From Haliotis rubra (lineage: Eukaryota), in NCBI RefSeq assembly GCF_003918875.1, contig NW_025767277.1, forward strand, positions 124,001-188,000: a stretch of DNA of 64,000 nucleotides, given 5' to 3'. Below the pieces are notes generated by a model. The model was not told where the DNA came from, did not search any database, and saw nothing but the letters and a program-made list of their open reading frames with translations. Below, in pieces: positions 1-64,000 of the stretch. The first letter of the stretch is position 1; every line of letters begins with the position of its first letter. The translations under genes were made by a program, and so were the position numbers.

Positions 1-65
1 ATATCACATGGTATATATATGACACGAAAATAACTTTCAAAGAATAGAACAGGTTCAGATGTGTA

Positions 66-943
66 CACTGAACGCCAAAAGAAACGTTACCCTCCTGCCT
101 TAGTGACGGAGGTACCTATCTTCAGCTGGCGTTGTGATGCGTGGACGTCCACTTCTTGGTCTGTCTACGGTGACCCCAGTCTGTCTGAAGCCCAGAATAA
201 GTCTTATAACCGTGTTACGGTGGCATCCGCATACAGCATTGTACGTCGACCCCATCTGCACCATCCCAATGGCTCTTTCTCTCTCTTCAGCTGTTAATCG
301 TGGCATATTTCTCGTACTTGTGTATAATATCATGTATTCTAGGCTCTCTTCATACCATATTGAATCATTCTACATGTGAAATGGGTGCAAATACTGCTTG
401 AATATTGCTGCGTTTTGGCGATTGATATTGCTATGTGTACACAGAAAATGGAAAAATGTTACTTTGCAAGCAAAAATGTTAACAAAGATAAATTTAGATG
501 TTCCTAAACACTTTTTTCACAATACCAAAGACACGTTTTACTTGTTTTCACTAATGCAAAACAGCAGAAAATGTTTTAAAAGACTGGAATCATAGAAATG
601 ATTATTTTACAATTTTACACACTCTACAACAGTTGTTTCTTGTTTTAATAGTTGCAACATGGTGATTTTAAATGGTTTATCTTTGTCTCAAAGCAGAATT
701 ATATTTCAACCTTTCTTTTGGACATCTAAATCACTGTTGTTGGTCGGCATGGACGAAAATAGGAAAATTAAACTCTTCTGAAAAGGATGCATTCCACCTA
801 AATATGAATGCATTTGAGATTATTTTTTTTCATAAAGCTGTGTTGTTAAGCTTTCTTGTAAACTAGTACCTTCTAACATATCTTTGATAGTTTTTCACTA
901 ATTCATAAAGGTAGGAGGGTAACGTTTCTTTTGGCGTGTAGTA
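66..943 (-). mobile_element. Internally deleted Tc1/mariner element retaining only the transposase N-terminus
   Basis: 31-bp TIRs (CACTGAACGCCAAAAGAAACGTTACCCTCCT at 66-96; near-perfect inverse at 913-943) with TA at 64-65 and 944-945. Minus ORF 306-100 (MPRLTAEERERAIGM...DRPRSGRPRITT) is the Tc1 paired-like HTH plus GRPR motif. Confidence 0.9.
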
Positions 944-1285
944 TACTGAGTAACAACAAAGATTCACACCAGGAGAAATGAGTAATGTTGAATTAGGTTG
1001 TACAAGGTAGTTAATGTGGGCTCATACCATAATGGCCAGGTCTAATCTGACGCATCCGACCATTTCAACCATGCGCGGTGCATGCAACACACGCTTTTAT
1101 GAAAACATGACCCCGCACGTGTGTGCACAGGTACTTTATTCCAGTGGTATATTTATACATCTTTCCAACCATGATCGATGTTTTAAAGACACGGTGAATG
1201 AGAGAAAAAACAAACATACAAACAAAATTGCAAAATCCAAACCAACCCCCAAACATATCCTCTTTTATACCCAATGTGATAAGAA

Positions 1286-1435
1286 GCGATGGGGTAGCCT
1301 AATGATTAAGGTGTTTGGTCGTCACGCCGAAGATCCGGGATCGATTCCATAATGATAATGTGATACGTCGGTCTCTGGTTCCAATGCAGTGATATTACTG
1401 AATTTCCCAAAGCGGCGTAAAATCACCCTCACTCA
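1286..1435 (+). mobile_element. tRNA-derived SINE family A, degenerate copy
   Basis: GGGGTAGCCTA..GTCACGCCGAAGA..CGATTCC head and GCGGCGTAAAA..CTCACTCAC tail; matches the better copies elsewhere in the window. Confidence 0.7.
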
Positions 1436-2647
1436 CGTGATTTTCAACAGCAGCAGCCCCGAGTACACGGCCAATGTAAATAATCATCCTTTACATACTG
1501 TGTGTACCTCTCATTCTGGCAACAGCGGTCACGATAAATACGCTTAACCGCTCTATAACGAGGTGAACAGAAGGCTCGTTCCTTGACGAACAGTGGACAT
1601 AGGAACCCAGCGTACGGCTGATGCTATGTCCATCCACAAGTGTCACCGTGTATCAGTATCGATCATATTAACAGTATCAACATCAACAGTTCAACACCGA
1701 GCTAACTTTTAATATAATACAGGTCTATTTTTGAGACTACATTTCCAACGTTATACAAATACGATACAGTCGACACATGAATGAAACACTTCACCGGGAG
1801 GATGTTTGACGTTGTGCGTGAGTGATTTGTCACGCTGCACATGTACGTCACTTTATGTAAATACACGGTATAGTGAAGCAATCAGTGAGCTTTCATAGTG
1901 AAACAGGCCTCAAATACGAAACAGGGAGAAATAATACCCCGTTATAACGCTACTCCTCATATTCAGTATCAAGGAATATTTTGTCATAACTGTCACCGAG
2001 AACTGTCGTCACCCACCTGACTGCCAAGACTCGCCCCTCCCTCCGTCACTTCGTCTGCTCCATCGTCCCCGTCTCACCTGCACGGTCTGCGTGGTCGGCC
2101 CTGCTGCGTCTGAGCAAAACGTTTCGACATTTCCGGAAACTGTGTTCTCGGTCACCCCTCTCCCGGCTGTTCAACAAACGTAAACTTTACAGTGCGATTC
2201 TCCACGGGTGACACGCCCTCGGTTTTGTTGACTGTTATTTTGAAAGTTTCAAGTAAGTACACACAGCAAAGTATCTTTTTTCTCATCACAAACCAACCGT
2301 GGTCATGCACGTGAACCAGTTATGCGGGTTACCAGTTATAACATGGCATGTCGGCTATGTCGGAAGTGCGGCAGTCACACATGGTTGCCACTGTGGTCAA
2401 ACTCATTAGCATAGTGCTCATACCTAGAAACATAATCGGGCCGGGATTCGAAGCAACCCGTCATAGGATTCTGGAGTGCCCAAGGGGCGCAATTCTGACG
2501 TGTGTATATGGTCAGGCAAACTCTCTACCTCTGATTAATGACGTCACTCTCCTGAAGAAATCACGTTCTGCACAGACCTCGCTGAGATGATCTTTTGGCT
2601 GCGTTCAGGCGACATTTCTAGCATGTTTTCGGTTTAGATGTGTAAAG

Positions 2648-2848
2648 AGTGAGTGAGTGAGTTTAGTTTCACGCCGCACTCAGCAATATTGCAGCTATTT
2701 GGCGGCGGTCTGTAAATAATCGAGTCTGGATCAGACAATCCAGTGATCAACAGCATGAGTATCGATCGGCGCAACTGGGATACGATGACATGTGTCATCC
2801 AAGTCAGCGAGCCTGACCACCGATCGCATCTAAAGGGACAAGCAAGGG
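2648..2848 (-). mobile_element. SINE family B copy
   Basis: Reverse of the 16678-16905 element (GACTCGATTATTTACAGACCGCCGCC...GCTGAGTGCGGCG); (ACTC)n tail. Confidence 0.8.
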
Positions 2849-3032
2849 TTGTTGGTATGTTGGTATGTCTGTCATACATACACGCGCACGCACGCACTCA
2901 CTCATACACGCACGCACGCACGCACGCACGCAGGCAGGCACGGACACTGTGAAATAGATCGCATTCCGCGATGGACGAGTATCCTCGGGTTTTACATTCA
3001 CTAACGGAAACACTTAAGCGCGTTTCACATAA

Positions 3033-3210
3033 GTGAGTGAGTGTGTGAGTGAGTGAATTTAACTTTACGCCGCTTTTAGCAATATTCCAGTAATATCACG
3101 GTGGGGAACACCAAAAATGGGCTTCACACATTGTACCCATGTGGGAAATCGAACCCGGGTCTTGGGCGTGACGAGCTAACGCTTTAACTACTAGGCTACC
3201 CCACCGCCCC
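3033..3210 (-). mobile_element. SINE family A, full length with TSD
   Basis: A box TAGCCTAGTAG and B box GGTTCGATTTCC on the minus strand, (ACTC)n tail, 12-bp TSD CGTTTCACATAA (3021-3032 and 3211-3222). Confidence 0.9.
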
Positions 3211-3825
3211 CGTTTCACATAAAGTGGCGTAAATGTTATGTATCTGTAAGTAACTAAATTTGATTTATTATAACACGTTCACTGATGGAACCTGGGCCCG
3301 GTTACAGGAGACAGGGCGACTTGACCTAAAATAGCGGTGTTGGAACAACTCAACTTACAATAACAACACCGGCTGTGTCACCATTTCCGTTAACAACGGC
3401 AACGACAGCGCTTATAACACAGATTTCGCACATCCCAAATCGTCCGGACCGAAGAACAAGGGTACCCGGTAGTTCTGAGGAAGGTGCGTCAAACCGGGTG
3501 TTGGCTGGGATTAAACCAGAAGACAAGTGACCTTCCAATGACGAATACTTCCACAATTTTACCTCCTGGATATAAGAGGGTCATATATTTCCCTCCTCTT
3601 CAACCTTCACTTTGAAGTCGAAAACAATTCAAAATAAATTACACACACAAATACACTTCACAGTTTCAAATTTCCTGTTTTTTTTATACCATCCACCATC
3701 ACCTGAGACAAAGTAAAAGTGCTGAAAACGACGTTTCAACATAAGGTACATCGTATATGATTAGCACTCTCCCAGATATGTTTGAAAAAAGGATATTACT
3801 AGTTCAAGCTGCTTTCCATAATACA

Positions 3826-3923
3826 CTGACTGACTGAGTTTGGTTTTACGCCGCTTTTAGCAATATTCCTGCAACATCACGGCGTGGGACACCAGAAATG
3901 GGCTTCACACATTGTACCCATGT
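3826..3923 (-). mobile_element. SINE family A, 5'-truncated
   Basis: 3' half of the family A sequence with (AGTC)n tail. Confidence 0.8.
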
Positions 3924-4172
3924 GATTCCATAACAGAAGCATCCACAATTGCATGACTAATTTTACCAAGGCTGACAATTCTTTTTATTTGAACGAATTA
4001 CGATTTAATTCGATGGATTGTATTGAAAACATACACCAAATCACGAAATCATTGAAGATATTTAATCAGATCCACTTTGGCTAAACCATCAATCAAATGA
4101 CCAAAACAAAACTGAATGACAATACAAAGTAAACACCTGGTTCTTTGGGATTATTTTAAAATACACAACGTA

Positions 4173-4388
4173 TCGTATTTCCTCTACTCAGCGCCTGGTC
4201 TCCAATAAGCGCCGGGTTCTCCCTCGATCCAAACTTTGACGTAAAGCTCACTAGCAACTAATTACGGTACACCCAGTAAGCGCAATAAGCGCCGGGTCTC
4301 CAATCAGCGCCTGGCCTCCAATAAAAGCGCCTGGTCTGGAAGTCCGTTGAAAAAATAAGCGCCAGGGCGCCTATTAGTGGAAATACGG
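4173..4388. mobile_element. pogo/Tc1-type MITE
   Basis: Imperfect TIRs (T/C)CGTATTTCC.CTA...GCGCC, TA on both flanks, internal AATAAGCGCC subrepeats. Confidence 0.75.
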
Positions 4389-5329
4389 TATTTTGATAAG
4401 TGTCCTGTTATCGAAACACCATGGATATCGTACCCAACTGAGACGCTGCGAGCGTCTCACGTTTATGGTCTTGAAGAGACGATTCGGCCGTTTCCGTTTC
4501 TTCTGATTCGCCGGGGTTGTCAGTCTTAGTCTTCCAGTTATATGGAGCGGTGTCGGGTATTACAGAACAAGAGGCTACTGTCGAACAAACGTCCCCTGTA
4601 TAGTGTTCTCAACTTGCTGGCCGTGACAACTTTCTGTAAGCCTTTAACTTGAGAGCTTCCAGAGTATCTTCCAGCAAAACTGTCGTTTAACATAGACAAT
4701 ATATGTCGAAACACGAAGGAAAGAAAAAGACAAAGAACGGACATCACATACAAATTATATGCGTTTATGGGCGATGAGAGGACCAAGCCAACAGGTCTGT
4801 TCAAAACAGCAATATCTCCTTGTAAAAAGGTAACATCATGTCGTACAGCACACACATTTAGACAATAATGCAATGTTTTGCTGGCCATGTATGGATTGTA
4901 CAGTGCGAAATATATTAAAAGACCTACAATCAATTGATGTTATCATTATTTCAATTATAATCTCACGGAAAAGGTCTGTGTCTGATCTGTGTGAGCTGTT
5001 CAACTAAAACTACAGGGTTCCAAGAAGTATCTTGAAAAACTTCTTCCATGCGTGACTCTATTGCAGGCTACAGTGATTATGTCGACGCTGCTGTATCGTG
5101 TGTATTGTCAGCAATGGGGATATTTAGATATATATTCACTTCACCTTCCTCAGGGGAATATACAAAACTCTCCGGTAAAATACCTCCCCCAAAGTGCCGG
5201 CGATACTCATCACGTGATTTCAAGTTAACAAATCGCTCTAGACCAAGGCTGGAGAAATCAGATCACCGTCCTACGAATAAATCGTCAGATGGGAAGTCCT
5301 GTCCTATTGCCGTATGGGTTGGTGGGTTT

Positions 5330-5551
5330 TCTGTTTAATGACGCACTCAGCACGATTCCAGCTTTATGTCGGCGGTCTGTAAATAATCGAGCCTGGACCA
5401 GACAACACAGTGATCATCATCATGAGCATCGATCTGCACAACTGGGATGAAATGACATGTGTCAACCAAGACAGCGAGCCTGACCACCGATCGCATCTAA
5501 AGGGACAAGCAAGGGTTGCTAGAGACCAATTCTAACCCGCATCTTCACAGG
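5330..5551 (-). mobile_element. SINE family B copy
   Basis: Same sequence family as 2648-2848 and 16678-16905. Confidence 0.8.
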
Positions 5552-5612
5552 TATTTCGTATTTTGTGGAATATCTTCAGGTGTTAAACAATAAAAAAATA
5601 CAGAGATTATAT

Positions 5613-5970
5613 GGCCGCCTCCGTGGTGTAGTGGTTAGAGCGTCCGCCCGGAGAGCGGAAGGTCGCGGGTTCGATACCCGACCGCGTCATACCAAAAGAC
5701 GTTAAAATATGGTACTTGTTGGTTCCTGCCTGGCGCTTGGTATTAATGGGTACAACAAGGACTGGTCGGCTCGGAGTCAGTATAATGTGTCTGAGTGGGG
5801 TATTCATGCTTCACTGCGGCATGGTATCTCAGTGAGCTAGCACTATAAAACCAGCTAAAGTCTGGGCTAGTACAAGCAGCCGCACATACACATACACGCA
5901 TGCACGTCGTCATATGAGCGAAATATTCTCAAGCATGACGTTAAACCCAATTTCACCTCACCTCACCTCA
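5613..5970 (+). mobile_element. tRNA-derived SINE family C (Meta/MESC-domain-like), full length
   Basis: tRNA-like head (TGGTGTAGTGG ... GGTTCGATACC), central CGTCATACCAAAAGAC...CAGTGAGCTAGCACTATAAAA, (CACCT)n tail, 16-bp TSD ACAGAGATTATATGGC (5600-5615 and 5970-5985). A degenerate relative lies at about 11640-11770. Confidence 0.85.
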
Positions 5971-7414
5971 CAGAGATTATATGGCTGATATCCCTGGAAA
6001 CTAAAGTCTGGATAAATTAGAACTGACCTGAACGTTGTCATAGATCATCTAACGTAAACATAGGCTATATGCTAAGAAATGATATAATTAGACATGATAG
6101 GAACATTTATGAAAAGATATTTTTGAAGAAGTGAAAAAAACATTTCAAAAGTGTTTCAATTCAAGCGTGAAGTCGACGGGGGATTCAGTAAACACTGAGG
6201 TAGATGGAGCAGGTTGGGTTACCCCCTCACAGCCCAGGGAAAGGGAGTGATGGAGTCTTGCCGCCAGTCTATGTACCCAAACTTCCCGTTATGTTTTTGC
6301 TTACTGGGACAACACGTACAGAGGCACCGGTCGTGCACACGACACATGGGAGCCATGCTCTCTTCGTGGGCGTTCCTACTCCATCGCGTTATAACGGGGT
6401 ATCAGCGGTATCGGGATCTTTCCGGGGCACTCGGCCGTCTCATCTATGCCTGTGAGTGACAGTCTGCAGGGGACAGAACGTCAGGGAGGCAGGGTAAGGT
6501 GAAGATGAACTCACTGTTGTGCAACACTCAATAAGTAGTAAGTATTTCATTACAGCTAATATCAATTTCCAAAATCTGGGAAGAAACATAGATATCACTG
6601 CATGTAGGTATTTAAGATGTTTAGCATGAAAAGCAACCACGAAGCTTGTTTGTCACTTTTTAGACATGTAGTTATTCTTTTTAACCACCTTGATTATTTT
6701 TAGCTGTATGTAATAACAGCTGCTTCTAGATATGTAGGTTTACTCCTAACTGAGCGTCACGGGTTGACATGGGCGGTTTAAATGCCCTGTGTTTACATTA
6801 GTGTGTCTCGTACAGATATACTTATGTATATGATATACGTATACAACTTTGTAAAACCGATGTATATATAGAGTATATTACTAGTATATGAGTGCCCATG
6901 TCATACTATACTTTACTACACGAGTGCCTAAATGTTGGTATTTCCCGAGCGAGAGCAAGAGGGATATACCGAGATGTAGGCACGAGTGTCGCAAACGTAG
7001 TATCATATGGGCACGAACATAATATTCTGTTTATTACCGAAGTCGTCAAATTGAGAAAAATAAACCCAAATCTACTTTCAAACATAGTCTGGCTACCAGC
7101 CGATGCCCTAGGGCATCGTATGAAAAATATGAACCCCGATATGTTCGCCATCGTAGGTAATAAGTCTAAGTATGATACAGTCAAACACTGGCGAACGTTG
7201 ATGTGTCGATCTGTTTCGAGTTTTGAGTATAAGCTTGGTCCCTGCGAATTCCTTATTTAGTGATTATTTTGCGATGTGTCAATCCCTGGAAAACTCGAAA
7301 GTATCTTGTCAAGATAGGTATATGCTTGTATATATGATGCATGGATTTTTAAAAACCCCAATGAGTGTATACTTGTATGCATATGGTATATGTATCTTCT
7401 TTTTAAAGAAACGA

Positions 7415-8283
7415 TGGGTATATGCTTGTATATATGATATATGCACCTTCTTTTGACACAATAGGTATATGCTTGTATATATGATATATGCACCTTCTTT
7501 TGACACAATAGGTATATGCTTGTATATATGATATATGCACCTTCTTTTGACACAATAGGTATATGCTTGTATATATGATATATGCACCTTCTTTTGACAC
7601 AAGAGGTATATGCTTGTATATATGATATATGCACCTTCTTTTGACACAATAGGTATATGCTTGTATATATGATATATGCACCTTCTTTTGACACAAGAGG
7701 TATATGCTTGTATATATGATATATACACCTTCTTTTGACACAGTAGGTATATGCTTGTATATATGATATATGCATCTTCTTTTGACACAATAGGTATATG
7801 CTTGTATATATGATATATGCATCTTCTTTTGACACAATAGGTATATGCTTGTATATATGATATATGCACCTTCTTTTGACACAATAGGTATATGCTTGTA
7901 TATATGATATATGCATCTTCTTTTGACACAATAGGTATATGCTTGTATATATGATAAATGCATCTTCTTTTGACACAATAGGTATATGCTTGTATATATG
8001 ATAAATGCATCTTCTTTTGACACAATAGGTATATGCTTGTATATATGATAAATGCATCTTCTTTTGACACAATAGGTATATGCTTGTATGTATGATAAAT
8101 GCATCTTCTTTTGACACAATGGGTATATGCTTGTATATATGATAAATGCACCTTCTTTTGACACAATAGGTATATGCTTGTATATATGATATATGCATCT
8201 TCTTTTGACACAATAGGTATATGCTTGTATATATGATATATGCACCTTCTTTTGACACAATAGGTATATGCTTGTATGTATGA
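7415..8283. repeat. 47-bp tandem minisatellite, about 18 copies
   Basis: Unit GACACAATAGGTATATGCTTGTATATATGATATATGCACCTTCTTTT; accounts for the three overlapping minus-strand ORFs. Confidence 0.95.
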
Positions 8284-8694
8284 CTTTTATCTTGTTTACA
8301 GGCTATATGAATAATCTAAAGACACACACATGTATTTTGTGATTACTTTTGTATATGACAATATTCTTCTGGCTGGACACTAACTTATGTCTGTTATTCC
8401 GACTGCTTGTCTTGGTGAGATACTGTTCATATATACCGAGTACCAGGCGCGGCCCCCACACACAGTAGTAACAGGTTCTGCATGATGCGCCCAGATCGTG
8501 TATAACTGAGATTTACCTCAGGTAACGTCAATATGTGACTTTGCATTTCGTCACTGTTTTCATTATTGTGCTAATGTATAGCGTAGTTCAAGATCACGGA
8601 TACACTGTCTCCCACATCATCCCCCTTCCGCCCAACCCCCTCTGCTATACAAAAGTCCCAGCTGAAGCAAGTCAAGATTTCCCTACGTCAATCT

Positions 8695-8858
8695 GTTCCC
8701 CACAGCAGTGCCAGGAGCTTCTGTTAGTGGGTTCCAATCCCTACCCAGTTGAAGGTTTCCAGGTTGGTCTGCGATCCATCCGGGATTCGAACCCACACAC
8801 TAGATCTCGGAGCACCCAATCGTCAGCATACGACGTCAGAGATCTAACCCACTCCGCC
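8695..8858 (-). mobile_element. tRNA-derived SINE-like fragment with long A-to-B box spacing
   Basis: Minus strand GGCGGAGTGGGTTAG...GGTTCGAATCCC followed by a non-tRNA body. Confidence 0.55.
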
Positions 8859-9097
8859 GCTGATATTGCCGCGATAAGGTACTTCAGCCGGAGAGTGCGG
8901 GTTTGAATCCCGAATAGGATGTCCAAATATGCCAGCAATATTACAGATTCCCTCGCACTTTACTGAGTTTGAATTCCTTTAGAATTTTGATAAAAAACAA
9001 TATAAAGTTTGCCCAATTTCTAAAATGCTTCATGTCCAAATATACCAGCAATATTACAGTTTCCCTCGCACTTCACTCATTCTGTTGCACTATTCAA

Positions 9098-9411
9098 ATG
9101 CACGCGCGCGCGCGCGCACGCACACGCACACACACAAACAACAACAAGCAAAACACACACAAAAAACCGGGCACACACACAAAACACACACACACGCGCG
9201 CGCACGCACGCACGCACACACACACACACAAACAACAAGCAAAACACAAAAAAACCGCGCACACACACAAAACACACACACACACGCGCGCGCGCGCGCG
9301 CACACACACACACAAACAACAACAAACAAAACACACAAAAACACGCGCGCACACACACAAGTGTGCACGCACGCACGCACACACACACATACACGCACGC
9401 ACGCACACACA
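9098..9411. repeat. Compound (CA)/(CG)/(CACG) microsatellite
   Basis: Directly visible low-complexity tract. Confidence 0.95.
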
Positions 9412-10096
9412 TTGACATATACACCATTGTAAGGCTATGGTGACTGTGGGACCAGGGGTTGACATGTCGAGCTGCTGTAGTTCCATACCCCATCTTCCCG
9501 CGAGTGTTCCTCTTCCTCATCTCCCTTGCATGTCACATACCCAAGGTCAGAGGTGTTCCTAGAGAGCAACTTGTAGTATCTGTTGTGAGACTCGCCAGTC
9601 ACGTATGTGCATGACAAATGCTCACAGCAACGTCCCGTAGTTCTGAGCGTGACAAACACGAATAATGACGTCACGGAGATATGATATATCGGATATGAAA
9701 TGTCTCAGATATAATGTTGCAGTTCGGATACTGAGTATTAGTTTCCAGAATTATGAATGTCAATTTTTGTAATGTTAGGAACACGACTTTTCAGGGCATA
9801 TTCTTACTCCTTTACCAGGTGAATAAAAGTTAGGAAGCTGATAGCTTTGTATTTATATGTGAAACAACAAACGTGATAAGATGATAAGATGACAAAGGTG
9901 CACACGTAGTTGTTAAGTGGCGCTGATTGATAATGGCACAGGACAAACAGTTGCCAGGGGCAACTCCATGTATATGTAGTGTTAATATGTGAAGACAGCA
10001 GTTAGGGTAAACAAGCACTAATCCGGTAATGGACAAATAGGTAATTTGCAAGTCCCAGACAGACATGTCCCCTGGTCATAGTTGATGGCCGGATGG

Positions 10097-10447
10097 TAGG
10101 GCTGGCTTACCCGGATACCCGGGACGGGTGGGTACAGAGTTGGACCCGGGTACCCGTCTCAATACCCAGACCCGTTGCGATCATGTGACTAATAGATTAA
10201 AGAATGTTATATGATACTCTTTCATGATTAATAGGTTGTATTGTCTTTGGAGATTTAGACATAATTACAGTCATTTCTTTTGAATATACATGGTTACGGT
10301 ATTGAAAAACTCGAAATTTTAGGCTCCGAACAGAAGCATATGTTGCCATTTCTTACAAATTCGATGTCAGGAATTAACATAACGGATAGGGTAGGGTAGT
10401 AGGGGCTGCAGTACCCGGGTAGAAAATTTGGATCCGTCCCAGTCCTA
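10097..10447. mobile_element. hAT-like MITE
   Basis: Termini TAGGGCTGG...CCAGTCCTA, 8-bp TSD CCGGATGG/CTGGATGG (7 of 8), internal ACCCG subterminal motifs. Confidence 0.75.
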
Positions 10448-11938
10448 CTGGATGGTATCTCCTGATGTCTCTTGTAGCTTTCTTTGACTCAAGTTGTTTC
10501 TGGAGGACAGGCCTCTAGTGACGTCCCCCACGATGCGCCACAGACATCAGGACATTCCTCACGTTGGCGATAACACGATGTAGCCCAGGAACAGTAATCA
10601 CAAAGCTAATAAGAGATATATTGGCATAGATAAATAAAAGAAAAAGCTAACACATGTTATTATTATTATTATTATTATTTTTTTAAAACTTAAACATACA
10701 CCTGTGTAAAATTACGTCATATTTGTTAAACATACCTATCCTCTTTTGAATGTAGTATACATGTAAGAGTTAAAGATGGGACATGATTTTACGAAGCACT
10801 TGGTGACACTGGCCTTGATATATCGGATCCAAATGACGCGAACCCCTGGTAAATAAACGATGTACGTAAATGTGAAAGATGGGAATCGGGGCAGTCATGG
10901 CTATGTCTTTCAACATGGTTTAACATTACATATGAACACCAACGGCCCCGGTAAAATACGAGGGTCTATTGAGAAGAAGGGTTGTGTCGTGGTGAAATAG
11001 TTTTGTGTTGCCATTGTTCAAGAATCTGCCGAAAATTACCCACCCCGAAACAGATCGTTCTGCCTAACATCAACGACATGAAATCACTCATTTGTCCACT
11101 CCACGCTCTGTTGCGCCTGTCAAGGATGCCTAAAGTACACGCTGATTCATCAGAAAACTTGGTTAAGATTGGTTTTGCTTGCTGAAGGTTGGTGTTCAAA
11201 ACATAAAGGAGATCCACAGACTAGTGCGCTCTGATGAAGTAAAAATGTGAGCATTTGTGTTGTCAATGGACGGCGTGCGTGAGAAAGTGAACTAGGTTGA
11301 GATGGGAACTCGGGGTGATATTTACAGAGGACTGACTGGTCAACTTAATTATGGTAGGTAGCTGACGGTTCGGTGGACACCAAAGGGATGGCTAGTTATG
11401 TATGAGTTTTCAGATGAAGTATTCACAATGGACATTGGGCTTGTCACCGGCACATTTACTGAGTGTGTGTACTGTAACCACGATATAGCTGTTCAATTAC
11501 ATATGACAAGAAGTATTCCTGTGTCAGGAGCGAACGTTTTCTGTGGGAGAAGAGAAATATTATTATCATGAAATGTCAAGAATGTTAAACTGTGCATACC
11601 AAATGATCATGATTTGTTCTATTACAAACCGTCTCATGGTCTGTTGGGTAGAGCGCCCATCCCGAGAGTTGAGGTGTTTGGCGCTCGACTTGTAGTGGAT
11701 AAGAACCCCGATTATCACGAGTAGGGTATTCATGATAAACTGCGACATGGTATCTCAGTGAGGTAGCTAACTTGTCTAAGTTCAGATCTCACACATCTCG
11801 TACGTGCATGTTCCTTGATCTGTTAGTAGGATAACCCTGCACGCCAAGTCCAACCCAAGTCCAACTCCCTCACTCACCATCTCACTACACCTTGTAAAAC
11901 TATCCAGATCATGATGATCAAGTTTTATATGTGCAGAG

Positions 11939-12087
11939 AGGCGGGGTAGCCAAGTGGGTAAAGCATTCGCTCGTTGGTTCCCCACATGGGTCCAATGTGA
12001 TGCTTATCTGGTGCTCCCGCCGTCATATTGCTGGAATATTTTGCAAAATGCTAAAAGCGGCGTAAAACCATACTCACTCACTCACTC
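11939..12087 (+). mobile_element. SINE family A copy with internal deletion
   Basis: Family A head and ...GCTAAAAGCGGCGTAAAACCATACTCACTC tail. Confidence 0.8.
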
Positions 12088-14579
12088 TCCAGCAGCAGTA
12101 TCATTAAAAGGCTGTTATTGTGATGAATCTAACTACATTACGTGGTGATGAGGGTGACGGGATGGGCCATGTATACAGCAGCTAGGGTCCTGAATTACCG
12201 TTTTGATCCAACTTATGAATCAACCGAAAATATACTTTAGATATAATTTTAATTATTTGGTATTTACTGTTGAAATCAACTGGGATGCGACTGCTACCAA
12301 TACCTTGCACGCGCTACACGTGTCCGTCTTGTGAGGAACACATGGTTTATACTGACAATCACATTCTTCACAGCGATCCTCCGTAGCCTATAATGGATAA
12401 AACCGCCAAGCTAGTAAGCGTAGGGTTGCAGAAGTTTTAATATGATCTTTTACAATTGTACAAGTAACATAATTCAAAGTCAAGGGCTATTCTTCAGAAA
12501 ATCCCCGTACAAAATCCCCGATTTCTTTGCAAATGCAGGCGAAACTGCTTGCAGAGGTTTACTCCATGTAGGGAGAACCTGGCGAGACAATAGAGTGACG
12601 TCACTGAAGGTTTATAATGTATGTACATGTCTGGGTATAAGGTACAGAGAGAAACGCTCAAGGTGTTGTCACATTTATAATGCAGGATATTGAGTTTTCC
12701 CTGGTGGATGTAGGCTTGTCATTTCGGGACTCTACATGCCCTCTACATACCGAACAGAACAGAACAGAATTTATTCAGTATTAGGGCCTCATGGCCTAGA
12801 GTAAAATAAAGTTAATTAAATACATTAAATATCACGTGACAGTGACGTTAGATGTAAATTAAATACATTTCTAAAAATATGGCTACATGTTTAATAATTT
12901 TGACATTTTTGGTACTCAGGATGCTATGCACATTTAGGTAAGATGGAATATATATTTTACGAATAGCTGAATACATACCATCTACATACATGCCTTTCTT
13001 ATTAAGTGTTAACCAGTGTCCCTATTGAGTGGGCGCCTATTGACAGTGTCCCTTGTAATGCCCCATTGGTTAGGTACTATCGATCCAGCCCCGATCTGTC
13101 AGGGATCCGAACCCGATTACAACTTTTCGCTCGTCACGCACTACGCCTGTGTTCGATTCGCCACATGGGTGCAATGCATGTTTATTGTGCTCCTGTGATG
13201 TTGCAGAGGTATTGCTCTATGCGGCGTAAAATGTAACTCACTCGCCATTTTCAGATGAAACGTAACCACTGATAACTAGCATAGACACCTGTGGGGCAGT
13301 CTGTCATACAGACCCTCAAACAATTATACCAAGAAAGCCCATGCAAGTTTAGAATATGTGTCAAGTCTAGATCACAACAGTTTCTGAAAATGACGAAAGC
13401 CATGGGATCCATTTCATTATATTTTATGATTATAATTTAGGAACTGTTGTTTCTGTAAAATATGTTCATTTCAGAGACTAGATGCTAGTCTACATGAGGG
13501 GTTTCATTCACAAACCCCTCAATTTAACGCTAGGTTATCAACAATACGTCGCCCGCAGTGTGTACCAGCATCCATCATTGTGCTGAATACCTATGTAGGA
13601 GACGGACCCGCTATTCACTACCTATCTATGTGTTTTCAATGAGCAACAATGGATGTATGGTTTGTGTAATGTCTGGGTTGAGGTGTACTGACAAAAGCGT
13701 AATGGGACACTGAGAACCAGCTTGACGAGGTTACGATGGGGACGGCCAATGTCGTTCAGGCGCGACCCACGTTTCTGATAAGACATGATCGCTTCACAGA
13801 CGTGTTTTTGTGTTGTTCTGAACGCGATATTATGACATTACGGACAGGACATGATGACATTACGTACACATTATGACGTTATAGTGTGTGAGTTTTACGC
13901 CGCGTTTAGCAATATTCCAGCAATGTCACGGCGGTATGACATTATAGACACAGCATGATGACAATACGGAAAATATAACGTTGTAGACACAGTATGATGA
14001 CATTATCTGCATAGGCGGATCCAGAGGGCGTGATCGGTAGAGTATTGTGAGTGAGTGAGTGAGTGAGTGTGTGAGTGAGTTAGTGAATATTTATCCTCAC
14101 ATTGCCAATATTTCAGCCGTATCGTGACATTGATTGACTGTATTGATAAGAAATAAATGTATAATATACAACCTGTCGCCAAGGACAGTAAAGCAACTGG
14201 AGTATCACTGTTAGATTTAATGTTAAAATTATACTACTATACGGACAATACACAATCTTAAAACAGGTTATAGTTGCCAGCAACTGTAGGTAGATCACCA
14301 TACTCGGGACCATGGGGACTTACAGTCCGTTTACTATCTGCATGGACCCTAGCTAGATTTACATCGTCGCTTCAGATGTTGGTGATTGGACTCAAATTTA
14401 GCCATCGCTTAAAAACACAAATATCTTATGATTAAAAATCTGGTAGATATAAATTTACTTCGAATGTTATGGGACTTACGCACCGTCACAGGAAGGCAAT
14501 AGTTTTACTCTTCTTCAACCACCTTTGAAGAGAGTATTATAACATTAGGCACACACTATTTGGATGACATGTAGAGGTA

Positions 14580-14995
14580 TCACTATGGACATATGTAATG
14601 ACACTACGGACATACTGTGATGACACTACGGACATGCCGTGATGGTACTACGGACATACTGTGATTACACTACCGTCATACTGTGATCACACTACCGACA
14701 TACTGTGATCACACTACGGACATGCTGTGATGACACTACGGATATACTGTGATGGTACTGCGATTGTAACTGTAATGCATTGACACTACCGTCATACTGT
14801 GATGACACTACGGAAATGCTGTGATGACACTACGGATATACTCAGATGGCACTACGAACATGCTGTGATGACACTATGGACATACTGTGATGACACTACG
14901 GATATACTCTGATGACACTACGGACCTACTGTGGTGACATGATGGACATACTGTGATGACACCACGGTCACAATGCATTGGCATTACGGACATAC
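14580..14995. repeat. 22-bp tandem minisatellite
   Basis: Unit about GACACTACGGACATACTGTGAT, degenerate copies. Confidence 0.9.
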
Positions 14996-15609
14996 GCGGA
15001 CGCATATGGTGCAGATCACAGATAGGGAAGTGTATCAGTTTCAGCATTGATGCGTCGGTATTGAAACCTTTCATCGAACGATGTCAGATCACATTTACAC
15101 CTGAAGTCTAAGTTACACGTTTTGTCAATACTCCCATAAACAAATTTCGTTTTACGTGCATAAAGAAACAGATCGGCACAATTGGAGGTGCCTACACGAT
15201 TTCACGAAAATTTGATAACAGGTATGTAAGTAGTCGAAGATTAGAAAATTAGTGATGCCCCCAGGAGTTGGTGAAATGCGATATTCACATCCGCCACTCG
15301 CACAGTTTCCCTAAAAAGTTGAATATCTACAGCCTGACGCCGCACAGGCGAATCGGTGATTCCCTTGGATCAAGGGATGTTGTTTCCCGTCAAATCTGGT
15401 AGATAGTGATGTAGAATGTAGAAAAATACATTTTTATTTTACAAAATAGTGAGATATTATCAAACAGATGTCATCACTTCCCAGTACCGCTTTATGGGGA
15501 AATAAAACAACACTAACTGTTAACAAAGTTCTGACATATCGTTTTGAAAAGGTGAGCTTCTGTACCTGTGTTCTAACGTCTTCTTCTAACTGTTTCAGGA
15601 TAATGCAGA

Positions 15610-16328
15610 ATGAAGTCAAATCATGTGGCGTTCGCCATCATCATCAGCCTTGGTACCGTCGCACTCATCGTTTTCGACGACATCCTCCGAAACGTGCTAC
15701 GAAAGGCCAAGGACGAAATGCGGACAATTCCCATGGAGTTTTCGTTTGACGATTTGCCGCTCAAGTGTAAATATCTTTTCCGTAATAATGACCTGGAGAT
15801 TGAACGGGCCAGGGTACGGATGCTTAAAGACGTCCGGGTTGGACCAAGTATTGATCATGGCGCTTACTCCGTCATGACACAGAACTGTACGGAGTTCAAA
15901 CGACACCGAAATTATATACTAAACGTAACTCGTGAAGAAGAAGAGTTCCCTATAGCCTTCAGTGTGTTGATGTACCGGAATGTGGAACAGTTTGAGCGTC
16001 TGTTGCGAGCTGTATACAGACCTCACAACTACTACTGTGTCCACGTCGACAGCAAAACCTCCGGGGTAATAAGGGATGCAGTTAGCAACATCGTCAACTG
16101 TTTTCCGAACATATTTCTGTCGTCGAGCTCGGTAGACGTGAGATGGGGAGAATTCTCCGTGCTGGAACCGGAACTGGTGTGCATCCGGGACCTGCTGAAA
16201 CACAACCGGAAGTGGAAATATTTCATCAACCTCACCGGTCAGGAGTTTCCCTTGAAGACGAACTACCAACTGGTTAAGATACTCAGGGCATACAGTGGAG
16301 CGAATGATGTTAGCGCCACAGTCTCTAG
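15610..16328 (+). CDS. GT14 core-2/I-branching beta-1,6-N-acetylglucosaminyltransferase (GCNT-like), coding exon 1 of 3 (433 aa total)
   Basis: Type II TM anchor (VAFAIIISLGTVALIVF) and GCNT motifs EEEEFPIAFS, RLLRAVYRPHNYYCVHVD and WKYFINLTGQEFPLKTN. Acceptor ends at 15598 with an in-frame TAA before the ATG; phase-2 donor AG|GTAGGT. Confidence 0.93.
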
Positions 16329-16677
16329 GTAGGTCACGTGGTAAAATGAGTGAATGAAAGAATGAGTGAGGACGAGATACTGTAGCTTAATCTAGCAGGT
16401 GGCGGTATGTTATTAATGCTTCAGGATCTACCGAAGCATGAACCATTCTCAAATATACATATATATGTAACGAAAGGCAAGTTCCATTATCAAGTTTTTA
16501 TGAGGCGCAAACAGTTGTGTAATACTTGTTTATGACACGTTTTGCACGTTTGAGTTGATAAAAGACGTAAAAATATTTGTTCGATGAAGTGCTTCATGGG
16601 ATTAGATGGTATAATTGACAAATCTGATCTTGAAGACGTGTGCAGGTTACCGTTAAGATGGTATCACAGAGTCTCAG

Positions 16678-16905
16678 ACCCGTAAGTATCCAGGTTAGAA
16701 TTGGTCTTCAGTAACCCATGCTTGCCGTAAGAGGCGACTAACGGGATCGGGTGGTCAGACTCGCTGACTTGGTTGACTCATGTCATCGTATCCCAATTGC
16801 ATCGATTGATGCTCATGCTGTTGGTCACTGGATTGTCTTGGCTAGACTCGACTATTTACAGACCACCGCCATATTGCTGAGTACGGCGTAAAACCTCACT
16901 CACTC
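16678..16905 (+). mobile_element. SINE family B copy with TSD, in GCNT intron 1
   Basis: Long family B body with (ACTC) tail, flanked by a TCACAGAGTC direct repeat. Confidence 0.85.
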
Positions 16906-17398
16906 ACAGAGTCATGTCCTTCTGATGGAGGTGTTCATACGTGTCAAAGCGTTTCTGATGAAGGTGTCACGTGTCACGACGTCAGAACGAGCCGTGGATG
17001 TTTTCTATCATGTAAGTGGACCCACGGTATAGACATCACGTATGTGGAGACGGTCACAGTCATGATCAATCCATGAACCTGACAGGGAATCGAGTTTGGT
17101 ACTCAGTTACGGGAGATGTGTCCTCCCATAATGATTCAACACGAATTTAGCCTCGTGCATTGAAATGACCATGCTTATAGACTGCTAGTTAATGGATACA
17201 CAGATCTGACGGGTGTTTTATTGAGATGCGGACCTAGAAATATTGGCGGACATCGTGGGTAAGGGCACCTAGCATCTAGTATTTTGGGGGTGATCCGAGA
17301 GCTGGGATATTGTTTAAGATAGAATATGTTTTAGGTCACGTCTTCAAGGACCCACAGTGTGTTCAAACCTGGCTCAGTAATATCAATGTGTTCTCGCG

Positions 17399-18058
17399 TG
17401 GGTCAGGAACATGAATACGTCCTAACCTGGGTCAGGAACACGAATACGTCCTAGCCTGGGTCAGGAATATGAACACGTCCTAGCCTAGACCAGGAACGTG
17501 AATACGTCCTTGCCTGGCTTAGGAACATGAATACGTCTTAGCCTGGGTCAGGAACGTGAATACGTCCTAGCCTTGGTCAGGAACACGAATACGTCCTAGC
17601 CTGGGTCAGGAATATGAATACGCCCTAGCCTGGGCCATTAACGTGAATACGTCCTTGCCTGGGTTAGGAACATGAATACGTCCTAGCCTGGGTCAGGAAC
17701 ATGAATACGTCCTAGCCTGGGTCAGAAACACGAATACGTCCCAATCTGGGCCAGGAACACGAATACGTCCTAGCCTGGGCCAGGGACACGAATACGTCCT
17801 AGCCTGGGTCAGGAACACGAATACGTCCTAACCTGGGTCAGGAACACGAATACGTCCTAACCTGGGTCAGGAACACGAATACGTCCTACACCGGGTCAGG
17901 AACACGAATACGTCCTAGCCTGGGTCAGGAACATCATTACGCCCTAGGCTTGGCCAGGAATATCATTGCGCCCTAGCCTGGATCAGGAACATCATTGCGC
18001 CCTAGGCTGGGTCAGGAACATCATTGCGCACTAGGCTGGGCCAGGAACATCATTGCGG
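17399..18058. repeat. 29-bp tandem minisatellite, about 22 copies
   Basis: Unit GGTCAGGAACACGAATACGTCCTAGCCTG; the last units drift to ...ACATCATTGCGC. Confidence 0.95.
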
Positions 18059-18565
18059 CACTATATTTAATTCACTATGTCATCTGCCCCAGTCCGGGTG
18101 TTTCCGCCATGCTACTGCTGGAGTATCGCGACCTAAACCCAACACTTGTACTCTGTTACCTCAATGTTTTTCACAAATTGTGAATGTCTACACCCATGTC
18201 TAATGGTAGCTAAAAATACTACAAGCAACAACTGGTTATTCTGTGGTATTGTACTCAATACGTGTGTCATGGTAATTTTTTGGACCTTGACGTAGAAGTG
18301 TTTCGGCAACCGTGTAACGTTTTGATTACGTTATTCTGAGTATATTCAAATCGAATTTTCAAGTTGACATTTTTTTAATGTATTGGGTTGGAGAAAATGA
18401 GCATACTTTGAAAAAAACTGTCCGTATCAGATTGTTATAGGCAGGCCATAAAACGTATTCAGTTCCAAGTTTCAATTATTTAGTCGTAGTGGCACTGGAA
18501 GCAAAACAAATACGAAAGCAACGAAGACAATTATCCACTTTACACATACTACGTTTCCTACTACA

Positions 18566-18713
18566 GGGGGCGGGGGGGAAGCCCAGTGGTTAAAGCGTTG
18601 GCTCGTCACGCCGAAGACCCGGGTTCGAATCCTCACATGGGTACAATGTGTGAAGCCCATTTCTGGTGTCCCCCGCCGTGATGTTGCTGGAATATTGCTT
18701 AAAGCGGCAGTCA
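18566..18713 (+). mobile_element. SINE family A copy
   Basis: A/B boxes (CAGTGGTTAAAGCG; GGTTCGAATCC) plus family A body. Confidence 0.88.
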
Positions 18714-20853
18714 GTCCTACTACAGATCTAAGTCTAACAAAGCTGGAGTGCATGGTTAATACTGTTTCAACATAGTCCCGTTTAGGTCCACACATCCAAC
18801 AGGGTACAAGAGCGTTGTCCTGGAACACCTTCAGTGGCGTAATATTTGTCATGAACGCTTGACTTTATTGATGGTCGTCCACCACTAGTATGTTGTTACT
18901 GTATTATATGGCCTTAACGGAGACTCTGAAGACTGTAAATTATTAAATTATGTATTGATGTTTGCTAAATTTATAGTGTATCACTGCAAAGTCAATGGAA
19001 GTGATTGTAATTTTGACACTTTCATAAAAGATCTAAAATTACATTATAAAATATTGAAACATAACAGAAAAAATGTAAGTGAGAAAGTGAAATCTTGAGG
19101 TGCATAGTGTTTAACACTTATGACAAGAGTATATCTAATTATGACTAATAATGTTTTAACCCCAACACCCTGGTATGTCCATCCGCGTGACACTGTACAG
19201 GAGATGTAAACTCGTGGAATTGTATATCTAATAAATGATGCTAAAAAAACAACAACAAAAAACAAGGGGGGATTCAGTAGTAAAATACAGGCTGGTAGGG
19301 TGCCATGATAAAGCCTATAGCTTGATTAATCCTTCATATGCCATCATCGATGCTATTTGGATGTAGTCACTTGCTTGGTAACGGTGTAAGAATCTTCATT
19401 ACAGCGTCGCTCTATACAATAAACAAGAAGTTATTATCCATGGTAACAAATCGAACAACAAAGTTGGCTGAGTCAGCTAAAAAAGACGTACTTTCTAATG
19501 AGATGTAATTAACTTGTCATGGTCAGTTGACTCCTCAGAATGTTCTCAGGAGAGATGTCTACTGCATGGACTGTGTGACGTGTCAAGTCGTTAATCATCC
19601 TAATTTGATGTATTTTACAAACAGTTTCATTTGTGGTGGTAGATTACTGGTTGTTATGGCCTTTGATGACCTATCTCCCTCACTCACAGTGGTACAGGAA
19701 GGAGTAAGATGCAGGACACTGATTAATATCGCTCATACCTGCAAACAACTGAACCATATCGCAGAGATATGTAGACGATCCAGCTATCGTGTACAGATCT
19801 GTACATACATACAGAAGACCGAAAAGTACCGTACATACATCCCGACGACTGGACCATCATCTGCCAACATGTCCCTCCAAACTGGTACCCTGTCATACCT
19901 GTATTTTTCCATGCCTATTACAACCGTAATTACAACCAGATATATGCAATACAGATGCATGCGTTTCCTTCACCTGCCTATATACACTGCTTCAAGCTTC
20001 TCTGATGTTCATGTCCCCGGTATAACGAGGTGCGGGGTTTGTGTCAGGAAAAAAACATTGATGATTCAGGCAAATGTAAACGCATTGGATGTGTGTATTG
20101 CTTTTGGCAGGCTTTTGTCGTTCCAACATATGTTTTTCAAGCCACCCCTTTATCAAATGGTAAGATAGCTTGCATGAACAATGTTTGTATCCTGCTAAGA
20201 TACCTGCTAAAAACTTGCATTGACCTAACTGCTGCGGTGTCAGGTAGAATACAAACGAACGATCGTTTACCATGTGATGACATGGTAAATGAACCCAACA
20301 AGCCCCGCCTCTTTCAAGGCCACCTTGACACCCGATTGTACTTATAATGCTAGGATGGATCGTTTTAATATTTAATTGAAAACCTGTACAGGTCGACCTG
20401 TTTCGAGTACAGAATGGGTTGGTTGTCTTCAAGGTGAAGGAAAATGTCGGGAGAGACTGACAGCAATGCACTCCACATTCACTCTCCTCCTTGAAACCAC
20501 TCTCAACGACCCTGTACTGTGTGACTTCTGTATTAACCGGTTTGATGGCCACCATTCAATTTGATAACTGTCCTCATTTTAGCTGTTAACTTACTTAGCG
20601 GATTGTCTAACAACACAATAAAGAACACAGCGATTGCACAGAGAAGTGACTGCATGAAATCGTTTAGCTGCAGCCCTCTATATTTCATCAATCCCGGGGA
20701 ACTGTAAATAATGGAGCCAACAGAAAGAGTACAAACAACGGCTGGCGGTGTAAGCAACATCAGTGTGGCCAGACATCACGCACTGTAAACACAGTACACG
20801 GGTACAGAGTACTGACGGTCTCCGCCGTTTTCTGTGTTACAAAATCCACCCGA

Positions 20854-20990
20854 GGGCGGTGGGGTAGCCTTGTGGTTAAAGCGTTCGCTCGTAACGACGA
20901 AGACCCGGGTTTGATTCCAGAAGCCCATTTCTGGTGTCCCCCGCCTGATATTGCTGGAATATTTCTAAAGATGGCCTAAAGCTAAACTCA
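20854..20990 (+). mobile_element. SINE family A copy
   Basis: Family A head and body with a small deletion. Confidence 0.85.
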
Positions 20991-21086
20991 CCACAAAAGT
21001 CACCCCCAAATTATCCTGCCGATATATGGTCTCCCCGAATTCCATTTACATATTATAGTGCTTCTACTGTCTGATCAACTTCATGA

Positions 21087-21257
21087 CTGACTGACTGATT
21101 GAGTTTGGCTTTACGCCGCTTTTAGCAATATTCCAGCAACATCACGGCGGGGAACACCAGAAATGGGCTTCACACGTTGCACCCATGTGGGGATTCGAAC
21201 CCGGGTCTTCGACGTGACGAGCCAACGCTTTAACCACTAGACTACCCCACCGCCCCA
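21087..21257 (-). mobile_element. SINE family A, full length with TSD
   Basis: Complete family A sequence, (AGTC)n tail, TSD ACTTCATGA. Confidence 0.9.
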
Positions 21258-21839
21258 CACTTCATGAAGGTTCCATGAATATCATCTCAGTCCAGTTGGA
21301 CTTTCTGACCTCAAGGAATAACATTGTTCACAACACCTGACACATTCTCGCAGTTCGTCTCAGTTTGACGTAATTCTGTGTAGACGAATAGACTAACACA
21401 TATAGTTTAATAGTAAAGGGTTTTACTAGAGCTTTCATGTTAAAGTTTCAAACAAAACTCATGTGAATGAATTGACCCTTATGAAGAACCTTGTACTAGA
21501 ATCTATTTATGATTAACCCTGGTCAGTGAAACCATATACAGTATAACGTGTACTCTCATGTGACACGCGGTGAGACTTGCTACACTAACCACGTTACAAA
21601 GGATTGCTGAAATTTTAAACCGGGAATATTCAGCGGAGCGTCTGGGAATGTGTATGTCACACTGTTCGATTCGACCCGATGTTTTGTTACCACAATCGGT
21701 GACCAGCTGGTGAAGGTGGCGGCCTTGTACCTTATAATGCATTCAGTCATAACCTTTTATACCCATCACTCAAGTGCAGGAAAATAGAACCCCCCTGACA
21801 AATATTTTTCATCATCATCGTAATCGTCGTCATTATCTT

Positions 21840-22112
21840 CATCATCGTCAGGTCTTTCAATGGCAATTAGAAGTCATACACATAAGGAAGCGAATTGTAT
21901 GGCTGTCAACTTCTTTATTATGAAAAACAGCGTTTCGGAGTATACCCTTACGCCTCATCAAAATCATCATCATCATCATCATCATCTTCATCATCATCAT
22001 CATCATCGTCAGGTCTTTCAATGTCAATTAGAAGTCATACACATAAGGATGCGAATTATGTGGCTGTCAACTTCTTTATCATGAAAAACAATGTTTCGGA
22101 GTGTACCCTTAC
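21840..22112. repeat. About 110-bp direct duplication separated by a (CAT)n microsatellite
   Basis: CATCATCGTCAGGTCTTTCAATG...TACCCTTAC at about 21840-21951 and 22001-22112. Confidence 0.85.
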
Positions 22113-22653
22113 TCCTTCAGGTGAATGAAAGATATGAGGCAGAGAGCTAAATATGTACATGCATGGACAACAAAACCAATGTCGACGTCCACATCAATCA
22201 TTAGGGGAATATAGGTTTCAGCCCTTGAGAGACAGATTTGTTACAGAGTTATGGCCCTTGTCATGTGTTTCTTGACTTATTGCACGGTATCCCCAATGGG
22301 AACAGATTTTCCCTAAAACAGTTGTAGATATAGAAACCAAATGGATTTCGAAAACCGAAACGGTGTTACAATTCTTTACTGAGTTATTGCCCTTGTCATG
22401 CGTTTCTTGACTTGACGTTATCCAATATGAGAACAGATTTTCTCAGTAACCGTTATAGACAGAGATACCAAATTTGGTATATGTTTTCAGGACATGAATG
22501 TCGTGGTGGAGTAAAACAAAAAGAGGAACCAAATAGGAACAGACCATTGTGGCGGGGGATGGGGACATTGATGACCATGTATTCCTGTTCTTACACGTAT
22601 TGTCCATGTCTATGCTATTCAGATATTGTTGACTAGAGCGTGCTTCTTTCCAG

Positions 22654-22886
22654 GATATTTGAGAACGCCTATCGCTGGTGGCTGGCTGGTCCCCCTCCCG
22701 CGGACATCCGGCCAGTCAAAGGGGCCGTGCACATCATCGCCAACCGCCACTTCGTCGACTACGCCGTGCACCACCCCGTGGCTCATGACCTGCTGCAGTG
22801 GGTCAAGAAGACCAAGGTCCCCGACGAGACGTTTTTCGCCACCCTCAACCACAACCCACAGCTCCGGATACCTGGGTCATATCAAG
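22654..22886 (+). CDS. GCNT-like coding exon 2
   Basis: Acceptor TTCCAG, phase 2 to 1, encodes KGAVHIIANRHFVDY...PDETFFATLNHNP (GT14 PDE motif); donor G|GTAAGC. Confidence 0.93.
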
Positions 22887-23013
22887 GTAAGCAGAGTTGT
22901 ACTCGACAGATACTTGACCAATGATAACCTGCTTTCACCTTATCGTGACTTCACATATCTTAGATGATTACCAAATTGGTGCAGGCACGTGAAACGTTTC
23001 TGAGAGGCCGGTT

Positions 23014-23165
23014 GACTAACAGACTCGTGTGGTCCAGCTCGCTGACATGCTTGATGCTTGGATCAGCGTCCATGATATCAATCCGTGGTTGTATGGACCA
23101 GACTCGATTATTTTCAGGCCGCCGTCATAAAACTGGAATAACTTGCTGAATGCAGCTTTAGACGA
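23014..23165 (+). mobile_element. SINE family B, degenerate copy in GCNT intron 2
   Basis: GACTCGATTATTTTCAGGCCGCC...CTGGAATA matches family B. Confidence 0.65.
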
Positions 23166-23457
23166 AAACATCAACAGACCTTGGTACAGCCCATGAGTAC
23201 GAGTATGACATTGGGATTCGACTAAGAGACGCAACTCTGCACAGGGCTAAGGGACGCAACTCAACAAATAATTGTTTCTTTGACGACTCTTCTTCCTGTG
23301 ATGTATGTCGGAGTATATACTTGGAAATTAACTGCTAGGTACCTGCGTCTGTAACGTAATCTAACATGAGAAAATAGTAAATTTGATACAATCGCAATGT
23401 TGTTGTTTCATGGGTTGGACTACTATATTAATTGCATACGAATTACTTCCCTTGCAG

Positions 23458-23807
23458 GCGAGCCGGAAACTGACCCAATCACGAAACCGTTCTTGGCGCG
23501 GTACAAGGTGTGGGACAAGGGGCTGTTCTTCTTCCTAGATGACTGTCAAGGCAAGTACGTCCGCCACATCTGCATCTTCGGCGTGGGGGACTTGCATCGC
23601 TTAGTCCAGAGGAAGCACCTGTTCGCCAATAAGTTCCAGCTGGACTTTGAGCCTTTAGTGCTGGATTGCATGGAGGAATGGTACTTCAACATGACGCACG
23701 ACGAGCACCTCGGGAAGCTGGACTTTGATGATCGTTACTATAGAAACCTAGGGTTTGTTAAGAACCAGGTGCCCTTGTCTCCGACTAGCTACAGAGCCTT
23801 GCTGTAG
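23458..23807 (+). CDS. GCNT-like coding exon 3 (terminal)
   Basis: Acceptor CTTGCAG, phase 1; RYKVW...CQGKYVRHICIFGVGDL...HLFANKF C-terminal GCNT motifs; TAG ends at 23807. Confidence 0.93.
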
Positions 23808-24001
23808 GTGTTGAAGCGTTGTCATCCACTTCTGTACCATAGGTTGATGAATACTTGTTTCAAAAGTATTTGAGCATAGCATACATTGAACTGGAATATT
23901 GTTATGAGCTTTAACTTTTTAACCATAGAGTCAATACACTCAGTCTACTGTACCTCAGGCCAGTTATCCCTGTTTTCTTGGGTCTACTCTTGAACACCCA
24001 T

Positions 24002-25375
24002 TTGTGTGACCCTCTGTCCATCTGTGTGACCCCTCTGTTCAACTGTGTGACCCCTCTGTCTAACTGCGTGACCCCTCTGTCCACCTGTGTGACCCTTCTG
24101 TTCACCTGTTTGACCCTCCTGTCCATCTGTGTGACCCCTCTGTTCAACTGTGTGACCCCTCTGTCTAACTGCGTGACCCCTCTGTCCATCTGTGTGACCA
24201 TCTGTCCATCTGTGTGACCCTTCTGTCCACCTGTGTGACCCTTCTGTCCATCTGTTTGACCCTCCTGTCCATCTGTGTGACCCCTCTGTTCAACTGTGTG
24301 ACCCCTCTGTCTAACTGCGTGACCCCTCTGTCCATCTGTGTGACCATCTGTCCATCTGTGTGACCCTTCTGTCCACCTGTGTGACCCTTCTGTCCATCTG
24401 TTTGACCCTCCTGTCCATCTGTGTGACCCCTCTGTTCAACTGTGTGACCCCTCTGTCTAACTGCGTGACCCCTCTGTCCATCTGTGTGACCCTTCTGTCC
24501 ACCTGTGTGACCCTCCTGTCCACCTGTGTGACCGTTCTGTTCACCTGTGTGACCCTCCTGTCCACTTGTGACCCTTCTGTCCACCCGTGTGACCACTCTG
24601 TCCAATAGTGTGAACCTTCTGTCCACCTGTGTGACCACTCTCTCCACCTGTGTGACCCTCTTGTCCATCTGTGTGACCCTTCTGTCCACCTGTGTGACCA
24701 CTCTCTCCACCTGTGTGACCCTCTTGTCCATCTGTGTGACCCTCCTGTCCACCTGTGTGACCCTCCTGTTCACCTGTGTGACCCTTCTGTCCACCTGTGT
24801 GACCCTTCTGTCCACCTGTGTGACCACTCTCTCCACCTGTGTGACCCTCTTGTCCACCTGCGTGACCCTCCTGTCCACCTGTGTGACCATCTGTTCACCT
24901 CTGTAACCATCTGTCCACCTGTGTGACCATCTGTCCACCTGTGTGACCCTCCTGTCCACCTGTGTGACCATCTGTCCACCTGTGTGACCCTCCTGTCCAC
25001 CTGTGTGACCATCTGTCCACCTGTGTGACCATCTGTCCACCTGTGTGACCATCTGTCCACCTGCGTGACCCTCCTGTCCACCTGTGTGACCATCTGTCCA
25101 CCTGTGTGACCATCTGTCCACCTGCGTGACCCTCCTGTCCACCTGTGTGACCATCTGTCCACCTGTGTGACCATCTGTCCACCTGTGTGACCATCTGTCC
25201 ACCTGTGTGACCATCTGTCCACCTGTGTGACCCTCCTGTCCACCTGTGTGACCATCTGTCCACCTGTGTGACCATCTGTCCACCTGTGTGACCATCTGTC
25301 CACCTGTGTGACCCTCTTGTCCACCTGCGTGACCCTCCTGTCCACCTGTGTGACCCATCTGTCCATCTGTGTGAC
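24002..25375. repeat. 20/21-bp tandem minisatellite with higher-order blocks
   Basis: Units CCTGTGTGACCCTCCTGTCCA (21 bp) and CCTGTGTGACCATCTGTCCA (20 bp). Confidence 0.95.
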
Positions 25376-27379
25376 AGTGCCTGAATAAGTCCCAGCAAGT
25401 ACTCATCTCCTCACCCTCTATGTCTCCAGGGACAGCCTTGGCCAGTATGTGAAAGCAATGACCCACGGACCCGACACCTTCAGTGATCTAACCGGAACCT
25501 TTGTTGTAGCATGTTGAAACTGAGCTGTTCCAGTGTTACTGCACTAACCCAGGATTCACAACCGTGGTTCTTTCGATCGCAAATAACTCGCCATTCCTGT
25601 CATCAATAGTTACCAACCAGTCAAATGTAATGAAAAGCATATGGAGGCAGTTAGTTTGAGATTGTGAAAAGCATGGGAATGACACCTGGGGTTAATGTCT
25701 GTTTACCGCAACAAGAATTATGCTGAATGTGATATACCGGTCAGGCCACTGAAAGGTCGGCTCTAGACTAACACATCTAGTCTCTGAAATCAACTTACTT
25801 TACACAAAAAGGAAAAAATCCTAAGTTTTCTTAATAATATCTATAATGAAATGAAGCTCAGAGACTTGCATTGCTTGTATTGGGTATATTTATTTCTGAG
25901 TGTGTCTTATTAACACACGAGGTCGGCTCTTGTTTTCCCATGATTGCTTTGCCAAGAGTCACACGTTATTTTGTTACACAGACATTCAGTAATTAGTGTT
26001 GAATTTTATCTGTTTGAAAGAAAAAATATCGTCGAACCTTCTGTTGCGACATGCAGACGCCATGTTGTTTTCCAGCAGACAAAGCGAATACTGATCACGT
26101 GACAGGTACATAATGGTCATATGATCATGTGACCAAGCAAAAAGAGGTTAAGAGCAATCCCACTTTGGGTCAGCCTTCTAGTGATACGCCATCCTTGAAA
26201 TATAATTGTTTCATCACGTGTTCTGAATTTTTTATTCAACGAAATTCAGATTTTCTCAGCTGTGGTATTGCTGTGACACTAGCTCACATAACACAAGGAA
26301 GAAACCCAGTGAGATGTTTTTAGCTGGATGATTCATATCTACAAGGCCTGCATTCAGTGTCGTCTGATTTCAATAAACACGGCGGTATGTATTTCAGGAA
26401 AACTTTGTATAGTGTTATCAATATGTAAACAGCGTGCAAGTGAAATGTAGTATTATCTTTACCTTTGTTGACTGCATGTGTTGCAACGTGTTGTGATTGT
26501 AAACGGTTTCCTTGACAACGGTGGAGGCCAGACCGTGAGACTTAGTGTGACCAGGATTCTGAAGTTTGATAGGCTGTATATGGCTCAATATGTTTTTTGA
26601 CAGATTTGCTATGTTGATTCTGATAAGCAAGGCTACTTGCACAATGCTCTGATTAACGAGCCATCAACACCTCGAATGTTACTATAATACTTAAATATAC
26701 ATAATAGACTGAGAATGAAGTACCTTCTTACTGTAGGTGTTACACTGTCTGTAGGGGCAGCACACAGCATGTCTACCAAGCACTTGTTTCCGTCGCCCAT
26801 GAAGCCGTTTAAAAGGAAAGTGTCGGGGTTTTTTTGTTTTGTTAATGACTGGTTAAAAGCTGTCCTTGCGCAGCGGCCAGTTAAGAAAGAGTTGAGAAAA
26901 CAAAAGTGTTGTAGTTTTGTTGTTTCTTATTCAATTATACCAAGACGAAGAGTTTATTTTTTACACAACGGTCAGTAAAATTGCAGCGAAAGTGTCCCTC
27001 TTATTTCTGTTACGCCATTATTCAATATTGTAGCTGTAACACGTCATTTCTTGCCGATCTTGCTATCATTTAAATATTTTTCAGTTCCAAGAGATCCACG
27101 CGTACTTCAGCTCATGGATACAAGTTGAAGGGGATCCCACTTTCCTCTGTGGGTTATCTTAGAGGTGAACCCGTTTCTAGCATAGTTATGGTGAGATGTG
27201 ATAAACGATTAAGTGAACTATCTACCAAAACCCTTGATGACTGTTATTTAACTGTTCTACTTTCATGTAATTAACTTGGGTTGTACTGGATCTACAATAG
27301 ATCATTTTGTGTTCAGAGGCTAGGTTCACCAGTGTGCAGAAATTCACCAAATAAAAAATGACACGAATCGAATAACTAG

Positions 27380-27640
27380 ATGCAGATGGTATAAGATAAT
27401 ATATGTCCCGTATCTGTTGGCTACAGATGGAATAAGTTAATATATGTCCGGTATTTTCTGGATACAGATGTTATAAGAGAAATAGGTCTGGTATCTGTCT
27501 GTTGATACAGATGGGATAAGTTAATATATGTCGAGTATTGTCTGGATACAGATGTTATAAGAGAAATAGGTCTGGTATCTGTCTGTTGATACAGATGGGC
27601 TAAGATAATATATGTCGAGTATTGTCTGGATACAGATGTC
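27380..27640. repeat. Degenerate tandem repeat (84-bp duplication with about 40-bp subunits)
   Basis: CTGGATACAGATGTTATAAGAGAAATAGG occurs at 27458 and 27542. Confidence 0.75.
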
Positions 27641-28103
27641 ATATGTATGTATCTTATTTCTTGGCAATAGATTTTTTTATAAATGTCTTTCATAAGTCAG
27701 TAATAACCACTTGAAGTTGAATGTTTAGATATTGTTTCCGAGATGCCTATTCTTATGTACAGTTGATTTCTAATATATATACAGATTTAGTTCACCTTGT
27801 TTTGTATTATTTGTGAGTTGTTTGAGATGTGACAGGTCCGGTTGGGTTTTAACGTGGTCTGATGCTCATACTGTCATCCACTAGGATAAAGCAGTTACCA
27901 GGCTTGTCTCATGTAGTTGTGTATCGTGTGCATGGCCTGGTGTTCAGACTGTCGTCCACTATAGCAATACTATACCAGACATGTGTGACGAATATGAAAT
28001 CCGGTGTATCACGGAACACAAATACATAATCGGCAAGCGCTGAGGGAGGGGCGTCGTTTGGGTCTCGCTCGAATTTAAGTGGATGGACTTCTTAATGATG
28101 ACA

Positions 28104-28285
28104 ACCCGTGTCTTCAGTAACCCATGCTTGTCGTTAAAAGCGACTAACTGAATCGGGTGACTTGGTTGACACATGTCATCGTATTCCAATTAGATTGATG
28201 CTCATGCTCTTGATCACTAAATTGTCTGGTCCAGAAACGATTATTTACAGACCGCCACCATATAGCTGGAATATTGCTGAGTGCG
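28104..28285 (+). mobile_element. SINE family B copy
   Basis: Matches 16678-16905; a further 3' fragment lies at about 29200-29283. Confidence 0.8.
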
Positions 28286-28810
28286 AACAAACCAATCTGA
28301 ATGATAACAAAACGATAAATAAACAGCGTGTAATTTACGTCATAGGCACTTTCCTGTTTTGCTCAAAGGTCGGTGTGGTCTGTAATCAACAAATAGTTTC
28401 AATCTTTTAATCAATATCCGTCCCAAAATAATCCAACATTACATCCTGGGCGAACATACATCAGAAAGAGACACAGAAAGAAAGTTAGGAAATGTATTTA
28501 GGAACAGAGAAATGATATAAAACGGCACGGAAATATAACCGCCACACTATAACGTATCGTCGAGTTTTCTCCACATTCAGACCCTAAAAACAGTCACACA
28601 ATATACCATCTGAAAAGCCTACATCCGCTTCTGTGTGTACATTAACGATCGGTAAAAATATATTATACAAAAGACATTCATCTGAAGCCAATTAAACTGA
28701 CACAAAATCACTTCCACTGAACACAAAATGTTTTCCCAAAGCGATTTTATTTAACGAATCGACTGTTTCATGTAAACACATGTAACAACAACAACACCCC
28801 ACCCACCCTC

Positions 28811-28813
<3 letters not shown>

Positions 28814-28892
<79 letters not shown>
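28814..28892. repeat. (AC)n microsatellite
   Basis: Pure dinucleotide run; other (TG)n runs at about 31348-31388, 34282-34319 and 42105-42137. Confidence 0.97.
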
Positions 28893-28897
<5 letters not shown>

Positions 28898-30376
28898 AAA
28901 ATAAAATAGAAAAAACAAAACAAATCTCACTGTAAATGCCCTCTAAAGTATAAGGCCATATTTTTCTATAGTGTAAAGCCGACTAGCACACACAGGAAAA
29001 TAAACACCACCAACACCCAGAAGTAAAAATGAACAGAAACCGTAACTACATCAGCAACTACATCATCATATATACTAAAACCAGGATATCACATGGAAGG
29101 TAACAGTGTTGCGGGACTACTGGTACATGAAAATTTGGAAGTTGGAAATTGTTCAAACCATTTTCTTTGTAAACGGAACTCTTGAGATATAGGATTTCAA
29201 TTTGTCCAGACTCGATTATGTACTGACTGCCGCCATATAGCCGGAATATTGCTGAGTGCGGTGTAAAACTAAACTCACTCACTCTTCATCCAGTGTAAAT
29301 ATATAATATATTACTCTGGCATTTACTTTGTGCTTTTGGAACTGAATGGAACAGGTGGCGGCGATATTTGCGTGGATGTTCAGCCAAACGTCCTTCGTTC
29401 GCCGTCATGAACAGCTACATTTTGATATGTGATATGAGTTCATTCGACGCACTCTCCGCGTGCAAAGAGATTGAGCAAACCGGTTGTTTTGATCAAACTT
29501 GTTATTTACCAAAACTTTGTTCTTCGTCCGCCACATGCTTTGTACTTAGCTTCGGTCGACTCCCGCACATTTCACACATGACGTGACAGCCGACACATTG
29601 GCTGTACGTCTACAGCGGCCATGATACCCTGTCGTGGATGTACTACTTGAAGTGTGAAACCTGTCGAAATCTGGTCATCGACGGCTTCCAACCATCCCGT
29701 GTTAACTCTGGGACAGCCAGGTCCATTCTCTTACATAGAACGGATAAAAAGAATTGAACCCGGCGTGCCAGGAAAACACTACTTCACTTGGCCATCTCAT
29801 ATTTCATAAAAGAAAAGCTCTCTTCGTCAATAGACCCTACCACACAAAGTAAACGAAGGCAACAAGATACAGATGCTATCATCCCTACTGCTTAAGTTGG
29901 CGGTCGCTTAGTAAATATATTCAGCTACAGTTGAGTAGGATGATGTTTGCTGGTACTAGATTGTCACAGCACAGATCTAGAGGCTGGCAAGTCATGGTTA
30001 CAACAGAGTGCGGGAACCTGAACTGGGCGATGCTTATCGCCTGTTTCTAGTCATTGCACGAACATGCTTTGGAGCAGGAATGCGTTTAGCATCATTAGTA
30101 TACCATTAGTAATTAGTATACTTTATATAGATACGATAGCCGTGTCTTCTGTCTTATTTGGGCCGTTGCAAGGTAAAGAAAACCTAGAAAACCCTGACTG
30201 AATAGCTACGAAGTTGTGGATGCCGTTCGATGAAAACGATGCAGAGAATATGGAATGATGGGATCCACCGTCACCAGCTCTCCAGATCACGACATAAACT
30301 TGAGTTCATTATGTGATATGAATTTTACCATGCATACAAGTCTCAGTGTCTGAGGTCACTTGACATACTAGTCGGC

Positions 30377-31153
30377 CAGGGATTGTGAAAGGCAGGGGCC
30401 ATTGGCCATTTTGCACATTAGAATAAAAAATGGCCCAATAAAAGTTTGAAGTTTACTATTGATAAGGGTAGTGGACCATTCTAAATTCAGAAAATTGCTA
30501 ACAATTGTCAACGCGTGGTATATGCGTCGACTGGGGAATTAGCTCATGTTTAAGATGAAGGTTACTATACGTTGACAAGACGAAGGAATATACGTTGAGC
30601 TCAAACTTCTTTCTTTAGTTACATGACAAACAAATACACAAGAAATACAGGGGGTGAGCGGAGTACCTGCTCAACCCCCGGGCGTTTCCTACGTGCCGCA
30701 TTATCCCGCTCGTGGACGTCCCTACACAGAGTCGGAATACCAGACTCGTACTCCTTTACTGTCTAGATGTGAGCATACTAAGTATATTTACTGTTTATGA
30801 CAACAATGGACAGGCAACGACTCATCAATGGACAGACAGAAAAACAATAGCACTTCCTTGACCAATTGATGTGATGGCAGACACGGCCAAGGGGGATTAC
30901 CAATGAAGGTTATAAATGTCTTATACAATAATTAAAGGGCTGACAAGTCAACTTACAATGCGGTAGTGATAAGGATTACAGTCGTGATTAAGAATACAGG
31001 TTAGCGTCATATATATATTACAATAAAGTCTCACATGTCTTGACAACATAGTTTTGGACTTTTTGAATATTTGGACGATGGGTGTCCTGAATTAGTCACT
31101 AGAACACAATAATGAAAACGACCCATTGTCAAAGTAATCTATCCCAATCCCTG
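30377..31153 (+). mobile_element. hAT-like MITE, split by a solo LTR
   Basis: Termini CAGGGATTG...CAATCCCTG; the two halves join to match the reverse complement of the uninterrupted copy at 41038-41217; flanking GTCGGC is duplicated. Confidence 0.8.
30506..31106. mobile_element. Solo LTR (601 bp)
   Basis: TG...CA ends, 4-bp TSD CAAT (30502-30505 and 31107-31110), AATAAA at about 31022. Boundaries are defined by the empty-site MITE copy at 41038. Confidence 0.7.
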
Positions 31154-31343
31154 GTCGGCTTCACTCTATAGTAAAATATGGTCTTATAGTTTAGAGGGTT
31201 TTACAGTCAGTCGATCGAGTCGAACCTAGGTCGCTCTTCTTTACCTTTTGTGACGAGACAGTCCTGCTCAACTAATTGTGTATTCAGAGATGGACTGAAC
31301 CTAAGTATGTGTCAATATATATCCAACCTACTGTTGTGTTAAC

Positions 31344-31390
<47 letters not shown>

Positions 31391-31611
31391 GTTTACATGA
31401 AACGGTGGAACAATGATCATCTCCACTGTCGCGTGTTATAATGGGATGTTGGGTGTACTGCACGACATTTTGCTCAGTGAGGATTTAACTCTGGCGTTAA
31501 ATTATTACACTCATATGGCAACGAACATGAAACGTTGTATGTGTGTGCGCGTTTTTTTTTTCTACAAGTGTTTTGTTACGCCCCAGCATTAACTCATGAT
31601 GGTAGCAGCTC

Positions 31612-31708
31612 AGTGTGCCGTTGTCCAAAGCGATCTTAGGGCTAAGGTGATCGTAACTCCCATACCATAACACATACTTACGACTGGCGTAGCGCTAAGG
31701 ACCCCCTG
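31612..31708. mobile_element. Degenerate PIF/Harbinger-like MITE
   Basis: Same body as 46266-46373 (AAAGCGATC..GCTAAG..GATCGTAACTCCCATAC). Confidence 0.6.
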
Positions 31709-31945
31709 TGCATCAGAGCACGGAGGTGGATGGTTTAGATAGAATGATGCTCTATATGCGAGTAATGTAACATGTGTCTTCGTAACAGAGTCGAGATAAA
31801 GGCCATTTGAAAATCAACAATTTATCATGAGTAACAATTATGCTTTCACAAACAAACGATATGCTACATAATTACTTTATCATACATGATATATTATTAA
31901 TGTCGTGTTGAACGGTGACCAGCGTGATCAATAGATTCTATATAA

Positions 31946-32028
31946 GTGAGTGAGTGAGTGGGTGAGGTTACTTTTAGCAATATTCCAGCAATATCACGGC
32001 GGGAGACACCATAAATGGGCTTCACACA
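31946..32028 (-). mobile_element. SINE family A, 3' fragment
   Basis: (GAGT)n followed by TTTTAGCAATATTCCAGCAATATCACGGCGGG. Confidence 0.75.
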
Positions 32029-32389
32029 AGATCTTATATAAACAGAGTGCAAATACACTTCACCGATCCTTCAAAATCTAATTCTTATGTTAAATATGTA
32101 CATTCTGTCATCAAAGGTAAGGGCGAGAGAATTCTTGTAAACAGTTCAATTTTATGACAGATTATCAACATCTATATTCATATGTATCGTACATACAGTA
32201 GGAAGACTGTTTCTGTTGTGTGTAGGGGACAATGAGAGTTACAAAGACGCATTGTGCAGGTCGTATAAAGTACGATTTAAAAATATGTTGATGTGAAACC
32301 TCCTCACAACGAGAACAATGTCTCCATGAACCACGTCGATATGCTGTTGGACGTCGAGGACGTCAGTGTTGTACAAGTGGATGACCTCC

Positions 32390-32497
32390 CTACTGCTCGT
32401 GCTTGGTTTGTCTGAGGTCCATGATGAGGTCGAGAGCGAGGTCCTGCACGTCCTGGTTCTTGTCTGCCGTCAGTTGCTGCAGGAAGTGCTCTGGCAG
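32390..32497 (-). CDS. HSF2BP: HSF2BP/MEILB2, terminal coding exon (10)
   Basis: LPEHFLQQLTADKNQDVQDLALDLIMDLRQTKHEQ*, similar to the vertebrate C-terminus (LPLQRIL...ELLEDLR); phase-0 acceptor. Confidence 0.88.
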   Translation of the reverse strand: MPEHFLQQLTADKNQDVQDLALDLIMDLRQTKHEQ

Positions 32498-32969
32498 CTG
32501 TGGGTAGAAATGGACACCTTATTTTGCATATTCCTCCATATATGCATGGCCTGTACAATATAATAATAATCATCATACCTTGTGAACAAAAACAACAAAT
32601 TGTGTATCATCTTTCATCGGGATCCAGTGGCCATGGTCTTGTGTACAGAGTAACTTCCTGGAGGCCGCTGGCTTCATACCAAGAAGACAGGCTAGCACCA
32701 TAACCTCCATATCGAACGCACGCATGCACACAAGTACAATATAAGTACAACGTAAACTATAGGGACCGTTCATAATTTATGGCTAGATGAGGGGGAGGGG
32801 TGGAGGTGATGATTTTATGGAGAAGCATACACAATATGAATGCCCCCCCCCTCCCCCAAAAAAGAAAAAAAGAAAAACAAGAATGTACAATGTTAGCTAC
32901 CCTTCTCCCCACTCCTCCGCATGTCATGTACAATATCAACGACCCCTCCCCCTCCTTTTCTTTTAAGCA

Positions 32970-33076
32970 TCACACACGCACACGCACGCACGCACGCACA
33001 CACACACACACACGCGCGCGCGGGCGCACACACACACGCGCACACACACACACACGCACACGCACACGCGCGCACG
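32970..33076. repeat. Compound CA/CG microsatellite
   Basis: Directly visible. Confidence 0.9.
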
Positions 33077-33319
33077 CCGGCCATAAATTATGATCTCACC
33101 AACATGGGGAACAATATGACATCGGTCACTCAACTTAACCACTTTTTACCAGTGTAAATCTTCAAAAAAAACCTGAATCCATCTATTTCGTTTCGCATGG
33201 ATGTATACATATCTCAGTATATATGGAGTCTTCTCAAGCTGTCTCGGTTTGTATGGGAAGATGATTCATTCATTTAACAATGAAACCGGTCAGGCAATTC
33301 TGAGAGTCTTTCTACTCAC

Positions 33320-33420
33320 AGCCTCTGCCAGCTCGTGCAAGATGGCGTTGTTGTGTTCGTCTGACACCAGAGAGTGAACCACACGCAGCGTGTTTAGGCG
33401 GTTGTCACAGTCAGGCTCCT
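33320..33420 (-). CDS. HSF2BP: HSF2BP coding exon 9
   Basis: EPDCDNRLNTLRVVHSLV...ELAEA; phase 1 to 0; donor GTGAGT. Confidence 0.88.
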
Positions 33421-34027
33421 CTGAAAATATAAAGTGAGAGGGGGCCTATGCTCGCTTCAGTTGAGTTGATTTTTTATGTTGTTAAAATCCCTTTCCGGAA
33501 ACAACTCGCTGGTTCTGACAACCTGTTCTAGTTTTGACGCAATACTTTGGTGTTTCACTTTATCTGTTGAACTCGTATTGCAAAAAAATCACTAACTTGT
33601 TGTTTAAAGCCTCACTTAGCAATTTTCCAACTAAGTGGTTACCCCACCGCTCCTGTCAATTAATGATTACGAACAAATACTGCTTTCTAAAACATAATTC
33701 CCATTCCATCCCAAACAATACTTGCAAATTGCTTATTACGCATTGGTATATATTCTTCACTTCTCATCTCAAATTTAACTATGGTGTACTTGCGGTATGT
33801 TTTCTGAGTGCAAATGCGAGCTGTTTAATGGAACTGGGGTTTTTTTGGCTGAAATTGTAAAACTAGGAAAATCAGATGTAGTCTAGTGAACAATTTGCAG
33901 ACCTTTTAACGCCACCACTGAAATGAAAATGCCCTAAAATTACAGTTCATTATTTGCAGTACTTGTAAAAGATAAACGTTGTTACGAGGCCCAGGGAGGG
34001 GGTGAGTGAGGTGGGAGTTAAGATCAC

Positions 34028-34131
34028 CTTGTAGGTGCCAGGCGAGGAGCCCCATGATGCCTGGCTTGGAGCAGATGTACTTGAGCGCCCTCTGGTTGAT
34101 ACTCAGGTTGTATAGAGCCATCAGCAGCAGA
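34028..34131 (-). CDS. HSF2BP: HSF2BP coding exon 8 (armadillo region)
   Basis: LLLMALYNLSINQRALKYICSKPGIMGLLAWHLQ, similar to human LMLMSLYNVSINLKGLKYISESPG; phase 2 to 1. Confidence 0.92.
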
Positions 34132-34280
34132 CTGCAACAAGATGTGTTATGTTAGTTGGAGTCACGCTGTCCTTGGAGTAATACAGTAATACCCAGCATG
34201 GTCTGTGTTTATATATGTGTGTGTTCAGGAGTGTGTACATGTGTGTGCGTGCGCGTCCAAGAATGTGTGTATGTGCATGG

Positions 34281-34321
<41 letters not shown>

Positions 34322-35051
34322 CGTGCGCGCGCATCTACGTAGGGTTTAGGCATTGTACCCATTGTAGGGAATCGAACCAGGGTTTTGGTGCGACCAACGA
34401 ACTATTTAACCATAAGATTACCCTACAGCGCCACTGCAGTGACGATACACAAATCTACAGATCACTGCTTGTATACGTTTTGTTTCCATAAAATGACAAG
34501 TGTTTAGCTCGAGAATCAGACACTTTAAAATCCGGCCAAAAATTGTTGATTACCAATTGGTTCGGCTTTAAACGATATTGGTAATATTATTACTCCCACA
34601 TGCTGAAAATGAAGCGTCCAGTCTGAAAAGCCCTGCAAAGAAGTATATTCAAACTTTCTGGTGCTCACATCAATTCAAAGGTATAGGAAATTAGCGTGTT
34701 AAAGTTTGCAGTATACTCTGCAAGTTATAGGGAAATATGGTGTTTGTTGTCTATATGATAAACAATATTTAACATAGGTGATGGCGTTCTGTATATCGAG
34801 TCTGGACTAGACAATCCAGTGATATATTACTTGTGAGCATGCTACCATCATGGTCTTTGAACGCCCGATCCATCATATACGGTGCATCTTACAACCGGCA
34901 CATGTTACTGGCCGTTAAGGGACATAACTCTGCAACTCGTAGAACCATCCCGTGCCGCCAACGTCCAGACCAAACAGTATTTAAAGAACGGGTTGTTAAA
35001 GTTTTATAACATACAGTATGATTGGGAAACATCTAAACAAAATGTTCTTAC

Positions 35052-35175
35052 TTTTTGAGCCGGGCACTCTTTTTCAACGGGGCGTCGGCGAGGAAGTTCG
35101 TGAATGTGCCGACCAAGTGGCGTCCGCTGTCTCGCGAGATGAGGAAGTCTCGTCCGTATGCTGAGGCGGCAACAT
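35052..35175 (-). CDS. HSF2BP: HSF2BP coding exon 7
   Basis: NVAASAYGRDFLISR...SARLK, similar to human NVAAIACGREFLV; phase 1 to 2; donor GTAAGA. Confidence 0.92.
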
Positions 35176-35457
35176 CTGTCATTCATCATATATGGGAATA
35201 CCAATCACAATTGAAGGTAATCGTTAAATTATAGTAGTAAAACACCTCAAACCATAAATCTAAACTCTATCTGAAAGTCTCATCTAAATTCTGCGGGTCT
35301 GTTCGAACACTCGAACATTCTACTCCGTCAACTGTGTCTACTTTGACCTGCTACACAAAGACATGTTATGATATATAACTGGTACAACAATGAAGTGAGA
35401 ACACCTCACTAAGGGACTCTTGTTTAAAGTCGTACTTAGCAATATTCAAGCTACATG

Positions 35458-35610
35458 AGTGAGTGAGTGCAGAGAATCTGATTTTAGTAATATTCCAACA
35501 ATATCACGGCGGGGCACACCAGATATGGGCTTCACACATTGTACACATGTGGGGAATCGAAACGGGGTCTTCCGAGTGAAGGCTTAACCATTAGGCTACC
35601 TCACCGCCCC
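35458..35610 (-). mobile_element. SINE family A with TSD
   Basis: Flanked by a 13-bp TCAAGCTACATGA repeat. Confidence 0.85.
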
Positions 35611-36047
35611 TCAAGCTACATGACTGACGGATCCAAACCATCGGTTAATATCCGAACACCAGAAATGGGCTTCATACATTGTACCCATGTGATCTCGGTA
35701 ATGAACAACATCAATGAGACATTCATACCACAAAATAACACCACAACTGTGTTGAACATCGTATTCACAAAGTGAATACATGCATCAGTTGCTACATTAT
35801 ATGTGCAGTATCCTCAACGTTTGACTTGGAAACCTGTGGTTTAAATTACCGTTGGATGGTTCAGTAATCTGATGTAGTGGCTCATATAGAAATAGTTAAC
35901 CTTGAGAGGGTATAACGTGTATTTACCCACCGAACACCACGGAGTCATGTCAGTGGCTGAGATTGAGAGAACGTTCCGTGTGTACAGACCTTTTAGTGGC
36001 ATCCCAGATTCACAACGGATCTTAGGTATTATGGTTCTCCAACTTAC

Positions 36048-36180
36048 TGGTGATAATACCGACAAGAGCCAGGATGAAACCCGACTCGTCTGATTGGTCT
36101 TGGGGCCAGTCATCTTTGTATGCAGACACGTAGCTCTCCACGGTAGAGGTCACCAAATTTATGAAGTCGTCGATCTTTGT
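36048..36180 (-). CDS. HSF2BP: HSF2BP coding exon 6
   Basis: TKIDDFINLVTSTVESYV...SDESGFILALVGIIT, similar to human SDESQFVFALAGIVT; 133 nt, phase 0 to 1; donor GTAAGT. Confidence 0.92.
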
Positions 36181-36797
36181 CTGAAACAAATTTTGAATTT
36201 CCAGAACATATCAAAAGCTGTGAGCCTTATTTAACAGGACTATGTAGGACTAACCACCTTATTATGGAGGAGTGTCTTGGAGCTTTACCATCCAATTTCA
36301 GTCAACGTTTTGGCAAAACAGGACACCCGGTCAAGCAAGGAATGCACCCGATCCTCAAATTCTGGTACAGTTATAAACACAACTCTGTACACAATGGCAT
36401 TATTATCATTCTTACCGTTGGTTGAGCAAATGGTCTGTGCAAATGAACAAATTCCTTCACTACAAAATAACAGTTACTGATCGGTCATGTAAACAGGTTC
36501 TATATGTTTCCATATGAGTACAGATTGTGAAGTCAATGCCTCAGTGGCCCCAGCAAGATATAGCTAGAACTTCGGTAAAATCATTAGAACTCTTTTCAGA
36601 TCTAGTCTAGTTTAAAAACGGATTCCAGACACATGGGAACAACACGCAACGCACTATCCGAAACACACTATGTCTACAACGACCCCAAGAACAACACCAG
36701 ACTTACACATTTTAGCAGAATACATGACAATATTTTTCACATTTCCAGAACCCCGATTCACTCTAGCAATGGAACAAGGTGTTCGTTGTGACGTTAC

Positions 36798-36947
36798 CCC
36801 GCTGAGCAGTGTCTGTACAGTGTCCTGCGACCGTGACACCCTCCACAGTAATGTACAGCAGGACGATCCCAGGCTGGAGCTGTAGTCCGACTGCTGGCTG
36901 AGCTGCTCTGTCAGCTCCTGCAACTCACACCGGAGCTGTAGGTTACT
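36798..36947 (-). CDS. HSF2BP: HSF2BP coding exon 5
   Basis: LRCELQELTEQLSQQSDYSSSLGSSCCTLLWRVSRS, similar to human QQLLQQAEYCTEMGAAACTLLWGVSSS; 150 nt, phase 0 to 0. Confidence 0.93.
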
Positions 36948-36984
36948 CTGAAACAAACACAGCGGCACCAGCATCAGACGCAAT

Positions 36985-37270
36985 GCCTCCATTGAAATAT
37001 GACACCTGCATTAAGATGTTACAACTCCATTGATATGACACCTGCATTAATATGCACATCCATTGAAATGTGACGCCTACATTGAGATGTGACACCTCTA
37101 TTGAGATGTGACACCTCTATTGAGATGTGACATCTCCATTAAGGTATGACACCTGCATTGGTATGAAATTACTCTATTGAGGTTTGACACATGCATTGAG
37201 ATGCGACACCTCCATTGAGACGTGGCACTTGCATGGATACCTCCATTTGAATGTGACCTGTGTTGAGATG
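36985..37270. repeat. Degenerate 19-bp minisatellite
   Basis: Unit about ATTGAGATGTGACACCTCT. Confidence 0.8.
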
Positions 37271-37336
37271 CAACCCTGACCTGTAGTTATATGCCGTCCT
37301 TGTAGGATGCGAACTTGCCATTGCAACACAACACAC

Positions 37337-38163
37337 TATGTCGAAATTCGACACTTATATATATATTGAGATAGGACACCTGTAGTGGATGTGTAGACAA
37401 CTGCTGCAGTATGAAAGACTGACTCCAATTAGTATTGCCCAGGAATAGGAGCTACCTGTCCTGGTTGAGCTATAAACACCCTCAAAAACTACACAAGTAT
37501 TCATTTGCAGTGTTATTTCATCTCAAGTCATCTTCCAACTATATTTGCACATCTAAGGGGTGCTTAAAAGACACCGGAAGACAAACTAGAATCTTCTGTC
37601 CTTCGTTTAATATTCAACAAAAAGGACTGACTGACTGAGTTTGGTTTTACGCCGCTTTTAGCAATATTTCAGCAACATCACGGCGGGGGACACCAGAAAT
37701 GGGCTTCACACATTGTGCCCATGTGGGGATTCGAACCCGGGTCTTCGGCGTGACGAGCCAACGCTTTAACCATTAGGCTACCCCACCGCCCCTCAACAAA
37801 AAGGAGGGTTGAAATGGCGCGAGATAGGCACACTCACATCTCTATGTCGAAATTCGACACATATATATATTGAGATAGGACACCTGTAGTGGATGTGTAG
37901 ACAACTGCTGCAGTATGAAAGACTGACTCCAATTAGTATTGCCAAGGAATAGGTGCTACCTGTCCTGGTTGAGCTATAAACACCCTCATAAACTACACAA
38001 GTATTCATTTGCAGTGTTATTTCATCTCAAGTCATTCACGAAACTTCCAACTATATTTGCACATCGAAGGGGTGCTTAAAAGACACCGGAAGACAAACTA
38101 GAATCTTCTGATATTCAACAAAAAGGAGGGTTGAAATGGCGCGAGATAGGCACACTCACATCT
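37337..38163. repeat. About 320-bp tandem duplication in an HSF2BP intron
   Basis: CTATGTCGAAATTCGACAC...ACTAGAATCTTCTG is present twice, near-identical. Confidence 0.85.
37627..37792 (-). mobile_element. SINE family A, full length with TSD
   Basis: Complete family A sequence; TSD TCAACAAAA(A)GGA. Confidence 0.9.
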
Positions 38164-38215
38164 CCAGCAGTACCGCCCTAGATCATCTTTAAGGTCAACA
38201 ACAGCATGACAATAC

Positions 38216-38319
38216 CTCCTTCTCCTTCTGACATTCAGCAACTGCAGCCTCGAACCTGGACTTCCACTGCCCTATGTCTGCCTCAGCCACGGTATTCTGC
38301 TGTCTCAGTCGATCCACCT
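38216..38319 (-). CDS. HSF2BP: HSF2BP coding exon 4 (coiled coil)
   Basis: VDRLRQQNTVAEADIGQWKSRFEAAVAECQKEKE; 104 nt, phase 1 to 0, bridges the flanking exons in frame. Confidence 0.88.
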
Positions 38320-38867
38320 CTGTCAAACAAACAGCAAAATAGCAACAATAGAAAAAATTCTACCGTGAAAATACGTGATTGTGATTGGTTAATTATAGTC
38401 AACCAGAGGTATATAATCAGCTGATACATGTCTCTGATTTTCTACTAATTATTTAAATTTTATCATTTGCCCACCAACGGACACAAATCAAACTACCGAT
38501 CTACGACCATTGATTTTGCTGTCTGAAATTACATATCTGTTATCGCAGATGGATTTAGTGATGATGAGCTTAACCCAATTCTTGCCCAAATCTCAGAAAT
38601 TTTGAATTGTGCTGAAAAGATCCCTTGCTTTCTGAAGGAGAAAATATTCTGAAATCATTTGATTGCGTCAAACTTTTATCATGTCAAAATAGATTAAACT
38701 ATTCACATAATTTCCAGTGCAGTGTTAAACAACAAAGAAACAAGTTTGAAAGCATTCAAGATTATTATTTGACAGTGATTCAGGTATACTAAGTGCTGAA
38801 GAGTGAGTGTGTGAGTTTCGATTTACGCCGTGACAGTACTTTGTCCATCCAAGTTTACTGCACGTTG

Positions 38868-39120
38868 CTGTACCCGCAACTAGGTGATTGCACATATTAA
38901 TGTGGCCACCATGTGGTCATATACCAACGGATTCGTGGGTTCTTTTAAGTACACGGGGCTGTGTACTGTACACTAGGGGTTGAGACAACACTGAAAGAGT
39001 CTGCACACAAAGTTGACTCAAAGGTTTTTACACCTGGTCACAGGTGGGCTCATCCCGACACCTCAGCCTCGCTGGATCACTAGCCTGGCGCCTTAGGCAG
39101 CTCGCCCACCGCGCCCCAAA
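38868..39120 (-). mobile_element. SINE-like fragment, further family
   Basis: Degenerate tRNA-like head at the right end (minus GGGGCGCGGTGGGCGAGCTG...) and GTCAACTTTGTGTGCAGACTC core typical of invertebrate SINEs. Confidence 0.5.
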
Positions 39121-39171
39121 CTGAGGTTCATTCTAACCAGGACCTTCACGGGTAAATGCTAAAGCCATATA

Positions 39172-39490
39172 ATGGACTAGACAGTACAGTATAGACAGTG
39201 GGACTTGTAGTATGGGGGACACATGTATATAAAAGACAAGAAAACACTACATAGTAATACTACAGATATAGAAAGGACTAGACAGTACTATATAGACAGT
39301 GGACTTGTAGTATGGGGGACACGTGTATATAACAGACAAGAAAACACTACATAGTAATATTACAGATATATAAAGGACTAGACAGTACTGTATAGACAGT
39401 GGGACTTGTAGTATGGGGGACACATGTATATAACAGACAAGAAAACACTCCATAGTAATACTACAGATATATAAAGGACTAGACAGTACT
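39172..39490. repeat. About 101-bp tandem repeat, 3 copies
   Basis: GGACTAGACAGTAC recurs at about 39174, 39275, 39375 and 39476. Confidence 0.9.
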
Positions 39491-39516
39491 ACTAGACACA
39501 GGGTAGTTATACACAC

Positions 39517-39658
39517 CCTCCTGTAGTGAGTCAACTCTAGTTGTGGCTGTAGATAGACCACTGTTTATCACCTTGGGCAGGTTGAGTTTCAGCTGGGAGG
39601 TTTCTGTGGCCAGCTGAGCTAGGTCGTTCTTGTGAACCAGCACATAGTCCTTTGGTAC
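39517..39658 (-). CDS. HSF2BP: HSF2BP coding exon 3
   Basis: DYVLVHKNDLAQLATETSQLKLNLPKVIN, similar to human EFVKVRKKDLERLTTEVMQIRDFLPRILN; phase 0 to 1. Confidence 0.9.
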
Positions 39659-40583
39659 CTTGAGAGGAAAGGCTAATGTCTTCATATTATTTATTGGTAC
39701 AAGTGATGTCTAAGGTACATTCAGTAGAAAACTAAAATTTCTGTAACATCATCAAAATATAACTGTTTGTGTTGAAGGTTGAGAATCTACACTATTCTAC
39801 ATAAGTTATAAGTAGTTGAGTGTTGATCCAAACTAAATTGGTATCAACGAGATTTCTAAAAAGGTGAAAGTTTGGGGGGTTGGGGGTGGGCGTGTATGAT
39901 TAATGACACCCATCACTCACCTCTTCCCATGACGTTTAAGCATCATTTTAAAATAAAATTTAATGCCTTTATTATCAAAACTGATCCTTCCCCACTTTGT
40001 GTACAGAATTTGATGACCCCTATACCTCTCCAGAACAAAATTGGTGACCCTCCCCCTTAGAACATCAACCTGTGATCTCCCTAATCACATGAAAAGCTGT
40101 GAAACATATGATTCACTTGTAAAATACGACTGTATCTTAAAGTACAAGTCATCATCCGAATATATATTATAAAATATAGCGTCACACAACAGTGTCAATA
40201 ACACCGCTACACGCGGAGTATCATATGATAAACGCATTTTGTCATGCGATCTGTGGAATTGTTTTGGGTTTTCATTTTTATGTGTTGAAGGGAAGGAGAT
40301 CAAGGACAATATTGATTGGGTTTAAACATATTTTGGGATCGGTAGCCAATCGAAGAAGTATCGTGTGTGTGTATGTTTTCGGACATCATACGTTTTCGGG
40401 CAGCACTATGTAACGATAACGAGGTGTGGTGTGTCGGCATTGTGAACTTTCGGTTTGCACTTAGAATAAGTTATGTGTTATATGTTAGTGAGATGGAATA
40501 TAGTTGTGGTTGAGAGAATGAGAAAACAACCAATGTTTCTCATGCGCATGAGAACATTTACGACTAGAACATAAACCTAAATG

Positions 40584-40791
40584 CAGTGTATGAAATAAGC
40601 CAAAAGTCCAGCCAGACATCAGGGCCGGTAACTTCAAAATGTTACCAGCCCAAAATGGATTTATCCAGACCAGATGTATGGAACATCTAAAATTTTCACT
40701 AGACCATCGGGCTGGCTAGCTGTAAATTTAGACCTTCCGTCAGAAATCTAGACCGTCTCGGGCTGTCGGACGGGCCTTATTCCATACACAG
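40584..40791. mobile_element. hAT-like MITE
   Basis: Termini CAGTGTATGAAATAAG...CTTATTCCATACACAG, CTAAATG on both flanks, internal CGGGCT motifs. Confidence 0.65.
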
Positions 40792-40878
40792 CTAAATGCA
40801 CTGACTTTTCGAGTCTAACCCAAAGCTCCCAACAGTCAAATATTACTGTAGTATTGTTTAACTGTCACTTAGATATAC

Positions 40879-40965
40879 CTGATCCGCCTTGAGTTCTTCC
40901 TGTAGTTTATGCCACTCCCCGAGTAGAGTGTGGTAGTTGTGTGTCACGTCCTCCAGACGGCTCTT
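40879..40965 (-). CDS. HSF2BP: HSF2BP coding exon 2
   Basis: KSRLEDVTHNYHTLLGEWHKLQEELKADQ; 87 nt, phase 0 to 0, AG/GT bounded. No direct homology recognised. Confidence 0.72.
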
Positions 40966-41037
40966 CTGTATACAAGACACAGGCATGTCACTATCCACGA
41001 AACTAAATATGAAACAACGGTTACCGAAACAATAATA

Positions 41038-41217
41038 CAGGGAATGGGATAGAGAACTTGGACAATGGGCCATTTTCAGGATTATTAGCCATTTTCTGAA
41101 TTTAGAAATGTTCACTGCCCTTGTATCAATAGTAAACTTCAATAGTAAAATTTCAATGGGCCATTTTTTATTTTAATGTGCAAAATGGCCCATGGCCCCT
41201 GCCTTTCCCAATCCCTG
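41038..41217 (-). mobile_element. hAT-like MITE, uninterrupted copy
   Basis: CAGGGAATGGGA...TCCCAATCCCTG termini; flanks CAATAATA/CAATATTT. Confidence 0.78.
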
Positions 41218-41259
41218 CAATATTTAATACGCATTTGTCAAGAAATCTTGTTATATTAC

Positions 41260-41331
41260 CATTTCCCTCAAGACCAAATCCTGCTCTTCAACGGTGCCAG
41301 TAGATTGAGTTAGTGCCAAGCAGTCAGTCAT
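41260..41331 (-). CDS. HSF2BP: HSF2BP probable first coding exon
   Basis: ATG at 41331, MTDCLALTQSTGTVEEQDLVLREM, phase-0 donor ATG|GTAATA. It is the nearest in-frame start and gives a 374-aa ORF. Confidence 0.6.
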
Positions 41332-42101
41332 TGTGAACAAGGAAGGCGTTTCTGAAGATTTCACGAAAAACGTCTGCTCTCTAGAATTATCTCCCTTCGT
41401 ACAGGGAGGCAACTCTGTTCCGTTGATGGTCGCTAAATAAAAGCGTTTTGCGCTTTTTCGCATCACCGTTAACTGTGTATTAATTTATATCTTAATGATA
41501 AGTTTCATACTTTTTGTTTGTAAGTTGATTAGGTTCTATTTGCAACAATACGATAAGCACCTTATCAAATGACATCATAACTATGTATGATTTCGTTTGT
41601 CACCATTTCAAAATCCTACACATCCTATATATTAGATGATTCGATTTTTTAAGGTGCTCGTGGTTATTATATGATTGTATGAAATAGGTGAAATGTAAAC
41701 CCGTGTTTAGTCAGGTAGTGTGTATTACAAATAATACAGGAGGAATGTTTATAGCCTTAAGAATGATCTTAACATTGTGTATTTATGATATTCACTTTGG
41801 TAATATTTAATTCAATTTACATGTTAAATCTAGTTAAGACATGTTTTAGTATCCTGTGGAAAAGTGATAGCCGAGTCCACCACACCCTCTGGTTTACTGA
41901 TTACGATTCTCCATTTAGACGCTTTTCAGATGTTTTCAACCATTATGTATTGGTTGTGAAATACCGAAAACTTGATCTTACAAACGTTGATACAGTTCAT
42001 TTGCTCAACACTTTGACGAAGTTTGGTGGGAGTTCAAGTTTGAAAAAATAAACCCCATAATGTACATGCATCATACTGGAAGAGAAATGAGATAATCTGT
42101 T

Positions 42102-42141
<40 letters not shown>

Positions 42142-43198
42142 CGTGTGCGTATGTTTTGGTACGTGTGAAGACTTCTGTCGGTTTCATGGAGCAGGCCACG
42201 AGAGAAACATACAGTCAGCAGTTTAACATGGTTGTCCCTGTCAGACACCTGTGGGGGACCGTCTGCAGAAAGATAATCACATAATGCCAGGACCAATTTA
42301 TGTTTTCGGGAGTAAGTTTATCTATGTACCTCAATCCATATGCAACTTCTGAGTAGTTTGTCGTATCTTTGTACATTGCATTACATTCGCAACTCGCCCC
42401 TTTAAGTAACCTCCAAGAAGACATAAATGATAGGTAATGTTTTTTTACGAAGATACGCCAAACCAATCAGAATGAGCTTGAGGTATGAGGTATTTTGATA
42501 AAAAATCCTGTTTACTTAAAACTGTTCTAGCTTTATGTGATTGTTTAACAAATCCTGAAAAGTATATGTCGTCATTTTGACAGAATTGTGTTGGCTGATT
42601 TGAAGTTTTAATAAGGACCGGCTCATGAACAGCGAGAGGTTTAATTACGCACATGCGTTTATTTACAAAACGACCATGATGCCGAGTAAATGTTTTCAGA
42701 GGATTGTTTTGGAGATTTTACGTGCGCTTCCCGCTACGATGCGCATACGGTCCGACGATCTACTAGTATATGGTATTTCCACGTGTATTTCATTTTTATA
42801 ACCATGTTGACATGTAGCAAGAGATTACAAATATTTTTAAGCAATGTAATCACGAACAACTAGGAGTTGTCAAGACAAAATATTCATACATAACTACCCG
42901 ATTTTGATCCCAAACATTGCGTGTACAGTTTCACTGAACTTGGGGTATTTTAGTCGGACATTTTGGGGGTCATTCGTATTTTTTTAGCGTTTTCATTTAT
43001 ACATATTCATGTCCGTTTGCCTACTGCGTTTGTGATAATATACGGCATTTCATTGGATGTAGTTTCTTTAATGTGTATATTGACCTTCAATTTTCAATAC
43101 ATCACTCCAGATATTGATCTCAACTTTGTGTGTATTCATGCCATCGTTACATTGAGACTTAGAGCAAGGACCTGTCGTAAAGCAACAGGTTGATGAAA

Positions 43199-45703
43199 CC
43201 CATCAATATGTTCCTTCAGTCCATCAATATGTTCCTTCGGTCCATCAATAGGTTCATTCAGTCCATCAATAGATTCATTCAGTCCATCAATAGGTTCTTT
43301 CAGTCCATCAGTAGGTTCCTTCCGTCCATCAATAGGTTCATTCACGCATTCAGTCCATCAAATGGTTCATCAGTCCATCAATATGATAATTCAGTCCATC
43401 AATTGGTTCATTCAGTCCAGCAATAGGTTCATCAGTCCAGCAATAGGTTCATTCACGCATTCAGTCCATCAGTTGGTTCATTCAGTCCATCAATAGGTTC
43501 ATTCACTCCATCAATTGGTTCATTCACTCCAGCAATAGCAGTCCATCGATAGGTTCATTCAGTCCATCAATAGGTTCATTCACGCATTCAGTCCATCAAT
43601 AGGTTCATTCAGTCCAGCAATAGGATAATTCAGTCCATCAATTGGTTCATTCAGTCCAGCAATAGGTTCATCAGTCCATCAATAGGTTCATTCACGCATT
43701 CAGTCCATCAGTAGGTTCATTCAGTCCAGCAATAGGTTCATTCAGTCCATCAATAGGTTCTATTCAGTCCAGCAATAGGTTCATTCAGTCCAGCAATAGG
43801 TTCATCAGTCCAGCAATAGGTTCTATTCACGCATTCAGTCCATCAATAGGTTCATTCAGTCCATCAATAGGATAACTCAGTCCATCAATTGGTTCCTTCA
43901 CTCCAGCAATAGGTTCATTCAGTCCATCAATAGGTTCATTCACTCCAGCAATGGGTTCATTCAGTCCATCAATTGGTTCATTCACTCCAGCAATAGGTTC
44001 ATTCAGTCCATCAATAGGTTCATTCACTCCAGCAATAGGTTCATTCACTCCAGCAATTGGTTCTATTCAGTCCAGCAATAGGTCTTCATTCGCATTCAGT
44101 CCAGCAATAGGTTCATTCAGTCCATCAATTGGTCTATTCAGTCCAGCTAATGGGTTCATCAGTCAATCAATAGGTTCATCAGTCCAGCAATAGCTTCATT
44201 CAGTCCAGCAATAGGTTCATTCAGTCCAGCAATTGGTTCATTCAGTCCAGCAATAGGTTCATTCAGTCCAGCAATAGGTTCATCAGTCCATCAATTGGTT
44301 CATTCTAGTCCAGCAATAGGTTCATTCACGCATTCAGTCCAGCAATAGGTTCATTCAGTCCATCAATTAGTTCATTTCACTCCAGCAATAGGTTCATCAG
44401 TCCATCAATAGGTTCATTCAGTCCATCAATTGGGTTCATTCAGTCCATCAATTGGTTCATTCAGTCCAACAATAGGTTCATCAGTCCATCAATAGGTTCA
44501 TTCAGTCCATCAATTGGTTCATTCAGTCCATCAATTGGTTCATTCAGTCCATCAATAGGTTCATTCAGTCCATCAATAGGTTCATCAGTCCATCAATAGG
44601 TTCATCAGTCCATCAATAGGTTCATTCAGTCCAGCAATAGGTTCATCAGTCCATCAATAGGTTCATCAGTCCATCAATAGGTTCATTCAGTCAAGCAATA
44701 GGTTCATCAGTCCAGCAATAGGTTCCTTCCGTCCATCAATTGGTTCATTCAGTCCAGCAATAGGTTCATTCACGCATTCAGTCCAGCAATAGGTTCATTC
44801 AGTCCAGCAATAGGTTCATTCAGTCCAGCAATAGGTTCATCAGTCCATCAATAGGTTCATCAGTCCAGCAATAGGTTCATTCAGTCCAACAATAGGTTCA
44901 TTCACGCATTCAGTCCAGCAATAGGTTCATTCAGTCCAGCAATAGGTTCATTCAGTCCAGAAATAGGTTCATCAGTCCATCAATAGGTTCATCAGTCCAG
45001 CAATAGGTTCATTCAGTCCAGCAATAGGTTCATTCACGCATTCAGTCCAGCAATAGGTTCATTCAGTCCATCAGTAGGTTCATTCACTCCAGCAATAGGT
45101 TCATCAGTCCATCAATTGGTTCATTCAGTCCAGCAATAGGTTCATTCACGCATTCAGTCCAGCAATAGGTTCATATTCAGTCCAGCAATAGGTTCATCAG
45201 TCCATCAATAGGTTCATCAGTCCATCAATAGGTTCATCAGTCCATCAATAGGTTCATTCAGTCCAGCAATAGGTTCATCAGTCCAGCAATAGGTTCATTC
45301 AGTCCAGCAATAGGTTCATTCAGTCCAGCAATGGGTTCATTCAGTCCAGCAATAGGTTCATTCAGTCAATCAATAGGTTCATTCACGCATTCAGTCCATC
45401 AATAGGTTCATCAGTCCAGCAATAGGTTCATTCACTCCAGCAATAGGTTCATCAGTCCATCAATAGGTTCATTCAGTCCAGCAATAGGTTCATTCACGCA
45501 TTCAGTCCAGCAATAGGTTCATTCAGTCCATCAATTGGTTCAGTCCATCAATAGGTTCATTCACGCCAGCAATAGGTTCATCAGTCCAGCAATAGGTTCA
45601 TTCACGCATTCAGTCCATCAGTTGGTTCATTCAGTCCATCAATAGGTTCATTCACGTTATCAATTGGTTCATTCTGTCCATCAATAGGACCATTCAGTCC
45701 AGC
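43199..45703. repeat. 21-bp minisatellite array (20- and 29-bp variants), about 2.5 kb
   Basis: Unit CAGTCCATCAATAGGTTCATT; reads LNEPIDG on the minus strand. Confidence 0.95.
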
Positions 45704-45918
45704 AGGGCGAGCTGTGATATGGGTCCCTTGGATGTTATTGGGCACATTGGCAGTCACCTTGTGCGTGACAACACTCTCTACAGTGAACATTGCGTGTAAA
45801 CACTGCAGTGGTCACACTTTAGCCGTAGGAAGCCGGGGATCGGGGTTCGAATCCTCGATAGTCACCTGATTATGACGCTTGGCTTATACGTGTGCTGGTG
45901 AACCTACTGTTCTCCTTT

Positions 45919-46088
45919 GTGAGTGAGTGAGTGAGTGTGGTTTTACGCCGCTTTTAGCAATATTCGAGCAATATCACAGCGGGGGACACCAGAAATTGGT
46001 TTGACACATTGTGCCCATCTGTGGAATCAAACCCGGGTCTTCGGTGTGTCGAGCGAATGTTTTAACCACTAGGCCACTCCACCGCCCC
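45919..46088 (-). mobile_element. SINE family A copy
   Basis: Full family A sequence lying between two diverged copies of a 140-bp segment (45780-45920 and 46093-46235). Confidence 0.85.
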
Positions 46089-46265
46089 TCTTTATAGTGA
46101 ACATTGCGTGTAAACACCGCAGTGGAAATACTTCAGCAGTACTTGAAGCCGTGGATCGGGGTTCGAATCCCAGAAAGACACTTGAGTATGACACTTGGCA
46201 TATACCTGTGTTGGTGAACCTACTGCTCTCCTTTGTGTATTCCCAGGGAGCAATCTGACGCTCTG

Positions 46266-46373
46266 GGCCCCGTTCCTCAAAGCGATCGTAGAGCTAAGAT
46301 GATCGTAACTCCCATACTTTAACATAGACTTACGACAGTCGTAGCGCTACGATCGCTTTGAGGAACAGAGGCT
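46266..46373. mobile_element. PIF/Harbinger-like MITE
   Basis: About 26-bp TIRs GGCCCCGTTCCTCAAAGCGATCGTAG, 3-bp TSD CTG. Confidence 0.8.
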
Positions 46374-47314
46374 CTGGTAAGTACAGTGTACAAAGTAGTA
46401 GCGTTAACCCAAGCAGCTAACACCTGACGTCACATGGGGTTCACCATCCCGCTGTAGGTGATGATTCACTTATTTGTCAACGCATAGGTGTTTGTGTGTA
46501 TTCAGTTTTGTGACCTTAAACAAACGTTGGACAGATGTTAAAAACACAAAAATAATATAGCGTCCATTTAGATTTAGCTTTAATCCGGCTCATTCAAAAT
46601 ATTGCTGACTAGGACACATGATTCCTCAGTCCTCAGCGCCTGACTCCACCTACAAATCGAACAAACACATTTTATCCTCTCAGAAAAGTCCAAAAGATAC
46701 ACAAACTGGAAATGCAGTATTGATTTCCTTTCCCCATTAAAATCATAAAAGTAATTTATATAAGAAGTCGTGTAACTCATTACGTGATATATTGGGTGGT
46801 AGACGAGTTTGCCGGCTCAGCGTTAACATGCAGCAGACAATCTTGGCTGTTGTCCTAGCACTGACCAGTAGTGCACTCATTTAACAACTGACGGATTTTG
46901 ATATTTCGTGTTACCGAGTGGGTTCCACAACCTCACCCGAGTGACATCCAGCTGCGCTCCAACCAGGTTGTTGTTATCCTGGACGTCAAACTGGTACGAT
47001 CCGTGGAGGGGGAGGGTGTTGAACAGAGCCGAAGCAATACGCTGAAATGGGATATAGGTCGTATGATTCTGTTGGAAGAGCTGGAACTCAGAGACACTTC
47101 ATACATATTTCCTTAATCTTTCCACTGCTCATTCTTTAAGGTTTCAGACGACCCTACTGGTTATAGTCTGTTTGGCTCAAACACGGACCGATGAATTGCA
47201 ATCTAACTCGAAAACTAATAAACATATTATACGCAATGAAACACTGATCATAATCAAAACATCAGACTAACTCTGTGATTTATTTGCAGAATTTATGTCC
47301 TAAAAACAAAAAAA

Positions 47315-48490
47315 GTTGTTTAACAAACTATCATTAAAATTTTGCCATTGTTCACTATTTGCAGAGACCATATAATAGAGGGACGGCCCTCCCGAACAGT
47401 TTATCACTAACCATCAGCGCTACGGCCTGGAATGTAACTGATACACATCGACACCCTGCTGCTAACTTCCCTCTACCAGTACACATGCGCAACAGATGCG
47501 CAGGCATTTCGCAAATGAGCACTCTGGTAACCACGTAAACAATATTGCGTAATATCCGGGCCGAGAGTTAATTCCCTTAGCGGGATTTCACCGGCTGCGT
47601 TTGACAGTTAAACATTACATGGACCAATAAACTGATTACAATAATCTTAATTTTTATCTTATCTCTCATTTGCACATGTCAACTGACAACATCGCAGAAT
47701 ATGTATCATTCGCGAAATGCGTGTCGTCATAAGCCTGGAATATTTGTTTCAACATTCGGCATGGCCATGGACGACTTAATTCATTCACTGGGATGATTCC
47801 GACTTGGACCCTCGATACAGACTACGACAGGACAGAGAATATAAACCAAAATACAAAAATCAAACTAACCCAGTCAGGTAAAGGCAGTTTTAACATTACA
47901 GTTGCCAATATCCCCGATGCTCGCTAAACGTATCATCACATGGCTAATCTCAAGATTTACTTGCAAGTATTCGTTGGCACAAAACGAGGGTGTGGTCAAG
48001 CAGTCGATGAAAGTAAAAATTCCCGCGAATTTATAAAGAATGTGCAGATTTGCAAGCGTTGGCCAATCAGAGGACTTGCTTCGACCACACCCCTGTTGTG
48101 TGCGGACATATCGTCATCCATTTGTGTCAAGATCGTTTAGTTGAGAGTCAAAATCGGTTTTCAATCGACTTGCAGAAATAACAATAAAGAGGTGGTAGGT
48201 GTCAGAGTGTTGCTAGATAGGCCAATCATCCATGATTATGTTCACATAAAGTTTTAATCGATTGCATCTATTATATGGTCTCTGTTCACTATTTGTTACG
48301 AAGGAGGAGTGCAAAGAAAGGGACAGCGAGGTGTGCGAGAAAGGGTGGAGACGGCACTGCACAGGTTAATAAATCAATAACTTTGTCGGCACTTGTGCAC
48401 GTGCTCTCCGAACACATTGCTGTCCCTTTCTCTGCACTCCTCGCTACATAGTGAACTGTGTCAAAATTTTAATGATAGTTTGTTAACAAC
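47315..48490. mobile_element. Palindromic MITE interrupted by a younger TIR element
   Basis: Arm TAACAAACTATCATTAAAATTTT..GTTCACTA|..GAGGAGTGCA.AGAAAGGGACAGC pairs with 48418-48490. Confidence 0.7.
47362..48284. mobile_element. Non-autonomous DNA transposon with 18-bp TIRs and 11-bp TSD
   Basis: CAGAGACCATATAATAGA...TCTATTATATGGTCTCTG; TTCACTATTTG at 47351-47361 and 48285-48295. Confidence 0.88.
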
Positions 48491-48498
48491 TTTCCTAC

Positions 48499-48751
48499 CT
48501 TCATTGATTGACAGTTGGGCTGATGTAATTTCCTCACTAACTCTGTATGTATATTCCCCCTCGTCATGACGCTGGACATCTGTGACAGTCACGTGACGGT
48601 CCCTGCCACTGACACAGATCTGGGTTTTCCCGCAGCGTGACGTCATCACTCGTCCACTCGCCGGCCTCCACAGTGTCATCACGTAACCTCAGCCTGAATG
48701 TGGCCGAGCCTCCCAGCATCACTTCCTGGTTCTCCAGACCAAGCTCTATAC
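48499..48751 (-). pseudogene. Ig I-set (titin/obscurin-like) exon with internal frameshift
   Basis: GIELGLENQEVMLGGSATF...GEWTSDDVTL in one frame, KTQICVSG...TDVQRHDEGEYTY in another; 253 nt between phase-1 splice sites. Confidence 0.75.
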
Positions 48752-48949
48752 CTGGTTGTGTGTTATTGAAACAAAAGTAATTTGTTTTTATCTTTGTTTT
48801 CTAAAGACTGAGATAAAATGAAAGTAGCATTTCAAAGGGGGAGTTTGGTTTAACGTCACTTTGCCGAGCAGCTACTTCGCTCTGTGTGATGTATACAGAA
48901 CACCGTGCTATATGTAAATATGACAGTGACGAAATAAGTGCTCTTAGCC

Positions 48950-49795
48950 TCAAGTCACATGGTCGTCGTGTGGTCTCTTGATGTGGTCCTCATGTGTCGT
49001 TAAGTGGTCACATGGTCGTCCTGCTTCGTCGTGTGGTTCTCATGTGACGGTATGTGGTCATTTGATCTCTGTGTGTCGTCGTGTGGTCCTCATGTGTCGT
49101 TAAGTGGTCACATGGTCGGCCTGTCTCGTCGTGTGGTCTCTTGATGTGGTCCTCATGTGTCGTTAAGTGGTCACATGGTCGGCCTGTCTCGTCGTGTGGT
49201 CTCTTGATGTGGTCCTCATGTGTCGTTAAGTGGTCACATGGTCGGCCTGTCTCGTCGTGTGGTCTCTTGATGTGGTCCTCATGTGTCGTTAAGTGGTCAC
49301 ATGGTCGGCCTGTCTCGTCGTGTGGTCTCTTGATGTGGTCCTCATGTGTCGTTAAGTGGTCACATGGTCGGCCTGTCTCGTCGTGTGGTCTCTTGATGTG
49401 GTCCTCATGTGTCGTTAAGTAGTCACATGGTCGGCCTGTCTCGTCGTGTGGTCTCTTGATGTGGTCCTCATGTGTCGTTAAGTGGTCACATGGTCGGCCT
49501 GTCTCGTCGTGTGGTCTCTTGATGTGGTCCTCATGTGTCGTTAAGTGGTCACATGGTCGGACCTGTCTCGTCGTGTGGTCTCTTGATGTGGTCCTCATGT
49601 GTCGTTAAGTAGTCACATGGTCGGCCTGTCTCGTCGTGTGGTCTCTTGATGTGGTCCTCATGTGTCGTTAAGTGGTCACATAGTCGGCCTGCCTCGTCGT
49701 GTGGTTCTCATGTGACGTTATGTGGTCATTTGGTCTCTCTGTGCCGTCGTGTGGTCTTCATAAGTCGTTAAGTGGTCATATTGTCGTCCTGTGTC
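48950..49795. repeat. 63-bp tandem minisatellite, copy 1
   Basis: Unit GTGGTCCTCATGTGTCGTTAAGTGGTCACATGGTCGGCCTGTCTCGTCGTGTGGTCTCTTGAT. Confidence 0.95.
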
Positions 49796-49825
49796 ATCAT
49801 GACCTTATATTGTCATTATCCTTAC

Positions 49826-49888
49826 CTTCTGTTTTTGACGGGATAAACACACCGAGATCATCACACACTTCTAACCCGAGTACCGCTT
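49826..49888 (-). CDS. Putative 63-nt linker exon of the Ig-repeat gene
   Basis: ATTCCTATAG acceptor and G|GTAAGG donor, phase 1 to 1, EAVLGLEVCDDLGVFIPSKTE; joins the two Ig exons in frame. Confidence 0.55.
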
Positions 49889-50188
49889 CTATAGGAATGA
49901 TAACACACACATGACCATCAGCATTAAATATATACATATTGGTCACCTGTCAGTGGAAACAATAATATTATATACGTGATGAGCGTTTCTTAAATTTTAG
50001 AAATTCTTGACATAATTTCTGTACGAGGAATCTTTTAGGGTTCGTCACATGTTCAATGTTTTCGCGGATGTTGCACATGCCATGTTAACCTTTGTAATAT
50101 AAAAGACCTCATATTCAATGGTTGTTACGGAATTTTCCGCAGCTATAATAGTTGTATGAAATTCAGTTTTATGAATGTTAGATCTTAC

Positions 50189-50443
50189 CTAAATATAAAT
50201 TAGCAGTTGTCTTTTCGTCTCTAAATGTATAGCTATACTTTCCACCGTCCCAGAGCTGTGTGTCAGTGACCACCAGCTGGCGACGTCTACCGTCCACGGA
50301 GATGAGGTACTTGTCGGAGTGAGACAAGGTGACGTCATCCCAAGTCCACTGTCCCTCCTCCGACGGCTCAGTGTGGAGGGTGACACTGAAGGTAGTTGAC
50401 TGACCCAACATGACCATGGCGTCCTCTAGACCGGTCTCCATGA
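50189..50443 (-). CDS. Ig I-set (titin/obscurin-like) domain exon
   Basis: GLEDAMVMLGQSTTFSVTL...GQWTW...KYLISVDGRRRQLVVTDTQLWDGGKYSY; donor G|GTAAGA. Acceptor placed by homology with the 48751 exon (alternative start at 50453). Confidence 0.75.
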
Positions 50444-50815
50444 CTGATGGTTTCTAGATGTAAAACAGTATACACAGTCTTTTCCACATAATGAAAGCAT
50501 ATGTCCCCTACATCATTCAGATTCACCGTTGTCAGTTGTGTGGTCAGTAGCCTCCACTAACGTCAGTTAGGTAACTATTGAAGGGCTCATTCACACCCAC
50601 ACTTACTCCATGAGGGAGACGGAACCCAAGACACAATTGTGGAAAACCTGTGAAATTAAGTGTGTACTGAATAAGATCAAGTCTGTAAACCAAAATGAAT
50701 ATCTTTTATAAAATATATGATTTGATATACCACATACATTACAGTGATGGCTTCCTGCTATGTAAGTTTACCCCTGTAGATGCAGCTTGATACCACTGCC
50801 ATGTTCCTTTGCTAA

Positions 50816-50985
50816 GGGCGAGGGGGTAGCCTAGTGGTTATAAAGCATTCGCCCGTCACGCCGAAAACCTGGGTTCGATTCCCCATTAGGGTACAATGTG
50901 TGAAAATCATTTCTGATGTCCCCCGGCGTGATATTGATGGAATATTGCTAAAAGCGGCGTAAAACTAAACTCACTCACTCCCTCA
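50816..50985 (+). mobile_element. SINE family A with TSD
   Basis: Complete copy with TSD CTTTGCTAA; absent from the paralogous segment near 55965. Confidence 0.9.
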
Positions 50986-52284
50986 CTTTGCTAATTGTAT
51001 TGATAACAAGTTCAAGTCAAAACAGTTTCAAAAGCATGACATTTGATCAATAATTTTGTTATTGTCATGTCAATGTTTTCATGACAGTTCCTGGTTTCAA
51101 CTGAAAATTTCATAATATTATTCCAGTCAGACCTGTGAGCTGTCAGTTGTTACATATTGTGGTTAGGGATCGTGTTAACGAAACGATGCAAAGCATTATA
51201 AAATAACTACTTGTACTTTGTACCGTGCACCGTGAACCCCGTGACAGGCAACATGAAACCTACGAAGCATTAAACTAACACTATATACTTCTTGATTTGT
51301 AATATACGATATTTGGTAAACGGTCACATGTGCTGTTTCCAGCAATGTTCTATAGCACATAATGGTATTACCAATATACATTGAAATTTAATACTTGAAA
51401 TGGTGTAAGAAACCGCACAATCGCATAACCTCAGCAGTCACAACAGACTGATAAATCATTTACAGCCAGACCTGTGTACATAACCACCCAAATATTGGAA
51501 AAAACCCGAGGTAAAAGGCAGACACTATATCGATGCACTGACACATTCAGCACATCAGATCGTTATACTGTTGGTGTATCGTTGGTTTTCATAAATAACC
51601 CTCCCTAATGTTCTGAGAACATTTACATGCATTAGTCATTGGGATTCCAATTCCATCACGGGTCCGCTAATATTAACTGTGAATCTCCTGTTAATGTATG
51701 ACGTCAACGGGTAAACCCCATCTTTCACAGCTGAGAAACAATCCTCAGCCGCTATCACTATCCTGAATTACTGAATTAATCAATACAAGCACGTGTTTAG
51801 GTACATTTATAGGTGATTACTTGGAATGGTGTTGTCGTAGCGCAGTGCTGTTACCTATGTCGCGCCGACATGTTCTCACAACGGGTTGTAATGTCGGCTG
51901 ACACCACGTGGTTCCAGGAACTTGACTCTCAGATATACTGGTGGAATACTCCAGGGTTGTAAATAAAGACAAACGTCACAAGATGACAAGTAAAACACAC
52001 CTACCACAAATTGCTGGGATATCCTATGTCTCCCAACCCTACTGTTAAGTGGTACACACGAGAGATGGCGGTTAATGTTGTCTCACTAAACTAGGTTACC
52101 GAGATTCCTCGACCACGCTGTATTTATGGCTATCAGGCAGGCGGGACTGTTGCTCCTCAATGTCCCCGTTATACAGCTGTCCTTGTTATAACAATGGAGT
52201 ATACCTTTCACCCATGCTTGTTGTACGTAGTAGACAACTTGGTTGCCTAAATGTTTTTCTGGAAACAAGGTGAATAAGCTAATA

Positions 52285-53331
52285 ATCTTGCCAAATATCA
52301 GCAATTGTGAAATCATCGAAATGGAAACTTTGCAACGGTACTTTGCACGGCGAGTCCAGAATCTCCACAAGAGGTCGTCTACAGGTGCTACAATCCAGGT
52401 CCTTGGATTATGGACAATGCTGGGCACAATAGACAAGATGAAGCTTCTCTTCCTAGGACGACTCTGTAGAGCAGCCGGCACAACCATTGTGAAGCCGATC
52501 TTCTATCTGAGGCTGTGCCAGTATGCCACCACTACCACACATAGTACCAGATCCATAACACATGATCTATTAAACGTAGCCAAGAAATATGGATTATCAG
52601 GCGTACTAGACAAATTTATCAAAACCGGAGAATTCCCATGTAAAAGTATATGGGAAAGCACAGTCGAACGAACCTTGTGTAGATTTGAAAATATGAAATG
52701 GAGAAACACTTTGCAACAACGTCATGATATGTTTAGTGATATTCACACCCAGCTTGCTCCACATCGTCTCTGGAATCTGTGTGTATGGTATGGTATCTCC
52801 TCCTGTTTATGCCCTGGTTAAGCTCGGCATATTACCTGTAACATCGGGACAATGTCTGCTCTGTGACTGCGAAAGTGAGGACATTGTTAAGCATCAATTG
52901 CTTTACTGTGAAAGACTCATTGAACAAAGAAATGTGCTAAGCGAGACGTTGTTTGATAACCTCAACCTTGACACCTATCTCAGACTCGAGGACACTGCTA
53001 GTGATGAAGCTAAGGTCATGACATACCTCGTTGCCATTACGGATGTGGTCCATGATATGACACTTGACAGCTGGGCAACATTCATGAGCATCGTGGCTAA
53101 AAATGTCAGCTCATGGAACTTAAGGTGTGTGTTATATCTGTGAAATTATGTCACACACCATGTAAATACGGCTCTCCATATTTGTCTTCGTTGTGAAAAC
53201 CCTGTTGAATTGTCATATGCATTGTCTCTATTGCCAGTGCGACTGACAAGTAATATAATCTAATGTACTCTCCAAATCATTGGGGGAAATAAAGAGTATT
53301 CATTCATCCATCCATTCATTCATTCATTCAT
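52285..53331 (+). mobile_element. 5'-truncated non-LTR retrotransposon (ORF2 C-terminus, CR1/L2/RTE-X-like), frameshifted
   Basis: Post-RT region ETLQRYFARRVQNL..KLLFLGRL, Zn-finger CLLC..EDIVKHQLLYC, then AATAAA and an (ATTC)n tail. Confidence 0.8.
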
Positions 53332-53859
53332 TTATACCAGCAACACCTATCTCACAAGCACATGTCTCATCAACGTCTACCTCACAATACCTATCTCACG
53401 AACACCTATCACAGCAACGCTTATCTCACAGCCCCAAGCCTCACAAGCACCTGCCTCGCCATCATTTATCTCACAAGCACATGTCTCGCAAACACCCCTG
53501 AGTACTTGAATCATATCCCGCTGAGATTATAATACTTAACAGGAAATATATTCTGGGTGGGGGAGGGGGTGTGGAGTGTGGTGGTGGGTAGCTACTCAGC
53601 TAGCCAGTAGTCAAAATCTTATTTCATTGCGACGAATTTACCGAAGAAGGCCTGATGAGATGGGATCATGTTTGTCATTATTTCTGTGAAAAAACTCCTA
53701 TATTTCTATTTAGTAAATCTTGCAATATTGCTACTGCTCCTTTATACTGTTTTTCCTGTTTACATCATATTGCTCGCCATTCCCAAGCGAGTGGGGCGGA
53801 GTGTGCATGCAACACAACGGCTTGGAGACACCAACGCGACGGCTATACCACAATGAGTT

Positions 53860-54069
53860 GTTGCACTGCAGGTATTCGAAGTATAACAGCGCGACATGGG
53901 GACCAAGTTACTTAGCACAGGTACCACTGTTGCACTGCAGGTATTGGGAGTATAACAGCGCGATATGGGGACCAAGTTACTTAGCACAGGTACCACTGTT
54001 GCACTGCAGGTATTCGGAGTATAACAGCGCGACATGGGGACCAAGTTACTTAGCACAGGTACCACTGTT
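53860..54069. repeat. 69-bp tandem repeat, 3 copies
   Basis: TTGCACTGCAGGTATT recurs at 53861, 53930 and 53999. Confidence 0.92.
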
Positions 54070-54381
54070 CACAACAAATCCACCCAAGAGCAGAGTCAAT
54101 AAGCATGGAACACATGTTATACTACGGATTACACTTTTGCAACATAAACCTGAAGGGTGCTTCTCACTATATATTAGACATGGCTTCTTTTCCCGGAATA
54201 ACCACATTGTGGTTTTAATTTGCTCACAGGTTTTACTTTTTGTAAGTAGGACCTATTTTAAGGTTTTACTTTTTGAAAGTAGGACCTTTTCCTCACTCTA
54301 TATTAACCACAACATTTAAATTCAGATGAGTGCTGAATTCAACGTCAAAGATCATCTATGATGGGCATTTTAGAAGTTGAG

Positions 54382-54563
54382 TTGATGAAGATTAATGACA
54401 ATTATTATGGATATACAAATTCTTTTATTCTGTGAAGGCGACGTTTCGACATAGGTTCTAATGTCATCACTTGATTGACAACGACATAAGAACCTATGTC
54501 AAAACGTCGCCTCCTCAGAACAAATATAAATTGTATATCCATAATAATTGTCATTATTCGTCA
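54382..54563. repeat. Imperfect palindrome built from two inverted Penelope-like 3' ends
   Basis: About 80-bp arms, each with GACAT-loop-ATGTC-(G/A)AAACGTCG. Confidence 0.7.
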
Positions 54564-54782
54564 AAGATCAATTTGAAAGTGCAAATGTTTTCTCATGCAG
54601 GAATGGATCTCGACCATCGGGTTTATATGCAGATTCAGGGCATTAGGGACATGGTGATCCGCCCCTAATATGAGTTATGTCAGAGTTTAGTCCATTGAAT
54701 GAGTACTTCAAAGACGAATATGTGTGTGAGGCGGATATCCAAGAATGTGCATTTTCAAATGAGCCAATTTATACTTATTTTC

Positions 54783-55465
54783 TGGTCGGCCTGTCTCCTC
54801 GTGTGGTCTCTTCATGTGGTTCTTATGTATCGTTAAGTGGTCACATGGTCGGCCTGTCTCGTCGTGTGGTCTCTTGATGTGGTCCTCATGTGTCGTTAGG
54901 TGGTCACATGGTCGGCCTGTCTCGTCGTGTGGTCTCTTGATGTGGTCCTCATGTGTCGTTAAGTAGTCACGTAGTCGTCCTGTCTCGTCGTGTGGTCTCT
55001 TGATGTGGTCCTCATGTGTCGTTAGGTGGTCACATGGTCGGCCTGTCTCGTCGTGTGGTCTCTTGATGTGGTCCTCATGTGCCGTTAAGTAGTCACATGG
55101 TCGTCCTGTCTCGTCGTGTGGTCTCTTGATGTGGTCCTCATGTGTCGTTAAGTGGTCACATGGCCGGCCTGTCTCGTCGTGTGGTCTCTTGATGTGGTCC
55201 TCATGTGTCGTTAAGTAGTCACATGGTCGACCTGTCTCGTCGTGTGGTCTCTTGATGTGGTCCTCATGTGTCGTTAAGTGGTCACATGGTCGGCCTGTCT
55301 CGTCGTGTGGTCTCTTGATGTGGTCCTCATGTGTCGTTAAGTGGTCACATGGTCGGCCTGCCTCGTCGTGTGGTTCTCATGTGACGTTATGTGGTCATTT
55401 GGTCTCTCTGTGCCGTCGTGTGGTCTTCATAAGTCGTTAAGTGGTCATATTGTCGTCCTGTGTCA
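54783..55465. repeat. 63-bp tandem minisatellite, copy 2
   Basis: Same unit and same degenerate end as 48950-49795. Confidence 0.95.
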
Positions 55466-55494
55466 TCATGACCTTATATTGTCATTATCCTTAC

Positions 55495-55557
55495 CTTCTG
55501 TTTTTGACGGGATAAACACACCGAGATCATCACACATTTCTAACCCGAGTACCGCTT
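55495..55557 (-). CDS. Second copy of the putative linker exon
   Basis: One substitution (V to M) relative to 49826-49888; splice sites intact. Confidence 0.45.
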
Positions 55558-56747
55558 CTATAGGAATGATAACACACACATGACCATCAGCATTAAATAT
55601 ATACATATTGGTCACCTGTCAGTGGAAACAATAATATTATATACGTGATGAGCGTTTCTTAAATTTTAGAAATTCTTGACATAATGTTCATAGACTGTCC
55701 ACTCTACTAACGTCAATGCGTTAGGTAACTATTTCGGTTCATTCACACCCACATTTCCCAGTTACCTCATGAGGGAGGCGGGACCCCAGCAAAACCTGTC
55801 AAATTAAGTGTGTACTGAATATTCTAAGATCAAATCTGTAAACCAAAATGAATACATGTATGTTTTATCTTTAAAAGATATGATTTGATACAAAACGTAC
55901 ATTTCTGTGATGGCTTCCTGCTATGTCAGTGTAACCCTGTAGATGCAGCTTAATCCTACTACCTTTACTAACTGTAATGATAATAAGTTCAAAACAAACA
56001 AAGCATGAAATTGGATAAATAATTTTGTTATTGTCATGTGTATGTTTTCATGCCAGTTCCTGGTTTCAACTGATTAAATCATATCATTATTCCAGTCAGA
56101 CCCGATGAGAGCTGTCACTAGTTATTATATTAGGCACCGTGATAACAAAACGATACAAAGCATTAACCACTGGCAATGTGTACCGTGCACCGCGAACACT
56201 GTCACAGAGGCTGCATGAAACCGACGAAAAGTATTAAACTAATACTATATACTGTTTGATTTGTATTTACAACCTGTGAAAAACCTGATTAGATTTGATC
56301 TACAGCAGTCTCATCAACCCATGCTTGTACAAGCACCTGTCTTATAAACACCTATCTCACAAGCTAGAGGCAACTAATGTAATCGGGTGATCAGGTCTCA
56401 CTAACCCTTTCGCTGACTCAATTGCGTAGATCGATGCTCATGCTGTTCGTCACTGGATTGTCCTATCCAGACTCAAATATAAAAATCACTCACTGTAATA
56501 TACAATATTTGATAAACAGTCACATGTATGGTCTCAGAAATATTCTGTAGCACAATCATGTACAGCCAGGCTTGTGTACATAACCACCCATATATAGGAA
56601 AAAACGGAGCTCAACTCATTGAGAATGTTATGCCATAGAGTTGGGACAGGTGGACATATTATCGATGTATCGACACATTCAGAATATCAGCTCATTCTAC
56701 TGTTGGTAAGATGTATCGGTTTTCAACTGAGTTACTACTTTATTTCA

Positions 56748-57230
56748 GAGTTTGACTTTTGTTAACTCGAGAATTGGACTGTTCCAACTCTTATCGGGTG
56801 TTTATGAGTGTAAAATGTACTGCTATCAGCAGCTAATGAGTGTTGTAACTATGAAACTGAACTCAGCCTGTTCCCCGCTTCGATCTGTGGCAATATTTAT
56901 ACACAAGATACACGTGTTTTGCTATTTGTAGCTGACATACTAGTGCGCATATCCGCTCACAAAGCCGGATGTTTACGTAGTCTCTGTGCTGTTGTCACTA
57001 GGGCTCTTCACGTGTGTTACTACTTTCTTTGAGAGTTTGACTTTTGTTAACTTTGAGGATTTGACTGTCCCAACTCATATCGGGCGTTTGTGAGTATAAA
57101 TGTATAGTTATCAGCAGCTAATTACTTTTGTAACTATGATAATGATCTCAGTGTTGTAACTAGGAAATTGAAGTTAACCTGTTTCCCACATCGGTGAAAC
57201 CTATCGTAATGTATACACAAGGTACACATG
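56748..57230. repeat. About 285-bp tandem repeat, interrupted by the LTR element and resuming at 63712-64000
   Basis: GAGTTTGACTTTTGTT at about 56748, 57033 and 63839. Confidence 0.85.
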
Positions 57231-58934
57231 TATCGCACTTAGAGATGAGCGTGCTGTTTCTCTCTAGTGGATGTCCTTGCATGAACAACACAAGTCTGTC
57301 TGCGGGTCCACAACTCTTTATTCAGTGCTACACTTTCAGGCGTAGTCACGACCTTCTCTGCAGCCTCTCTCCCTAGCCCTGGTGCCTGTACCGTTATATA
57401 CCCAGGGTTGGTCATTCTTGGTCCTTTGTCTTTGGCCCCCCTTCGCATCTGGTCAGTGATGAGTCTTCGCTCTCCCCATTTGCCCTTAATCCCAATTAGG
57501 CCTTTAATCATTATATCTGGACATGGAAATTACTGGCCAAAATGCACTTTGCTCGATGTGTTATTTGATATGTGGGATGACTTGGCCAAAGTGTCCTTTG
57601 TCCAGTGTACTGCTGATCAGGGGCTATTGTTTGATCCCTTGTCCAGTACTATATTTAGGGGACAGCATGTCTGCCTGATTAGCGTGGGACGGCTGCTCAT
57701 CTCTTAGTGACCTCCTTCCCGCTGTCACTATTATGAGTATTGCCCAGAGACAATGGCATCTCACTGACCAGTGATAGTGTTCAATTTCTTAATTTGCTTA
57801 ATGAGAGGGGGCCACTGGGCTTCTGATATTCTACCCTGGATATACTTCCCCGTCGTATCGTAATGACGTGACCTCACGTCCTTACGTGGAGAATGCGACC
57901 AATGACCGTGACCAACCCTGAGGTACAATTATGTTACGTATGAATGGAGATTACAATGTCAGTGGAGTACAGTATTGACATGTGAGTTACAAGCGTAAAT
58001 TTGGTGCCATTATCTATCACATTTAGTTTTATGAAGTGATGGACATAATGGGAAAACAATGAAATAGTGGTGTTATAAAATGGACATACATGGAAGTTAT
58101 GATATAGTCCAGTTACGCAGTGAATTTAAATGATGGACATGGTAGATAAAATCAATTAGTGTCATTATAAACATGTACATAAATGGAAGTTAGGATATAA
58201 TGTGGACCCGTATTTGTCATTTTACAAATCTCTCTTAACTGAGGGTCATAGATCGTAACTGTCCGAATAATCACGCTGTTTCCTGTATACGTCCCCATGG
58301 TAGCTTGACCCTCGTAACAGTTTTTCACTGCATAGCTGTGTTACACTCGCCCCCTCCTAATAAGAAATATCCGGAGGAGATTTCTTCAGAACCGAAAGTT
58401 CCATCTGAGCCAATTTCAGAGCTGATAACCACTTCCGAGCCAATCACAGTTTGTTTATATGCATAATATAGGCATCAACACATCTACATTATGAAATACC
58501 ATCATGGATCTATTATCAGTACAAATTCATATTTATGTTACCAATACAATCACAGATCTATTAACAACAATTCATATCATTAATACAACCATAGATCTAG
58601 TGATTGTACAATATATGTACACAACAGTCAGTGTCCTCGCATCTATTGTATCGAGATTATGTTGGTCCACGGGGTTTATCAGCAGTCCCGCTCACCACAC
58701 CGATTTATGTACCCATGTTTGACCATTATGTACACCATTTTCTCTCCAAGGATTAAAAGGTCAACAAGAGTTCTTTAACTTCAGTGGACCCACTCCACTT
58801 CTTTAAGGGGGAATATCAGCCGATATTCCTCTGTGCAACTGGGGAATCCATGCCATTCACTGATTGCACTGTGGTAGACCCCCAATTTATATACACGTTA
58901 GGACGCCTGTCCCGTATCACTCCCCAAAGGCACT

Positions 58935-60374
58935 TCAGGTTATGTGATCATTCGAGGTGTAACAACCCATATTAAGCCTGACTATGCCCAATGGCGGTTC
59001 AACAATGACCGTCGAGGCTACCGCTGCATTATCATGGCAAATTACTGAGAAGGTTAGTTTTGTCATTGTTGTTACCACCCATACGCCATCTGACAGATAT
59101 TCTGCTAAAGGCAAGACAGAATTTAACCTGATAATGGCTTTGCATTTGTTTTCAAAGTAAACTTTTCTGTTCACGAATAAGTAGTTATACACAGCTTACT
59201 TAGGTTTATAGGATAAACAGGACTTTTAATAGAACAGTAACTAGTTACCGGCTTAGTGCATATTTCTAATACTTCTGAGGTTGGTAATACGAATTTGGTT
59301 TGCTCAACATTTACCGCAAGCGACTCGGCTTCGAGCTGGTATTGTGCAACCATGTCACCTAATTCGTTAGTCTGTAGTTTCTCTATAAACCTCGGTACTG
59401 GTAGATTATGTACCTTATAAATTTCATATTTCCCATTAACATCTAATAAGGGAATTTTCAAGATCACTAAGATTTTATGCTCAGAACTTTGTAGGGTCCT
59501 ATAAAAACTCCATAACTCTTTACTCGGATCTCCTGGCAATTGTACCGTGGGTACTCATGTCAAGAAGTAATTTCTTCAGATTAGAAGGGGTGATAGTACT
59601 AGGTGTCAATCTTCCTAGTGCCAGGATGTTTAACTGTAACTGAAGATGTTGTAGATAAAAAATCGTTTTCTCAATAATTTCCCGAATTTCTCCCACGACC
59701 AGAGAACATCCCAGATACACTATCACGTAATGCTCAAACTTTAGCATTTTGTCTTCCAAAGTTCTCGTGATATTAAGGAACTTCATATCTACTTGGTGTA
59801 GGTCAACTGCCAGTTCATTGATCATATGCCTATTTTCTGAAATCTCAACCCTAGAAGTGTTCAATATGGATAGACTTTCTTCGACAACATCAGTTAAAGC
59901 TTTGTGATTCTTAAATAAAATTTCCACATTTTTGTGTATTGCTTCCAGGTCTTCTTTCGAGACTGTGCCGAACAGAAAACTCAATGCTTTCCCCACAAAT
60001 GGCAATACGGATCGCTTAGATCTACCTCTACTTAAAGTCTGAATGTCCTGGAACATTTCCTTCAGCTTTACTTGTGTAGCTTTTAGTGATGAAATATCAC
60101 TGCTTAAACCACTGAATAATACAAAAATATCCTTCTTCTTGGGATTATAGCTGCGAGTTATTATACTACTTGTAACTCTTTCAACACCCTCTATATCTGT
60201 TTCTAGCTTGTCAATAAGCTGTTTATAGGGTTCTAAGTCTATGACAAACGTCACCAGCCAATTTGACCTCATAATAGAAATGTCCTTTACTTTCTGGAAT
60301 ACTACATTTTCACGGATTAGCAATGAATTAACCATGGTTAACCCTAGGAGAAAGGAGATTACTGTTGCTGTCAT
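58935..60374 (-). pseudogene. env: env-like class I fusion glycoprotein (baculovirus F/errantivirus-like), frameshifted and C-terminally truncated
   Basis: Signal peptide MTATVISFLLGLTMVNS, furin site RGRSKR then SVLPFVGKALSFLFGT fusion peptide, heptad region and Cys-rich continuation across 3 frames; no TM segment found. Confidence 0.82.
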
Positions 60375-60466
60375 GTTCCTGTGAACAGAGATAACAACAA
60401 AATAACCTATCATTCCTTTTCGTTTCCTACATCCCATTCCCAGGATGATTCAAGATTACAAAAGGC

Positions 60467-61114
60467 CTACAATTGCCTCCAGTAATCGTTAGTCTTTGCG
60501 TTGTGTTCTTTGTGACCGTCTGTTTCTGTGCGTTGCCTATTACCTTCAATAACATTGATCTCCATCAATTCAGGGTCTGCGTCATCTAGTTCATCACTAT
60601 ACTCATCATTGCTAAGAATAGGGTCATGTTTTGTGGGTCCAGCAATTCTTACCCTTTTGTTTGTTATTTCAGCATTACTTTCAGAATGTGCTTGTTGCAA
60701 CGGACTCCTCATACGTCTAGATAATTCCATGAGGGGAATATCGTCTCCGTCGGAAGAGTCATCTCTTTCTTTACTGTATCTCCTAGCTATCTTATCTAGA
60801 GGTGTGTCACTGTCATCACCACTGTCGGTTTCACTGCTTTCTGGGGATACTACCAAAGTTGCTTTTCGACGGGCCCTAGTGTTTCCTGATTGTGGAATTT
60901 CCCAATGATCTATTTTAGCTAATCTCAAATTTCCTGCATGTGCTTCCATTTTCCCCATGATACATCTCTTGTTTAGCCGAAAGGTTTTATTTGTGTTATT
61001 TACTATCATTACCGGGATTTCTCCTTTCTTATTCAGTTTGCCGACAGAATTCCCTAGCATTAAACCTGGCTCAGAATTGATATAGTCTTCCCCATTTCCT
61101 TTAATTTCATACAA
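60467..61114 (-). pseudogene. pol: pol remnant: post-protease segment fused to an integrase C-terminal tail (RT, RNase H and IN core absent)
   Basis: GEIPVMIVNNTNKTFRLNKRCIMG resembles the gypsy PR-RT linker; HAGNLR followed by an acidic low-complexity tail resembles an IN C-terminus; no YxDD or DDE motif. Confidence 0.6.
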
Positions 61115-61815
61115 AGTGGTGGTATCAAAATATGTCTTTTTCCTAGCCTTAAGTCGAATCGTTTCCTTAAATTCTGCTCTTTCATTCGAGTAGTAACTGC
61201 CTCAGCAAAACTATTCGGGTTATCCCTCATAATTTTAATCTTTAAATAATCGTGTCTCAAGCCTTCAACAAAAAATCCTATCAGTTGGCGTTCAACTGCA
61301 CTATTACTCGCTTGCCCTTGTTCCACATAAGCCTCTTCCGCTATGGCTAATAGCCTTTCGGCGAACACCTGAACAGTTTCATCTTGGCGTTGCCTTAGTT
61401 TTTGTAATAGCGCAAATGCATACTGAGGGTCTGTCACCTCGGCGAAACGTGACGTTAGTTCTTTCTTAACCACTGCCCATGTACAGCCTGGGTTATCCTG
61501 TATATATCTCTGTAAGAAATCGCTTACTGGTCCCCAACTACTCTGAAAAGCCACTAATCTTATCCTATCCACTGGGATGCCCGCCAAGCTCACATACTTA
61601 TCAAGGGACTTTATCCACTCTTTAAATTTCTTAGGATCTCCTTCAAATGGCTGGACATATTGCGATAAACCCTGCGAAGTTATCGCCTGTGCCAGTTGTC
61701 CCATTTGTGATTCTACCATTGCTGACAGTGGCCCTATACCGGCCATTATGGTTTCCGGTAGCTTTCCTAATTGTACTGCTATATGGTTAAAAAGTGCTTC
61801 TACAACTTCTGCCAT
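61060..61815 (-). CDS. gag: Ty3/gypsy Gag capsid (C-terminally truncated)
   Basis: PFEGDPKKFKEWI, TWAVVKKELTSRF, LRQRQDETVQVFAERL and FVEGLR capsid motifs; likely ATG at 61815. Confidence 0.88.
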   Translation of the reverse strand: MAEVVEALFNHIAVQLGKLPETIMAGIGPLSAMVESQMGQLAQAITSQGLSQYVQPFEGDPKKFKEWIKSLDKYVSLAGIPVDRIRLVAFQSSWGPVSDFLQRYIQDNPGCTWAVVKKELTSRFAEVTDPQYAFALLQKLRQRQDETVQVFAERLLAIAEEAYVEQGQASNSAVERQLIGFFVEGLRHDYLKIKIMRDNPNSFAEAVTTRMKEQNLRKRFDLRLGKRHILIPPLCMKLKEMGKTISILSQV

Positions 61816-62038
61816 TTTTCGTACGACCTTTTTTAAACGTCCTAGACGTCCTAGATCGTGACTGTCCGAATAATCACGCTGTTTCCTGTATACGGGACCA
61901 TCCCCATAGTAGCTTGACCCTCGTAACAGATTTTCACTGTATAGCTGTGTTACAGCTACAATTACATTCCACTTAGATATAATGGGACCTAACAGAAATA
62001 TGATGGTGTGTAAAGTGTTTGCGGAATTCAATGATGTA

Positions 62039-63303
62039 TACTGAGTCAAAAAGAAACTTCACAAAATGTAATTTGAAAAATAATGAATAATTTTTCTCTG
62101 ATGATACATCTATGTGTCTGAAATGGAATCCCTATCTTTCGACTCTAGAAAAACGTTAGCAAAACCCACTCAAACCCATCCATTCGTCGTGCAAATGACA
62201 TTAGTGCCAAATCAGGTTTTGCACGTGCAGTCGATCACGTAATCTTCGCATCGAAGTTTTCTTTATATGCACGTGTTTGCATTGGCCATTTCTAACGGTA
62301 CTTGAAATGCCACGATTGTCAAATGTGCAACGTGAACGTGCCGTTGGCATGTTGCAAGCGGGAAGATCAGTTACTGACGTCGCAAGAGCAATGGGATGCA
62401 GCCGTCGTACTGTGTATGACTTGCGACGTCGTCTACAATAAACTGGCACCACCTCTGATCGCCCAAGGTCGGGTCGTCGACGTGTGACGTCACGAGCAGA
62501 AGACCATCAAATCGTCCTACGTCACCTACGTGACAGATTTCTGCCGGCTACACGAACCAGGGCTGAGATGTTTACAGGTCGACTGTCCTCACAGACCATT
62601 CGAAATCGGTTGCGGGCTGCCAATCTCCATTCTCGACATCCATATCGTGGGCCAATATTGACGCCGTTTCATCAACGTCAACGTCTGCTGTGGGCCCAAC
62701 GTCACCTCAGATGGACCCAGAGAGACTGGAATCGAGTCGTCTTTAGCGATGAATCCAGGTTTACCCTCAGATTCGCGGACGGCAGGCATAGAGTCTGGAG
62801 ACGACGTCGTGAACGGTAAGCCCAATGTTGTGTACAAGAAGTCGAGAGATTCCGGGGCGGAAGTTGCATGGTGTGAGGTGCTTTCTGTGAGAACAACCGT
62901 TCTCGACTTCTGGTCATCCGTGGAAACCTCACAGCTGCTGCTTACCGTGACCAGGTGCTCACCCCTGAACTCGTTCCTTTCATGGCCGCTCAAGGCCCAG
63001 GTCTACAGTTCCAGCATGATAATGCTCGGCTGCATACCGCGATGTTGACACGAAATTTCCTTCAAAACGCTGGAATCAATGTCATGGACTGGCCATCGAG
63101 GTACCCTGACCTTAAACCAATAGAGCACGTTTGATATGCACTTGGGAGAAGGGCTTCGTGGTCTTAGGAACCAACCTCAGAATTTGCAGGAACTTGGCGC
63201 TGCCTTGCAAGAGCAATGGTGCAGAATCCCCAACCACGTGTTCACAAGCATCAGGCAGTCGATGAGGAGACGGTGTTTGGCAGTGGTGAATGCGCGGGGC
63301 GGG
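62039..63303 (+). mobile_element. Tc1 (DD34E) transposon with pseudogenised transposase 62307-63303; right TIR lost
   Basis: Left end TA|TACTGAGTCAAAAAGAAAC; MPRLS...RERAVGM, VVFSDESRF, FQHDNAR and WPSRYPDLKPIEH motifs; several stops and a frameshift. Confidence 0.92.
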
Positions 63304-64000
63304 GGTGGTGGTGGATGGTGGGAGCATAATCATTTCCTTTTTAAATCTGGGCACCCAGAGACGGGTACAGTCTTTGGCATTATATCTGGACATGGAAATT
63401 ACTAGCCAAAATGCACTTTGCTCGATGTGTTAGTTTATATGTGGGATGACTTGGCCAAAGTGTCCTTTGTCCAGTGTACTGCTGATCAGGGGCTATTGTT
63501 TGATCCCTTGTCCAGTACTATATTTAGGGGACAGCATGTGTGCCTGATTAGCGTGGGACGGCTGCTCATCTCTTAGTGACCTCCTTCCCGCTGTCACTAT
63601 TATGAGTATTGCCCAGAGACAATGGCATCTCACTGACCAGTGATAGTGTTCAATTTCTTAATTTGCTTAATGAGAGGGGGCCACTGGGCTTCTGATATTC
63701 TACCCTGGATACATGCTTTGATGTTGTTGTTTTTTTAGCGGACATCCAGTGCGCATATCCGCTCACAATGCCGGATGTTTACGTAGTCTCTGTGCTGTAG
63801 TCGGTAGGGCTCTTCACGTGTGTTACTACATTCTTTGAGAGTTTGACTTTTGTTTACTTTGAGGATTGGACTGCCCCAACTCTTATCGGGCGTTTGAGAG
63901 TATAAATGTATAGTTATCAGCAGCTAATGCGGGTTGTAACTATGACACTGAACTCAGTCTGCTTCCCAGTTCGGCGAAATCTATGGCAATGTTTACACAC

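Follow-up and report, generated by a model that had tools for sequence, protein, structure and literature searches.

The window analyzed here, a 64-kb stretch of the Haliotis rubra genome, carries on its minus strand a 3.7-kb relic (61954-58231) of a 9.2-kb Ty3/gypsy family, in which gag, an enzyme-less pol remnant and env follow one another in minus-strand order. The initial annotation had recognized an env-bearing Ty3/gypsy element of this layout, an assignment that holds and is strengthened by the protease-RT-RNase H-integrase order of sibling copies; the element is real, but the span first given to it was too narrow, since LTR remnants extend it to the limits above. These remnants form a ~110-bp direct repeat with both units starting TGTAACA, at 61954 and 58345. 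By comparison with siblings, the 5' remnant (61848-61954) represents the first ~107-127 bp of a ~590-bp LTR, while the 3' remnant (58231-58345, ~115 bp) has lost the distal ~450 bp, and with it the target site duplication (TSD) and ~20 bp of host sequence. A search for the missing LTR portions elsewhere in the 64-kb window found none. A polypurine tract (58346-58358), read from the sequence, abuts the 3' LTR, and the 3' untranslated region (58359-58933) is 83-95% identical to that of siblings. Sibling copies are referred to below by their contig loci in the same genome, G000 (C2087, C2232, C2452 and so on).

The gag ORF (61060-61815, minus strand, ATG at 61815) comprises the capsid part only, with homology stopping at ~61136, and matches the Pfam families Ty3_capsid (E 7.5e-6) and Retrotrans_gag (E 2e-4), each below its cut-off. 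It has no zinc knuckle, a domain (zf-CCHC) found in a sibling gag. The enzymes were correctly described as deleted: a 792-nt deletion, with an identical junction in C2232, removed the Gag zinc knuckle and the protease, and a 2,850-nt in-frame deletion removed RT, RNase H and integrase, leaving a junction with a short microhomology at 60942-60949 that is common to C2232 and C2452. What remains of pol is a 244-aa frame (61201-60467, minus strand) in which a stub of the protease-RT spacer (60942-61147), itself without a Pfam domain, is joined to the acidic C-terminal tail of Pol from beyond the integrase core (60467-60949), both delimited by sibling comparison; a Pfam search with this frame returned zero matches. 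A further deletion at the 5' end joins positions ~740 and 1461 of the full-length sibling C2087 and took the remainder of the LTR, the primer-binding site and the leader.

The env region (58937-60413, minus strand, ATG at 60413 or 60374) is broken in this copy, as had been noted, with frame breaks near 59547 and 59180 that spread residues 1-460 of a 664-aa sibling frame over three frames. The N-terminal features named in the initial annotation could all be located: a predicted signal peptide at 60374-60315, which has a Kyte-Doolittle peak of 1.86 and aligns with the N-termini of homologues, the furin-type cleavage motif RGRSKR at 60029-60012, read in the env frame, and directly behind it a predicted fusion peptide, SVLPFVGKALSFLFGT, at 60011-59964, identified through conserved positions in the homologue alignment. 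Missing are the C-terminal ~200 codons encoding the stalk, membrane anchor and tail, so that the transmembrane anchor, at residues 544-562 of the sibling frame, is present only in siblings.

The element lies in repetitive DNA. A decayed Tc1/mariner transposase remnant (62205-63400, plus strand), with HTH_23 and HTH_Tnp_Tc3_2 above and DDE_3 below the Pfam cut-off, is located just upstream of it, and DNA sequencing runs contain the sequence from ~62016 onward in extremely high copy number. Two pairs of direct repeats (57509-57808/63378-63677, 99% over 300 bp; 56942-57152/63748-63958, 91% over 211 bp) flank the element together with the Tc1 remnant and are part of dispersed host repeats. Further away, a tandem array with a 63-bp period (54657-55500) reads as an open repetitive frame.

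Paralogue comparison identified the insertion target as a dispersed host repeat, whose left part lies at 57225-58228 on the plus strand and whose right part lies at 61955-62050. All five paralogues that were fetched, from 26 matches, are empty sites joining the left repeat part directly to the equivalent of 61955-62050, and all five contain 18-25 bp that are absent from the window, which indicates that truncation of the 3' LTR postdates insertion. The empty-site joint also occurs in one sequencing run; we do not claim an insertion polymorphism from it, as the flank is a multicopy repeat.

In total, the window copy has sustained four internal deletions (primer site; Gag zinc knuckle and protease; RT-RNase H-integrase; env stalk and membrane anchor), three of them with short microhomologies of 5-8 bp at their junctions, in addition to the two env frame breaks and the truncated 3' LTR. 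Env changes private to this copy number 5 synonymous to 15 nonsynonymous against an expected synonymous share of 0.23 (p=0.51), and thus appear neutral. Each LTR has lost the greater part of its length and the primer site is missing, so the cis signals are not intact; with the env anchor lost as well, the copy can neither be reverse-transcribed nor make an anchored Env. Judged by its sequence the window copy is dead, and the suggestion in the initial annotation that it kept its structural genes does not hold, given a truncated gag, an env without anchor and neutral private changes. These observations also bear on whether env or gag at this locus could have been domesticated by the host in the manner of syncytin or Iris. 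Over 301 codons, which include the signal peptide, furin site and fusion peptide, env is still open, but the two frame breaks, the missing membrane anchor, the neutrality of the private changes, the largely deleted 5' LTR and the empty site in 5/5 paralogous repeats make domestication exceedingly improbable.

Searches of the animal's own genome returned at least 111 matches for env (128 of 214 candidates scored) and at least 119 for gag (150 of 154 candidates scored), among which the family of the window copy accounts for ~18 loci. The natural full-length copy C2087, used as a map, is ~9.2 kb long with LTRs of ~590 bp and TG..CA ends. Siblings 92-97% identical to the window element encode Asp_protease, RVT_1, RT_RNaseH, Integrase_H2C2 and rve in this order, which is that of Ty3/gypsy elements (Metaviridae); the window copy itself has lost these domains. 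LTRs, a primer site, a polypurine tract and a short TSD, as expected of a Ty3/gypsy LTR element, are all found at the level of the family. Of 11 loci examined, 4 have a TSD of 4 bp, and the two LTRs of an element diverge by 0.2-8.8%. The primer site corresponds to the tRNA-His end given in PMC13524379, set 18 nt behind the LTR, and among the nine copies listed the 12-nt match is perfect in six and has one mismatch in three. Self-priming was considered as a cause of the 18-nt gap and rejected, as LTR complementarity does not exceed 7 nt, and tRNA-His is preferred. At C2497, at least five family copies lie on the same strand of one contig; three share a 3' flank and two share both flanks, which identifies those copies as segmental duplicates, and one C2497 copy carries LTRs of two subtypes.

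Substitutions common to several family copies are 20 synonymous to 25 nonsynonymous in env (p=0.001), 19:16 in gag and 15:16 in RT (13 copies offered, with four divergent or error-rich ones left out), a pattern showing that the family replicated under purifying selection on gag, pol and env. The initial annotation had named an intact family member as the real target; the full-length copy C2087 was found, and env is interrupted or partial in all 15 family rows that cover it. Between RNase H and integrase, an AlphaFold model of a sibling (mean pLDDT 72, pTM 0.47) places RNase H at residues 32-158, followed by a low-confidence linker, helices at 227-256 and strands at 257-260, 263-268 and 275-278, after which comes the integrase zinc-finger helix. 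In this model the sibling has an RNase H and a "mini" domain without a pseudo-RNase H, which is the mark of an "ancient errantivirus" in PMC13524379 (RNase H, then N-terminal helices and three short strands). Named Pol relatives of this bridge region are mollusc proteins and bivalve-symbiont bins (50-63%).

The env gene groups with F-type fusogens, as the initial annotation had proposed. Pfam Baculo_F matches the first 309-aa env piece of the window with an E value of 6.3e-5 and the natural 664-aa sibling frame with 52.1 bits against a cut-off of 24.1, and 35 of 61 alignment members match at E≤0.001. Of 7,991 candidates scored against the sibling frame, 76 are homologous at E≤0.001, and in 61 of these an R-x-K/R-R site precedes a hydrophobic start that contains proline; the fusion-peptide positions P, G, L, F, G and T are each kept in at least 90% of these 61 rows. 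At the sequence level, the env piece of the window had no PDB match at E≤0.001 and 14 weak ones (best 0.035), leaving fold comparison as the only informative approach. The fold model, built from the sibling frame and not from the window's own pieces, has a pLDDT of 73 (<50 in the fusion-peptide region) and a pTM of 0.58. Its best viral match in Foldseek is the baculovirus F protein Ld130 (E 9e-21) and its best PDB match is respiratory syncytial virus (RSV) F (E 3e-8), with NDV F also matched; TM-scores to F proteins are low (0.25-0.45), at 10-17% identity. On these grounds env is a predicted F-type class I fusogen. At rank 12, the viral matches include an uncharacterized abalone herpesvirus protein (A0A145VUZ2, E 2.9e-15, 14% identity to the Env model); the fold of F would thus occur in a virus that infects the host's own genus, and identity this low does not point to recent exchange.

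Named env homologues are from molluscs (Haliotis, Mytilus, Argopecten, Lottia and Batillaria); the exceptions are a single bacterial bin label and a single weak match to an insect. The initial annotation had guessed a mollusc host, and one protein named Haliotis rubra is 100% identical over 658 aa to the env frame of another family in G000, which agrees with this abalone as the very likely host. Several env and Pol homologues (P0068, P0093, P0128, P0189 and similar) are filed under the symbionts Sedimenticola, Thiodiazotropha and a Solemya symbiont, and are probably host bivalve DNA in bacterial bins. A Lottia gigantea gene model (P0031) combines gag, zinc knuckle, Pol tail and env in one protein with no enzymes and is either a pol-less limpet copy or a gene-model artifact. 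Other F-env families of G000 include C2761 (G000:C2761:153518-158629), which is 98-99% identical to the full-length C170 and C1031 with all of pol missing, as well as C309 and C342 without pol, C2190 without most of RT, and C1849, which has only integrase and env. In the three pol-less ones, C2761, C309 and C342, the His primer site again lies at a distance from the LTR.

The junctions of the window copy recur elsewhere in the genome, as a search for shared deletions revealed. With a junction-spanning DNA search (37/37 candidates scored), the pol junction was found to be contiguous at 3 of 18 family loci (the window, C2232 and C2452), and both junctions at 2 of 18. The flanks of C2232 and C2452 do not match those of the window, so that the three loci have unrelated flanks, and segmental duplication was rejected as the source of the shared junction for this reason. 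C2452 has the TSD TATG and LTRs that differ at 1 of 577 sites (0.2%), and its gag already has two frameshifts and a stop, a combination of youth and disablement expected from the copying of a defective template. A TSD and young LTRs are found in C2452 only. Each of the three minority alleles carried by the stub in the window also occurs in both C2232 and C2452. In two sequencing runs of another organism, guessed to be RNA, family contigs continue into pol at the positions of the window's junctions, an observation to which we give no weight as evidence.

We favor the interpretation that the shared junction points to a small, trans-mobilized nonautonomous sublineage, although phylogeny complicates it: a clade of the three pol-deleted copies is rejected by the AU test in gag (p 0.0007; 12 rows, 5 omitted for low cover), pol tail/env (p 0.002; 13 rows, 4 omitted) and the 3' UTR (p 2e-5; 13 rows, 4 omitted). 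Our explanation for these trees is recombination, which would make the window copy a mosaic; its gag alleles follow C2497c, C2087 and C2190, and its UTR and LTR follow C2319a and C2497f, as template switching among RNAs packaged together, an established retroviral mechanism, would be expected to produce. Support for a single origin of the three copies would then come from the junction itself and the three linked SNPs.

The same trees are open to a reading as plain debris, according to which full-length insertions suffered the same deletion later at several loci, either because microhomology-mediated repair acted at a hotspot or because copies converted one another ectopically, and no pol-less RNA was ever mobilized. 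The rejected monophyly in three regions fits this account, as do the 5-8-bp microhomologies, the lack of a TSD at C2232 and the private, different deletions seen in most family copies. In C2497f, moreover, an independent break lies no more than a few bases from the left breakpoint of the shared deletion, so this site may be a hotspot. Against the debris reading stand the base-exact recurrence of one junction at three unlinked loci and of both junctions at two, the alleles shared beside the junction, and the very young C2452 insertion that already has the deletion and several disabling changes; we therefore regard plain debris as unlikely.

A different possibility is that the pol-deleted form was itself selected as a helper-dependent "gag-protease-env" element, supplying its own Gag, protease and Env, borrowing only RT and integrase and spreading like a defective virus. 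In favor of this, the reading frame is preserved across the pol deletion, which in C2452 leaves a protease-tail frame of 416 aa, but the chance of an in-frame deletion is one in three, and none of the three pol-deleted copies has an uninterrupted env. Some frameshifts in the family, with 22 and 52 in env of two copies, may be assembly errors. Env and gag changes private to C2452 include 15 synonymous among 26 (p=1.4e-4), yet the pol-retaining C2497c has the same excess (17 of 33), so that unsampled autonomous ancestors explain it. Each of four other F-env families in G000 has one RT-less, env-keeping copy, and among 45 gag-env pairs in the genome, assembled by hand from env and gag matches with unpaired matches uncounted, 7 are ≤2.3 kb apart, 6 intermediate and 32 near full length. 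This census was, however, ascertained by env, the pol-less copies of other families are seen once each, and a C2190 copy of the window's own family lost env instead. Defective LTR elements by default lose their center and keep their ends. Together these points make the selected element very unlikely. The broader proposition, that abalone F-env errantiviruses repeatedly yield pol-less satellites in which gag, sometimes protease, and env remain under selection, with the window copy a decayed member, is in our view very unlikely; in its full form, with spread that borrows only RT and integrase from helpers and counterparts in at least four other families, we rate it just as low.

We conclude that the env-bearing Ty3/gypsy element in the window is a dead copy with several deletions, and it probably derives from a pol-deleted sublineage that was copied with the enzymes of full-length relatives. 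The initial annotation had offered debris and a helper-dependent derivative as alternatives; both seem to apply, with the shared junction indicating a likely helper-dependent ancestor and the decay a copy that is now debris. In the history we propose, a 9.2-kb family with gag, a -1-frame pol (protease, RT, RNase H, integrase) and env replicated under purifying selection, as the shared substitutions attest. The 2,850-nt RT-RNase H-integrase deletion, and later the 792-nt NC-PR deletion, would have arisen at short microhomologies. RNAs without pol that kept LTRs, primer site and polypurine tract could then have been packaged alongside full-length RNA and reverse-transcribed in trans, and template switching would have made the window copy a mosaic. 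The copy inserted into the dispersed host repeat and lost most of its 3' LTR after insertion, as the empty sites record, whereas the primer site and env C terminus were presumably also lost at this stage; it now seems to drift neutrally. By analogy with Drosophila gypsy, Env of the parent family would be cleaved by furin, insert its fusion peptide and mediate cell-to-cell transfer of particles.

The family belongs to a class already in print, so the novelty outside insects that the initial annotation anticipated does not stand. Chary and Hayashi (PMC13524379) describe F-env Ty3/gypsy elements across metazoans, including bivalves and gastropods, and their operational definition of an errantivirus, an env ORF after pol with homology to glycoprotein F or gB and an Env with signal peptide, furin site, fusion peptide and transmembrane anchor, describes the abalone family. 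In 45 of the 46 Mollusca rows of that catalogue, every env is ENV_F and no Haliotis element appears; its genome table lists Haliotis rubra and H. rufescens as "yes - No intact copies", H. rubra having pol-env candidates. The catalogued mollusc "ancient errantiviruses," such as Gibbula magus errantivirus 1 and Steromphala cineraria errantivirus 1, share with the abalone family the gag-pol-env order, an F-type env with furin site and fusion peptide, the RNase H and mini bridge (predicted here) and the set-back tRNA-His primer site, a His primer occurring in 10 of 45 mollusc rows with an offset of 8-21 nt in 9 of them. The abalone family differs from them in being decayed in G000 and in having a shared pol-deleted form. 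PMC13524379 catalogues only intact copies, its main text does not use the term "non-autonomous", and none of the titles and abstract openings listed by literature searches describes pol-less, env-retaining derivatives of mollusc Ty3/gypsy elements. What the abalone family likely adds is an enzyme-less form copied in trans to several sites, of a kind that surveys of intact copies miss.

Drosophila gypsy and ZAM are likewise Ty3/gypsy elements with an F-type third ORF, and insect errantiviruses have a 4-bp TSD, as does the abalone family. Insect elements differ in mostly having a duplicated pseudo-RNase H and Ser, Lys or Leu primers (PMC13524379). Baculovirus F (Ld130) and pneumo- and paramyxovirus F share a fold class with abalone Env by the Baculo_F and Foldseek matches, and 10-17% identity gives no sign of recent capture. 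The Discussion of PMC13524379 notes that infectivity is shown only for Drosophila elements, and the paper leaves open the role of Env in the spread of non-insect errantiviruses; should selection prove to have retained env in pol-less copies, this would suggest indirectly, from genetics, that Env matters there. Nonautonomous derivatives are also described for another Gypsy lineage (PMC12440569). The nearest parallels to the pol-deleted form are the trans-complemented endogenous retroviruses (ERVs) treated in PMC10924933 (IAP I-delta-1, ETn/MusD, recKoRV and bovine D-type ERVK), which keep gag and env ends, and for which template switching and recombination with competent copies are described in bovine ERVK. 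Like the abalone copies, these have lost their center, are mobilized in trans and recombine pervasively; they differ in being retroviruses of vertebrates, several of which have foreign sequence inserted in the center and are present in many copies, whereas the abalone form is a simple deletion in three copies of a Ty3/gypsy element. The abalone sublineage would thus be a small invertebrate example of the trans-complementation and reverse-transcription recombination known from vertebrate ERVs.
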